A stretch of 64,000 nucleotides of DNA from Candidatus Latescibacterota bacterium (lineage in GTDB: Bacteria > Latescibacterota > UBA2968 > UBA8231), in contig OZ242214.1 in NCBI GenBank assembly GCA_965206595.1, positions 704,001-768,000 on the forward strand. The letters are read 5' to 3'. Both the position numbers and the translations under genes were made by a program. Shown here one piece after another: positions 1 to 64,000 of the stretch. The notes below the pieces were generated by a model that ran no database searches, was not told the DNA's origin, and saw only the letters and a program-made list of their open reading frames with translations. Every line of letters begins with the position of its first letter. The stretch's first letter is position 1.

Positions 1-1231
1 GAAATTTCTCGATGCGGCCGGGCACTATATTGCTTCTCAAAAAAGCATGGAGAGTATGTGCGCCGTTTCAGCGCATGCAGCGGCGTTAATGATGGTTTCG
101 GATCTGAGAGAAGCCGCCAATGGATTCGAAACAGCCAGGGCCCTGTCGCAAAAGCAAAAAGAGATTCCGTTCGAAATTGCGTCTGGGATCAACCTGGGCC
201 AGGTTTACTCAGATCTGGGCGAGACAGACAACTCGGAAGAGGTATTTGACCGGGCTATCAAAACGGCGAAAGAAAATGGTGTTGGGTCTTTGCTTGCAAT
301 GGCCATCCATCAAAAAGGACTTCTCCAACTCAGGATCGGAGAATACGAAAAGGCGATGTCCTGCTGCGAGATGGCCCTTACGGTGTTCGAAACGATCCAG
401 GCAGGAAGGGGGCTCGTAGCCGTGCGTTGTACCATGGGTATAGTTTATCTGTCCCGGGGGCAAATTCGGGAGGCGGAAAAAATATTCGGCGAAAACATGA
501 GATCGGTCGCAAATCGGCAGATGTCCCAGGATCATGTCCGCATTCTGACGAATTATGCAATTTTACATTTAATGAATAATCGGTTGAACGAGGCAGCGGA
601 GCTGTTGGCCAAGGTTTTGGAAACGAATACCAGGTTGGGGGATGACCATCACAAGGCAAAAATTTTGGTTTTATCAGGTGAGATATCAGGTACAGACGAG
701 CCAACATCTGGCCTCTTGTGGATTCAAAAGGGATTGGCCTTAATTAGGGAACTGGAATACAAGAAAGGAGAAGTGGATATTCTCGTCCGTTTAAGCATGC
801 AACAAGTTGCCATGGGGGATTACAAGGCAGGGAAAATTTCATTGGAGAAGGCCCGTGCGGTGGCGACTGCGATTGGGTATGCCAATGGTAAATTTCGAAG
901 TGGAAATTCCCTGGCCGAAGTTTATTCGATGGAAGGGCATGGGGAGCGCGCCATGCATATCACGAAAAATATCGTTGAAGCGGCTCGAAAAACCCGGAAT
1001 ATTTTCGAGGAGATAAGGGCGTACGAAAGGATTGGTATCATACTGGTCGGGCAAAACGATGTGTTCCAGGGATTGTCCTATTTTGAAAGGGCCGTGGAAA
1101 TGGCAAACAATGTCGGTTGCCACGTGCTGAAAAGTGAAATGTCGACGAGAATAGGAATGATTTTTGAACTAAAAGGATTGGTTGAGTTGGCTGATGAATT
1201 TAAAGCACGAAGGGTGGTCCTGATGAGCTGA
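1..1231 (+). CDS. Tetratricopeptide-repeat protein (5' end lies outside the window)
   Basis: Frame is open from nt 2 to the TGA at 1229-1231. Repeated TPR-like helices (NLGQVYSDLG, MGIVYLSRGQ, IGIILVGQND). Confidence 0.8.
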   Translation, partial: KFLDAAGHYIASQKSMESMCAVSAHAAALMMVSDLREAANGFETARALSQKQKEIPFEIASGINLGQVYSDLGETDNSEEVFDRAIKTAKENGVGSLLAMAIHQKGLLQLRIGEYEKAMSCCEMALTVFETIQAGRGLVAVRCTMGIVYLSRGQIREAEKIFGENMRSVANRQMSQDHVRILTNYAILHLMNNRLNEAAELLAKVLETNTRLGDDHHKAKILVLSGEISGTDEPTSGLLWIQKGLALIRELEYKKGEVDILVRLSMQQVAMGDYKAGKISLEKARAVATAIGYANGKFRSGNSLAEVYSMEGHGERAMHITKNIVEAARKTRNIFEEIRAYERIGIILVGQNDVFQGLSYFERAVEMANNVGCHVLKSEMSTRIGMIFELKGLVELADEFKARRVVLMS

Positions 1232-1388
1232 ATGAATTAACATGACACTAGTTGAGACGGGCGTCAGATTGGGGGCGCAGGGTGATCGAGGACAAGATGA
1301 AATTTCGCGGAAACGAACCCGAATTTCAGGCCCTTGTTGAGGGAGGCCACTCCTTTACCAAATTCATAACCTTGAAAGGGCTAGACTT

Positions 1389-1613
1389 ATGAAACCATTG
1401 AAGAAACCTTCATACAGGGACTACGATGCATCGGGCAACGTCGATGCCTATCACGATGAGTTGACAGGTTTGAAGTTCTTTGTTTGCGGTTTAGCAACTG
1501 TTGCTGCATTAGCTTCTTCAGTGATTACTGGGCCGCTCGGCGGGGCACTGGCGGTTTCGTCAGCCTTGCACTGTGGCTTTATCACCGCTGTAAGCTACGG
1601 CTGGTTTGGTTGA
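1389..1613 (+). CDS. Putative bacteriocin/RiPP precursor peptide, 74 aa
   Basis: RBS-like GAAAGGG 8 nt upstream. Charged leader MKPLKKP...NVDAY, then an Ala/Gly/Ser-rich hydrophobic core with Cys33 and Cys62. Lies directly before the exporter genes. Confidence 0.7.
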   Translation: MKPLKKPSYRDYDASGNVDAYHDELTGLKFFVCGLATVAALASSVITGPLGGALAVSSALHCGFITAVSYGWFG

Positions 1614-1821
1614 TGAAAACGAACGAGGCTTGAATTTGAGCCTCCAGATTTAATCTGAAGGAGATGGCCTCCCTCACTTTTATTTGTGGCGAATATGAAG
1701 GAACATGTAACTGTCTGAAAGAATGGAAGAGAGTCCAGGGTAAGCATGGGGTGTAACTCATAAATGAGAAAAAGAGTCTGAGTTTGGTCCCTACCCCCTC
1801 GAATCGGAAATTCAGATAAAA

Positions 1822-3447
1822 ATGCTAAAAGTTTGGTGGTACATGACATGGCTCCGTTTAAAGGTCGAGCGAACTGAATCAAAATCGGGTCCTGGAAGTT
1901 ATGCCGTTAAAATATCGGGGGAGATAGCGATCCTGGTCCTCTCGCTCTGGGCCTCGGCAGGCGTACACCACGCGTTGCTTCATGCTATGGGTAACGAGGG
2001 CTTGATGGTTCGGGAATTGCTTCACGCATTGTTTGCCGGTTTGTCGGTGGTATGGGTGGTTCTAGGGCTCAAGAGTATCCTGAGTACTTCTGTTTGTAAG
2101 GACCTTCGCGAAACCGTCAAGTATCCATGGACCTACAAACAGGTTTACGCTGCCGGAGTGGTTAGAACCCTTTCTGACCGATGGCTGATTATGTTTGCAC
2201 CTGTTTTGGTCTCTTCGGCGATGGCATGTGGATTGTTGAAATCAATAAAAACCGGACTTATCTGCGGTTTTTCAATGATTGCGTTTGCTGTGCTGATGGT
2301 AAGCTGGATTCAGGCGTTGCGTTCGTGGATAGATATTTCCCTTAGTTGGTGGATATCCAAATACGGTTTGGTCATACTTACAAGCTTAGCTTTCCTCATG
2401 GTAAATCTGATGTTGGCTTTGCTTCTTTTGAAGGATGGGTACATGCAGGAAATGATAACTCAATTAGGAAAACTTCGTTTGTCTTCCTATCTCAGATTTA
2501 CACCACCGGGCATGCTCGGTGATATTTTCTATTTTCTGAGTCGGGGAAGAACTTATGATTCGATAGTCTGTTTCCTTGGGCTTATGGGATACCTCTCATT
2601 GGGGTATCTCGTGTCACGCAGAAGCACCATGAGTCTGATCTTCAACGAACCCTCGGTTAGTAGAGGAAGTCAGGGGCTACCAGGCAATATTTATTTTAAA
2701 ATGTGTGGCATTGCGGAGCGCTTTCTTCCCATGAAGTATATCCCTTTTTTTACCCACGAGCTATTATATCTTTGTAGATGGAATCAGTTCCGGGTAATGG
2801 CCGTTTTCCAAGTAGTTATTGCCTGGTGCATGTCTGTAGTAGTCCTTTCGGCACGGTTTGAGTACTATTGGGCCTTCTTGGTTTTCTATTTCGGGGGAAT
2901 GAGTGGTTTCATGCACTCCCTCTTCAATAAAGAGTCTAAAGGTGTTGTTCACCACTTTCTTTTGCCGATTCATTTACGAGATGTGCTTATCAGTAAAAAT
3001 TTGGCATTGGTATGTCTTCAGATTTTCATTAACTGGATGTATCTTCCAGGGATCCTTTTCTGGATCTGGCAAGGGAAGGAAACAGACCTGACACTGGCCC
3101 TTGCATTGATTCCATTCACCGTTTGCGTTCCCATTTACGTTGCCGCGACAGGAAATTTTTCATCCGTTTTTTTTCCAAAGAAACTCAAATCCTTTGGTTC
3201 GATGAGTCAGAGATCCTGGTCGATTCAAAGTGTTTGGTTGATTTTAATTGCCTGGCTGCCCGCGGTTATTTTTATCGGAATCAACGTTTACGTTTTCCAT
3301 TTTGTCTTACGTTCCCCACAATTGACGATTTTCAGCTTTTTCCTAGTTTTTCTAGTGAGTCTGGGTACCTACTTTTTTGCCATCAAAAAATCATCAGCTC
3401 TTATGAAATCCAGACAAGAAAAACTGCTGCAAGTGCTTTTCAAATAG
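1822..3447 (+). CDS. Polytopic membrane protein, putative ABC exporter/immunity permease
   Basis: 541 aa with many hydrophobic segments in two halves. Adjacent to an ABC ATPase. Confidence 0.7.
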   Translation: MLKVWWYMTWLRLKVERTESKSGPGSYAVKISGEIAILVLSLWASAGVHHALLHAMGNEGLMVRELLHALFAGLSVVWVVLGLKSILSTSVCKDLRETVKYPWTYKQVYAAGVVRTLSDRWLIMFAPVLVSSAMACGLLKSIKTGLICGFSMIAFAVLMVSWIQALRSWIDISLSWWISKYGLVILTSLAFLMVNLMLALLLLKDGYMQEMITQLGKLRLSSYLRFTPPGMLGDIFYFLSRGRTYDSIVCFLGLMGYLSLGYLVSRRSTMSLIFNEPSVSRGSQGLPGNIYFKMCGIAERFLPMKYIPFFTHELLYLCRWNQFRVMAVFQVVIAWCMSVVVLSARFEYYWAFLVFYFGGMSGFMHSLFNKESKGVVHHFLLPIHLRDVLISKNLALVCLQIFINWMYLPGILFWIWQGKETDLTLALALIPFTVCVPIYVAATGNFSSVFFPKKLKSFGSMSQRSWSIQSVWLILIAWLPAVIFIGINVYVFHFVLRSPQLTIFSFFLVFLVSLGTYFFAIKKSSALMKSRQEKLLQVLFK

Positions 3448-3460
3448 GGAAGGCCCAGAA

Positions 3461-4240
3461 ATGAACGTAGCCATATCCGCACAAAACCTGATCAAGGAAT
3501 TCGGGCCTGTCACTGCTGTGAAAAATCTTTCCCTTTCCATAAACGAAGGAACCTTTTTCGGTCTCCTTGGAACCAACGGGGCGGGAAAGACAACAGCCGT
3601 TGGGATGCTTTCCGGGTTGCTCCAACCCACGTCAGGTATCGTCCAGATCCTTGGTAAGAACTTTCACCTCCATGGGATCGAAATTAAACGCCAACTCGGT
3701 GTTATGACAGACACCCTTGGCCTGTACGAACAATTGACTGGAGCGGAGTACCTCGCATTTATCGGCAAAGTTTTCTCCATCCCCGACCGGGTTATCTTCG
3801 CCAGGTGTGAAGAATTATTTGAATTGATGGGTTTGGCAGCTGCGCGCAACGGGTTCATTTATAGATATTCCTCGGGGATGAAGAAAAAGCTTTACCTGGC
3901 CTCCTTATTCATCAGGTCTCCCCGCGTTTTAATTATGGACGAACCTTTCGAGGGAATTGATCCGGCCTCCGCAATAGTCATACAGGAGGTCCTCCTCTCC
4001 ATGCAGGATCGGGGAATCACCATTTTTCTCACCTCTCATAATCTGGAACTGGTTGAAAAGCTTTGTTCGAAGGTTGCCATAATGCATGAGGGAGAGATCA
4101 TTCACACGGCCAAACGGGACCGTTATCCGCCCGCCGCAGGGAGAGTTTCCGGCCTGGAGAAAGTTTTCCTGGAGCTCGTGCGTCACCCCGGTCAAGGCGG
4201 GAACCTCTCCTGGCTGAATGCAGGGCCGTCTCCGGTATAG
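3461..4240 (+). CDS. ABC transporter ATP-binding protein (ABC-2/drug export type)
   Basis: Walker A GTNGAGKT, signature YSSGM, Walker B LIMDEP, H-loop TSH. Confidence 0.95.
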   Translation: MNVAISAQNLIKEFGPVTAVKNLSLSINEGTFFGLLGTNGAGKTTAVGMLSGLLQPTSGIVQILGKNFHLHGIEIKRQLGVMTDTLGLYEQLTGAEYLAFIGKVFSIPDRVIFARCEELFELMGLAAARNGFIYRYSSGMKKKLYLASLFIRSPRVLIMDEPFEGIDPASAIVIQEVLLSMQDRGITIFLTSHNLELVEKLCSKVAIMHEGEIIHTAKRDRYPPAAGRVSGLEKVFLELVRHPGQGGNLSWLNAGPSPV

Positions 4241-4348
4241 TGTCCTGTCCACAAATACCCAAACCGTCGCTTCCGCTTCCTCCGCCAATCCGTCCTGTCT
4301 TCACGCTTTCGCGGCTTTCCCCCACCTGATGGATGCAGCTGATGCAAG

Positions 4349-6163
4349 ATGGGCTTCTTTCGACAACTTGAGCTAGCGCGGCAAAGGGGCTTTACCCTCC
4401 GCCAGGTTTTTACCTCCAGCCCGTCACCGGGTGTGGGACGATTCCTTTTTTTGCGGCTGCTTTTCTTTTTTCAGCCCTACTGGATTCGGGTAATCGAAGC
4501 CGCCGCCTGCATGGTCTTCTCCACTGTATTGGCCCTTCCCATGCCCTTGTTCTCCATTTACATAATCGACCATATTATCGTGAACCATCAGGAGGATATT
4601 CTCCATTTGGTCTGCGCTGTGCTAGGGACCATTGTCCTTTTGGGAATGGTTTTGAGTTTTTTACAGCACTATTTGCTGCTGATATTTACCAGACGGGTGT
4701 TTTTCGATATAGAACTGAAATTGTTTCAAAAGATTCATTCGGTACCACTCTCCTATTTGAAAGCCCACGCTAGCGGCTACATTGCCACAAGAATCAGCGA
4801 CGATGTCAGGCAGCTTGGGTCCATGATGGCCGGAGCCTATATCGAAGGACTCAGCAGCATCACCGTTTTAGTCGCCGCGACCTGCATCATGTTCACCATT
4901 AACGCGGAATTGGGCTTTGCCGTCCTTGTTGTGTTACCGGGGATTGTTGCCGTCAATTTTTTGTTTGGGCGCAAAGTCCAGGTGCTGAGTGACCGGGTGC
5001 AGGAGCGAAAGGGCATCACGAATGCTGTCCGGTTGGAGTCCCTGGAATCGGCGCACGTAGTCAGGGCGTTCGACCGGGAAAAATTGGAAGCACGTCGGCT
5101 TGTGTCCGCCTTGCACTCCGAATTCGACGCCGATCTGTCCAGAAATGTCACCATGACCTGCGGCCATCTGGTGCAGGTTTTTCTCTATGCTCTCGGCGGA
5201 ATTCTCCTGCTGTGGTACGGGACCTACGCAATCATGCGCGACGAGCTGACCCTCGGTGAATTCATGGCCTTCAATATGCTGGTTTCCTATATATACGGAC
5301 CGATAGGGCAGCTCACTGGAATTTACCTGAACTTCAAGCGAGGAGTAGGAGTCTTGAAACGGGTTTTTGGGGTTCTGGATGTTCCGGAAGAAAAAGGACG
5401 AGGCGGAAGCTTTCGGAGCCCAGCAAAGACTGGAAAAGTTGTCATTGAGGATTTGCATTTTGGGTACATTCCCCAGCTTCCGGTATTGAAGGGAGTAAAC
5501 CTCGTCCTTGAACCTGGAAAAATATCTGTCGTAGTGGGGCCCAGCGGGTCCGGAAAAACCACCTTGGTTCATCTTCTGTTACGGCTGTACGAGCCGATTT
5601 CGGGTCGAATGCTGCTCGACGGGTACGATTTTCTATCATATGACGTACGCGTGCTTCGCCGGAACGTCGCGCTTGTCGAACAGAACCTCCGGTTGTTTCC
5701 CGGGACCATTTGGGAGAATATCGCCTACGGCAAGCCGGGGGCTACCAAGGAGGAGGTTCTGGCTGCGGCGGAATCCACCAATTGCATGGAGTTCATCAAC
5801 CGGTTTCCAGCCCGCTTGGAGACGCGGCTTAGTGGCGACGGCGTCCAACTTTCCGCCGGGCAGAAGCAGCGCGTTGCGTTAGCCCGCGCCCTGATCCGGG
5901 ATCCCAGACTTCTCGTGCTGGACGAGGGCACCGCCTCACTTGATCCACGGGCGGAAAATCTCGTTGGGGACTCGTTGCGCCGCGCCGCGCAGGGCCGTAC
6001 GACGCTACTGGTCGCCCACCGTCTTTCCACGGTGTTGTTCGCAGATCGAATTTTCGTGCTGGTGGGGGGCCGGATCGTTGAGGAGGGTACGTTACAGGAG
6101 CTTCTTCGAACGGGGGGGCATTTCACCACCATATACGAGCAGAACTTGAAGAGGGCAGGATGA
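4349..6163 (+). CDS. ABC exporter, fused permease+ATPase, without a C39 peptidase domain
   Basis: N-terminal ABC membrane domain, then GPSGSGKT, LSAGQKQR and LVLDE. Confidence 0.93.
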   Translation: MGFFRQLELARQRGFTLRQVFTSSPSPGVGRFLFLRLLFFFQPYWIRVIEAAACMVFSTVLALPMPLFSIYIIDHIIVNHQEDILHLVCAVLGTIVLLGMVLSFLQHYLLLIFTRRVFFDIELKLFQKIHSVPLSYLKAHASGYIATRISDDVRQLGSMMAGAYIEGLSSITVLVAATCIMFTINAELGFAVLVVLPGIVAVNFLFGRKVQVLSDRVQERKGITNAVRLESLESAHVVRAFDREKLEARRLVSALHSEFDADLSRNVTMTCGHLVQVFLYALGGILLLWYGTYAIMRDELTLGEFMAFNMLVSYIYGPIGQLTGIYLNFKRGVGVLKRVFGVLDVPEEKGRGGSFRSPAKTGKVVIEDLHFGYIPQLPVLKGVNLVLEPGKISVVVGPSGSGKTTLVHLLLRLYEPISGRMLLDGYDFLSYDVRVLRRNVALVEQNLRLFPGTIWENIAYGKPGATKEEVLAAAESTNCMEFINRFPARLETRLSGDGVQLSAGQKQRVALARALIRDPRLLVLDEGTASLDPRAENLVGDSLRRAAQGRTTLLVAHRLSTVLFADRIFVLVGGRIVEEGTLQELLRTGGHFTTIYEQNLKRAG

Positions 6164-6603
6164 GAATCCCGGCAACAATCGAATGGCGCGCGGGTGCCAT
6201 GCTCGTCGGGGCGGCCGCGGTTTTCCTCCTTCTGCTGATTGTCCTTACGGTGACGCGCATGGATGTGGGGATGGAAGTCGAGGGGAAGATCATGCTCACA
6301 GAGACGGGTTGGGTAATGACCACCAAGGTTCCTGGGGACCGGGTCGCTTTTTTGCACAGGTGCAGGCAACTCAAAATCCGGAGCCGTGGAAATGAGGTCA
6401 GGTACGTGGAGGTCGGAAAGGTAAGTGGATGCCTAGCGGACGGGGAGCCCTCGGTTGCAGTGCGGATCGAAATCGACGGGACAGGGGGCGATGCAGCCGG
6501 GACGGACTCCTTTCAGGTGGTAGAAGCTACGCTCGTGCAAGAGCAAGGGGTGTCCATCCTGAGAGCCCTGTTCTCCAGTATCCTGGATCGCCCCGGAGTT
6601 TAG
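6160..6603 (+). CDS. Small membrane-anchored protein, possibly a minimal HlyD-like adaptor
   Basis: ATGA overlap with the exporter. One N-terminal TM helix followed by a beta-rich region. Confidence 0.55.
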   Translation: MRIPATIEWRAGAMLVGAAAVFLLLLIVLTVTRMDVGMEVEGKIMLTETGWVMTTKVPGDRVAFLHRCRQLKIRSRGNEVRYVEVGKVSGCLADGEPSVAVRIEIDGTGGDAAGTDSFQVVEATLVQEQGVSILRALFSSILDRPGV

Positions 6604-6756
6604 GGCTTGCCACTATCAACTTAGCTGCCGGGGCCATGTTTCCACGGCGCAGAATTTCCATGGTTTTTCGGGTCACCATTCCCCGTGAATCCTTACGGGA
6701 GGCACTTCGTGGTTTACGCTTTCCACAATAGTGGATTCAAGCTGAGACTGAGACTT

Positions 6757-7383
6757 ATGAGAAGTCGCCGCAGACTCATTGCAACGTCAATTTTGTCAGG
6801 CATCCTGGGAATCGCAGCTTTCGGGCTCCTGTGGTTTCACAACCGGTACGGCGTCGAAAACATCATCCTCACAGGGCACACCTTTCCGCGCCTTGAGCTC
6901 ACGGATCTTGCGGGAGAGACCGTTGACCTCGACAGCTTTCGCGGCAAGAAGATAATCGCCGTGTTCCTCGATCTGGGTTGCGGTTATTGCCAAGAACAGC
7001 TCAAAGTCCTGGACGCAATACACCACCAGCATGGGCAGGACGGCAAATTCTCCATAGTAGCTGTTGCTACCTACGGCTCCGTTGTGCCTCGAAACTTCCA
7101 GTCCGGTGATGCTTTTTCCTTTCCGCTCTGGATGGAATCCAAGCTTCAACTACGAGAAAAACTCGGAACCTCAGCTGTCCCGGCACTGTTTCTCATCGAC
7201 GAGGAAGGCATCCTGTTGCATAAGCACGTAGGTTATAAGGCCTTTCGGCAAGTCCGAGGAATCATTGATTCCATGGTTCAGGATCACAAGTCCCGGTGTC
7301 CTCTCTCATCAATCCCTCGCTATTCCACCGGCGGTCCGTCCGGGCTGTCGGCGTTGCCTTCAGTCGCCCGTTCTCCCCGGTAA
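6757..7383 (+). CDS. Membrane-anchored TlpA/ResA-like thiol-disulfide redoxin
   Basis: N-terminal TM helix, CGYC motif, VPALFLIDEEG cis-Pro loop. ATG 6757 is preferred over the ORF start at 6685. Confidence 0.85.
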   Translation: MRSRRRLIATSILSGILGIAAFGLLWFHNRYGVENIILTGHTFPRLELTDLAGETVDLDSFRGKKIIAVFLDLGCGYCQEQLKVLDAIHHQHGQDGKFSIVAVATYGSVVPRNFQSGDAFSFPLWMESKLQLREKLGTSAVPALFLIDEEGILLHKHVGYKAFRQVRGIIDSMVQDHKSRCPLSSIPRYSTGGPSGLSALPSVARSPR

Positions 7384-7431
7384 GACTCGCCCCTCCGGTT
7401 TGCGCAAACCGATTGCCTGAACTGCGGATAC

Positions 7432-8118
7432 ATGGCTTTTCTTCCTTCCCTGCGACGCCTGGCCCTGGTGATTTTCTCGCCTTTCCTCGCATTCGACGAA
7501 ATTTCCGAACAGCCGACCTGGATATGCGCATATTTCACAATCGCTTTTGCAACTGCCATTTCGGCCTGGTATACTACCACGGTTTTTCAGCAGACCTTGT
7601 TCCTTGTTCCTGGTACTCTTCCGGATTCCCAGGCAGCTGGCGTATCATCGATCGAACAGGCAGTAAGGTATGCATCTACGGCGGTTTCCTTTTTCGTAAC
7701 TTTGCTTTCCTGGTCCGTTTCCGCGTTTCTACTCTGGTTGATTATTCAAATCTTCGAGGGATTGGCCAGCATCAAATCGATCTTGTCGGTGGTTGCGCAC
7801 GCAAGCGTCGCTACCCTGCTCCACGTTGTAACGGGATCGATCATCCTTTTCATCCGAACCCAAAACGGCGAGCTTGCCCCTGAGATTCTGCAGATAAGAA
7901 TGGGGCTCGATCTCTTTTGGAAAGAGACGACCCACCCTGTCCTGAATGTGATCCTTGCGGACGTCAATCCGTTCAAGGTGTGGTATAACTTTCTTCTGAC
8001 TCTCGGTATTCAAAGGGCCTGTCGATTCAGCTGGCTGCGCGCCGGCGGCATCGTTGGCGTGTTTTGGCTGGTAACACTCGCCTTGTGGGCCGGTTTCACC
8101 TTCGTGCTGCCGTCATAA
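7432..8118 (+). CDS. YIP1 family membrane protein
   Basis: N-terminal 'IFSPFLAFDEISEQPTW' pattern, about 5 TM helices, 'NPFKVW...LGI' C-terminal pattern. Confidence 0.75.
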   Translation: MAFLPSLRRLALVIFSPFLAFDEISEQPTWICAYFTIAFATAISAWYTTTVFQQTLFLVPGTLPDSQAAGVSSIEQAVRYASTAVSFFVTLLSWSVSAFLLWLIIQIFEGLASIKSILSVVAHASVATLLHVVTGSIILFIRTQNGELAPEILQIRMGLDLFWKETTHPVLNVILADVNPFKVWYNFLLTLGIQRACRFSWLRAGGIVGVFWLVTLALWAGFTFVLPS

Positions 8119-8248
8119 CCCTCATCGGCTTACAGCGCCCGTGGAAGCTCCATCCGAGCAGCCTCCCCGGCGCCCGGGAACCCGGTGTTGCGCTTGCCTC
8201 CTCGGCAGCCCTGTGGTAGACTCCAGCGCCATCTGCCCCTCCAACCTT

Positions 8249-9049
8249 GTGCTTTTAACCACCATCCTGGCCGTGACCCTCCTGTCCGGCCTTTACACCT
8301 CTCTCTGGGGCGCCTTCAAGGACTCTCCCTTCGAGGGGTTCAAGCCGCGAACCTTCCCTCGCAGCATCTGGTTCAGCCTCGCCATTTTCCTGGTGCTGTA
8401 TACCCTTCCCCCGTTCAGCCATCGCCTGGCCGGAGTCGGGATGTTCCAGCTCTTCTTCCTGGTCATGGGGATCGAGCGGTTCCTCGCCGAGATCTACAAG
8501 GGCTTCTTCCGCACCGAAGACCAGGAGAAGTACTTCGTCCCCTCCCAAATCACCTTTTTCGGGCGGCACGTCGAGAGCGATCTCCTGCGCTACAGCGCCG
8601 GCACCGTGATCGTCGCCGCGGTGTTCGCCGTGACCCTCATAGAGATCCCCGTCGAGCGCTTCCTCTGGTTCGTCCTCATTGCCTACGCCACCGGGTTGGT
8701 TGTGTCCCTCGGAGGTGCCTACAAGGACGCCCCGTTCGAGGGGTTCAAGCCCCTGAAATTCCAGCGCTCCGGTCTCGTGCTGGCCCTTCTCAGCCCGCTG
8801 TTCTACTTCCTTAACGATCCCACCGCCCCGGTTTCGGCCGGGTTCCTCATCTACATGAACGGCGGCCTCGAGCGCTTTTCCGTCGAGTACTACAAGACCT
8901 ACGTGCAACGCAACATGTCCGGGAAGTTCCGCCCGGATCTCGTGCGTCTCGAGCAGTTCGTGCAGACCCGGGAGAAATTTCACTATCTCGCCCTGGTGAT
9001 CGTCGCCGCCCTTGCGGTGCTCTACGTCGTCGAGGTGCGCGCCTTGTAA
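8249..9049 (+). CDS. Uncharacterised membrane protein with a two-fold internal repeat
   Basis: GAFKDSPFEGFKPRTFPRS / GAYKDAPFEGFKPLKFQRS and GIERFLAEIYK / GLERFSVEYYK. Start is uncertain (ORF open from 8141). Confidence 0.75.
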   Translation: MLLTTILAVTLLSGLYTSLWGAFKDSPFEGFKPRTFPRSIWFSLAIFLVLYTLPPFSHRLAGVGMFQLFFLVMGIERFLAEIYKGFFRTEDQEKYFVPSQITFFGRHVESDLLRYSAGTVIVAAVFAVTLIEIPVERFLWFVLIAYATGLVVSLGGAYKDAPFEGFKPLKFQRSGLVLALLSPLFYFLNDPTAPVSAGFLIYMNGGLERFSVEYYKTYVQRNMSGKFRPDLVRLEQFVQTREKFHYLALVIVAALAVLYVVEVRAL

Positions 9050-9090
9050 TTCCCCCCCGTTTCCGCCTGATTCCTCGGCGGAGACATTCC

Positions 9091-10578
9091 GTGAAATACG
9101 ATGCCGTCATCGTCGGTTCCGGGTTCGGCGGGGCCTGCGCCGCCTACCGCCTGGTCCGTGCCGGCCTGAAGACCCTCCTGGTCGAGCGCGGGGGCTGGCC
9201 GCACCGGGACGAGTGGGACTGGAACCAGCGGCAGATTCTGATCGAGAAGCGATACCGGTCCGCCTCGCCGGTGTCGGTGCGTCAGTACGGCGCCAAAGAA
9301 GCGGAGCCGCTCTATCCGAACGAGGTGGTCGGCGGCAACTCGGTCTTTTTTGGTGGAGCTTCCCTGCGCCTGCGGGAAACCGATTTCGAGAAGTGGCCGA
9401 TCGCCTACGACGAGCTGGAGCCGTACTACGCCGAGGCCGAAAACCTGTTGGCCGTTCACGGCGAGACCGGAACCGACCCCTGCGAGCCGCGGCGCTCCGC
9501 TCCCTATCCGCGGGCCCCGGTCGACCTCGCCCCCCCTGCCCGACGCATCCGGTCGGCCGCGGAACGGCTCGGCCTCAAACCGTTTCCCCTGCCGATGGCG
9601 ATCAACTTCGACGATCCGCAACGGCCCCTCTGCATCCGCTGCTCGACCTGCGACGGGTTCCCGTGCCGGATCGAGGCCAAGAACGACATGACGGCGACGG
9701 CGCTGCGCCTGGGGCAGGAGGCCGGCCTCGAGATCGTCGCCGGCCTGGCGGCGACGCACCTGGAGGTATCGGGGGGCCGCGTCGAGGCCCTGCATGGGGT
9801 GGCCGTCACAGGCGAGCCGAAAACCCTCGTCCTGGAAGGGGAGCGTTTCTTCATCGCCGCCGGAGCGCTGCAGACCCCCGCCCTGCTGCTGCGGTCGCGC
9901 CTCGACTCGCCCGGGGCCCGGTGGATCGGCCGCTGCCTGATGAGGCACTGCAATGGGGTGGTCGCCGGGGTCTTTCCGTTTCGCACCAACCCCGGGAATC
10001 TCTTCCACAAGCAGCTCTGCTTCACCGAGTTCTACGAGCGCTTCCGCGCCCGGCACGGCACCGCCGCCGGGGTCATCCAGGATATCTACACTCCGTCGAG
10101 CGAGGTGATCTCCCACTTCGCTCCTTTCGGGCTCAAGCGGATCGCCGGGGCGTTCGGACCCTTCATGCAGAACCTGCTCTGCATCGCCGAGGACGAGCCG
10201 CGCTTCGAAAACGCCGTGCGCCTCGGCGGCGGCAGGGACGGCTGGGGGGTGGAGATTCCCCGCGTCGACCACCAGTACAGCGCGGCCGACCTAGAGCGCC
10301 GTGATTTCCTCGCGGCCCAGGCCCGCCGGGTGCTCAGGGCGGCCGGGGCGTGGAAGACGCGGATGTACGAGATCGACACCTTCTCCCATGCGGTCGGCAC
10401 GGTGCGCTGCGGCGACTCCCCGGAGCGCGGAGCCCTCGACCGCGACTGCCGCGTCTGGGGACTGGAAAATCTCTACGTCGTCGACGGCAGCTGCTTCCCT
10501 GCCTCGGGGGGCGTCAACCCGAGTCTCACCATCGCCGCCAACGCCCTGCGCGTGGCCGACGTGGGGGGCGCGGCGTGA
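9091..10578 (+). CDS. GMC family FAD oxidoreductase
   Basis: GSGFGG FAD motif, VGGNS, C-terminal HAVGT and NPSLTI. Confidence 0.92.
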   Translation: MKYDAVIVGSGFGGACAAYRLVRAGLKTLLVERGGWPHRDEWDWNQRQILIEKRYRSASPVSVRQYGAKEAEPLYPNEVVGGNSVFFGGASLRLRETDFEKWPIAYDELEPYYAEAENLLAVHGETGTDPCEPRRSAPYPRAPVDLAPPARRIRSAAERLGLKPFPLPMAINFDDPQRPLCIRCSTCDGFPCRIEAKNDMTATALRLGQEAGLEIVAGLAATHLEVSGGRVEALHGVAVTGEPKTLVLEGERFFIAAGALQTPALLLRSRLDSPGARWIGRCLMRHCNGVVAGVFPFRTNPGNLFHKQLCFTEFYERFRARHGTAAGVIQDIYTPSSEVISHFAPFGLKRIAGAFGPFMQNLLCIAEDEPRFENAVRLGGGRDGWGVEIPRVDHQYSAADLERRDFLAAQARRVLRAAGAWKTRMYEIDTFSHAVGTVRCGDSPERGALDRDCRVWGLENLYVVDGSCFPASGGVNPSLTIAANALRVADVGGAA

Positions 10579-11534
10579 TGCGGGTCGGCCTCGCCGGCTG
10601 CGGCGCCATCGGCAGGAAGCACGCCGGCACCCTGCGGGGCCGGGCGGGCCTGCTGTTTTTCAGCCGAACCCGGGCCCGAGCCGAGGAGTTCGCCCGGGAG
10701 TTCGGCGGCGAGGTGTGTGCCTCCTTCGAGGAGCTTCTCGAAAGGGCGGACGGGGTGGTCATCGCCACGCCCCCGGAGCGGCACGAGACCGAGACGGTCG
10801 CCGCCCTCGCTTCCGGGGCCGCCGCGGTTCTCGTCGAGAAACCGCTCTGCCACGAGCCGGACCAGCTCCCCCGCATCGAGGCGGCCGCGGCCCGGCATCC
10901 CGGAACCACCCTGATGGTCGCCGAGAACTACTACTACAAACCCTCCCTGCTGAAGCTGAAGCAGCACATAAGATCGGGGGACCTCGGCGAGATCGAGCGC
11001 ATCGAGGTGAAGAAGCTGAAGGAGCAAAAGGCCTCCGGGTGGCGGGCCGCCCACGGGTCGCTGCTGGAGGGGGGCATCCATTTCGTCGCCCTGGTCGCCG
11101 ATCTGCTCGACGCTGCAACCGGAAGCGAATGCGGCAGGCCGCAGCTGGTAAATGCGGAATTCCCCGGCCGGCAAAGCAGCGAGGCGGAGCGCCACGCCGT
11201 CGTCGCGCTCGGGGCGCCTGGCGGGCCGGAGGCGGAGATCCGCTACGCTTGGAACGTGCCGTCGCCGACCGGGGGGGTGTTCCAGCATTCCCGCATCGCC
11301 GGCAGCGAGGGCGGGGTGCTGTTCGAGAGCAACGGGATATACCACTGGGTGCGCTCGCAGCGGCGCCGGGCCCTGGAGTTCCCCGGCTTCGGCGACATGA
11401 TGGGCTACCGGGGGATGATGGAGGATTTCCTCGCCTGCCTGGAAGACCGGGGCCGTTCACCGTACTCGAACCTGGCGCGCGCGCGCCGCGACCTGCAGAT
11501 CGTATTCGATGCCTACCGCCGGCTGGAAGGGTAG
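10578..11534 (+). CDS. Gfo/Idh/MocA family oxidoreductase
   Basis: TGATG coupling to the GMC gene. GCGAIG, EKP and GIH motifs. Confidence 0.88.
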   Translation: MRVGLAGCGAIGRKHAGTLRGRAGLLFFSRTRARAEEFAREFGGEVCASFEELLERADGVVIATPPERHETETVAALASGAAAVLVEKPLCHEPDQLPRIEAAAARHPGTTLMVAENYYYKPSLLKLKQHIRSGDLGEIERIEVKKLKEQKASGWRAAHGSLLEGGIHFVALVADLLDAATGSECGRPQLVNAEFPGRQSSEAERHAVVALGAPGGPEAEIRYAWNVPSPTGGVFQHSRIAGSEGGVLFESNGIYHWVRSQRRRALEFPGFGDMMGYRGMMEDFLACLEDRGRSPYSNLARARRDLQIVFDAYRRLEG

Positions 11535-11741
11535 CGCCGGTTTACCGCAAGTCGCCGCAGGCGAGGTCCGCAAACCCCACAAAACGAGGCGGGACGGTCG
11601 GATCGGACGGAGACCGCAGTGCTCGGAACCGCCGGACCGGCTGCCGGGGGGCGAGGATGGACCGGCGGAAGAAGGACGGGGTACCTTTCTGGGACGAAAC
11701 TGAATTCCGAACGAAATCGTATTTCCGCGACAGGAGATTTC

Positions 11742-12146
11742 ATGACCCTGCACAAGGAACACACCGAGCGGTTCAAACAACTCGCCGAGGACGCGAGGAG
11801 CCGCATCCGCGAGACGACCGCCGACGCGATCAAGGAGCGGATCGATTCGGGGGAGGAGTTCCATCTCGTCGACGTCCGCGAAGAGAGCGAGTGGGCGGAA
11901 GGTCACCTGCCCGGGGCCTTCCACCTCGGCCGCGGCATCATCGAGCGGGACATCGAGGAGCACTTCCCCGACTACGGGGAGGAGATCGTCCTGTACTGCG
12001 GGGGCGGCTACCGCTCGGCCCTGGCCGCGGACAGCTTGCGGAAGATGGGGTACGCCAACGTGATTTCCATGGACGGGGGCTACCGCGGCTGGACAGACGC
12101 GGGGTATCCGGTAGATGGGATCGGCAGCCCGGGGAATGCCGGGTAG
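11742..12146 (+). CDS. Rhodanese-like sulfurtransferase
   Basis: DVRE, GHLPGA and YCGGGYRS. RBS AGGAG upstream. Confidence 0.92.
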   Translation: MTLHKEHTERFKQLAEDARSRIRETTADAIKERIDSGEEFHLVDVREESEWAEGHLPGAFHLGRGIIERDIEEHFPDYGEEIVLYCGGGYRSALAADSLRKMGYANVISMDGGYRGWTDAGYPVDGIGSPGNAG

Positions 12147-12171
12147 GCCCATTCAGAAAGGGGAGGGAGTT

Positions 12172-13095
12172 ATGACTGTTACCACCGCGACAGGGCAAAC
12201 CCCCGGGGTCCGGAGCATTCCGCAGCGCCTGCTGGGGAAGACGGGAGAGCTGGTCCCGGTGCTGGGTCTGGGGACCGGCCCGGGCGGCCTGGGCATGAAG
12301 GACGACGACGCCATCGCCCTTTACCTGGGCGCCATCGAGCTGGGGATCACCTATTTCGATACCGCTCCCTCGTACGACCGCGCCCACCGCCAGCTCGGCG
12401 AGATCCTGCCGCAGCACCGCGAGGGGCTGTTCCTCGCCAGCAAGGCGCACACCGCGGAGTACGACGAGGCCCTGCGCATCGTCGAGCAGAGCCTGAAGGA
12501 TCTGCGCATCGACCAGCTCGATCTCGTCTACGTCCACAGCGTCGGCAACCTCGACCCGGAAGCGGTGCTGTCCGCCAGCGGGTCGCTTGCAGGGTTGCGT
12601 CAGGCGCAGAGGCGGGGCATGACCCGCTTCGTCGGCATCACCGCGCACCACATGCCGGACCACTCCGTGCGGATCCTGAACAGCGCCGACGTCGACGTCG
12701 GCATGTTCGCGCTGAATCCGGGGGACCGCCACACCTACAACTTCGAGGAGAAGGTGCTGCCTCTGGCGCGCGCGCAGAACACCGGGATCGCGGCGATGAA
12801 GGTGTACGGCGGCGCCTCGGGGATGAAGTACCAGCTCGACGGGGAGGAGCGCTTTCGCCCGACGGCCATGGCCGTCCACGGCTTTACGGATTACGAGCGC
12901 GCCTTCCGCTACTGCCTCGACCTGCCCGGAGTGGCGGTCAACGTCATCGGGATGTACCGGGAAGAGGAGATCGAGCAGAACATCGAGCTGGCCTGCAGGT
13001 ACGAGCCGCTGGCGGATACCGAGCTGGCGATGCTGGAGAGGGCCGGCGCCGATCTCGGGAAAAGCTGGGGGGAGCACTTCGGTCCGGGGGGCTGA
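12172..13095 (+). CDS. Aldo/keto reductase
   Basis: LGLGT, FDTAPSY, SK, DLVYVH and AMK motifs. Confidence 0.9.
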   Translation: MTVTTATGQTPGVRSIPQRLLGKTGELVPVLGLGTGPGGLGMKDDDAIALYLGAIELGITYFDTAPSYDRAHRQLGEILPQHREGLFLASKAHTAEYDEALRIVEQSLKDLRIDQLDLVYVHSVGNLDPEAVLSASGSLAGLRQAQRRGMTRFVGITAHHMPDHSVRILNSADVDVGMFALNPGDRHTYNFEEKVLPLARAQNTGIAAMKVYGGASGMKYQLDGEERFRPTAMAVHGFTDYERAFRYCLDLPGVAVNVIGMYREEEIEQNIELACRYEPLADTELAMLERAGADLGKSWGEHFGPGG

Positions 13096-13205
13096 GTCCC
13101 GGGGCCGCGGGCTGGGGGCGAGCCGCTGGAGGGCCGCGTTTCAGGGGAAGGTCATTGTAAAGGGCAGGCGGCAAGGCGGGCTGAGTCTCCGGGGCCGCCG
13201 GCTGG
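13089..13205 (+). repeat. Imperfect ~27-bp direct repeat (13089-13115 and 13178-13205)
   Basis: gggctgagtc(t)ccggggccgc(g/c)ggctgg occurs twice. The first copy contains the AKR stop codon. Confidence 0.6.
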
Positions 13206-13420
13206 CGAACACCGAGGCCCGGGTGTGGTTTCAGCTTGAGGGGAGGCCATGCCGATCATGCGGACTCCGCACCAACACAGACCCCGCGAGCAACAGTAGC
13301 CCTCTCCCCCTTCCCGGACCTACTGCCCGAACTCTGGACCCGGTGTTTCCGCAGCGGTTGCAGCTCTCCGGCTCGGGCACCTTCGGCCTGGCTGCCGCCT
13401 AATCCCTGCGGGACTATCCG

Positions 13421-14497
13421 CTAATCGGAGTACAGCTCCTCCACGTCGACCGGCCGCCCCCCTTCCGCGGCGGAACGGTAAGCCGAGTCGAGCAGCTCGA
13501 CGGTCCGCCACCCCACCTCCGCGGGCGAGCCGTTTCCGGCCGCCCCCGTGATCACGTCCACGAGGTTCGAGGCCGTGGCCTGCATCGGATAGATCGCGTC
13601 ATCCCCGACCAGCGGCTCGAGCGTTTCCACGCTGTGGTCCGGGTGGGTGATTCTCCCCGTGCCCGCGAGGGAATCGAGCGAGACCTGTCCCTGCTCGCAG
13701 ATGATGTCGGTGCGCAGCCACTCCGGGTCTCCGTGGCGGATGGCGCCGGTGCTGGCGATCGAAGCGAGGGCTCCGCTGTCCAGGCGGACCGATATGGCGT
13801 CGACGACGTCGGTGGCGACATCGAGGTTCTCCATCAGGGCGGTGGTCCGCACCGGCCGCGCCCCGGTGACGAACAGCGCCAGCCCCGCGGAGTGGGTTAC
13901 CTGCAGGTGGCCCTGGCCGCCCCCGGACCGCTCGATGTCGGCGTAGACGTCCCCCGGACCGACGACGGGATAGTCGAAGTGCGGCCGGTAGGTCCGGTCC
14001 TCTCCGCGCAGGAACTGCAGCACCATCGAGGCGAAGACGGAGTTTACGAGCAGGACGGGGCCGAGCCGCCCGGACTGCACGACCTCCCTGGCGCGCAGCG
14101 TCTGCGGCGTGAAGTGCCAGGGGTAGCCGATGATCAGCTCGCGGTTCTTCTCCCCGGAGAGCGCGACCAGCTCCCGCGCGTGGGCGGCGCGCAGCACCAT
14201 CGGCTTTTCCAGCATGACGTGCAGGCCGGCCTCCAGGCAGGTGCGGGCGACCTCGAAATGCTCCGCGTGCCAGACGGCGACGACGGCGCCGTCGAGCCGC
14301 TCCTTCTCCAGCATTTCGCGGTAGTCGGTGTAGGTGCGCTCGACGCCGTACGCTTCCGCTGCTTTCGCCAGGATTTCGGGACGGAGGTCCGCGGCGGCCA
14401 CGAGCTCCGCCTCGGGATGGGCGAGGACGGCGGGGAAGTGGGCGGTCGTCGCCCACCACCCGGTGCCGATAATGCCGATTCTTGCCTTGTCAGCCAT
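13421..14497 (-). CDS. Gfo/Idh/MocA family oxidoreductase
   Basis: IGIIGTG, EKP and SGGG motifs. Confidence 0.9.
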   Translation of the reverse strand: MADKARIGIIGTGWWATTAHFPAVLAHPEAELVAAADLRPEILAKAAEAYGVERTYTDYREMLEKERLDGAVVAVWHAEHFEVARTCLEAGLHVMLEKPMVLRAAHARELVALSGEKNRELIIGYPWHFTPQTLRAREVVQSGRLGPVLLVNSVFASMVLQFLRGEDRTYRPHFDYPVVGPGDVYADIERSGGGQGHLQVTHSAGLALFVTGARPVRTTALMENLDVATDVVDAISVRLDSGALASIASTGAIRHGDPEWLRTDIICEQGQVSLDSLAGTGRITHPDHSVETLEPLVGDDAIYPMQATASNLVDVITGAAGNGSPAEVGWRTVELLDSAYRSAAEGGRPVDVEELYSD

Positions 14498-15109
14498 GGG
14501 GACCTCGGTTTCGGGAAGAAGGGGTAGGTACTTTGAAAAGAGAATTACATCGAATTGGACGAAAAGTCAGTGAGATGAATAGAATGTGGTGAAGGCCATC
14601 AGATCCTGACTGTTTAGCCCGGAAATCGGGATGTCGACTGGCTGACAAAATCACCGGGGAGGTGTGGGTTGTGGGTGGCCGCCATCGGTGTGAAGCTGCT
14701 CAAACAGGGGAAGAAATAGCATCCCGGCCGTGATCATTGACCTCGAAGATTTTTCTTCTTGGCCTATGTTGAAGCTCTGGCGAGGGGAGTGATTTTTTCG
14801 GTGCAACCTCCCTTATCTGAAACGCTACCACAGGCTGGTCACCCTGACCAACTGCGACGGCGCCAGCTACCGGGGCAGCGCCGCCCGGCGCGGCGGCCGC
14901 GGCGCAGGTGGAGGTTATCCCAACTTCCGGTTCACCAGCATGGGGAACTTATTGCCCGGCACCGGGCGGAGCGAGGCTGAACCGGGCCGTCACCGCCGCG
15001 GGAGAACATCCGCGGATTCCGGCGGCCATCTGGTTAGGCTCAAAAATCAGTGAGCCGTCGAGCCTGACCGTTCTGTGGGTGGGCATCCGCTTGAGCGCGG
15101 AGAAGAGGC

Positions 15110-15997
15110 TTACTCCAAAGAGGCCTTGATCCGCCCCCAGGTAACGGACTCGACTGCTGTATCCTGAGCGGGAAGCAACAACCCATCGAGGAAGATATCG
15201 GCCATGGAATGGAACAGCCACATAAAGGCTTCCTCATCGTCAATGGCTTCGGGATTCCAGGGAATGGGAAAACCCAAGCCTGAGGGATCGAAGTCGTAGA
15301 TCACAGGGGCGAAACCCACAATTTGATGCGCGGACAGCTCGCTGAAAGGGGTCTCGTCGATGTTGTCGCCCCATCCGTCCTGTGGCGTGACATACATCTC
15401 GACAACCCAGACAACGGGGATTTCTCCAGCTACACCTCCACCGGCGTCTCCGTAGGGCGGGGAAGTATGCCAGGGTTGGAGGTAGCTGTGTCCGTTGGCC
15501 AAGGTTGGGCCGCTTACTGTTTTTGAAATGGCCTCGTATTTCTGCGTTTCTCCATAAATCGGCATCTTCTCCTCAAGTGCACCAGGGTATCCATCAGCGA
15601 ATCCTCTGCCGCCACTGTGATCTGCATCGAGATAAAGAACAATGCTGTCGTTAAGATCTATCGTGTCTGATTCCTCTCCAGACCAATCATGGGTATTCTT
15701 GTATTCATCGTCGATGACGATGAAGGCTGCATATATCCGGTTCAGCTCGTCATGCCAAGCCAGCCAAATGCGAAAGTCGAGGTTGGAGGGATCAGGAGGG
15801 ATAAGGTTCCGATTGGTCTTGAAATCCAGCAGCGTCATATTGGGTTCCCCGATCTCATACCACTCGTCGATAAATCCATCGTGTATATCGATTTTTTCCA
15901 GCATATCATCAGTAAGCTCGTAAATGGGATATACGAGCTTACCGCTGTGGGCTTCAACCAACCCTGAAAAAATCAAAACAATCAGCAATGCATTCAC
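15110..15997 (-). CDS. Secreted CBM9/DOMON-like protein with a C-terminal 'VESVTWGRIKA' motif
   Basis: GTG start with AAGGAA RBS, signal peptide, IDGFIDEW / DSIVLYLDAD motifs, terminal TWGRIK motif. Confidence 0.75.
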   Translation of the reverse strand: MNALLIVLIFSGLVEAHSGKLVYPIYELTDDMLEKIDIHDGFIDEWYEIGEPNMTLLDFKTNRNLIPPDPSNLDFRIWLAWHDELNRIYAAFIVIDDEYKNTHDWSGEESDTIDLNDSIVLYLDADHSGGRGFADGYPGALEEKMPIYGETQKYEAISKTVSGPTLANGHSYLQPWHTSPPYGDAGGGVAGEIPVVWVVEMYVTPQDGWGDNIDETPFSELSAHQIVGFAPVIYDFDPSGLGFPIPWNPEAIDDEEAFMWLFHSMADIFLDGLLLPAQDTAVESVTWGRIKASLE

Positions 15998-16189
15998 GAG
16001 GGTGGTTCCTTCGTTCTTGAAATTGGCGTAGGGTCTATCCAGGGAACCACAGGAAGGAAGACAATCGACGGGGAAAGCCAAACCATCGAGTTGCTGGCCT
16101 AACCTCAGCCGCCGGTTGGCCCCCTCAGATTTGTTAGAAATCGCTTGGTTTCGCTGGAGAGAGTCGACCGAGTAAGCCCGCAAGATACT

Positions 16190-16634
16190 AAAAAAGCGAT
16201 ATTCCGCCATTTCCCAGACACCTACGGGTCCAAATATCACTATGGATTCCGGGCGTTCCTCCGGTTGGATTTTTTTGCCTCCTTATGCGGATGGAGGAGG
16301 AGGTGTCTTCAGTGAGGCTCCCGTCATCAGCGTGATCGAACTGTACGTTACCCCGTTCGACAGCTGGGAAGGCTGGGACTACCCGGGACAAATGGAAGTC
16401 AGCGAGTTGGCCGCCGGCAAAGTCATCGGCTTTGGAATTATAGTGTACGACCACGACCCCGGTGAACGGGAATGGTGGACCCCCGGACGGATGCAGTGGC
16501 AACGCGCCTGGCGGAGAGACGCAGATGGATTACTCGACGGTCTCCTGCTGGGTCCCGATTTGCCGGGTCCCGGAGACAGCGCGGTGGAGTCGGTCTCCTG
16601 GGGCCGGATCAAGGCCGCCTTGGAAGTGAAATAA
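16190..16634 (+). pseudogene. 5'-truncated paralog of the 15110-15997 protein
   Basis: YSAISQTPTGP...VIELYVTPFD...VESVSWGRIKA matches only the C-terminal half of the neighbour. There is an upstream in-frame stop and no signal peptide. Confidence 0.65.
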
Positions 16635-16635
16635 T

Positions 16636-17535
16636 ATGGTCCGTTTTCACAAACCAATCGCCTTGTTGGGGTTATGCTGCTGCCTTTGGCAGCAACCGGT
16701 CTCAGCCCATGACCGCGAGGGAAGCGTGTTCCTCACATCCGGGCAAGGGGGTTCCGTCAAGCGCATATCGGTCGTAGACAGCACCGATACCCCGTGTTGG
16801 ATGCCGGACGGCCGGAGCATCCTGTACGTTGCCCACACCAGCAGCGAAAACACCTTTCATCTGGTTTCCACGTCCGGGGAGAAACTGAGGACTGTTCCGA
16901 TCCCTCCCCCCATCGTCACCGTGGGGGGAATCTCCATTGCGCCCGACGGTACGGAGCTGCTCTTGTCGGGCAGAACCGCAGATCCGGAAGGGACGTTCGA
17001 CATCTACCGAATGAAACTGGGAGCCGAAGATCCGGAGTTGGAATTAATCGTTCAGGATGGAATCTTTCCGCTCTGGTCGCCCGATGGCGGGCACTTCATT
17101 ATTACCACGTTTCGTAACGGAAACATGGAACTGTTCGTCGCCGACCGGAACGGGCAAAATCTGCGCAACTTGACCCAGCACGAGAAGTACGACGGGCGCG
17201 GAACGTGGTCTCCGGATGGGGATCGCATTGCTTACGAGAGCGACCGTTTTGGCAATATCGACCTCTGCGTCGTAGATGTGGCAAGCGAAGACGTGGTCCG
17301 GCTCACCGATTATTCCGGGGAAGATCGAGAACCGTCCTGGTCCCGTAACGGAGAGATCGCCTTCGCCTCCGACCGGAATGGCTAGTTCTGCATCTACAGC
17401 ATGGCTTCGGATGGAACGGAGATAGTAAAACTGACTTCGGGGAATTACGACCGGCAGCCGGTCTGGTCCCCGGACGGCGACAGCCTCTGTTTCATCTCCC
17501 GGCTGCCCCCGCTTCCCGATACCCTGGGTAGGTAG
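16636..17535 (+). pseudogene. TolB-like/PD40 beta-propeller protein interrupted by an in-frame TAG at 17383-17385
   Basis: WSPDG repeats. After the TAG the same frame continues FCIYSMASDG...PVWSPDG to a TAG at 17533-17535. Confidence 0.75.
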
Positions 17536-17580
17536 CCCCGCGGCAGGCGGCACAGCGCCATCGGCAAGGATCAAACGAAG

Positions 17581-17614
17581 AAGCGCCTTCCGGCAGCACC
17601 TGGAAGGCGCTTTT
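17581..17614 (+). terminator. Putative intrinsic terminator
   Basis: AAGCGCCTTCC-loop-GGAAGGCGCTT followed by TT. Confidence 0.6.
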
Positions 17615-17883
17615 CCTGTTTTCCCCGGAGTGCTAATTGCAGGAATGTGTAATTGGTTTCGGCCCGTTTCAGGGGTTGATCTGGTACTGCACTCCTCCGT
17701 ACGGCTCACCGGTGCCGGGAGCACCAACATCGAGACCGACCACGGTGCACTGGTGCGCCGGCTGCGGACATGGAGATATAGTGGATTTTCTCGCGGCGCT
17801 GGGCGCACCCATGACGATCAGCGTCGCACTGACTCGAGCGCGGCCTGAAGGGGTTGGCCATGGGGATTCCCAGGCCGGCAGCT

Positions 17884-18738
17884 TCACGGAGAATCCGGAG
17901 CCGCAACGAACGGAAGGACCGCGTCCCTCATTCGGATCGTCTCCTTCATGGTGTCGGCCTTGTCCATGTCCCACACCTCCTCGTGCTCGTATTCGAGGGT
18001 GGCGTAGCCGTCGTACCCCTGCTCGGCGAGCCGCCGCATCAGTCCGGGGAAATCGATCTTCCCGTCGTCCCAGCGCGCCTGGATGCGGCCGGCGGCGCCC
18101 TGGCGCAGGTGCACGTGGCCGGCATACGGCAACAGCGGGTGCAGTTCCTCTTCCCTGTAGCCGATCGACACGCAGTGCGAGTAGTCGACGCAGATCCTGA
18201 GATCCGGGTTCTCGCGCAGGAAGGCGAGGGTCTCGGCGGGGCTCTCCAGCACCGACTCGCGGTGCGGCTCGAAGACCACGTCGACCCCTGTCCGGGTCCC
18301 GGTTTCCGCGGCCGCCCGCAGCGCTTTGGCGGAGAGCGCCTGGGCATCCTCGCGGGACATCCCCGGCTGCTCGACACCGGGAACCAGGGTGATCGACTTC
18401 AAGCCCGCGGCGGCGGCGAACTCGCAAAGCGCCGCCACCGAATCGGCATTGCGCCGGCGCATCGACTCGTCGGGTGAGTTGAGGGCCCGGTCCTCGAAGT
18501 CAGCCCCGATCAGGGTCATGAGGTTGACGAGATCGACCTCGACGCCGGCGAGCTCCTCTGCGACACGCCGGGCAACTGCCTGCGGGTCGGCCTCTATTTT
18601 CCGGACGTCCAGCAGCATGCCGGGCGCGGTGATGAGGTCCATGGCGCCGATGCCGAGGGCCCTGTAGATGCCGGCCGACTCCCGCAGGCTCGCCCCGACC
18701 CAGCTCCACTGGGCCCCGGCCAGCTTGATTCCACTCAT
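17884..18738 (-). CDS. Sugar phosphate isomerase/epimerase (xylose isomerase-like TIM barrel)
   Basis: FEPH, DYSH, HVHLR and TLEY metal-binding pattern. Confidence 0.85.
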   Translation of the reverse strand: MSGIKLAGAQWSWVGASLRESAGIYRALGIGAMDLITAPGMLLDVRKIEADPQAVARRVAEELAGVEVDLVNLMTLIGADFEDRALNSPDESMRRRNADSVAALCEFAAAAGLKSITLVPGVEQPGMSREDAQALSAKALRAAAETGTRTGVDVVFEPHRESVLESPAETLAFLRENPDLRICVDYSHCVSIGYREEELHPLLPYAGHVHLRQGAAGRIQARWDDGKIDFPGLMRRLAEQGYDGYATLEYEHEEVWDMDKADTMKETIRMRDAVLPFVAAPDSP

Positions 18739-18824
18739 TCGTGCTCCCTCTGGAGAATTCCTGCGACCGGTCCCCCGGGCCGGCAAGGCGCCCGGTTCCG
18801 ACCCGCATCGCGAATCAGCTTCCC

Positions 18825-18863
18825 AAAGAAAAAGGGCAGGCGCTCAAAACTCGGCGCCTGCCC
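18825..18863 (-). terminator. Intrinsic terminator of the cox operon
   Basis: GGGCAGGCGC/GCGCCTGCCC stem followed by a U-tract on the minus strand. Confidence 0.7.
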
Positions 18864-18910
18864 CCTCTGTCATGCCGGCGCTTACTGTCGGGCGCCAGCC
18901 AAATCAGACC

Positions 18911-19771
18911 CTATGCCGCCCGCACCGCCTCGCCGAGAGCTTTCATCGCCAGCACTGATGCGAGGTGCCGACGGTACTCCTCCCCGGCGAACGAATCGCT
19001 CAGCAGCTCGACCCCCTGGGCCGCATGTGCCGCGGCCGCCGAGATCGCCTCGGAATCGCCGGAGCTGCCGTTCATCGCCTCTTCCACCCCGAGGTCCCTG
19101 AAGGCGGCGTTGGCGATGCCGGTGAAACCGACGCGGACGTCGCTGCAGGTACCGCCGTTCTTCGTTACCGAGGCGGCGCAGCCGCAGACCGCGAACCGCG
19201 AAGCCGGGTGGGGGAACTTGGCATACGAGGATCCGGTGCCTGCCCCCTGCGACGGCACCCGCACGTCGAGGATGATCTCGTCCGGGGCCAAGTTGGTCAT
19301 GTAGAGCTCGACGAAGAAGAAGGAGGCGGCGATCTCGCGTTCTCCCCCGGGTCCCCTGACGCGGATCCGCGCATTGGCGGCCAGCACCGCGGCCGGATAG
19401 TCCGCGGCCGGGTCGGCATGGGCGAGGCTGCCGCCGATGGTGCCCATGTTGCGGACCTGGACGTCGCCGATTGAGGAAGCCGCCTGCGCGAGCAGCGGAG
19501 CTTTCTCGTTGACGATGTCGGAGGACTCGATGTCGTGATGCGTGGCTCCGGCGCCGATGACGACGTCGTCGCCGGCGGTCGAGATCTGCTGCAGCTCGTC
19601 GATCTGGCCGATGTCGATGAGGTGGCCCGGCGCCGAGAGGCGCAGCTTCATCGCCGGCAGCAGGCTGTGGCCTCCGGCCAGAATCCTGGCGTCGGCACCG
19701 TGCTCGTCGAGCAGGGAAAGCGCTTCGTCGACGGTGGCGGGACGATGGTATTCGAATGCTTCCGGTATCAT
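18911..19771 (-). CDS. coxM: Molybdenum hydroxylase FAD subunit (CoxM-like)
   Basis: AGGHSLLP, QVRNMGTIGGS and HADPAAD motifs. Confidence 0.92.
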   Translation of the reverse strand: MIPEAFEYHRPATVDEALSLLDEHGADARILAGGHSLLPAMKLRLSAPGHLIDIGQIDELQQISTAGDDVVIGAGATHHDIESSDIVNEKAPLLAQAASSIGDVQVRNMGTIGGSLAHADPAADYPAAVLAANARIRVRGPGGEREIAASFFFVELYMTNLAPDEIILDVRVPSQGAGTGSSYAKFPHPASRFAVCGCAASVTKNGGTCSDVRVGFTGIANAAFRDLGVEEAMNGSSGDSEAISAAAAHAAQGVELLSDSFAGEEYRRHLASVLAMKALGEAVRAA

Positions 19772-19788
19772 TTCCTGTCTCCTCTATG

Positions 19789-22155
19789 CTAGGCCGCGTC
19801 CTGCATGGCCTTCCACACGGTCTGCGGGGTAAGGGGCATCTGCAGGTCGCGGACGCCGAGATGCCAGAGGGCGTCGATCACCGCGTTGACCACCGCCGGC
19901 GTCGAACCGATGGTGCCGGTCTCTCCCGCTCCCTTGACGCCGAGGGTGTTGTGGGGGCACGGGGTGACGGTGCGGTCGGTCTCGAACCTCGGCACGTCGT
20001 CGGCGCGCGGCATCGCGTAGTCCATGTAGGAGCCGTTGGTGAGCTGGCCGTTGTCGTCGTACACCGCGCCTTCGAGCAGGGCTTGTCCGACGCCGTGGGT
20101 GATGCCGCCGTGGACCTGCCCGTCGACGATCATCGGGTTGACGACGTTGCCGACGTCGTCAACGGCGATGTAGCGCCTCAGCTGCACCATGCCGGTGTAG
20201 GGACAGACCTCGACGACGGCGATGTGGGCGCCGTACGGGAAGGTGAAGTTGGCCGGGTCGTAGAAGCTGGTGAACTCGAGACCGGGCTCGAGCCCCTCGG
20301 GGTAGTTGTGGGGCACGTACGCGGTCAGGGCGACGTCGGCGAAACCGACCGACTGGTCGGTCCCCTTCACCTTCCAGGAGGCGTCGACGTACTCGAGGTC
20401 CTCCTCCGAGGCCTCGAGCAGGTGGGCGGCGATCTTCGCCCCCTTCTCCTTGACCTTCTCCAGGCTCCTGGTGATGGCCATGCCTCCCACCGCCAGGGAA
20501 CGGGACCCGTAGGTGCCCATGCCGAAAGGCACCTGCTCGGTGTCGCCGTGGACGATCTCGACGTCCTCCATGGGGATGCCGAGGCTGTCGGAGACGAGCT
20601 GCGAGAAGGTGGTTTCGTGCCCTTGGCCGTGCGAGTGGCTGCCGGTGTAGACCGACACCTTGCCGGTGGGCTGCACCCGCACCGTGCCGCTCTCGTAGAG
20701 TCCGGCGCGCGCGCCCAGGGCGCCGACGACGGCGGAGGGGGCGATGCCGCAGGCCTCGACGTAGGTCGAGAACCCGATGCCGATCAGGCGCCCTTCGGCG
20801 CGGGCTTCTTCCTGCTCCTTGCGCAGGGCGGCGTAGCCGGCGTTCTCGAGCGCCTTGTCGAGGACGGCTTCGTAGTTGCCGCTGTCGTAGACGAGCGCCA
20901 CCTGGGTCTCGTACCCGGGCTGTTCGACGCCGTCGAAAGCGGGGATGAAGTTCTGGCGGCGCAGCTCCGCCGGGTCCCTGCCGGTCTCGTGCGCCGCCTG
21001 GTCGAGCAGGCGCTCGAGCAGGTAGGTCGCCTCGGGCCGCCCGGCGCCGCGCAGGGCGTCGACGGGAACCGTGTTGGTGAAGGCGGCGGTGACGTCGACG
21101 TGGATCGCCGGCGTCCTGTAGAGCCCCTGCAGCAGGGTGCCGTAGAGGTAGGTCGGAATGCAGGGGGCGAAGGTCGAGAAGTAGGCCCCCATGTTGGCGT
21201 GGGTCTTGACCCGCAGGCCGACGATGTTGCCGTCGCCGTCGAAGCCCATCTCCGCCTTGGTGGCGTGGTCGCGGCCGTGGGCGTCGGTCAGGAAGCTCTC
21301 GCTGCGCTCGGCCGTCCATTTCACCGGCCGCCCGAGGCGCTTCGAGGCCCACATGGCGATCACCTCTTCGGCGTAGTGAAAGATCTTGCTGCCGAATCCG
21401 CCGCCGACATCGGGGGACACCACCCGCACCTTGTGCTCCGGGAGGCTCATCACGAAGGCCGACATCAACAGCCGGATGACGTGAGGGTTCTGGGAGGAGG
21501 TGTAGAGGGTGTAGTGGTCGCGGGCGTCGTCGTAGTCGCCGATGGCGCAGCGCGGCTCGATGGCGTTGGGGATGAGGCGCTGGTTGGCGTATTCGAGGGT
21601 GGTGACGCGGGCGGCGCCGGCGATGGCGGCGTCGGTCGCCTCCTTGTCGCCGAGCTCCCAGTCGAAGGGGACGTTGTTGGGGACGTCCTCGTGCAGCTGC
21701 GGGGCCCCCTCTTCCTGGGCCGCGACGACGTCGACGACCGCGTCGAGAACCTCGTAGTCGACCTTGACGAGCTCGGCCGCGTCCCTGGCCTGCTCGCGGG
21801 TTTCGGCGACGACGACAGCAACCGAGTCTCCGACGTGGCGCACCTTGCCGACCGCCAGCGGCGGATGCGGCGGCTCCTTCATGGTGTCGCCGTTCTTGAA
21901 GTCGACCTGCCAGCCGGCGGGCAGCCCGCCGATGCCGTCGGCGGCCATCTCGTCGCCGTTGAGGACGGCGACGACCCCGTCAGCCGCGGCCGCTTCCGAG
22001 GAGTCGATCCCCTTGATGTTCGCGTGCGCGTGCGGAGACCGCACCACCGCGGCGAAGGTCATGCGCGGAAGGACGATGTCGTCGGTGTAGCGCCCCTTCC
22101 CGGTGAGGAACTTGTAGTCTTCCACGCGCTTTACGGATTGTCCGAGTACGCTCAT
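19789..22155 (-). CDS. coxL: Molybdenum hydroxylase large subunit, form II CoxL-like
   Basis: [26 protein letters not shown] and GAGE motifs. Active-site loop is ALRGAGR. Confidence 0.92.
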
Positions 22156-22216
22156 GGCTATCTCCGTGCCGGTTGCACCGGCGAGGTGTTGAAGGTGAAA
22201 GTCATCCGTGTCGAAA

Positions 22217-23329
22217 TCATGAGACGATTATCCGCTCGACTTCTTCAATAGAGTATTGTGGTTTCCGGGCGTGAATCATGGCGTGACAGTTGGGGCAAAC
22301 CGGACGCAAGTCTTCAATCGGGTCCAGTTCATACCCCTCTCCGATTTCCGAAAGCGGAACGAGGTGATGCACGTGAATGAGGCCATCGCCGGCGGGGCCG
22401 TACTTTTCGGCGAAGGCGAACCCGCAGACAAAGCAACGAGCACCATGGCGAGCGATACATTCGGTTCGTGCACGTGAACTTCGCTCGTACCGGTTGATCG
22501 TAACTGGCTGTCGTGCACCCTCGAAGAAAGTGTCCGGGATTTCTTCCGGAAGACTGAATCCGTTTTCGCCCTTTCCTTGCTCGGGGCGTTCCTCGGCCGG
22601 CCTTGACTCTCTTTGGGCCTCTTTCAATTGGCCGCCGGCGTCCCGCTCTTCGGTCTTCTGGCGAGGCCGCCACGTCCAGCCTTCCCACTCTTCCTGATCG
22701 AGGTCGTAGCCGAGATGGTCGGCGTAGCCGTCCAGTATCCCCTCTTCCGCTGCTGTCGGGTGGGTGTCCAGTTCTGCGCGGATGCGCTCTTCCTCGGCGG
22801 CCGGAACGGTAATTGTGTAACTGCCGGCCACATCGCCACTAGGGGTTACGAGGTCGAGGTCGATTGCTGCAAGAAGCCGTGATGTTGCAATCAGCCGTAA
22901 CCACTCCTGATGGAGCTCGTTCGCAACATCATCGGGAATGAGGATTCCGGAGCGTTGCGTTTCCCAGTGCATCGAAGCAAACGGCGGATCATCCAACCGT
23001 GCGCGCGGAATGATCTGATTGGGATCGGTCCCCGGATTCACGATCCAGTCGATCTGGTATTCGATGTATTGAGAGGTCCTGGTTGGATCTCCCCAGTGCT
23101 CTTCTTCCCAGGGCGGAGTGACGACAGTTCCCCAGGCGAAGAGCCCGCGCGGTTCTTTCCCTTGTCGGAGGTGCCAGACGCGGTCCCCTTCCTCGATGCG
23201 TTTGGTGTTCCCACAACTCCAGTCCGTGATAGGCCGCTCGCCGGCATGGAAATCATCGACCAGTTCGGGAAGGTCGGAAGGGCCAAATAAAGCCTTTTCC
23301 GGATTCCACGTGAGAAGATACGTGGCCAT
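22217..23329 (-). CDS. EVE/PUA-like + HNH (McrA-like) endonuclease
   Basis: N-terminal YLLTWNP...WSCG...GDRV. C-terminal CFVCG...IHVHH...[10 protein letters not shown]. Confidence 0.85.
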
Positions 23330-23349
23330 GTGCAAGTTCCGATCCGGCC

Positions 23350-23811
23350 CTAGCTCGCGGCGGCGTGCTGCACCGCGCGGACGATGTTGTCGTACCCCGT
23401 GCAGCGGCAGAAGTTGCCCTCGAGGCCGTGCCGGATCTCCTCGTCGGAGGGGCTCGGGTTGTCCTCGAGGATCTGCCAGGCGGTCATGATCATGCCGGGG
23501 GTGCAGAAGCCGCACTGCAGGCCGTGCTCCTCGTGGAACCCCTGCTGGATCGGGTGCAGCTCGCCATTCGTGGCGAGCCCTTCGATCGTCGTGATCTCCC
23601 TGCCGTCGGCTTGCACGGCGAGCATGGTGCAGGACTTCACGGCCTGGTCGTCGACGACGATGGTGCAGGCGCCGCAGCTGCTCGTGTCGCAGCCGACGTG
23701 TGTTCCGGTGAGCGCGAGGGTCTCGCGCAGGTAGCTGACGAGCAGGGTGCGCGGCTCGACCTCGTGCTGGTGAGTCTGCCCGTTTACGGTTACCTCTATC
23801 GGTACCGCCAT
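23350..23811 (-). CDS. coxS: [2Fe-2S] small subunit (CoxS-like)
   Basis: [18 protein letters not shown] and CRCTGY motifs. Confidence 0.95.
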
Positions 23812-23860
23812 AGGTGAACCTCCTGTCGGCGCTCCGGAGCCAACCGGAGCGGTGTGAGTA

Positions 23861-24295
23861 TCAGGCTATTTCCTTTTCGAGAGCCTGGAAGAACTGCGCC
23901 GTGAACAACCTCGCGACACCGGACATGACGCGCTGTCCAAGGCGCGCGAGAACGCCGGTCATGCGGCCCTTCCCGACGAACGATACGACCGAGGCGTCGC
24001 CTTCCGGCTTGACGTCGAAGGAGCCCTCGGCAGTTACGGTGCCGATCCTTCCTTCGACCTCGACGATCAGGCGGTAGCTCTGCGGGGGCACCTTGTCGGT
24101 GACCTCGATGGTGCCTTTGAAGCCGCTGTTGATCGGGCCGAGCTTGATGTCGAAGACGGCCTCGTATTTTTCCCCTTCAATCGGTATCAGCTTCACCACC
24201 CCGGGGGTGCAGCGGCTCAGCACTTCGGGATCGTTGAGCAGGTTCCAGGCCGATTCGGCGTCGGTTTGGAGCTTGTGGGTGCCTTCGAAATGCAA
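23861..24295 (-). CDS. coxG: CoxG-like SRPBCC protein
   Basis: WxxLNDPEVLxxCTPG and LARLGQR patterns. Located next to coxS. Confidence 0.85.
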
Positions 24296-24469
24296 TTCGT
24301 TTTCTCGCTTGAAATGCCGCCGGGACCGGTCCGCGGCGGCGAGGGGGGGTTACTATATAGCGGCGAGGGGGGCTACTAAATAAAGGTTGTCCGGGGCTGT
24401 CAATCAATGCTGCGGGGCGTATATTCCCAGCCCTTCCGGACATGGCATAAACCAAGGTGGGAACACAGG

Positions 24470-25543
24470 ATGCGGGATATCTGGAACGACCTGGTCGAGT
24501 GGGACGAGAGCGCGAGACCTTTTGCCCTGGCGCGCGTGGTGGAGACCTGGGGATCCTCTCCCCGCGGCGTGGGTTCGGCGATGATCGTCGACGCGGCGAT
24601 GAAGGTGGCCGGCTCGGTCAGCGGGGGGTGCATCGAGGGGGCCGTCATGGAAGAGGCGGAACAGGTCCTGGCCACGGGAATCCCGAAAAAGCTGACCTAC
24701 GGCGTCGACGACGAGACCGCCTGGTCGGTCGGGCTGTCCTGCGGCGGCGAGGTGTCGGTGCTGGTCGAACGGCACCTGCCCCAGGCAGATGGGGAGGGCA
24801 GCGCCGCGGTCTGGAGTAAGCTTCGGGAACGAGTGGAGGGGAACCGGCCCGCGGTCCTGCTGACCCGTCTGGGGCCGGGGGGGTCTCCCCCTCACCTGCT
24901 GGTCACCCCCGAAGAGGAGGCGACCGGGTCATGGGGCGCGGCAACCCAAACAGCGGTGGCGGCCGGGCTCGAGGCGTACTCCGCCCGCGAGAGCGCCGTC
25001 GTCGAAGTGGCGGGCAAGGCGGTCTTCGCCCAGGTGTTTCCGCGGCGCGATCAGCTGCTCGTCATCGGCGCCGGACATATCACGCTCCCCCTGGTTCAGT
25101 ATGCGGCGCTGCTCGATTTCGAGACCGTGGTCATCGACCCGCGCCAGGTATTCGCGACGCCGGAACGGTTTCCCGTGCAGCCGTCTCTGCTGCTGGCGAA
25201 ATGGCCCGGAGATCTGCTGGACGGCTGGGACCTCAACGAGGACTGCTACTGCGCGGTGCTGACCCACGATCCCAGGATCGACGACGAGGCCCTGCACCGT
25301 TTCCTCAAGGCGCCGGTGGCCTACATCGGTGCGCTGGGGGGCCGCAAGTCCCACGCCAAACGCAGGGCGCGATTGCAGGAAGCGGGGTTTTCCGAGGCGG
25401 AGATCGACCGCATCAAGGGGCCGATCGGGCTCGACATCGGCGCCGAGACCCCGGCGGAGATCGCCCTCAGCATCCTCGCCGAGGTCGTGGCCGTTAAGCG
25501 GTCGCGGACCAGGGGCAAACAGGGGCCCGGTCCCGGCCGCTGA
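24470..25543 (+). CDS. xdhC: XdhC/CoxF family molybdoenzyme maturation factor
   Basis: GSSPR, GSVSGGCIE, CGG, YIGALG and GPIGLDIGA motifs. Confidence 0.92.
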   Translation: MRDIWNDLVEWDESARPFALARVVETWGSSPRGVGSAMIVDAAMKVAGSVSGGCIEGAVMEEAEQVLATGIPKKLTYGVDDETAWSVGLSCGGEVSVLVERHLPQADGEGSAAVWSKLRERVEGNRPAVLLTRLGPGGSPPHLLVTPEEEATGSWGAATQTAVAAGLEAYSARESAVVEVAGKAVFAQVFPRRDQLLVIGAGHITLPLVQYAALLDFETVVIDPRQVFATPERFPVQPSLLLAKWPGDLLDGWDLNEDCYCAVLTHDPRIDDEALHRFLKAPVAYIGALGGRKSHAKRRARLQEAGFSEAEIDRIKGPIGLDIGAETPAEIALSILAEVVAVKRSRTRGKQGPGPGR

Positions 25544-25557
25544 AACACCCACTTCTC

Positions 25558-26166
25558 TTGCAGGACAGATACCCAGTTTCAGCCGTGGTCCTGGCGGCCG
25601 GCACCTCGAGCCGCATGGGAGCGGAGAACAAGCTGCTGCTGCCGTGGGGCGACAAACCGGTTCTCGAAGTCGTGGTGAACGCCCTGGTCGGCGCCGCGCT
25701 CCATGAAGTCGTCGTCGTGGTCGGTCACGAGGCCGAAACCGTCGCCGCCGTGCTGGAGCCGTACCCCGTCCGCGTCGTCACGAACCCCGGCTTCGCCGCC
25801 GGCATGTCCGCTTCGCTGCGGGCCGGGATCGGGGCAGTGGACGCCATGGCGAGGGGGTTTCTCGTCGCCCTGGGGGACATGCCCGGAATCAGCACCGGCC
25901 TCGTCGATCTGCTGTGCCGGAGATTCAACGAGGCAGAAAAGTCCGCCATCCTCCTTCCGGTCAACGAAGGGCGCAGGGGCCACCCGGTGATCTTCGCCAG
26001 CGATTACAGACAGGAGCTGCTGGGGTTATCGGGTGACCGGGGCGCTCGCAGCGTAGTCGAGAGACACCCCGAATGTGTGGTGGCAGTGCCGGTCTCCGCC
26101 TCGGGAGTTTTGGCAGACGTCGATACACCTGAGGAGTACCGGAATCTCCGGGAACGCAGCCAGTGA
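25558..26166 (+). CDS. mocA: Molybdenum cofactor cytidylyltransferase
   Basis: VLAAGTSSRMG..KLLL, GDMP, GHPV and DVDTPE motifs. Confidence 0.88.
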   Translation: MQDRYPVSAVVLAAGTSSRMGAENKLLLPWGDKPVLEVVVNALVGAALHEVVVVVGHEAETVAAVLEPYPVRVVTNPGFAAGMSASLRAGIGAVDAMARGFLVALGDMPGISTGLVDLLCRRFNEAEKSAILLPVNEGRRGHPVIFASDYRQELLGLSGDRGARSVVERHPECVVAVPVSASGVLADVDTPEEYRNLRERSQ

Positions 26167-26210
26167 TGCTGGATGCGTTCGCACACGGGGGGTGAACCCA
26201 CTCGCGAATC

Positions 26211-27074
26211 ATGGCCGCTCTGTATCTGATCGACGGAAGCTTCGAGCTGTTCCGCTGCTATTACGGCGCCCCCAGGGCGCAACTCGACTCCGGCGCAGAG
26301 GTCGCTGCCGTACGGGCGCTTTTTCGCACCCTGGCCGCATTGCTGCAGGAGCCGGAACTGACGCACGCGGCAATTGCCTTCGATGATGTCGACATGCTGG
26401 AGGCGCGCGAAGAGAGCGACACGGTTCTCATCCACAGCCAGTACGATGCGGCGCTCGAAACGGCGCGTGCGCTGGGAATTACACTCTGGCAGATGTCGGA
26501 GTACCAGGCGGATGACGCCATAGCGACGGCTGCCCATCGGTTCCGTTCCGATCCCGTTCTCGATGGGATCGTGATTTGCTCCTCCGACAACGATTTCGCG
26601 CAATGCGTTCGCGGTGAAAGGGTGGTCCTGCTGAACCGGATCAAGCGGGAGAGGACCGACGAGGCGGGCGTGATTGCCAGGTTCGGGGTCGGTCCCGAGC
26701 GCATCCCGGAATTCCTGAGCCTGGTGGGCGACCCGTCCGACGGGATACCCGGGATTGCGGGGTTCGGCCGCAAGTCAGCCGCCGCCGCCATCAGCCGGTT
26801 CGGACGCCTGGAGGATTTCCCGGAGGACCCGGCGGAGTGGGAGAGCCTGGAGGTGCGCGGCAGGCAGAAGCTGGCACAGACGTTTACCGCCAGACGCGCC
26901 GAGGCCCTGGACTACCGCGACCAATCGATTAAGAGCATCGACGTGCCGCTGTCCGAGAGTCTCGACGATTTGCGCTGGCGGGGGGCGGACCGCCGCAAAG
27001 TCAACGAGCTGGCCGAGGCGCTCGCGGATCCGGCCCTGAAGGAGCGGCCGCCGATGTTTCGGAAACGGGAATGA
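26211..27074 (+). CDS. 5'-3' exonuclease / flap endonuclease
   Basis: LIDGS, ADD, SDND and GDPSDGIPGIAGFGRKSA (H3TH) motifs. Confidence 0.9.
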   Translation: MAALYLIDGSFELFRCYYGAPRAQLDSGAEVAAVRALFRTLAALLQEPELTHAAIAFDDVDMLEAREESDTVLIHSQYDAALETARALGITLWQMSEYQADDAIATAAHRFRSDPVLDGIVICSSDNDFAQCVRGERVVLLNRIKRERTDEAGVIARFGVGPERIPEFLSLVGDPSDGIPGIAGFGRKSAAAAISRFGRLEDFPEDPAEWESLEVRGRQKLAQTFTARRAEALDYRDQSIKSIDVPLSESLDDLRWRGADRRKVNELAEALADPALKERPPMFRKRE

Positions 27075-27102
27075 GAAGCCGGGACAGGGGCAGGATTCCC
27101 TT

Positions 27103-28149
27103 TCAGACCGCCGGCACCTCGACCCCGAGCTCGGCCGCGGTGGCGACAATCTGCTTCCAGGTCGGCTGCGGGACCTCGATGCCGTCCCGCAGGCGCTTCT
27201 GCCTGACCTCCTCCTCGATCTCCCCGGGGGCGTAGATCCGTTCGATGCCGGGAAGGGGCCGCGCCGAGCAGACCCAGTCCCGCAGCCCTTCCACCTCCTC
27301 CTTGTAGGTGTCGAGGTCGGTGAAGGCCTCGATGTCGATCGCCAGCACCATCACCCCCTGGCCCCCCTTGCCCGGCCCCTTGGTGCAGCCGGCATGGGAG
27401 AGCGGGCCGACCATCATCTCGATCATCATCGCCAGGCCGGCCCCCTTGTGGCCGAACTGCGGCCATCCCAGGGGAGGCACCCCGGTTTCCTCGGGGTGGT
27501 TGTGGTATTGCCGGGGGTCGCTGACGGAGCTGCCGGTCCGGTCGATCACCCAGTTGTCGGGGAGCGGGTCTCCGCGCACGGCCTTCTGCTCGATCTTGCC
27601 GCCGGCCACCGTCGTCATCGTCATGTCGAGCATGAACGGGGCCCCGTTCCGGCGCGGGGCCGCAAACGAGATCGGCTCGGGGCAAAGGCGCCTGTCCGAG
27701 CTGCCGTTGGGAGTCATGAACAGCCCGCCGCCGTTGAGCCAGACCAGCCCGATCATACCCTGCGCGGCGATCCGGGGCGTGTAGTCGCCGAGGCGGCAGA
27801 TGTGCGTGGTTTTGCGCAGGCCGACGAAACCGAAGGTGGTCAGCCGCGCTTTTTCCACGGCGATGTCGAGGGCCCGCGTCGTCGCCACGATGCCGTTGCC
27901 CCCCTTGCAGTCGATGACCGCCAGGCACGGGTTCTCGCGCAGGACCTCGCGCTCCTCCCAGGTCACGTACTTCTCCCGCATCCCCGGGACGTAGCGGGGC
28001 AGGCACCAGACCCCGTGCGAGTCGTGGCCGGCGAGGTTGCTGTCGACGAGGTGCTCGCTGACGATGCCGGCGTCCTCTGCGGGGAGACCGGCGGCGCGGA
28101 AGATCTCGAAGGCGAGCTTGCGGAGGGGCTGGTGCTGGATTACGGGCAT
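27103..28149 (-). CDS. Ldh_2 family (malate/L-lactate/sulfolactate-type) dehydrogenase
   Basis: GHDSHG, HICRLG, LDM, GHKG and PGE motifs. Confidence 0.9.
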   Translation of the reverse strand: MPVIQHQPLRKLAFEIFRAAGLPAEDAGIVSEHLVDSNLAGHDSHGVWCLPRYVPGMREKYVTWEEREVLRENPCLAVIDCKGGNGIVATTRALDIAVEKARLTTFGFVGLRKTTHICRLGDYTPRIAAQGMIGLVWLNGGGLFMTPNGSSDRRLCPEPISFAAPRRNGAPFMLDMTMTTVAGGKIEQKAVRGDPLPDNWVIDRTGSSVSDPRQYHNHPEETGVPPLGWPQFGHKGAGLAMMIEMMVGPLSHAGCTKGPGKGGQGVMVLAIDIEAFTDLDTYKEEVEGLRDWVCSARPLPGIERIYAPGEIEEEVRQKRLRDGIEVPQPTWKQIVATAAELGVEVPAV

Positions 28150-28153
28150 GAGT

Positions 28154-28366
28154 CTACCATTTCATGTTGAGCGCGAAGCGCGGGCGATCGCCGGCGTTGC
28201 AGCTGCCGGCGTGGGCAAGGAGATGATGCAGGAAGAGGGCGTCTCCCCGCGAGATCGTCGGGCTCAGGGGGCTCAGCCCGTGGGTCAGCTCCTCTTTCTC
28301 CTGCTGTCCGTGCCGCGGCGGCATGGGTGCCGGCCGGCACAAATCTGGGCACAGCACGCGGGGCAT
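28154..28366 (-). pseudogene. C-terminal remnant of a PhyH-family dioxygenase
   Basis: GDALFLHHLLAHAGSCNAGDRPRFALNMKW, with no N-terminal HxD region. Confidence 0.65.
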
Positions 28367-28376
28367 CGTCAGGAAC

Positions 28377-29417
28377 TCATCCTTCCGGGTAGCGGACTTC
28401 CCTGCCGGTCCGGGCGCTGCGGTAGATTCCCTCGATGATCTTCATCGCCTTGAGCCCGTGGTCCCCGGTGGCCAGCGGCGGGCGGTTTTCGAGGATGCTG
28501 TCGACGAAATCGCTGTAGGCGGACGGGGTCGGCCCCGTTCTGCGGTCGAGCTTTCGGGTGTAGAGGTCTCCCTCCTCGTCGCTGTAGATCTCGGCCACCC
28601 AGCCTCCGGGGGCGTGGCGGTAGGACAGGCCGCCCTTGTCGCCGCACAGGTTGACGGCAATCGTCTCGGGCGGCTCCAGGTTGACGGCCCAGCTCGACTC
28701 GACGATCAGGGTGGCCCCGCCGGCGAACTTCACCAGACCGCAGGCGAGGTCCTCGACGTCGAACTGCTTCCCCTCCCGGCGCGCCAGGGCAGGGGCGATC
28801 TCGCTGTAGATCGAACCGGAGACCGCCACCGGCTCGGGGTAGTCCAGGAACCACATGGCGAGATCGAGCATGTGGACGCCGAGGTCGACCAGGGGCCCGC
28901 CGCCGGACAGCTCTTCGATACCGAACCAGCCGCCGAAACCGGGAACCCCGCGGCGCCGGTGCCAGGTAGTGCGCCCGAAATAGATGCCGCCGACCGCGCC
29001 GGCTTCCACCTGCCGCTTGAGGGCCATCGCCGACTCGGTGAAGCGGTGGGAGTAATCGATCATCAGGTTGCGCCCCGCCCGGGCGGCGGCGGCGTTCATG
29101 CTTTCCGCCTCGGCCACCGACATCGCCATCGGCTTCTCGCACAGGACGTGCAGCCCCTGCTCGAGGGCGGCTATCGTCAGGGGGGCGTGAAACTTGTTCG
29201 GCACGGCGATACCGACCGCATCGAGCCCGGCATGGCGGAACATCTCGCCGGCGTCGGTGTAGCGCTCGTGCACCCCCAACTCGTCGGCCGCGAGGCGCAG
29301 CCGGTCTTCGTCGAGGTCGCACAGCGCCGCGAGCTCGGCCCCGGGATGAGCCTGGAAGCCGAGGGCGTGGCCCTTGCCCATGCCCATGCCGACGACCCCC
29401 ATTCGCAGCTTCGTCAT
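28377..29417 (-). CDS. Gfo/Idh/MocA family oxidoreductase
   Basis: CEKP and SGGGPLVDLGVH motifs. Confidence 0.92.
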   Translation of the reverse strand: MTKLRMGVVGMGMGKGHALGFQAHPGAELAALCDLDEDRLRLAADELGVHERYTDAGEMFRHAGLDAVGIAVPNKFHAPLTIAALEQGLHVLCEKPMAMSVAEAESMNAAAARAGRNLMIDYSHRFTESAMALKRQVEAGAVGGIYFGRTTWHRRRGVPGFGGWFGIEELSGGGPLVDLGVHMLDLAMWFLDYPEPVAVSGSIYSEIAPALARREGKQFDVEDLACGLVKFAGGATLIVESSWAVNLEPPETIAVNLCGDKGGLSYRHAPGGWVAEIYSDEEGDLYTRKLDRRTGPTPSAYSDFVDSILENRPPLATGDHGLKAMKIIEGIYRSARTGREVRYPEG

Positions 29418-29429
29418 ATGCAGTTTCTT

Positions 29430-30263
29430 CTATCCGTAGGCGCCGTGCGGCAGGAAGCCGAGCAGTCGACTGAGGCGCTCCCCGGCGCCGGCGTACACGT
29501 GCTCCGGCATCTGGTAGTTCATGAAAGGGAAATACTTGTGGCCGATCACCCGGCGCGCGTAGCTGATCTGGGTGATGTAGCGGGTGCGGCTGCTGGCGTT
29601 CGGCGCGCCCCGGTGCCAGACCTGGTTGTTGAACATGATGACGCTGCCGGCGGGACCGAGATTGGAGACCACCCGCTCTTCGTAGCCGCTGCCCTCGAAC
29701 GGGTTCGGCGGAGCGGCGCCCAACAGGTGCGAGCGCGGCACGGCCTGGGTCGGGCCGTGCTCGACGGTGTCGACGTCGGTGAGGTAGTAGTTGCAGGTGA
29801 ACAGCAGCACCGGCAGCCGCACGTTGGCCGGCGGCTCCCCGTGGGTCACCTCGAAGTGGGGAGGGTCGTCCTGGTGCCAGCCGCTGATGCCGCCCCCGGG
29901 AGGGGTGCGAAAGCCGTTGTTGTGGATGACGTGGCAGTTGGCGGCCACCAGGCGCTCGGCGAAAGAGACGATCGGCTCGAGGTCGAACAGCCGCAGGTTG
30001 GCGGCGCTGGTCTCGAACATGCGGTGATGGAGCTCGATTCTGGATCCGGACTTCTTCTTCCCCTTGCCAGGTGTATCCCGCCCGTCGAGGGCGCGGTCGA
30101 GGTCGCGGCGCAGCTCGGCGCACCAGTCCGGCGGCAGCACGTTGCGCAGGAAGAGGCAGCCGTCGCGGTCGAACTGCTCGACCCAGCCGTCGATCAGCCC
30201 GTCGTCGGGGGCCTGTTCTGCGAGAAAGACAGGCGAATTCTCGATTGCTGCGGTCGGGGTCAT
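29430..30263 (-). CDS. Phytanoyl-CoA dioxygenase (PhyH) family
   Basis: WHQD, VPRSH and WHRG motifs. Confidence 0.88.
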   Translation of the reverse strand: MTPTAAIENSPVFLAEQAPDDGLIDGWVEQFDRDGCLFLRNVLPPDWCAELRRDLDRALDGRDTPGKGKKKSGSRIELHHRMFETSAANLRLFDLEPIVSFAERLVAANCHVIHNNGFRTPPGGGISGWHQDDPPHFEVTHGEPPANVRLPVLLFTCNYYLTDVDTVEHGPTQAVPRSHLLGAAPPNPFEGSGYEERVVSNLGPAGSVIMFNNQVWHRGAPNASSRTRYITQISYARRVIGHKYFPFMNYQMPEHVYAGAGERLSRLLGFLPHGAYG

Positions 30264-30633
30264 GGTCTTGGCGTGCGGTTGCGGTGGGCTTCTAAGGAAC
30301 GGGAGGCGCCGGCCGGACGCCAGCCCGGATATGCAGGCGGCGCGCCGGAGTTTCTCATGCTCCGCAAGCAGGGCCGCGGCAGATCCCGCCCTCGCCGTTC
30401 GGCGGCATGGAAACGGAAAGCCCCGAAGAGGGAGAAGGGGATATTGCCTTGCCGGAGTCCGTTCCTTACCCTGCCTGAAACCTGCAGGGTATGCCGGGCC
30501 CGCCATTCTGACAGGCGCACGGCCGACCCGGATTCGCCTCCGGGGAGACCTGCCGGTGGACCCCGGATTGTCACCACATGATATCCATTCGACAGGCTGC
30601 TGCCGGCGAGGCATCAAAGAAGGTGAACTGACC

Positions 30634-31491
30634 ATGTCACGCGATTGGGTCGACGCCGGCGAGCAGGACGAGTACCTGATCGACTACCTGTTCGATCTCC
30701 ACGGCTACATCGTCCTCAAGGGGGGGATCGCCAGGCGGGACCTCGACGAAATGAACCAGTGGGTCGACGACCACTGGAGCTACGTCGAGGGCAGGCGCCG
30801 CCAGGGGAACGCGCAGGGGGAATGGATCGGCCACGTCGAGACCCACACCTACAGCGACGCCGACGGCTGCAATTTCCAGAACATCGTCGAGGGCGCGCCG
30901 GTGTTCCGGCGCCTCATCGACTATTCGGCCTGGGTCGGCCACTGCCGCCGCTGGATCAACCCCGTCAACGGCATCTCCATCCACGAGAACCTGCTCAACG
31001 TGCGCGGCCGCGGCGGCTACATCGGCATCCACTGCGGCGGCGCCCTGCCGATCTGCTACCTGACCTTCCGCCAGGAGAACACCGGCGAGTGGATGGTCGG
31101 GCAGATCAACGTCATCGGCGCCCTGCAGGACATCGGGCCGGGGGACGGGGCCACCACCCTGATTCCCGGCAGCCACAAGTCGGCGATGCGCCACCCCAAG
31201 CTCCTCGAACAGACCTACCGCAGCGACGATGCCGCCGGCAACCAGTTCGGCATGAAGGAGCTATACCTCGAGGCCGGGGACGTGCTGATGCTGACCGACG
31301 CCATCACCCACGGCTCGGCGGCGCGCACCAACGACGGCTACCGGCGCATCACCTTGTACCGCTACTCGCCGCGATACCTGCGCAGCCGCTTCCACTACGT
31401 GCCGAGCGTGGAGCTGCTGGAAAGCCTGAGCGAAGAGCAGGGCGCCATCATCCAGCCGATCCCCCCGCGCTTCGCCCCGGGCAAACCGTAG
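30634..31491 (+). CDS. Phytanoyl-CoA dioxygenase (PhyH) family
   Basis: HGYIVLK, IHCG, IPGSHK and THGS motifs. Confidence 0.85.
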   Translation: MSRDWVDAGEQDEYLIDYLFDLHGYIVLKGGIARRDLDEMNQWVDDHWSYVEGRRRQGNAQGEWIGHVETHTYSDADGCNFQNIVEGAPVFRRLIDYSAWVGHCRRWINPVNGISIHENLLNVRGRGGYIGIHCGGALPICYLTFRQENTGEWMVGQINVIGALQDIGPGDGATTLIPGSHKSAMRHPKLLEQTYRSDDAAGNQFGMKELYLEAGDVLMLTDAITHGSAARTNDGYRRITLYRYSPRYLRSRFHYVPSVELLESLSEEQGAIIQPIPPRFAPGKP

Positions 31492-31674
31492 CGGCACCGG
31501 CACCCGCTGCAGCCGTTCCCTGCAGAGGTGCCGGGCTTTTACATGCAGCGTCACCGGCAATCTCGCCGCAGGCGTCCGGCTTCTACACAACCAGCGGGCT
31601 CATCCATCCTGCGCGGTACCCGCGCAGCCCCCGGTCCCCCGAGTAAATCCGCAAACTTCTCCTGTCGTTTTTTC

Positions 31675-31810
31675 CGATTGTCCGTCGCCCCGGGCAGGTT
31701 CCCACTCCCTGGCGGGGCCGGCAGCTCCGGGTTTCCCGCCTCATCCTGAAAGCGGCGGGCCAGGCGACAGGCGCGACGCCGGCGTCATTCCGTCGCCGCT
31801 TCCTGTCTGA
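31675..31810. repeat. Left copy of a ~135-bp direct repeat
   Basis: Matches 35481-35615, with a 79-bp identical core (31701-31779). Confidence 0.92.
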
Positions 31811-31849
31811 AGGCCACACCAGTCCCCCCATCGCCTTCGGGGAGCAGCG

Positions 31850-33854
31850 TCACCGGCGCCACGGCCACCGGAATCCCGGCGCCGAGATCCTCCGTTCGAG
31901 GAACTCCTCGGTCTGCCTGTGCCAGAGGACGAAGGTGTCCCCCACGCTCGAGGTGTCGTCGTACAGGAAGTCGGGAATCTCGTTCCTGATCGAGGTGCGG
32001 CCGAAGGCGTCTGCCTTTTCCCACACGACCAGGGACTCGGCCTGCAAGCTCCATCCCTGTTCACCGTCGCCGGCGACCTTGCGGAAGTTCTCCGGGGCAA
32101 GCAGGGCGTCGAGCCGCCGCGCCGCCCGCTCGTAGCGCCGGCCGGCGTTACTCGTTCCACGACACCGGACGGCACCAGTCCGGCAGCGCTCCGTTCGCGT
32201 GCTCCAGCAACAGGTCGCACAGCGTCCGCGAGGACAACGCCAGGATGTCCTTCGGCAGCGGCTCATCGTCGAGTTTGTCCATGATATCGGCGAGGTACCT
32301 GCGGTAGAAGTCCGTCGACAGGCGGGTGCGGATCCCTTTGACGCTGGAGTGCAGTTTGTCCGCCAGCGCATGCTTGTGGCTGGGAAGGGAGGTGTTGGTG
32401 TAGATCATCAGACACCGCTTCACCATTTCATCCGGGAAGGACTGTGGCTCTGCGTTCATCGAGATGACGAAGCAGGGGTGCTCGTTTACCGGGGGCAGGT
32501 TCTCGTCCTTGACGATGTCGAGGCCGTGCTCGGTGAAACGGCGTCGCGTGATGTCGTCGAAAACCACCGGAAAACGCCGGTAGTTCTGCTGCAGCCCGCG
32601 CAGGGTGCGGCGCGTGAAGCCGTCCTTCTCGACCGTGCTCGGGTGGCCGAACATGCTGGCGATGATGGTGTCGACCAGACTGGTCTTGCCGCAGTTCGAC
32701 TTGCCGTATATCACCGCGAACGAAGGGTAGTGGACGATGTTGGCTCCTTCGACGGTGGCGAGGGCGCGCAGATCGCAGATGAAGGGGGAGACGTAGAGCC
32801 ATGACATGAAGGTGAAGTAGTCCCGCTGTAGGCGGTGCACGTCGCCGATGAAGCCGCGCTCGTAGTTGTCGAAGTACTCGACAATCGTCCGGGCGCTCCG
32901 GGCCAGCCCCTCGCCGTCGACCTCCAGCGGCACGTTTTCACCTGAAAGCGAGACGTAGCGGGAGTTCCGGTCGATGCTCAGCTGCACCGGTCTGGAATCC
33001 TCCTCCTCCTGCCGCCCCTTGACCCAGCGCAGCTTCTTGATTTCCGCCTTGACCGCAGGAGTCAGAACGAACCTGCCCTTCTCCCGTTTCACCTGCGGCG
33101 TGACGACGCGGTCCACCGGCACCGTAAGCTCCTCCACCCTGTGCACAACCAGCGGCATTGTAAGCTCCTCTGGCGGTGGCGGCTGGAACACCGTGACTCC
33201 TTCTTCCTGGAGCACCGGGGTGTCGGTGAAAGCGATGTCCGCCCCCTTCAGATCCACCGGCAGGTCGATGCGATTGGAAGCGGTCCTCTTCACCGCGTCG
33301 TACTCGCGCGAGTAGTGGTCCCAGGCGCCGTCGTCGTCATCGAATACCAGCAGCGTTTCCGGCTGCTTGCCGGCGAAGGCGCGCTCCGAGAGGTTGGCCG
33401 AGCCGGCGATCACCCGCCGCCGCGGCGGCTCCCCGCCCTCGAGGAGATACAGCTTCGGATGGGCGACGTTCTCCCTAACCACATAGAACTCCGCCTCGCC
33501 GGCGTGGACCTTCTCCAGGATCGCCCGCTGTCTTTCGTCCCTGAGCTTGAGGGCGGCCTCCCTCAATTGAGTGACGAGGAATTGCTGAAAGGCGATGACG
33601 TCGGCGAAACGCCCCAGGCCGGCCTCGTACCCGAAGACGCATTCGAAGCGCTGGAACCCGTGCCGCTCCAGCATTCGGAGGATCATCGGCGTGCTGACCG
33701 AGTAGGTCAGCGCGCGCATCGTTTCGAAGCCGTCGAACAGGGACCAGGTGAAGGGCTCGGCGCTCCGGAAGCTGGCGGTGACTACCTGCAGCCCCTTCCG
33801 GGAGGTTGAGTCGGGATCCTCGAAGTCGAGGAGGTTTTGCCGGCCGCCGATCAT
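31850..33854 (-). pseudogene. PLD-like nuclease + P-loop ATPase (NgoFVII-like PLD domain), frameshifted at ~32149
   Basis: HPKLY...GSANLS, GKSNCGKT and VVFDD. Removing one A (TAAC to TAC) joins ...SWNE to YAGRRYER...WRR*. Confidence 0.75.
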
Positions 33855-33912
33855 CGAGTGGTGATCCGCGCCTGCTCGCCGGCTCCGTCCCGCTCGTACA
33901 TCAGCGCCCTTG

Positions 33913-34572
33913 TCACGCTGAGGTCATCTCGTGGGCCGCTTCTTCGAGCTCTTCGAGCAGGGGTATTTCTTCGGTTCCGTAGCCGAAGCGGGCGTAGACC
34001 TCTTCGACCAACTGCCAGCAGGCCTGAGCGGGGACGAAACCGGATGCCAGCGTCAACTCCCGACCGACGATGTGGTCGCCGCCGTACCGTTTCGAATCTT
34101 CCGCGAAGAGCGGATTTCCCGGGTGTCCCGATGGAAGAACAAACCCGTTTACGTTGCGGTACTCCTGCCTCATGCGAAGATCCACGCCGACGTCGCACAG
34201 CTTGAAAAGGGCCCTGGCGACCGAAAGAAAAGTGAGGGGCATTTCCTGGACGGCGTAAGGATACAACCAGTCTGCATCCGCAAAGCGGGATTGCTCCTTG
34301 AACCATTGAAAGGAGGCGTTCCTCAGGGGAGATCGCAGTTCGAAATAACCGTTTTCGAGCAGGACGATTTCCTGTCCGGTCATTCCGGTGCCTTCGATTC
34401 CCTCGGGCGTCAGTTGCGTTCTCCCGAGCCCGCGATAACCGAAGCCTCCCGGGCGCAGACCAGGAGGACTCATCAGCAGAGATCTTACCCCCTCGCTCCT
34501 GGTGCATACCGCAGCGCTGTCGAGCCGCTCGGGAACGATGAAGATCCGGTAGGTGGGCTTGGGATCGCTCAA
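33913..34572 (-). CDS. Hypothetical protein in the defence cassette (219 aa)
   Basis: TTG start preceded by AGGA and a globular-looking sequence. Its start overlaps the restored stop of the upstream gene (TTGA). Confidence 0.7.
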   Translation of the reverse strand: MSDPKPTYRIFIVPERLDSAAVCTRSEGVRSLLMSPPGLRPGGFGYRGLGRTQLTPEGIEGTGMTGQEIVLLENGYFELRSPLRNASFQWFKEQSRFADADWLYPYAVQEMPLTFLSVARALFKLCDVGVDLRMRQEYRNVNGFVLPSGHPGNPLFAEDSKRYGGDHIVGRELTLASGFVPAQACWQLVEEVYARFGYGTEEIPLLEELEEAAHEMTSA

Positions 34573-35311
34573 TCCTCTGTTTCCTGTGTATCGGCACCGG
34601 CGGTCTGCCGGGATCGCTGGTCCATGTCTGGTCCATGTACTCAATTAGCTGGTCGACATCGGTGACCGCAAGCGCTCCGGAAGTCGGTGAAACGGCTGTT
34701 TTGAATTCCAGTAGTTCTTGCCGAAGGAAGCGCACCTCAGCTCCCAGTTCGTCCAGTCTGCGGTTGGTTTCCGTTTCCGGGAAATGACTTCGGGCAAGCT
34801 CGGGTCCGAGCTCGGAAATTGGCATGAACCGCACATCGGTACCGTCTCGTTTGACGAAAACCGTTGCATCTCTCCAGCGAAATGCATGTGGCCTCCGGTT
34901 GCTTACAGGAACGCGGATTCCAACGATATCGACGCATTCACCACCGGGGCGTCGGACGGACTTCGGCTGGGCATCTATTTCCCTGATCGGTGGATCAACG
35001 AGTACCTGGCAGGAACTGCGAATGCGCTGGGCGACACTGCTGGCTTTGGAAACATGCTTCATGCCCTTGGCCACGTCGCGCCCCTGTCGCTTTCCTGTTG
35101 TTATGCCGAGGAACAGGTAACCGCCTTCGGCGTTTGCCATGGCCGTCACATCGTGGAGCAACTCAAAATCCCCGTCGTTTCCTTGTTTCCAAGGATCGGA
35201 TTTGAACTCAAGCCAATGATCCTCTGCGGTTCGGGTGTTCACAAGCTCTTCGACTTCTTCCCCGGTTATTTCTTCGATTCGCCGGTTTTCGAACCTTTTC
35301 AATTTTTCCAA
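34569..35311 (-). pseudogene. Schlafen/AlbA_2 domain protein, frameshifted by an 11-bp tandem duplication
   Basis: E-x-x-x-LEFK, DVTAMANAEGG.LFLGI. CTGGTCCATGT occurs twice at 34617-34638. Confidence 0.8.
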
Positions 35312-35480
35312 CCCTCTGCGGATGCCGGGGAGTCTTGGCAGAATGAATGTCAGCTAAGTATCCAAATGAATTGACGTTCGAGGCGGTCGACTTTCCCACG
35401 GTAGATCAAAATCCAGTCAAGGAGCATTCCCTCAGTTCCCTACGGAACATCCTGAAATACCCTCTGCTGCTGTTTTTTTT

Positions 35481-35615
35481 CGATTGTCCGTCGCCCCGGC
35501 GTAACCCCACTCCCTGGCGGGGCCGGCAGCTCCGGGTTTCCCGCCTCATCCTGAAAGCGGCGGGCCAGGCGACAGGCGCGACGCACGCCTCATTCCGTCC
35601 CCGCTCCCTGTCTGA
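35481..35615. repeat. Right copy of the ~135-bp direct repeat, including the 3' end of the CRTAC1-like gene
   Basis: Matches 31675-31810. Confidence 0.92.
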
Positions 35616-37386
35616 GCGCCACCACCGCTCCAGCGTCGAACTCGCCGAAGCGCTCGCTGCTCCCGTCCGGCCAGCGCACGGTCACCTCGAAGACCCGCGT
35701 CTCCTCACCCAACCCGAAGTGCACCTTCGGATCGCTGCTGGCCAGGTAGCTGTAGGCGGCGCGCACGTCGCGGACGAGCCGGCGCTCCCCGGCGCGAAGG
35801 CTGACCGTGGCGCCGAGGGCGTCGCGGCCGTTCTCGAGAACGACCCGGAAGGCGATCCAGCTGCCGCGCGGGGCGGCGACGTTGCGCAGCAGGTGCGCCG
35901 GCCCGTCGCAGTTGGCCACCAGGATGTCGACGCCGCCGTCCCCGTCGACGTCGCCGAAGGCCGCGGCGCGGCTGGTGAGCGCCAGCGGCTCCGCGGTCCC
36001 GCCGCGCGGGAGGGCTTCCTGGAAGAACCCGCCCGGGCCCCCCTTGAACAGCAGGTTCGGCTCGGCGTACGGGTCGTCGGCGTAGCGCCTCTCGCGCACC
36101 TCGACCTTGCCGTTGGCCTCGTACAGGTCGAAGTAGCCGTCGTTGTCGAAATCGAGCCAGCCCATGCCGAAACGGGTGAAGCGGCGGCTGGCCGCCAGCC
36201 CCCGCCCCGCGGTGACGTCGCGGAAGTACCTGCCCTCGTTGAGGTAGTAGGAGTCGGTCTCGTCGTGCATGTTGCAGACCGCGAGGTCGGGGTCGCCGTC
36301 GTCGTCGACGTCCCCGACGGCGATCCCCATGCCGGCCTTGGGCTTGCCGTCCTCGTCGACGGCGCAGCCGGCCATCATGCCGCTCTCCTCGAAACGCTCT
36401 CCCCGGTTGAGCCACAACCGGTCCATGGTCTGGTCGTTGGCGACGAAGACGTCCTGGAGGCCGTCGCCGTCGAAGTCGGCGCAGGCGACGCCGAGCCCGT
36501 TGCCGGCCACAGCCTCGAACCCGGCCGCGGCGCTGACGTCGGTGAAGGTGCCGCCGTCGTTGCGGAAAAGGCGGTCGGGAGTCGGAGCCGCGTAGCTCCG
36601 GGGCCCGCAGAACTCCGGCAGGCCGAGGGTGTTGACGCAGTCGATCTCGGAGTCCGCCCGCCAGCGCAGGTAGTTGACCAGAACGAGGTCGAGGTCGCCG
36701 TCCCGGTCGTAGTCGAAGAAGGCGGCCGAAGCGCCCCAGCCCGGGTCCCCGAGGCCGGACCCGGCGGTCGCGTCCTCGAAGCGGCCGCGGCCGAGGTTCC
36801 GCAGCAGCGCGTTCTCCCCGAGGTTGGTGACGTAGAGATCGACGTCGCTGTCGTTGTCGACGTCGCCGGCCGCCACCCCCATGCCGTAGCCCGGGGCCGC
36901 GGCTGCGGATGCCGGCGCCGCTTCGAAGTAGCCGTTCCCGCGATTGCCGTAGAGCCGGTTCGGCGGCTGCTCGGAGGGGGCGGCGGTGAGACGGCCGCTC
37001 TGGACGAGGTAGGCGTCGAGGTCGCCGTCCCCGTCGGCGTCGACCAGGGCAGCGCCGCCGCCCATGATCTGCGGCAGCCACTTCTCTCCGTCCCGCCCGG
37101 CGCTGTGCAGGAAATCGACACCGCGTTCGGCAGCCACCTCCTCGAACCAGACGGCGGCGGAAGCGGAGGTGGCGGAAGCGGAGGTGCCCTGGGAATCCGG
37201 GGTACCGCCTGCGTCTTCAGCCTTTTCACCGCAGCCGGAAAGCAGGGCGGCCGATACTGCGAGAGCGGCTGCGAGTCCCGGTAATCGACCGCAGGGGCCG
37301 GCCCCAGCCCGGACGGTCTTTTTCAACAGGCTGAAAAGCCTGGGCCCCAGCCGGCCGCCTCTCGTCTCAACCGTCATTCTTTCCAC
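35590..37386 (-). CDS. CRTAC1/ASPIC-UnbV family FG-GAP repeat lipoprotein
   Basis: Repeated DxDGDGDLD motifs, LLSGC lipobox, C-terminal HFGLG...VRWP. Start is uncertain. Confidence 0.9.
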   Translation of the reverse strand: MERMTVETRGGRLGPRLFSLLKKTVRAGAGPCGRLPGLAAALAVSAALLSGCGEKAEDAGGTPDSQGTSASATSASAAVWFEEVAAERGVDFLHSAGRDGEKWLPQIMGGGAALVDADGDGDLDAYLVQSGRLTAAPSEQPPNRLYGNRGNGYFEAAPASAAAAPGYGMGVAAGDVDNDSDVDLYVTNLGENALLRNLGRGRFEDATAGSGLGDPGWGASAAFFDYDRDGDLDLVLVNYLRWRADSEIDCVNTLGLPEFCGPRSYAAPTPDRLFRNDGGTFTDVSAAAGFEAVAGNGLGVACADFDGDGLQDVFVANDQTMDRLWLNRGERFEESGMMAGCAVDEDGKPKAGMGIAVGDVDDDGDPDLAVCNMHDETDSYYLNEGRYFRDVTAGRGLAASRRFTRFGMGWLDFDNDGYFDLYEANGKVEVRERRYADDPYAEPNLLFKGGPGGFFQEALPRGGTAEPLALTSRAAAFGDVDGDGGVDILVANCDGPAHLLRNVAAPRGSWIAFRVVLENGRDALGATVSLRAGERRLVRDVRAAYSYLASSDPKVHFGLGEETRVFEVTVRWPDGSSERFGEFDAGAVVALRQGAGTE

Positions 37387-37467
37387 CCGCCGCGGTTTCT
37401 CAGCCCGACCCCGCAGTATGGTTGCCGGCCGCCAGCCGCGGAAGGGCCGGACACCTGCTTCTCCATT

Positions 37468-38916
37468 TCAATCGGCATTTGTTCCACCCGCCTCGACTTT
37501 GCGCAACTCGGCCCCCAGCCTGCGCGTCGGCTTCCAGCCGCGGGGCGCCAGACGCTCCGCTTCCCGCAATGCCGCCCGGGCTTCCTCCAGCTTCCCCAGC
37601 TCGAGGCGGGCGTGGCCGAGACCCAGCCAGTATCCGGGCCGTGACGGCTCCAGGACGGTCAGGCGGGCGTAGGTTTCCGCGGCGCCGCCGAAGCGGCCCG
37701 CCCGCAGCTGGGCAGCGGCGAGCCACTGCAGCCCGCCGCGGTTTTCGGGGTCGAGGGCAAGGGCCCGGGCACCGGCGTCCAGGGCCCCCTCGGTTCGGCC
37801 TAGCGCTTCGAGAACGCCGGCGCGCCGGAAGTGCGTCATGAACGAGGGGTTCAGCTCGACAGCCCGCTCGGCGTGCGCCAGGGCGCGCTCGAGATTCCCC
37901 GACTGGCGGTAGGCGTCGGAGAGCGCTACCTGCAGCAGGTTGTGCCCGGGGTTGAGCGCCGCGGCGGCCTCGAGCACGCGCACCGCTTCCCGCGGCTTCC
38001 CGCTGCTCATGCAGGCAACCGCCAAGGCATAGCTCAGCGCGCCGTCCCCGGGCCGCTCTTCCACTAGGGCGCGCAGTTTTTCTATGGCATCGGGGACCCG
38101 GCCCTCGGCGAACGCCGCCAGGGCGCGGTCGCGGCGGCCGGCGAAGCCGGCGGCGTACTGATCCTGCCGGCGCTGCCAGGGGTCGTCGAAACGCGGCATG
38201 GAGCCCCCTTGGCCGCGACGAAGGGCCGCTCCCGCCTCCTGCCCGCGGCCGAGGGCGAGGTATGCCCTGCCGAGGAGCTGATGGTAGTAGGGCTCCTGCG
38301 GCTGGCGCGCGGCCAGGCTCTCGAGCAGGGCGGCCGCGGTCCCGGCCTCGCCTCGCTGCAGGGCCAGCCGCGCCAGGCCGGTGGTCCCGGCCACGTCCTG
38401 CGGGTCGAGCCTGCGGGCGCGGCGGAAGTCCTCGCCGGCTCGGTCGAGGTCCCCGGTTTCGAGCCGCCAGAAACCGCGGCGCCAGGCGATCGGGGCGTAG
38501 GTCGTGTCGAGGCTGCCGGCCTGACCCAGGGCTTCGATGGCGGGGGCCAGCGCCCCGGTCCGGGCCCGGGCCAGGCCGAGGCGGTACCAGGCTTCGGGGT
38601 CCTGAGGCCCGATCCGCGCCGCCACCTCGAAGGATGCGGCCGCCTGTTGCGGCAGCTCGTTCGCCGCGAAGGTCATGCCGAGGCGCATCCAGTCGGCGGG
38701 GTCCGTGCGGTCGGCGTCGACTTCGGCGCGGGCCCGTTGAACCGCGGCGGCGACCTCGGCGTCGAGAGGGAAATCCGGGAGCGGCGGCGGACCGGGCAGC
38801 GGGCCGCCGCCCCCCTGGCAGGAGGGGAGCCAGGCGATCAGGACGGCTCCGGCGGCCGCACCGAAAGACCGCCGTCGGCTGGGCAGCCTACCCTTCCTGT
38901 TACTCGCTGGGTCCAT
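37468..38916 (-). CDS. Tetratricopeptide-repeat protein, probably a lipoprotein
   Basis: TPR helices throughout, LPSC near the N-terminus. Typical partner of CRTAC1-family genes. Confidence 0.85.
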   Translation of the reverse strand: MDPASNRKGRLPSRRRSFGAAAGAVLIAWLPSCQGGGGPLPGPPPLPDFPLDAEVAAAVQRARAEVDADRTDPADWMRLGMTFAANELPQQAAASFEVAARIGPQDPEAWYRLGLARARTGALAPAIEALGQAGSLDTTYAPIAWRRGFWRLETGDLDRAGEDFRRARRLDPQDVAGTTGLARLALQRGEAGTAAALLESLAARQPQEPYYHQLLGRAYLALGRGQEAGAALRRGQGGSMPRFDDPWQRRQDQYAAGFAGRRDRALAAFAEGRVPDAIEKLRALVEERPGDGALSYALAVACMSSGKPREAVRVLEAAAALNPGHNLLQVALSDAYRQSGNLERALAHAERAVELNPSFMTHFRRAGVLEALGRTEGALDAGARALALDPENRGGLQWLAAAQLRAGRFGGAAETYARLTVLEPSRPGYWLGLGHARLELGKLEEARAALREAERLAPRGWKPTRRLGAELRKVEAGGTNAD

Positions 38917-38963
38917 CCGGTGTCCTTTGACTTCGAAGGAAGTGCTCTTCTTCGCGACGCTGT

Positions 38964-60105: not shown

Positions 60106-60987
60106 ATGGACACGTCGTTCACGAACAGCAGGGAAGATATCGCGCGAGCGCGGCGGGACGAGACCGACTGGGGGAGCCTGACGCGGGCAGAGCGGATCCG
60201 CTCCATCGAGCTGGAGGGGTACGTCGTCATCCCCGGCCTGCTCTCGCCCGAGACCCTCGACAGGATCCGGGAAGAGCTGGCGAAGCTGCCGACCCGGGCG
60301 GTCGACTACAGCCCCCATCAGCGCGGCTTCTCCGACGTGCAGTGGACGGACTCCCCCACCGCCATCGGCGTCATCGCCCACCCGCAGATGATCGGGTTCC
60401 TCACCGAGCTGTTCGGGGACGACCTGATCTGCACCTCCTGCGGCTACGGATGCTCGCAGCCCGGGCACCCGGGGATCGCCGTGCACACCGACGCGCAGCC
60501 GTATGGCTCGAAGATCTTCGGGCTGCAGTCGAGCTCGCCGGTGCTGGCGCGGGCGCTCTACTACCTCGACGACCAGACTCCCGACCGCTCGCCGTTCAAG
60601 GTGGTCCCGAGATCGCACCTGTCGATGCACATAGACGGCAATCCCTACAACCGCTTCCTCAGCCATCCCGAAGAAATGATGGTCTGCTGCCGCGCCGGCG
60701 ATGCCGTGGTGATCAACCAGAACGTCTTCCACGGCAATTTCCCCAATCACAGCGACGGCGACCGGCGCATGCTCGCCATCGCCTACCGCCCCTGCTGGGC
60801 CGGGCCGATCGACGATATCCAGGAGGACCGCGACCCGCAGCAGGTGGCGACCCTGCCGGAGCACATCCAGCCTTTCTTCCGCAGCCTCAACACGCGGGGA
60901 ATCGACTACGACGTCCCCAACCGGCCGGACGGAATGCAGCGCCAGGCCGCGGGGATCGGCCCCAGCCGCTGGGGCAACGGCCACTGA
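60106..60987 (+). CDS. Phytanoyl-CoA dioxygenase (PhyH) family
   Basis: EGYVVIP, HTD, VPRSH and FHG motifs. Confidence 0.88.
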   Translation: MDTSFTNSREDIARARRDETDWGSLTRAERIRSIELEGYVVIPGLLSPETLDRIREELAKLPTRAVDYSPHQRGFSDVQWTDSPTAIGVIAHPQMIGFLTELFGDDLICTSCGYGCSQPGHPGIAVHTDAQPYGSKIFGLQSSSPVLARALYYLDDQTPDRSPFKVVPRSHLSMHIDGNPYNRFLSHPEEMMVCCRAGDAVVINQNVFHGNFPNHSDGDRRMLAIAYRPCWAGPIDDIQEDRDPQQVATLPEHIQPFFRSLNTRGIDYDVPNRPDGMQRQAAGIGPSRWGNGH

Positions 60988-61040
60988 GCCGGCCCCGGGA
61001 GCTGCCTCGCGCGCAGCCCGGACTCGTTTCACCCGACCTG

Positions 61041-61607
61041 CTACTTCACCAGACTGCCTGCCATCGCCAGGATGATGTCGTTGTCGATACGGACGCGAAA
61101 GTCCGGGTCGACATGCTGGTAGGCGATCTTCCCGCCCTTTGCCACTACGAACACGGACGGAACAGGCAGCGGCGGCCTGTCGGGGTTTCGGTAGGCGATA
61201 CCGAGGCCGGCGGCCAGCTTCAGATCGCGGTCGGACAGCAGCGGAAAGCCGACCCCGGTTTCTGCGCGCGTCGCCATGGCAGCGGCAGGTTCATCCGGGC
61301 TGACGGCGAAAAGCCGAACCCCCATGGCCGTCAGCTGGCCGTGAATCCTTTCCAGCTCAACTAGCTGGTTCTTGCAGTACCCTCACCAGCCTCCCCGGTA
61401 GAAAACGAGTATCGCCGGCTTCTCCGCGACCGCGGCGGGGAGATCGAGGCTCATGCCGTCGTCGCCGGTGAGCACGGCAGCGGGAAGCGCGGCGCCCACG
61501 AGCACAGGACGGACCTGCTCCGCGGACGGCGGCAGCGGTTTCACCTGGGCGTCGGCGGTGGCAACCGCCAGGAGAGTGGCGGTTGCGGTGCAGAACAATC
61601 GTTTCAT
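61041..61607 (-). CDS. Secreted peroxiredoxin-like (AhpC/TSA) selenoprotein, Sec at UGA 61383-61385
   Basis: FYRGGW-U-GYC (UxxC) joins two in-frame ORFs. SECIS-like hairpin downstream, and selA is in the window. Confidence 0.88.
61352..61368 (-). promoter_or_regulatory. Putative bacterial SECIS element
   Basis: CCAGCU-AGUUG-AGCUGG hairpin separated from the UGA by 14 nt, with G at loop position 2. Confidence 0.7.
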
Positions 61608-61695
61608 CCGGCTCCTTTCGCGCCGGCCCTGCCGGCGGGTTTCCGTGTGCCAAGGTGTTGGCCGGGCAATGGTGTTCCACAGCCCTGCGGATCCT

Positions 61696-63294
61696 TCAGC
61701 CCGGCGGCGGCAGCAGGGTGGCTGAATACTCCTCGGACCAGGCGACGGCGATCTCGACGTCGGTGAGGACGAGGTCGCAGGCGAGCTGCGGGTGCCGTTC
61801 CCGGAGAATGGCCTCGATCTGGTGGAGGGCGCTGCCGAGCGCCCCTGGGTCGAGGGGGAAGCGCAGCCAGGCGTCGCCGCTTACCCGGGAGATCGGGACG
61901 GCGAAGGAATGCTGGTCGGCGTCGCTGCCCGGCAGGTTGTAGGAGACCACTGGGTCGCCGAGCTCCTCGCCGTTCCAGCGCACCCCCACCTCGTCCCCTT
62001 CCACCCACTCCTTCAGGTGCAGGCGCAGCTCGGCGGCCAGCGGCGTTCCCGACTCCGCGGTTTCGACGTCGACCACGGGGCCGCGCCCGGTCAGGGTCGG
62101 GCGCAGGGGCACTGGCACCTGTCCGCGGCGGCGGTCGTTGCGGTAGGCCCCGCGCCAGGGCCCCTCGTAGACGACGTGGCGATGGGTGGCCGCATAGATC
62201 TTGTCCAGCCGCTCGAGGATTGCCGGGTCGCCGACCTCGCACATCAGGCCCCGCCGCGGTCCGTCGGCCCCGGCATGCCAGTTGAAGGCGTAGATGCCGT
62301 CGGCCCCGGCGCGGTGATGGCGCGCGGCGACGGCGCGCGTGCGCAGGATGTTCTTGCGGTCCGACGACTCGGGGCCGACCCAGGGGTCGGGCAGGCCGGA
62401 GTCGAAGCCCGGGTAGAAGGGGACGCCGCGCGGCCGGCAGAGCTCCTGGAAGCGTTCGACCTCGACCGCAGGATCGGTCGCCGCTCCGCCGCCCCCGATC
62501 AGCAGGTCGACGAGATCCTCCTGCAGCCAGGTTTCGACGTCGTAGCCGATGTCGGCGCAGGCCTCGAGGCTGGTGGCGACCCGCGCCGCCAGGTAGAGGG
62601 GCCGGCCGCGCTGCTCGCCGGCCCGGTCCGTCGCCTGGCGGGCGGCGCGCTGCAGGTCGGTTATGGTGTAGCGCAGGCGGTAGGCCTCGTCCGCGGGCAG
62701 GTGGAAGCCGTGGCGCTGCCAGTCGAGCTCGATGCCGTCCCAGTCGTACCCCTCGCACAGCTCGCGGACGTGGTCGAGGCGGTTGCGCCGCACCTCGGGA
62801 ACCGACAGGTCCCACGACAGGGCGAACCACTCCGAGGTGCGCTCCCCGAGCAGCCATTCCGGGTGCTCCCTGCGCAGCTGCGTCAGCTCGCCGTGGTGGA
62901 GCGTGGCGAGATCGGACGGCTGGGCGCCGTTGAAGTGGTTGTCGTTCATGCGCAGCGAGGCGTACACGGCGATGCCGAGCTCGCGCCCGCGTTCGATGAC
63001 GGCGGCCTGCGGGTCCTCCCCGCGCTCGAGCATGCGGCGGATGTTCTCGGTGTGGATGTAGGTGCCGGCGCTTTCGTAGCTGCGGCCGTACAGGCCGCCG
63101 ACCACCTCGAGGGAGTCGCTGCGCCAGCGCGCCGAGTGCTCGCCGACGCACCAGAAAAGGGCGTCGACCTGGGTGTCGACCAAGGGGGCGTAGACGCCTT
63201 CGAGGAACTCCTCGAGGCTCTGCGGGACCGGGGAGTACCCGTGCGGGGCCCCGTCCCAGTTGTAGATGACGCGGTAGTTCGTGGGTCGGTTCAT
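61696..63294 (-). CDS. Glycoside hydrolase-like 10 (GHL10/DUF187-like) TIM-barrel protein
   Basis: YNWDG, SLRMND, HPEW, YDWDGIELDW and DGIYAFN motifs. Confidence 0.75.
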   Translation of the reverse strand: MNRPTNYRVIYNWDGAPHGYSPVPQSLEEFLEGVYAPLVDTQVDALFWCVGEHSARWRSDSLEVVGGLYGRSYESAGTYIHTENIRRMLERGEDPQAAVIERGRELGIAVYASLRMNDNHFNGAQPSDLATLHHGELTQLRREHPEWLLGERTSEWFALSWDLSVPEVRRNRLDHVRELCEGYDWDGIELDWQRHGFHLPADEAYRLRYTITDLQRAARQATDRAGEQRGRPLYLAARVATSLEACADIGYDVETWLQEDLVDLLIGGGGAATDPAVEVERFQELCRPRGVPFYPGFDSGLPDPWVGPESSDRKNILRTRAVAARHHRAGADGIYAFNWHAGADGPRRGLMCEVGDPAILERLDKIYAATHRHVVYEGPWRGAYRNDRRRGQVPVPLRPTLTGRGPVVDVETAESGTPLAAELRLHLKEWVEGDEVGVRWNGEELGDPVVSYNLPGSDADQHSFAVPISRVSGDAWLRFPLDPGALGSALHQIEAILRERHPQLACDLVLTDVEIAVAWSEEYSATLLPPPG

Positions 63295-63354
63295 CCGGTT
63301 CCTTTCAGGTGTGGTGCGGGAAAAGGCCGGGGTGCCGCCCGGGCGGATGCCAGA

Positions 63355-63456
63355 TCAAGCGGGCACCTCCACTTCGTACACCTGGCTGCGCCCGCTGCGG
63401 TCGGAGGTGAAGATCGCGAGCCCGTCTCCCCATAGGTGGGATCGCCAGTCGGCCAT
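63355..63456 (-). pseudogene. 33-codon remnant of a TolB/oligogalacturonate-lyase-like propeller gene
   Basis: MADWRSHLWGDG joined in frame to LAIFTSDRSGRSQVYEVEVPA*. Confidence 0.55.
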
Positions 63457-63502
63457 GGTCGGTATCCGGTCGGTTGTCCTCGTTTTCAAGGCCGGGGCCG
63501 GG

Positions 63503-64000
63503 TCAGGGGGCGAGAAGCGGCCGCTGCTCAGACGGCATCGCCTGCCGCAGCGAGTCGGGGAACTGGTCGCGGTAGCCGGTGCGGCGGACGAACTCGATCA
63601 GGCGGGCGGCCGAGGTGTCGTAGAAGGAGGTAAAGTACACGTAGCGGGCCCGGTCCGAACGGTTCTGCGACGCCGAGTGAAAGCAGAGGGGGTTGAAGAC
63701 GATGAGGTCCCCCTCCTCGGCGCAGATCTCGACGCCGTCGTCGCGGTGGCCGGCGCCGGACGTGTTGGAGTCGAGGGGGCCGGTGTCGCTCCCGGGGTCG
63801 TCGCCGAACAGGGTGGCGTAGGAGAACCTGTGAGAACCGGGGACGATGTGGACGCCGGCGCCGCCCGGTTTCACCGTGCTCAGGTAGTGCAGCATCTGGT
63901 AGTAGACCTGCTTCGGCACCGCCTCGAACTCGGCGCGGCAGAAAGCGGCGTCGATATGGTAACCCAGCTCTCGTGCGTACGGAGGCGGTTGCGGATCGGA
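63503..64000 (-). CDS. PhyH family dioxygenase (5' end outside the window)
   Basis: Frame is open to the window edge. HID, VPGSH and FHSAS motifs. Confidence 0.85.
   Translation of the reverse strand, partial: SDPQPPPYARELGYHIDAAFCRAEFEAVPKQVYYQMLHYLSTVKPGGAGVHIVPGSHRFSYATLFGDDPGSDTGPLDSNTSGAGHRDDGVEICAEEGDLIVFNPLCFHSASQNRSDRARYVYFTSFYDTSAARLIEFVRRTGYRDQFPDSLRQAMPSEQRPLLAP

Follow-up and report, generated by a model that had tools for sequence, protein, structure and literature searches.

The first eight genes of a 64,000-nucleotide stretch of a Candidatus Latescibacterota genome (the window) on balance appear to be the precursor and export cassette of a leader-directed RiPP pathway that has no radical SAM enzyme and would lead to an oxidised, membrane-active and perhaps acylated product. 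More tentatively, the pathway may represent an undescribed class of ribosomal lipopeptides, in which a single cytoplasmic enzyme would both remove the leader and, with a dedicated acyl carrier protein (ACP) as donor, N-acylate the core, using a DgcN/DUF1611 fold and not a GNAT. The leader-reading module, present in about half of the genomes of the phylum and possibly acting in trans, would serve cassettes that can be exchanged for one another (for hydrophobic disulfide hairpins, for acidic 100-aa proteins and for Cys-rich radical SAM substrates), and the product of the cassette considered here would be an acylated, disulfide-stapled, membrane-active hairpin. The features are as follows.

1..1231, plus strand: TPR protein, 3' part (TPR_12, E 4e-23)
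1389..1613, plus strand: precursor peptide, 74 aa, without Pfam or NCBIfam family
1389..1451, plus strand: precursor leader, residues 1-21, ending in VDAY; predicted cut after Tyr21
1452..1613, plus strand: precursor core, 53 aa, predicted disulfide-stapled helical hairpin
1822..3447, plus strand: ABC-2-like permease, 541 aa, about 12 TM segments (11 hydrophobic segments computed)
3461..4240, plus strand: ABC ATPase, DrrA/lantibiotic-protection-like, partner of the permease (PF00005, E 4e-24)
4349..6163, plus strand: MsbA/HlyB-type ABC exporter without C39 domain (PF00664 and PF00005)
6160..6603, plus strand: 147-aa single-TM protein (TM at 13-31; no Pfam family)
6685..7383, plus strand: ResA/TlpA-like thiol-disulfide oxidoreductase (CGYC), membrane-anchored (PF00578, PF08534)
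7432..8118, plus strand: YIP1/YknW-like membrane protein (PF04893, E 7e-11; NF052650, E 2e-15, below cut-off)
8119..8282, no strand: right edge of the swappable cassette; identity with the sister genome G002 resumes at 8282
Outside the window, genome C1:588174-590155 (L011 8174-10155), minus strand: S8-DUF1611 fusion, proposed maturase
Outside the window, genome C1:587924-588208 (L011 7924-8208), minus strand: ACP adjoining the fusion

The eight co-oriented ORFs and the AT-rich block that contains them had been described in an earlier note made from the sequence alone, and an ORF check of the window found all eight at the positions given there. The GC content is 0.505 in positions 1-8118 versus 0.671 in the remaining window, and both 60-nt spot counts of the note (0.467 and 0.767) were reproduced. 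The peptide, the permease and the 147-aa protein belong to no Pfam or NCBIfam family and have only chance-level matches there (E 0.03-0.06). Scans for promoters and terminators gave chance-level numbers of hits (7 versus 7.1 and 12 versus 11.7, respectively). A 30-codon ORF near 1660-1750 has no properly spaced ribosome-binding site by eye.

The 74-aa peptide, the centre of the earlier reading, proved to be a real precursor with a conserved leader and a variable core. The 21-aa leader follows the pattern M..LxK...Y...VxAY, with M1, L4, K6, Y12 and Y21 invariant across 17 aligned precursors; pairwise identity averages 51% for the leader and 27% for the core. The last two residues of the conserved block are [AG]Y, and the leader is predicted to be cut after Tyr21. 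The pattern has a single match in the 7.05-Mb genome. The earlier note had staked its reading on a similar small ORF in homologous clusters; indeed, a leader-bearing ORF was found directly before the permease gene wherever this stretch is assembled, except in G165, and G019, G161, G166 and G167 contain three to four tandem precursor genes. Profiles were needed for such comparisons, as single-sequence searches were nearly blank: the peptide matched only itself, and the permease had one match. The leader motif finds precursors that are not recognised by Pfam and NCBIfam, in an uncultured phylum.

The core in the window (53 aa, about 5.29 kDa, GRAVY +1.06, pI 6.0) contains Cys33 and Cys62 flanking a Gly/Pro turn. 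It is neutral to slightly acidic, unlike cationic bacteriocins. Two or four cysteines are present in 64 of the 67 unique homologous cores, which suggests a disulfide-stapled hairpin, and when the cores are clustered at 70% identity, 34 of 35 clusters have an even number. The three other unique cores have no or one cysteine, and one core retains the first two cysteines, contrary to the nested pattern. On this cysteine pattern, Cys33 and Cys62 are very probably joined, either by the anchored CxxC redoxin or by the host Dsb system, which would give a stapled hydrophobic helical hairpin. The redoxin of the earlier note is indeed encoded in the window (AhpC-TSA/Redoxin family, ResA-like, CGYC; NF002854 below cut-off), and four homologues keep the CxxC motif. 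However, it is not a constant part of the system, being missing from the clusters of one genus (G019, G161, G165, G166, G167) whose peptides have two to four cysteines; this counts against the scheme proposed here.

The hydrophobic core and the probable disulfide closure agree with what the earlier note had proposed for the peptide; its other suggestion, head-to-tail cyclisation, does not fare as well. A circular bacteriocin, in which the S8 domain described below might close the ring by transpeptidation, would agree with the hydrophobic core and with the YIP1 and ABC genes of the cassette; Yip1 is common, though not defining, in circular bacteriocin clusters as far as described in the accessible part of PMC8659200. 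However, no PF01944 (SpoIIM/DUF95) gene was found in the source genome G000 (93% complete), while the control matched 6 of 14 genomes, and thus cyclisation by analogy with YIP1 is unsupported. Moreover, the cores differ in the length and residues of their termini, and the hairpin could also be closed by terminal Cys pairs. We consider the circular form very improbable, and return to the stapled hairpin.

The proposed maturase lies 115 kb upstream of the cassette in the source genome. It consists of a cytoplasmic S8 protease joined to a DUF1611/DgcN-fold domain and adjoins an ACP gene. The protein matches PF00082, has the subtilisin D/H/S triad and contains no hydrophobic segment. A frameshift in the assembled fusion gene is absent from the contigs of all four public runs and thus is an assembly error. 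The source genome has one leader ORF and one fusion. Neither the conserved leader nor the remote fusion with its ACP had figured in the earlier note. That note had advised a look upstream for a protease or radical SAM gene. None was seen in the parts of the ORF list for the 28 kb upstream that were read by eye, none of the eight genes encodes a radical SAM enzyme, and the S8 match and the two SPASM matches (at 1.98 and 4.73 Mb) are located elsewhere in the genome. No RNA data are listed for the fusion locus.

Since the fusion is outside the cassette, its action on the window peptide rests on comparative evidence. The permease profile matches 14 of the 168 genomes of the phylum, and the gene order is kept in the fetched loci of relatives. 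The fusion is present in all 14, compared with 87 of the 168 genomes overall. Eleven of the 14 have it within the cluster, often with an adjoining ACP; in G000 and G001 it acts, if at all, in trans, and the cluster of G086 is at a contig end. Among 80 metagenome loci with the fusion there are 8 leader ORFs satisfying the strict motif, all on the fusion strand, and none in 73 loci with S8 only. The latter are 73 of 80 loci among the matches listed in the contig scan, the two sets differ in base composition, and the strict motif was tightened after the relaxed result (21 matches versus 3) had been seen. In 16 loci of the phylum chosen by the fusion alone, a strict leader ORF occurs in 7 and an ACP in all 16. 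The leader tracks the fusion, not the core type. Given this linkage, it is very probable that the S8 domain recognises the LxK...VxAY leader and cuts after Tyr21.

Structure prediction for a complex of the fusion with precursor residues 1-40 scored 0.43 versus 0.00 for the best control. This is weak support, as passes at 0.60 or under comprise 18 of 157 solved complexes and both of the passing mismatches of 215. The runs agree in at least 67% of contacts, and the pLDDT of the partner is at least 44. The prediction may reflect memory of subtilisin-peptide complexes.

The best NCBIfam match of the S8 domain is QhpE (148-157 bits versus a cut-off of 165), covering the protease part only. In the fusions of relatives TIGR04066 matches at full length, with 139, 99 and 131 bits versus a cut-off of 200. 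The model of the DUF domain is similar to the N-acetyltransferase DgcN (7xrj; Z 24.1, rmsd 4.0, 302 aligned residues), whereas the next unrelated fold has Z 14.4. The identity to DgcN is only 16-18%, and the DgcN HMM NF041892 gives 25-28 bits versus a cut-off of 480; thus this is the same fold and a different family. Closer structural matches, 2g0t and 2obn, have no assigned function. The ACP serine is aligned in all 11 ACPs inspected, PF00550 is passed by all 6 scanned, and TIGR04069 was seen in one of 5 scanned (19.8 bits versus a cut-off of 70). In a quick tree of 46 DUF domains, made without a clade test, the copies of G000, G001 and G002 group at 99, and the in-cluster copies are scattered over a poorly supported backbone.

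One possibility is that the DgcN-fold domain and the adjacent ACP acylate the N-terminus freed by the protease. On the fold and the linkage we regard this chemistry as quite possible, somewhat short of probable. The P-loop half of the domain also resembles dethiobiotin synthetase and MinD-type or SIMIBI-type ATPases and ligases (Z about 14), and thus it may perform chemistry other than acylation. In the same pathway the DUF1611 domain could then serve to bind the leader, to load the ACP or to carry out a different nucleotide-dependent reaction, and the acyl transfer would be done by a BtrH-like or transglutaminase-like (papain-fold) neighbour, or not at all. BtrH of butirosin biosynthesis is an ACP-dependent acyltransferase. 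A BtrH_N-like gene, a rival acyl transferase, adjoins the fusion in the source genome (Pfam E 0.004), such genes flank it also in G002, G047 and many other loci, and G084 has an ACP-transglutaminase fusion. On the other hand, with the query used no BtrH-like gene was found in G019 (95% complete), G167 (96%), G084 (84%) and G089 (61%), all of which contain the fusion. In G019, G084 and G089 the fusion is accompanied by an ACP; the 20 kb retrieved for G167 showed none. In addition, only one protein with a named function has the whole two-domain fold, and it is an N-acyltransferase. A non-acylating domain thus seems unlikely to us, though it deserves consideration. An acyl-loading enzyme was not recognised at the loci, without a dedicated search. 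In the proposed scheme, the next step would be export.

The MsbA-type exporter and a small adaptor would carry the 53-aa core across the inner membrane. In the exporter, PF00664 covers residues 50-318 and PF00005 residues 380-529, so the membrane domain starts at residue 50; no C39 peptidase domain was found in Pfam and NCBIfam scans. Its query had no match among the metagenome contigs. The 147-aa gene directly follows the exporter gene and is conserved in relatives. It probably encodes a minimal membrane-fusion or adaptor beta-barrel. Among the named Atlas clusters, LcnD_C and AprE barrel come closest (0.92; 45-54% of their members carry the family), which is a lead only: the resemblance is by language-model features, and the HMMs of LcnD/HlyD-type adaptors do not match.

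The permease is a probable immunity or membrane-clearing transporter. Its nearest ESM Atlas clusters (0.96-0.98) carry 12TM_1, ABC_tran_2 or ABC_export on 12-66% of members, again only a lead, and it has 38 relatives among 1.84 billion representatives. The partner ATPase matches TIGR01188 and TIGR03740 below cut-off. The YIP1 gene named in the earlier note is confirmed by the PF04893 match, and the YIP1/YknW-like protein is a probable accessory or immunity component. We think it rather probable that the product acts on the membranes of competitors, the ABC-2-like pair and YIP1 shielding the producer.

The start of the TPR gene lies outside the window, about 230 bases upstream, a correction to the earlier note: its probable ATG is at genome C1:703768, and the whole protein has about 487 aa. 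Homologues (22-29% identity) precede the precursor in G047, G019, G151, G161 and G167, and the N-terminal part contains a conserved motif LPD[DE]...KP. The protein is a candidate chaperone of the hydrophobic precursor, possibly holding it soluble in the cytoplasm where it is made, or a regulator. The latter role belongs to a different scheme, in which the peptide is no toxin but serves as a strain-specific signal, or as a regulatory or structural mini-protein residing in the membrane, and the TPR protein is an RNPP/AimR-like receptor. Indeed, there are weak matches to RNPP_C (E 1e-5, below cut-off) and AimR (E 0.011), and this leader and maturase are also used for acidic, hydrophilic cores of roughly 100 aa, which do not resemble bacteriocins. 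However, no DNA-binding domain was found in the residues of the TPR protein inside the window, and a 53-aa core with GRAVY of +1 is far from known short pheromones. The ABC-2-like pair, the YknW-like protein, the tandem diversified precursors and the cassette exchange fit competition better. Overall, a signal or structural role is improbable, and we retain the membrane-active product.

The cassette is a swappable unit, in which a small hydrophobic peptide is combined with its export machinery. In the sister species G002 the site is occupied by another leader-bearing cassette, which likewise has no fusion of its own, and the remote pair is retained; the precursor of that cassette was missed by the precursor profile and located by synteny. 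This supports a mobile low-GC cassette, in line with the horizontal acquisition assumed in the earlier note. L252, L258 and L248 contain split permease genes in the same position, which match the permease profile only at E 0.04-6, so that any homology there would be positional. Only G047 has a GT28-like gene after the ACP. Alternatively, the cassette could be stranded cargo that has lost its maturase gene, with a peptide that is no longer processed. The cassettes of G000 and G001 lack the fusion, decayed copies are present in G151 and G165, and synonymous and non-synonymous changes versus G001 are about equally frequent in most cassette genes (7 and 6 codons in the whole precursor ORF), which indicates moderate constraint only. 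However, in two species none of the eight frames is interrupted (92-99% amino-acid identity), every one of the three genus members has an intact remote fusion and ACP, and the cassette of G002 is fusion-free at the same site. We hardly believe in stranding, and take the cassette to be served in trans.

The combination of genes is not a named class, as the earlier note had supposed, and no description of the cassette was found in the open literature, most subscription papers and bioRxiv supplements being outside the search. Colicin V and the Blp peptides (class II double-glycine) have, as here, a hydrophobic Gly/Ala-rich core, a disulfide, an exporter with an adaptor, a thiol-disulfide oxidoreductase and strain-variable cassettes. 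However, class II double-glycine bacteriocins and microcins have a Gly-Gly leader and a C39 domain on the exporter; here the leader block ends in [AG]Y and the exporter lacks C39, which rules out this assignment. Glycocins of the sublancin type have a glycosyltransferase in the cluster, and none is encoded in the window cassette. The remote protease and carrier protein, an unstudied pair that probably trims the peptide and perhaps acylates it, point to an undescribed branch of bacteriocin-like peptides.

The closest known systems are CLI_3235/CcpM (TIGR04065/04066/04068/04069) and SacP23. To the extent covered by the accessible descriptions, they share with the cassette and its maturase the leader M-x-K-L-x-K...[IV]-x-A-[YF], a subtilisin-like protease, a TIGR04066-related protein, an ACP-like protein and an ABC exporter. 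Compared to CLI_3235/CcpM, the radical SAM enzyme is missing here, the protease and the TIGR04066-like domain are fused, and the TPR protein, the ABC-2 pair, the adaptor, the redoxin and YIP1 are added. The CLI_3235/CcpM core is CxCxC-rich and hydrophilic, whereas the core here is a long hydrophobic hairpin with paired cysteines. TIGR04065 matches neither the window peptide (E<=0.1) nor the homologous precursors, and the HMM scores are below the family cut-offs. SacP23 of Paenibacillus polymyxa is described in the available part of PMC10731318 as antibacterial and N-terminally blocked, with a measured mass of 3404, unlike the predicted core, and a cluster containing TIGR04066, an ACP-like protein and a subtilase. 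Its N-terminal block could come from other modifications.

The flm cluster, according to the accessible part of PMC12703449, encodes a 638-aa S8 peptidase, an 87-aa ACP homologue, a holo-ACP synthase, an ABC transporter and tandem precursors; from its length only, FlmH may be the same S8-DUF1611 fusion. The flm/ohk orphan RiPP clusters described there have radical SAM, arginase, cupin and DD(I/V)LF-type precursors, none of which is in the cassette. QhpE, a cytoplasmic leader protease of the subtilisin type, operates together with an ABC exporter, and in the QhpE/QhpF system QhpC is an enzyme subunit crosslinked by radical SAM, unlike the peptide here (PMC7876137, available part). Proteins of the DgcN/DUF1611 group (7xrj, 2g0t, 2obn) share the whole two-domain fold (Z 24-29, 16-22% identity). 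DgcN reportedly uses acetyl-CoA, whereas the domain here is joined to a protease and has an ACP as partner. The role of DgcN is in D-glutamate catabolism, as stated in the accessible part of PMC12363236.

For TIGR04066/DUF1611 proteins with ACP partners in peptide clusters, an immunity role was guessed in the available text of one paper. The cassette is a simple test case for their role, because there is no radical SAM and the precursor, the fusion and the ACP are three soluble parts. The module is carried by 87 of the 168 genomes of an uncultured phylum, and a short leader accepting very tolerant cores, if the scheme is true, would be an engineering tool. The acylation, if true, would be a non-GNAT route to ribosomal lipopeptides and could explain the blocked N-terminus of SacP23. 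None of the eight cassette genes encodes a GNAT or lanthionine synthetase, whereas lipolanthines, goadvionins, lipoavitides and selidamides are N-acylated RiPPs made with GNAT enzymes; as far as the accessible part of PMC13647313 goes, the proposed logic is shared, with removal of the leader followed by acylation of the N-terminus.

The cassette at positions 1-8118 of the window is real and fuller than could be seen from the window sequence alone. The eight co-oriented ORFs described in the earlier note lie where it had placed them, and its AT-richer block is confirmed: GC content is 0.505 in the block against 0.671 across the remaining window, in a genome (G000) represented by a single 7.05-Mb contig with GC content 0.637. 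Family scans identified TPR repeats, an ABC ATPase, an MsbA/HlyB-type exporter, a ResA-like CxxC redoxin and a Yip1/YknW-like protein. They found no C39 domain on the exporter and assigned no family to the peptide, the 541-aa protein or the 147-aa protein. By language-model similarity, the 541-aa protein falls close to 12-TM ABC-2-type permeases and the 147-aa one close to LcnD/AprE adaptor barrels; both are no more than leads. The TPR gene starts ~230 bases upstream of the window. The N-terminus of its product (C1:703850-703905) and homologues share a conserved motif LPD[DE]G...[LF]KP, whose terminal KP resembles the LxKP of the precursors; this may be leader mimicry or chance.

Searched with its single sequence, the permease (the 541-aa protein) matched in 4 of 61 genomes; a profile matched in 14 of the phylum's 168, G000 included. 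The fetched loci (L numbers) retain the order (TPR)-precursor-permease-ATPase-exporter-147-aa protein-(redoxin)-(YIP1). In 13 of the 14 genomes the permease is preceded by a small ORF with a common N-terminus, which in G166 and G088 was found on a short contig of its own, and thus the 74-aa peptide, previously only proposed, can be considered a real precursor. The exception is G165, where unrelated DNA replaces the precursor stretch. Residues M1, L4, K6, Y12 and Y21 are invariant across 17 aligned precursors, and mean pairwise identity is 51% in the leader (residues 1-21) versus 27% in the core (136 pairs, including many between close relatives). Of 8,000 candidates scored with the precursor profile, 57 matched, including the window peptide itself, and all 57 carry the leader. 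Four genomes (G019, G161, G166, G167) have 3-4 tandem diverged precursor copies each. By eye, a near-identical ~50-base block lies upstream of each tandem gene and a short repeat is found around the start of the permease (L010 7560-8685; L041; L044), a pattern that suggests expansion through duplicated promoter-gene units.

The window core (residues 22-74) has 53 aa, ~5.29 kDa, pI 6.0 and GRAVY +1.06. Among 67 unique cores, 34 contain four cysteines, 30 two, two one and one none; counts are exclusively even in 34 of 35 clusters at 70% identity and in 20 of 21 at 50%. The three cores with one or zero cysteines all come from a single family, f12 (L037 2696-2956, L038, L042). Its cores are Gly/Trp-rich at the N-terminus, and its gene clusters are without TPR, redoxin and YIP1, with another ABC pair standing in front. 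For the genus type with the most sampling (47 cores), all four cysteines are kept in 34, the inner pair alone in nine (close kin, probably one event) and the outer pair alone in one; one core retains the first two, contradicting nesting, and two look degenerate. The pattern fits nested disulfides spanning a helical hairpin, in which Cys33 and Cys62 of the window peptide, judged from position, would form the inner pair. Of the product foreseen in the earlier note, the hydrophobic character stands and the cysteine parity fits disulfide closure, whereas cyclisation is not supported: the SpoIIM test, which uses a feature of circular bacteriocins given in PMC8659200, gave no match in G000. G000, G001, G047, G151, L147, L156, L252, L258 and L261 all have the redoxin. 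It is missing from the clusters of G019, G161, G165, G166, G167, G084 and G087-G089 and is therefore accessory. In G084, the place held elsewhere by the redoxin and YIP1 is taken by a UshA-like protein (L036 6413-7450) that bears a CxC motif.

The gene following YIP1 in G047 and G019 encodes a ~650-aa protein, an S8 protease joined to DUF1611_N and DUF1611. Its family matches are below cut-off: QhpE, the best NCBIfam one, for the S8 part (157 bits versus 165) and TIGR04066 for the DUF1611 part (139 versus 200). The C-terminal domain of the G047 protein was modelled (pLDDT 83.6, pTM 0.84), and the model matches the fold of 2g0t (Z 29.1, rmsd 2.8, 306 aligned), 2obn (Z 27.8, rmsd 3.2, 313 aligned) and the N-acetyltransferase DgcN, 7xrj (Z 24.1, rmsd 4.0, 302 aligned); the next fold has Z 14.4, and identities of 16-22% do not imply function. 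Of the 14 permease genomes, 11 have the fusion within the cluster (the G151 copy is shortened by an insertion); in G000 and its genus mate G001 it is remote, and in G086 the cluster runs into a contig end. An acyl carrier protein (ACP) with the phosphopantetheine serine directly follows the fusion in G047, G084, G087 and G089; in G019, G161, G165 and G166 the ACP stands ~4 kb downstream. The G084 ACP is joined to a transglutaminase-like domain (L036 3083-4435), and in G047 alone a GT28-like glycosyltransferase follows the ACP (L009 16593-17723).

Proposed remote maturation genes of G000
C1:587924-590155, minus strand: the single fusion and ACP, 115 kb before the window

The assembled G000 fusion lacks one base of a homopolymer run relative to G001. 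The base is present at full depth in contigs of all four public runs (four studies), and thus the gene is intact; one run, otherwise identical across 2 kb, may be the source sample. The subtilisin triad is found in the G001 orthologue and a hydrophobic segment is not, so the protein should be cytoplasmic, like QhpE, which strips the QhpC leader prior to ABC export according to PMC7876137. A YknWXYZ-like set (a second Yip1 gene, an RND adaptor, two MacB-like permeases and an ATPase; L011 2352-7945, C1:582352-587945) converges on the remote pair in G000, G001 and the other genus mate, G002, and MacAB-like genes follow the fusion in G019. The set may help to carry the peptide across the outer membrane or confer resistance to it. 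Divergent from the fusion is a BtrH_N-like gene adjoining a sigma-70 region-4 gene (L011 10453-11628 and 11652-12299); the BtrH-like gene is whole in G002, while only fragments of it are left at this position in G001.

The entire cassette is common to G000 and G001 (92-99% amino-acid identity). In G002 the flanks match, from window position 8282 onward and over 824-1209 bases before the window, and enclose another low-GC cassette (0.495).

Cassette of G002 between the shared flanks
L268 4493-8831: HlyD adaptor, exporter, 125-aa leader-bearing ORF, CPBP-like membrane protease

At the remote site, which is host-like in composition (GC 0.69), the orthologous fusion and ACP are retained by all three. 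The swap in G002 and the conserved remote pair are the best support both for horizontal exchange of the precursor and export part, in line with the acquisition surmised earlier, and for action of the fusion in trans. The right flank is marked by a 302-aa membrane protein (window 8141-9049) that has no Pfam family and repeats the motif SLxGAxKDxPFEGFKP within its sequence; G001 and G002 also have it. A second low-GC island (C1:696734-698659, 7.3-5.3 kb before the window), in a stretch absent from G002, contains three small genes, by eye one ATPase-like and one STAS-like.

Of the 168 genomes, 87 have the fusion domain, among them all 14 with the permease. Other fusion loci contain HlyD-type exporters and the same leader on ~100-aa acidic or on hydrophilic four-Cys cores; metagenome loci with radical SAM genes have it on short Cys cores. 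G060 contains seven fusion-domain copies, and its six fetched loci (L252-L257) differ in precursor: hydrophobic two-Cys, acidic long or hydrophilic four-Cys. A relaxed leader motif matched 21 times in 80 fusion loci (816 kb) versus three times in 73 S8-only loci (1,312 kb), two sets of unequal base composition. A strict motif, selected after that result, matched eight times versus none, always on the strand of the fusion. Among 16 phylum loci chosen by the fusion alone, nearly blind and excluding four chosen via precursor matches, all contain an ACP and seven a strict leader ORF. The only ORF of G000 matching the leader pattern is that of the window; since the pattern was derived from precursors including this one, its uniqueness is the informative part. 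Complex prediction for the fusion and precursor residues 1-40 weakly favours pairing (0.43; best control 0.00), with contacts agreeing to 67% or more and a partner pLDDT of 44 or more. In calibration, the passes at or below 0.60 numbered 18 among 157 solved complexes and included both mismatches, out of 215, that passed. The PDB is rich in complexes of subtilisins with peptides, so the prediction may simply echo these.

Very likely, the S8 domain cuts the leader after Tyr21, and disulfide closure would be expected with similar assurance to follow export. The product is rather likely to be antibacterial at membranes, with immunity given by the ABC-2-like pair and YIP1. The TPR protein could conceivably be a chaperone. 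The DgcN-fold domain may N-acylate the core from the ACP. This step gains indirect support from SacP23 (PMC10731318), whose cluster encodes TIGR04066, an ACP-like protein and a subtilase, with a similar precursor leader; its N-terminus was blocked to Edman sequencing, although the mass mismatched the predicted core. One alternative is that the transferase is the BtrH_N-like neighbour, which adjoins the fusion in G000 and many other loci, but was not found with one query in four of five genomes tested, two of them incomplete. A further point against acylation is that no acyl-loading enzyme came up, in scans not aimed at one.

The literature searched, largely outside subscription papers and bioRxiv supplements, contains no published account of the cassette. 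In its working it resembles class II disulfide bacteriocins; however, it fails the Gly-Gly and C39 tests. The flm cluster (PMC12703449), an orphan as to its product, lists a 638-aa S8 protein, an ACP homologue and a holo-ACP synthase. CLI_3235/CcpM systems have the maturation module in common with the cassette, but their radical SAM and precursor family are absent here. The cassette represents a branch, free of radical SAM and probably yielding disulfide hairpins, of an annotated, putative peptide-maturation module; in this genus its proposed maturase would act in trans. The fatty-acylated RiPPs named in PMC13647313 rely on GNATs, whereas the candidate here has the DgcN fold; non-GNAT, ACP-dependent N-acylation is somewhat doubtful, and if true would define a new class.

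Follow-up and report, generated by a model that had tools for sequence, protein, structure and literature searches.

The cassette at 31818–35473 of the window (the whole 64,000-nt stretch of a Candidatus Latescibacterota genome that was analysed) is best read as a small, foreign-derived and composite islet of defence genes, built from two separately travelling units, inherited vertically within its genus and now decaying in this genome, a reading to which we give a probability of about 60%. The anatomy of the locus, the motifs, the distribution of the genes, the frameshifts and the repeated occurrence of this architecture are observed directly; we infer that the genes act in defence, that they have tRNase and DNase functions, that one protein is a sensor, and how the insertion came about. 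The 3.66-kb cassette lies between direct repeats at the 3′ end of a host gene of 598 aa with FG-GAP repeats and an ASPIC/UnbV domain (35590–37386, minus strand), the tail of which is duplicated. All three cassette genes are on the minus strand and encode an AlbA_2/Schlafen nuclease, a 219-aa protein (hereafter X) and a PLD nuclease joined to a P-loop ATPase. The cassette has a GC content of 0.61, lower than the 0.68 and 0.71 of the 5-kb sequences on either side. No recombinase, integrase or methyltransferase domain was found in the three ORFs or in a fourth one that was also scanned (31741–32220, 159 aa), and neither a tRNA or tmRNA gene anywhere in the window nor an Rfam match (E≤1) at 31400–35800 was detected. 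The domain scans agree with the gene content given in the initial annotation, and its view of a foreign, integrase-less cassette, bordered by a duplicated host-gene tail and carrying defence-type genes, is upheld. With target-duplicating direct repeats at both ends and mobility genes absent, the cassette follows a CIME-like pattern. The PADLOC check suggested in that annotation came back empty: the cassette proteins match no catalogued anti-phage system, and no protein has a significant match to a system model of PADLOC-DB 2.0, the best being mad8 for the PLD enzyme (E 5e-4 to 8e-4) and PDC-S50 for AlbA_2 (E 0.007), with zero matches for X. NCBIfam likewise gave no match for the three proteins.

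Judged from the distribution of its genes, the trio is two independent units and not one system. The PLD gene occurs without the other two genes at 79 of 80 loci, the single exception being the orthologous locus of a sister species (G002, which like G001 belongs to the same genus as the genome of this window, G000). X is present in 6 of 168 genomes of the phylum, with AlbA_2 adjacent every time, and four of these six, from another genus, have no PLD gene and carry a methylase where it would stand. These counts do not support the single three-gene system first proposed, and in the synteny comparison suggested with it the only other trio is the orthologous one in G002, so that the three genes effectively never co-occur elsewhere. 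We therefore consider it very improbable that the three proteins jointly make up one new three-gene defence system. The genes do lie close together in one orientation, and none of them is disrupted in G002; moreover, AlbA_2-type proteins adjoin the PLD gene at 11 of the 80 loci, ten of these being further loci at which they have an HATPase_c_4 architecture, so some functional link may exist. However, nine of these ten neighbours belong to one Latescibacterota clade, where a type I methylase lies downstream, a pattern consistent with the clustering of genes in defence islands. The 88–89% nucleotide identity with the nearest PLD relatives (loci L019 and L020) is confined to the PLD ORF (31850–33856), and GC differs between the two parts of the cassette (about 0.64 vs 0.52–0.59). 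The lesson for annotation is that this trio should not be catalogued as a system.

The first unit begins with the AlbA_2/Schlafen gene (34639–35311, minus strand, start at 35311), whose product scores 47.9 bits against PF04326 (47.7 bits in G002; cut-off 25.3). The Ex4ExK nuclease motif is present as EDHWLEFK at residues 30–37, and in an 18-sequence alignment E26 and K33 are invariant with the consensus LEFK. A PF04326 domain above cut-off, an Ex4(E/D)xK motif and pairing or fusion with a second putative sensor domain are the features of prokaryotic Schlafen (pSlfn) systems, and all are found here; from its sequence, the AlbA_2 and X pair is such a system in split form. AlbA_2 would probably be its tRNA-cutting effector and X its trigger-sensing part.

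X (33913–34572, minus strand, TTG start) is intact in this genome and is a separate gene overlapping AlbA_2 in G002. It belongs to no Pfam, NCBIfam or PADLOC family and is a free-standing version of a domain that is usually C-terminal in AlbA_2 proteins of about 440 aa. A profile search recovered 224 representatives, and among the 30 relatives scanned there were 19 AlbA_2-X fusions, two fusions with TIR and one each with FRG, HTH_37 and DUF1488; the TIR-X form matches ThsB and the FRG-X form PDC-S15. The structure model of X is good (pLDDT 83.4), and its best Foldseek match has an E value of 6e-3, while a wide VIA search reached Z 6.6, below the noise guide of 7–8, and the ESM Atlas returned unnamed clusters only. 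The weak fold matches of the model include TBP and TBP-like folds. X thus represents an uncharacterised modular domain, found with Schlafen, TIR or FRG modules and tied to bacterial immunity, that is likely to be a shared sensor.

The second unit is the PLD/P-loop gene (31850–33854, minus strand), in which an ORF of 568 aa (32148–33854) is followed by about 95 codons out of frame that end with the stop at 31850. In G002 the intact orthologue has 662 aa, and the enzyme typically has about 667 aa. In 23 PLD sequences H132, K134, G151, S152, N154, the Walker A segment G384–K390 and D433/D434 are invariant. PF09565 is matched in the G002 protein (24.4 bits, cut-off 23.8), PF13091 falls just under its cut-off (25.7–26.0 vs 27) and PF27394 is precomputed for the family; together with the PLD fold, the H-x-K ... 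G-S-x-N motif marks an HKD protein. The P-loop part has weak matches only, to RNA_helicase, AAA_23 and ATPase_2. With a poor structure model (pLDDT 64), Foldseek suggests resemblance to the NgoAVII R-protein (4rct, E 2.8e-6), the Cch helicase (1.8e-5, at rmsd 14) and SauUSI (7clg, 1.1e-4, a match limited to 164–166 columns of the PLD part, the remainder being poorly modelled), with further matches to Zucchini, NucT, Nuc and BfiI. The PLD profile found nothing meaningful among PDB sequences, and at sequence level no solved chain is matched. Neither PADLOC nor NCBIfam has a known defence family that matches this enzyme or X, and a search of the literature on PLD and P-loop defence systems and on defence in sponge symbionts found, among the papers listed, none on the PLD/P-loop family. 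The enzyme would stand alone and combine a P-loop NTPase with a single-HKD PLD nuclease of NgoAVII/Nuc/BfiI type at the N-terminus, most likely working as an NTP-driven DNA nuclease in a SauUSI- or CglI/NgoAVII-like manner. Assignment to the CglI/NgoAVII type itself is not made, there being no DEAD domain and no methylase in the cassette. Homologues number more than 1181, in MAGs of Chloroflexota, Acidimicrobiia, Latescibacterota and Gemmatimonadota, and defence-type domains (HsdM, pAgo, GmrSD, NurA, PDDEXK_13 and AlbA_2-HATPase_c_4) occur in 11 of the 42 PLD-gene neighbours scanned. The PLD/P-loop proteins are thus a large family of one-gene nuclease candidates.

Vertical inheritance and decay are seen in the comparison with the sister species. 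Cassette dN/dS against G002 is 0.20–0.31, with dS similar to that of the host gene, and the trio is intact in G002. In the present genome both nuclease genes are frameshifted: the PLD gene by one extra base, which is also found in contigs from three sequencing runs, and AlbA_2 by an 11-nt tandem duplication, after which its frame runs on to 33851 as an aberrant ORF of 486 aa. The 11-nt unit CTGGTCCATGT (plus strand) stands in two tandem copies at 34617–34638, at the AlbA_2/X junction, and its copy number sets the frame. There is one copy in G002, two in G000 and in the run X14, and three in the runs X17–X19, where AlbA_2 of near-identical strains is fused in frame to X; the corresponding ORFs have 243, 486 and 469 aa, the last one ending as X. 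One copy would thus give two overlapping genes, two copies an out-of-frame AlbA_2 and three an in-frame AlbA_2-X fusion, states that come from three lineages only and, for the runs, from assembled contigs and not raw reads. This split, broken and fused series is a natural case of fission and fusion of effector and sensor genes toggled by a short repeat. In G001 most of the cassette has been removed by a 6.4-kb deletion.

The flanking repeats are longer than first described. The right, proximal copy (35451–35622) consists of the last 33 nt of the ASPIC gene, which ends in VVALRQGAGTE*, and about 140 nt past its stop; the left, distal copy (31645–31817) is a displaced pseudo-tail of that gene, reading GVAFRQEAATE* on the minus strand with its stop at 31785–31787, and the sequence 3′ of it. 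A repeat search aligned 31701–31817 with 35506–35622 (117 nt, 94%) and 31668–31693 with 35474–35499 (96%), the two blocks being separated by a 1-nt indel, and in a seven-sequence alignment homology reaches left to about 31645/35451, for a full length of about 150–175 nt. Pairwise alignment shows an unbroken identical core of 79 nt (31701–31779 = 35506–35584). The direct repeats, the identical core and the two C-terminal readings given in the initial annotation, LRQGAGTE* for the end of the CRTAC1-like gene and a diverged FRQEAATE* on the left, were all borne out by repeat search, pairwise alignment and genome BLAST. The dispersed genome-wide element that it had named as a possible refutation is excluded, since a BLAST search of all 7,053,161 bp of the genome with the right copy as query found two copies only (100% and 91%), all other matches being of 29 nt or less. 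Over the core the two copies resemble each other more closely than do the left copies of G000 and G001, which are orthologous; such identity inside otherwise diverged copies points to recombination between the repeats, and the core reads as a gene-conversion tract, with the copies still exchanging sequence. A conserved 54-nt motif, running from ATTGTCCGTCGCCC to GCTCCGGG, lies within the repeat (31677–31731, plus strand, and 35483–35536) and is present twice in this genome, three times in G001 and twice in G002. The motif folds into a hairpin whose loop varies, with 0 of 13 pairs covarying, and stands directly 3′ of a gene at two of three other sites.

Recombination between the flanking repeats could delete the islet, and the initial annotation had the cassette gained or lost by this route. 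The sister species do not show such a gain or loss: the one loss seen, the deletion in G001, has endpoints other than the repeats, and G002 holds the cassette while the left repeat is absent. The empty site that was also sought gave a divided result. At this locus a lone cassette-free contig was found, record 26 of X19 (960 nt, depth 2.9), which joins 35847..35506 to 31700..31083 and may be chimeric, the 79-nt core exceeding the 31-nt word of the assembler; contigs of X14, X17 and X18 break inside the core. The PhyH-family dioxygenase gene of the left chromosomal flank (30637–31491, plus strand) is kept in other genera without the right-hand neighbours of this window, and in G004, G005, G006, G012 and G018 none of the right-hand genes lies within reach of the PhyH orthologue, so no synteny there is usable for the search. 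Elsewhere in the genome, empty sites do exist: among 373 local repeat pairs, inspected by eye, repeat-bracketed and integrase-less inserts at gene 3′ ends were picked out at at least four other sites, two of which are empty in a sister genome. At L122, bounded by 162-nt repeats (98.8%), both G001 and G002 have a single-copy empty site; at L130, with 454-nt repeats, the empty site is in G002. The cargo of L126 is of PDC-M30B/M41B type. The architecture is also seen around related genes: 64-nt repeats surround AlbA_2 and X at L158, and the nearest PLD relatives, L020 and L019, have the PLD gene between 479-nt and 241-nt copies, respectively, of a DUF362 gene tail. Long repeats (threshold ≥100 nt at ≥88%) were not clearly enriched around PLD genes in general (4 of 76 loci, compared with 7 of 300 random 2-kb intervals of this genome).

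We lean slightly towards the repeats at this locus being the footprint of a recombinase-free duplicative insertion, as at the empty-site loci. Another reading, which we regard as possible and short of probable, is that the left repeat is a later local duplication: in the common ancestor of G000 and G001, about 285 nt copied from the ASPIC-tail region would have gone in where the PLD gene ends, duplicating a 14-nt target, and the repeat would then tell nothing about how the cassette arrived. The state of G002 suggests this, as the 299 nt it lacks, left repeat included, are bracketed by the 14-mer GCAGCGTCACCGGC (31545–31558 and 31844–31857; 15 nt in G001), the right copy of which is the PLD gene's own end. 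G000 and G001 also look like sisters relative to G002, sharing the L130 insertion and 97% identity at L128 (vs 91–93%). However, G002 could just as well have lost the segment between the 14-mers by deletion, and over the 53–58 nt from the PhyH stop to the first 14-mer G000 and G002 align poorly, which means that G002 does not represent a clean 'before' state. At L122 and L130, moreover, cargo and long repeats arise together, the empty sites holding one copy.

It is improbable that the cassette is what remains, after stripping, of a CIME-like element that carried an integrase, with repeats that are attL and attR and a recombinase that was lost or acts in trans. Its repeats do duplicate the 3′ end of a gene, which is also what elements inserting into gene tails do, and the cassette has no recombinase. 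Against this, the PLD cargo sits in two different host genes, each with local gene-tail repeats, at least five sites in this genome have unrelated repeat sequences of 125–454 nt, and seven cargos have no shared terminal motif (best local score 23, compared with 26 for shuffles). None of the 75 other genomes of the family has the L122 cargo, although the repeats around it are 98.8% copies of a gene tail that belongs to the host itself. Returning to recombinase-free insertion, such inserts with verified empty sites are datable cases for foreign-gene insertion of this kind. A broader proposal, which we put forward tentatively and consider rather unlikely in full, is that this lineage gains defence genes by duplicative insertion, without a recombinase, where transcription units end, the target duplication of 100–480 nt being created de novo (through template switching or a staggered break and not from a pre-existing homology arm), that the repeats then serve as handles for loss, gene conversion and cargo exchange, and that the 11-nt repeat is a heritable three-state switch between two genes, off and fused.

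Integration at gene 3′ ends with duplication of the tail is found in prophage e14 and phage 21, both in icd, and in the CIMEs of Streptococcus, which carry no recombinase. The cassette shares with these elements the order of intact host gene, co-directional cargo and displaced tail copy; unlike the e14/phage 21 integrators it has no integrase, and unlike both these and CIMEs, the repeats here are long (125–479 nt) and different at each site, without shared element ends. In Campbell-type insertion-duplication, a circle with chromosomal homology yields homology-cargo-homology, reversible by recombination between the repeats, and this is exactly the topology of the cassette. That route, however, needs a donor circle already bearing the recipient's gene tail, whereas the L122 cargo is in no other genome of the family and the PLD gene accompanies tails of two distinct host genes.

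The two units also have relatives among characterised systems. In the pSlfn survey (Perez Taboada et al., Nat Microbiol 2026, PMC13056530), a nuclease domain with a catalytic Ex4(E/D)xK motif is paired with a variable second domain presumed to sense phage. The cassette unit resembles this in its N-terminal AlbA_2/Slfn nuclease domain, its motif, its variable partner and the company of defence genes. It differs in that effector and partner are two genes, whereas 97.1% of the pSlfn domains described there are fused (PMC13056530), in that the X domain also sits behind TIR and FRG modules, and in that an 11-nt repeat toggles split, broken and fused forms. The weak TBP-like matches of the X model recall the 'TBP-like' fusion class that makes up 1.5% of that survey, alongside many unannotated fusion partners (PMC13056530). 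For the second unit, the nearest parallels are CglI/NgoAVII (PMC4267653, PMC4267654) and SauUSI (PMC7913695), described as ATP-dependent restriction enzymes of the PLD family, which likewise combine a single-HKD PLD nuclease domain with an NTPase. The cassette enzyme departs from CglI/NgoAVII in holding nuclease and NTPase in one chain of about 667 aa, and from both in a P-loop part that would resemble SF3/Cch-type ATPases and not DEAD/SF2 motors, and in standing without a methyltransferase partner or a recognisable target-recognition domain.

Between its direct repeats (31645–31817 and 35451–35622), the cassette contains three minus-strand ORFs: an AlbA_2 protein (PF04326, 47.9 bits), the 219-aa protein X (33913–34572), which had no family match in any library searched, and a PLD-nuclease with a P-loop ATPase part (31850–33854; hereafter PLD). 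No recombinase or methylase was detected in a domain scan of the ORFs, and the cassette contains no tRNA gene. Its GC content is 0.61, compared with 0.68 and 0.71 in the flanks, and declines within the cassette from the PLD end toward the AlbA_2 end. We read the cassette as a composite islet of putative defence genes, now decaying, rather than as one system of three genes; its parts vary on known themes, namely a split Schlafen system and a family of putative PLD/P-loop nucleases.

The repeat search paired 31701–31817 with 35506–35622 (117 nt, 94% identity) and, shifted by one base, 31668–31693 with 35474–35499 (96% identity). In pairwise alignment, 79 consecutive nt are identical (31701–31779 and 35506–35584), with divergence on both sides, and alignment of the copies from three species extended the homology leftwards to about 31645/35451. 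When the right copy was compared with the 7,053,161-bp genome (G000), its only matches longer than 29 nt were its own site and the left copy (91%). The host FG-GAP/ASPIC gene ends within the right copy (...VVALRQGAGTE*), and the left copy is a diverged version of that gene tail (...GVAFRQEAATE*). Both the repeats flanking the cassette, one of them with the ASPIC 3' end, and the lack of an integrase or methyltransferase had been claimed in the initial annotation; the former is confirmed by the 79-nt core and its two copies genome-wide, the latter by the domain scan. The core is identical in the two G000 copies, yet about ten positions differ from the orthologous left copy of the sister species G001, which points to gene conversion between the two G000 copies. 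A conserved 54-nt motif, consisting of ATTGTCCGTCGCCC, a variable loop and GCTCCGGG, occurs in two to three copies per genome in the three species (31677–31731 and 35483–35536 in the window; L117:6969–7021, L118:7008–7061 and L119:7010–7062 in other fetched loci). Two of its three other sites lie directly downstream of a same-strand gene, and the motif showed no Rfam match and no covariation. Elsewhere in the window, an 87-nt sequence occurs three times (49395–49481, 50976–51062 and 52044–52130) with 85–87% identity and a spacing of 1.1–1.6 kb.

The initial annotation had read the trio as a three-gene defence system, a proposal that did not hold when PLD neighbourhoods were inspected in the best 80 of 271 confirmed genome loci: among these 80, AlbA_2 and X of the window type were found beside a PLD gene solely in the sister species G002 (L022). 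At the loci L019 and L020, identity of 88–89% is confined to 31850–33856, that is, to the PLD ORF alone. Of 42 PLD neighbours scanned, 17 were ordinary metabolic or transport genes and 11 carried defence-type domains (HsdM three times, AlbA_2-HATPase_c_4 four times, Piwi, NurA, PDDEXK_13/REase-ARP and GmrSD). In 10 of the best 80 loci, 9 of them from one Latescibacterota clade, AlbA_2 in another architecture was located within 3.5 kb of PLD.

Relatives of X numbered 15 in a word-indexed search and 224 representatives in a full profile search, in which X most often corresponds to residues ~220–435 of proteins of about 440 aa. Among 30 such proteins scanned, 19 have an N-terminal AlbA_2 domain; the other N-termini are TIR (two), FRG with TPR, HTH_37 and DUF1488 (one each), and 6 of the 30 showed no recognisable domain besides X. 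Matches were to ThsB for the TIR form and to PDC-S15 for the FRG form. X is thus a module exchanged among immune-type N-terminal domains. Within the phylum, X was detected in 6 of 168 genomes and is directly preceded by AlbA_2 in every one; in the four cases from another genus, the neighbours are a 250-aa protein and an N6/N4 methylase, with no PLD gene within 8 kb of X. Prokaryotic Schlafens are characterized in PMC13056530 by an Ex4(E/D)xK motif and fusion to sensor domains, a 'TBP-like' class among them. The AlbA_2 protein of the window carries EDHWLEFK, and E26 and K33 are invariant among 18 relatives. The model of X is confident (pLDDT 83.4) and gave no clear structural match, with TBP, AdoMetDC and Bet v1-like folds at noise level. 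AlbA_2 and X probably form a Schlafen system divided over two genes, in which the partner domain is modular and a repeat switches the reading frame.

The putative switch is an 11-nt unit, CTGGTCCATGT (plus strand, 34617–34638), present in one copy in G002, two in G000 and the contigs of sequencing run X14, and three in those of runs X17, X18 and X19; relative to G002, G000 thus carries an 11-nt tandem duplication near AlbA_2 codon 222. Apart from this, the 1973-nt contigs of X17–X19 match the window except at one substitution and one 1-nt gap. Computed from the AlbA_2 start, one copy gives an ORF of 243 aa whose terminal TGA overlaps the TTG start of X, two copies give an aberrant ORF of 486 aa, three give 469 aa that finish with the C-terminus of X, fused in frame as is usual in the family, and four give 254 aa, stopping before X with no fusion. 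Copy number, which varies among near-identical strains, therefore decides whether the AlbA_2 frame is split, broken or fused; these states may reflect phase variation or three fixed alleles.

The PLD gene is also damaged in G000, with one extra base, relative to G002, just 5' of codon 569. The dN/dS of the out-of-frame tail is still 0.08, indicating a recent break. An assembly slip of G000 was considered and ruled out, given that the same base is present in contigs of X14, probably the source run, and of X17 and X18, from two other studies. A second PLD variant in X17–X19, about 9% diverged and lacking the extra base, departs from window homology exactly at the PLD stop. In X17–X19, an A4 run at 33835–33838 (PLD codons 6–7) is one A shorter, a second frame change in an already broken gene.

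The locus was found in two genomes of the genus, G001 and G002. All three genes are intact in G002 (AlbA_2 241 aa, X 219 aa, PLD enzyme 662 aa; 87% nucleotide identity), with a 4-nt stop/start overlap between AlbA_2 and X. In G001 the left repeat is kept, along with ~155 nt from the end of the PLD gene; a 6.4-kb deletion joining 32006 to 38416, where the two sides overlap by 13 nt (L011:1501–1513), removed the ASPIC gene, most of the cassette and part of a TPR gene, now truncated. Given the intact locus in G002 and the remnant at the same place in G001, the cassette predates the split of the three species. Between G000 and G002, dN/dS is 0.20 for PLD, 0.31 for X, 0.21 for AlbA_2 and 0.31 for the host ASPIC gene, with similar dS. 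G002 lacks the left repeat: the ~350 nt from the stop of the left-flank PhyH gene to the PLD stop are replaced by ~60 unrelated nt. The 299 nt missing there have a 14-mer on either side (31545 and 31844), the right one being where the PLD gene ends. We slightly favour a deletion in G002 between the 14-mers; in a less favoured reading, the ancestor of G000 and G001 would have acquired a copy of the ASPIC-tail region at this place. No empty site was found at the locus in other genera; they keep only the PhyH gene, so none could be found there.

The repeat bracket is probably one case of a recurrent, recombinase-free insertion pattern. A local direct-repeat scan of G000 returned 373 pairs, of which 20 were chosen by eye and 13 annotated. 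At four further sites, the repeat is a host-gene tail and the cargo is single-copy and low in GC, with no transposase or integrase; cargo genes are co-directional with the host gene in the four clear cases. L122 (G000:C1:2413763–2416031) follows an M81 peptidase gene, with a 162-nt repeat (98.8%) and a 1945-bp cargo of one 443-aa ORF, whose product has no Pfam or PADLOC family; the site is empty, with a single repeat copy, in both G001 and G002, and none of the family's 75 other genomes has the cargo. L126 (G000:C1:4622901–4626361), at an M20 peptidase tail with a 243-nt repeat, holds DUF5131 (PADLOC PDC-M30B/M41B, E 1e-100), HD/dGTPase-like and DarG-like genes. Adjoining it is a ~1.4-kb element (L126:5041–6461) with about 25 copies in G001 at 93% identity, probably an insertion sequence expanded in that species. 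At the last two sites the host gene is an ORF of 317 or 495 aa: L128 (317-aa ORF, 125-nt repeat) has a 1040-bp cargo of two small ORFs and other cargo in G002, and L130 (495-aa ORF, 454-nt repeat) has a 1210-bp cargo of one small ORF and is empty in G002. Beyond G000, the nearest PLD relatives follow a DUF362 gene, between tail copies of 479 nt (97%) and 241 nt, and AlbA_2 with X in G128 (L158:4400–10700) lies between 64-nt repeats at an amidohydrolase gene tail. That site is a cargo hotspot, differing in content across 31 genomes of the genus g14: at least ten carry only a methylase-like gene, four add AlbA_2, X and a 250-aa gene, with G151 in between. The cargos share no common end motifs, and long repeats are not enriched around PLD genes (4 of 76 versus 7 of 300 random intervals). 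Insertion may proceed through a Campbell-type circle or by de novo duplicative insertion.

The PLD family is large and tightly conserved, with at least 1181 matches at E≤0.001 among 7999 candidates scored, mostly of 660–680 aa. In 23 sequences, the residues H132, K134, G151, S152 and N154, those of Walker A, and D433/D434 show no variation. Uncultured MAGs account for all of the best 80 PLD/P-loop loci; they belong to Chloroflexota (Dehalococcoidia, Caldilineaceae, SAR202), Acidimicrobiia (including 'Spongiisociaceae'), Latescibacterota and Gemmatimonadaceae, lineages typical of sponge symbionts. The enzyme has no sequence match to any solved chain. In a model of mediocre confidence (pLDDT 64), fold matches of the N-terminal domain were the NgoAVII R-protein (E 2.8e-6), SauUSI, Zucchini, NucT, Nuc and BfiI; for the P-loop part the match was the SCCmec Cch helicase (E 1.8e-5, rmsd 14). 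The predicted action is closest to that of the ATP-dependent PLD restriction enzymes; unlike them, however, the cassette has neither a methylase nor a DEAD motor.
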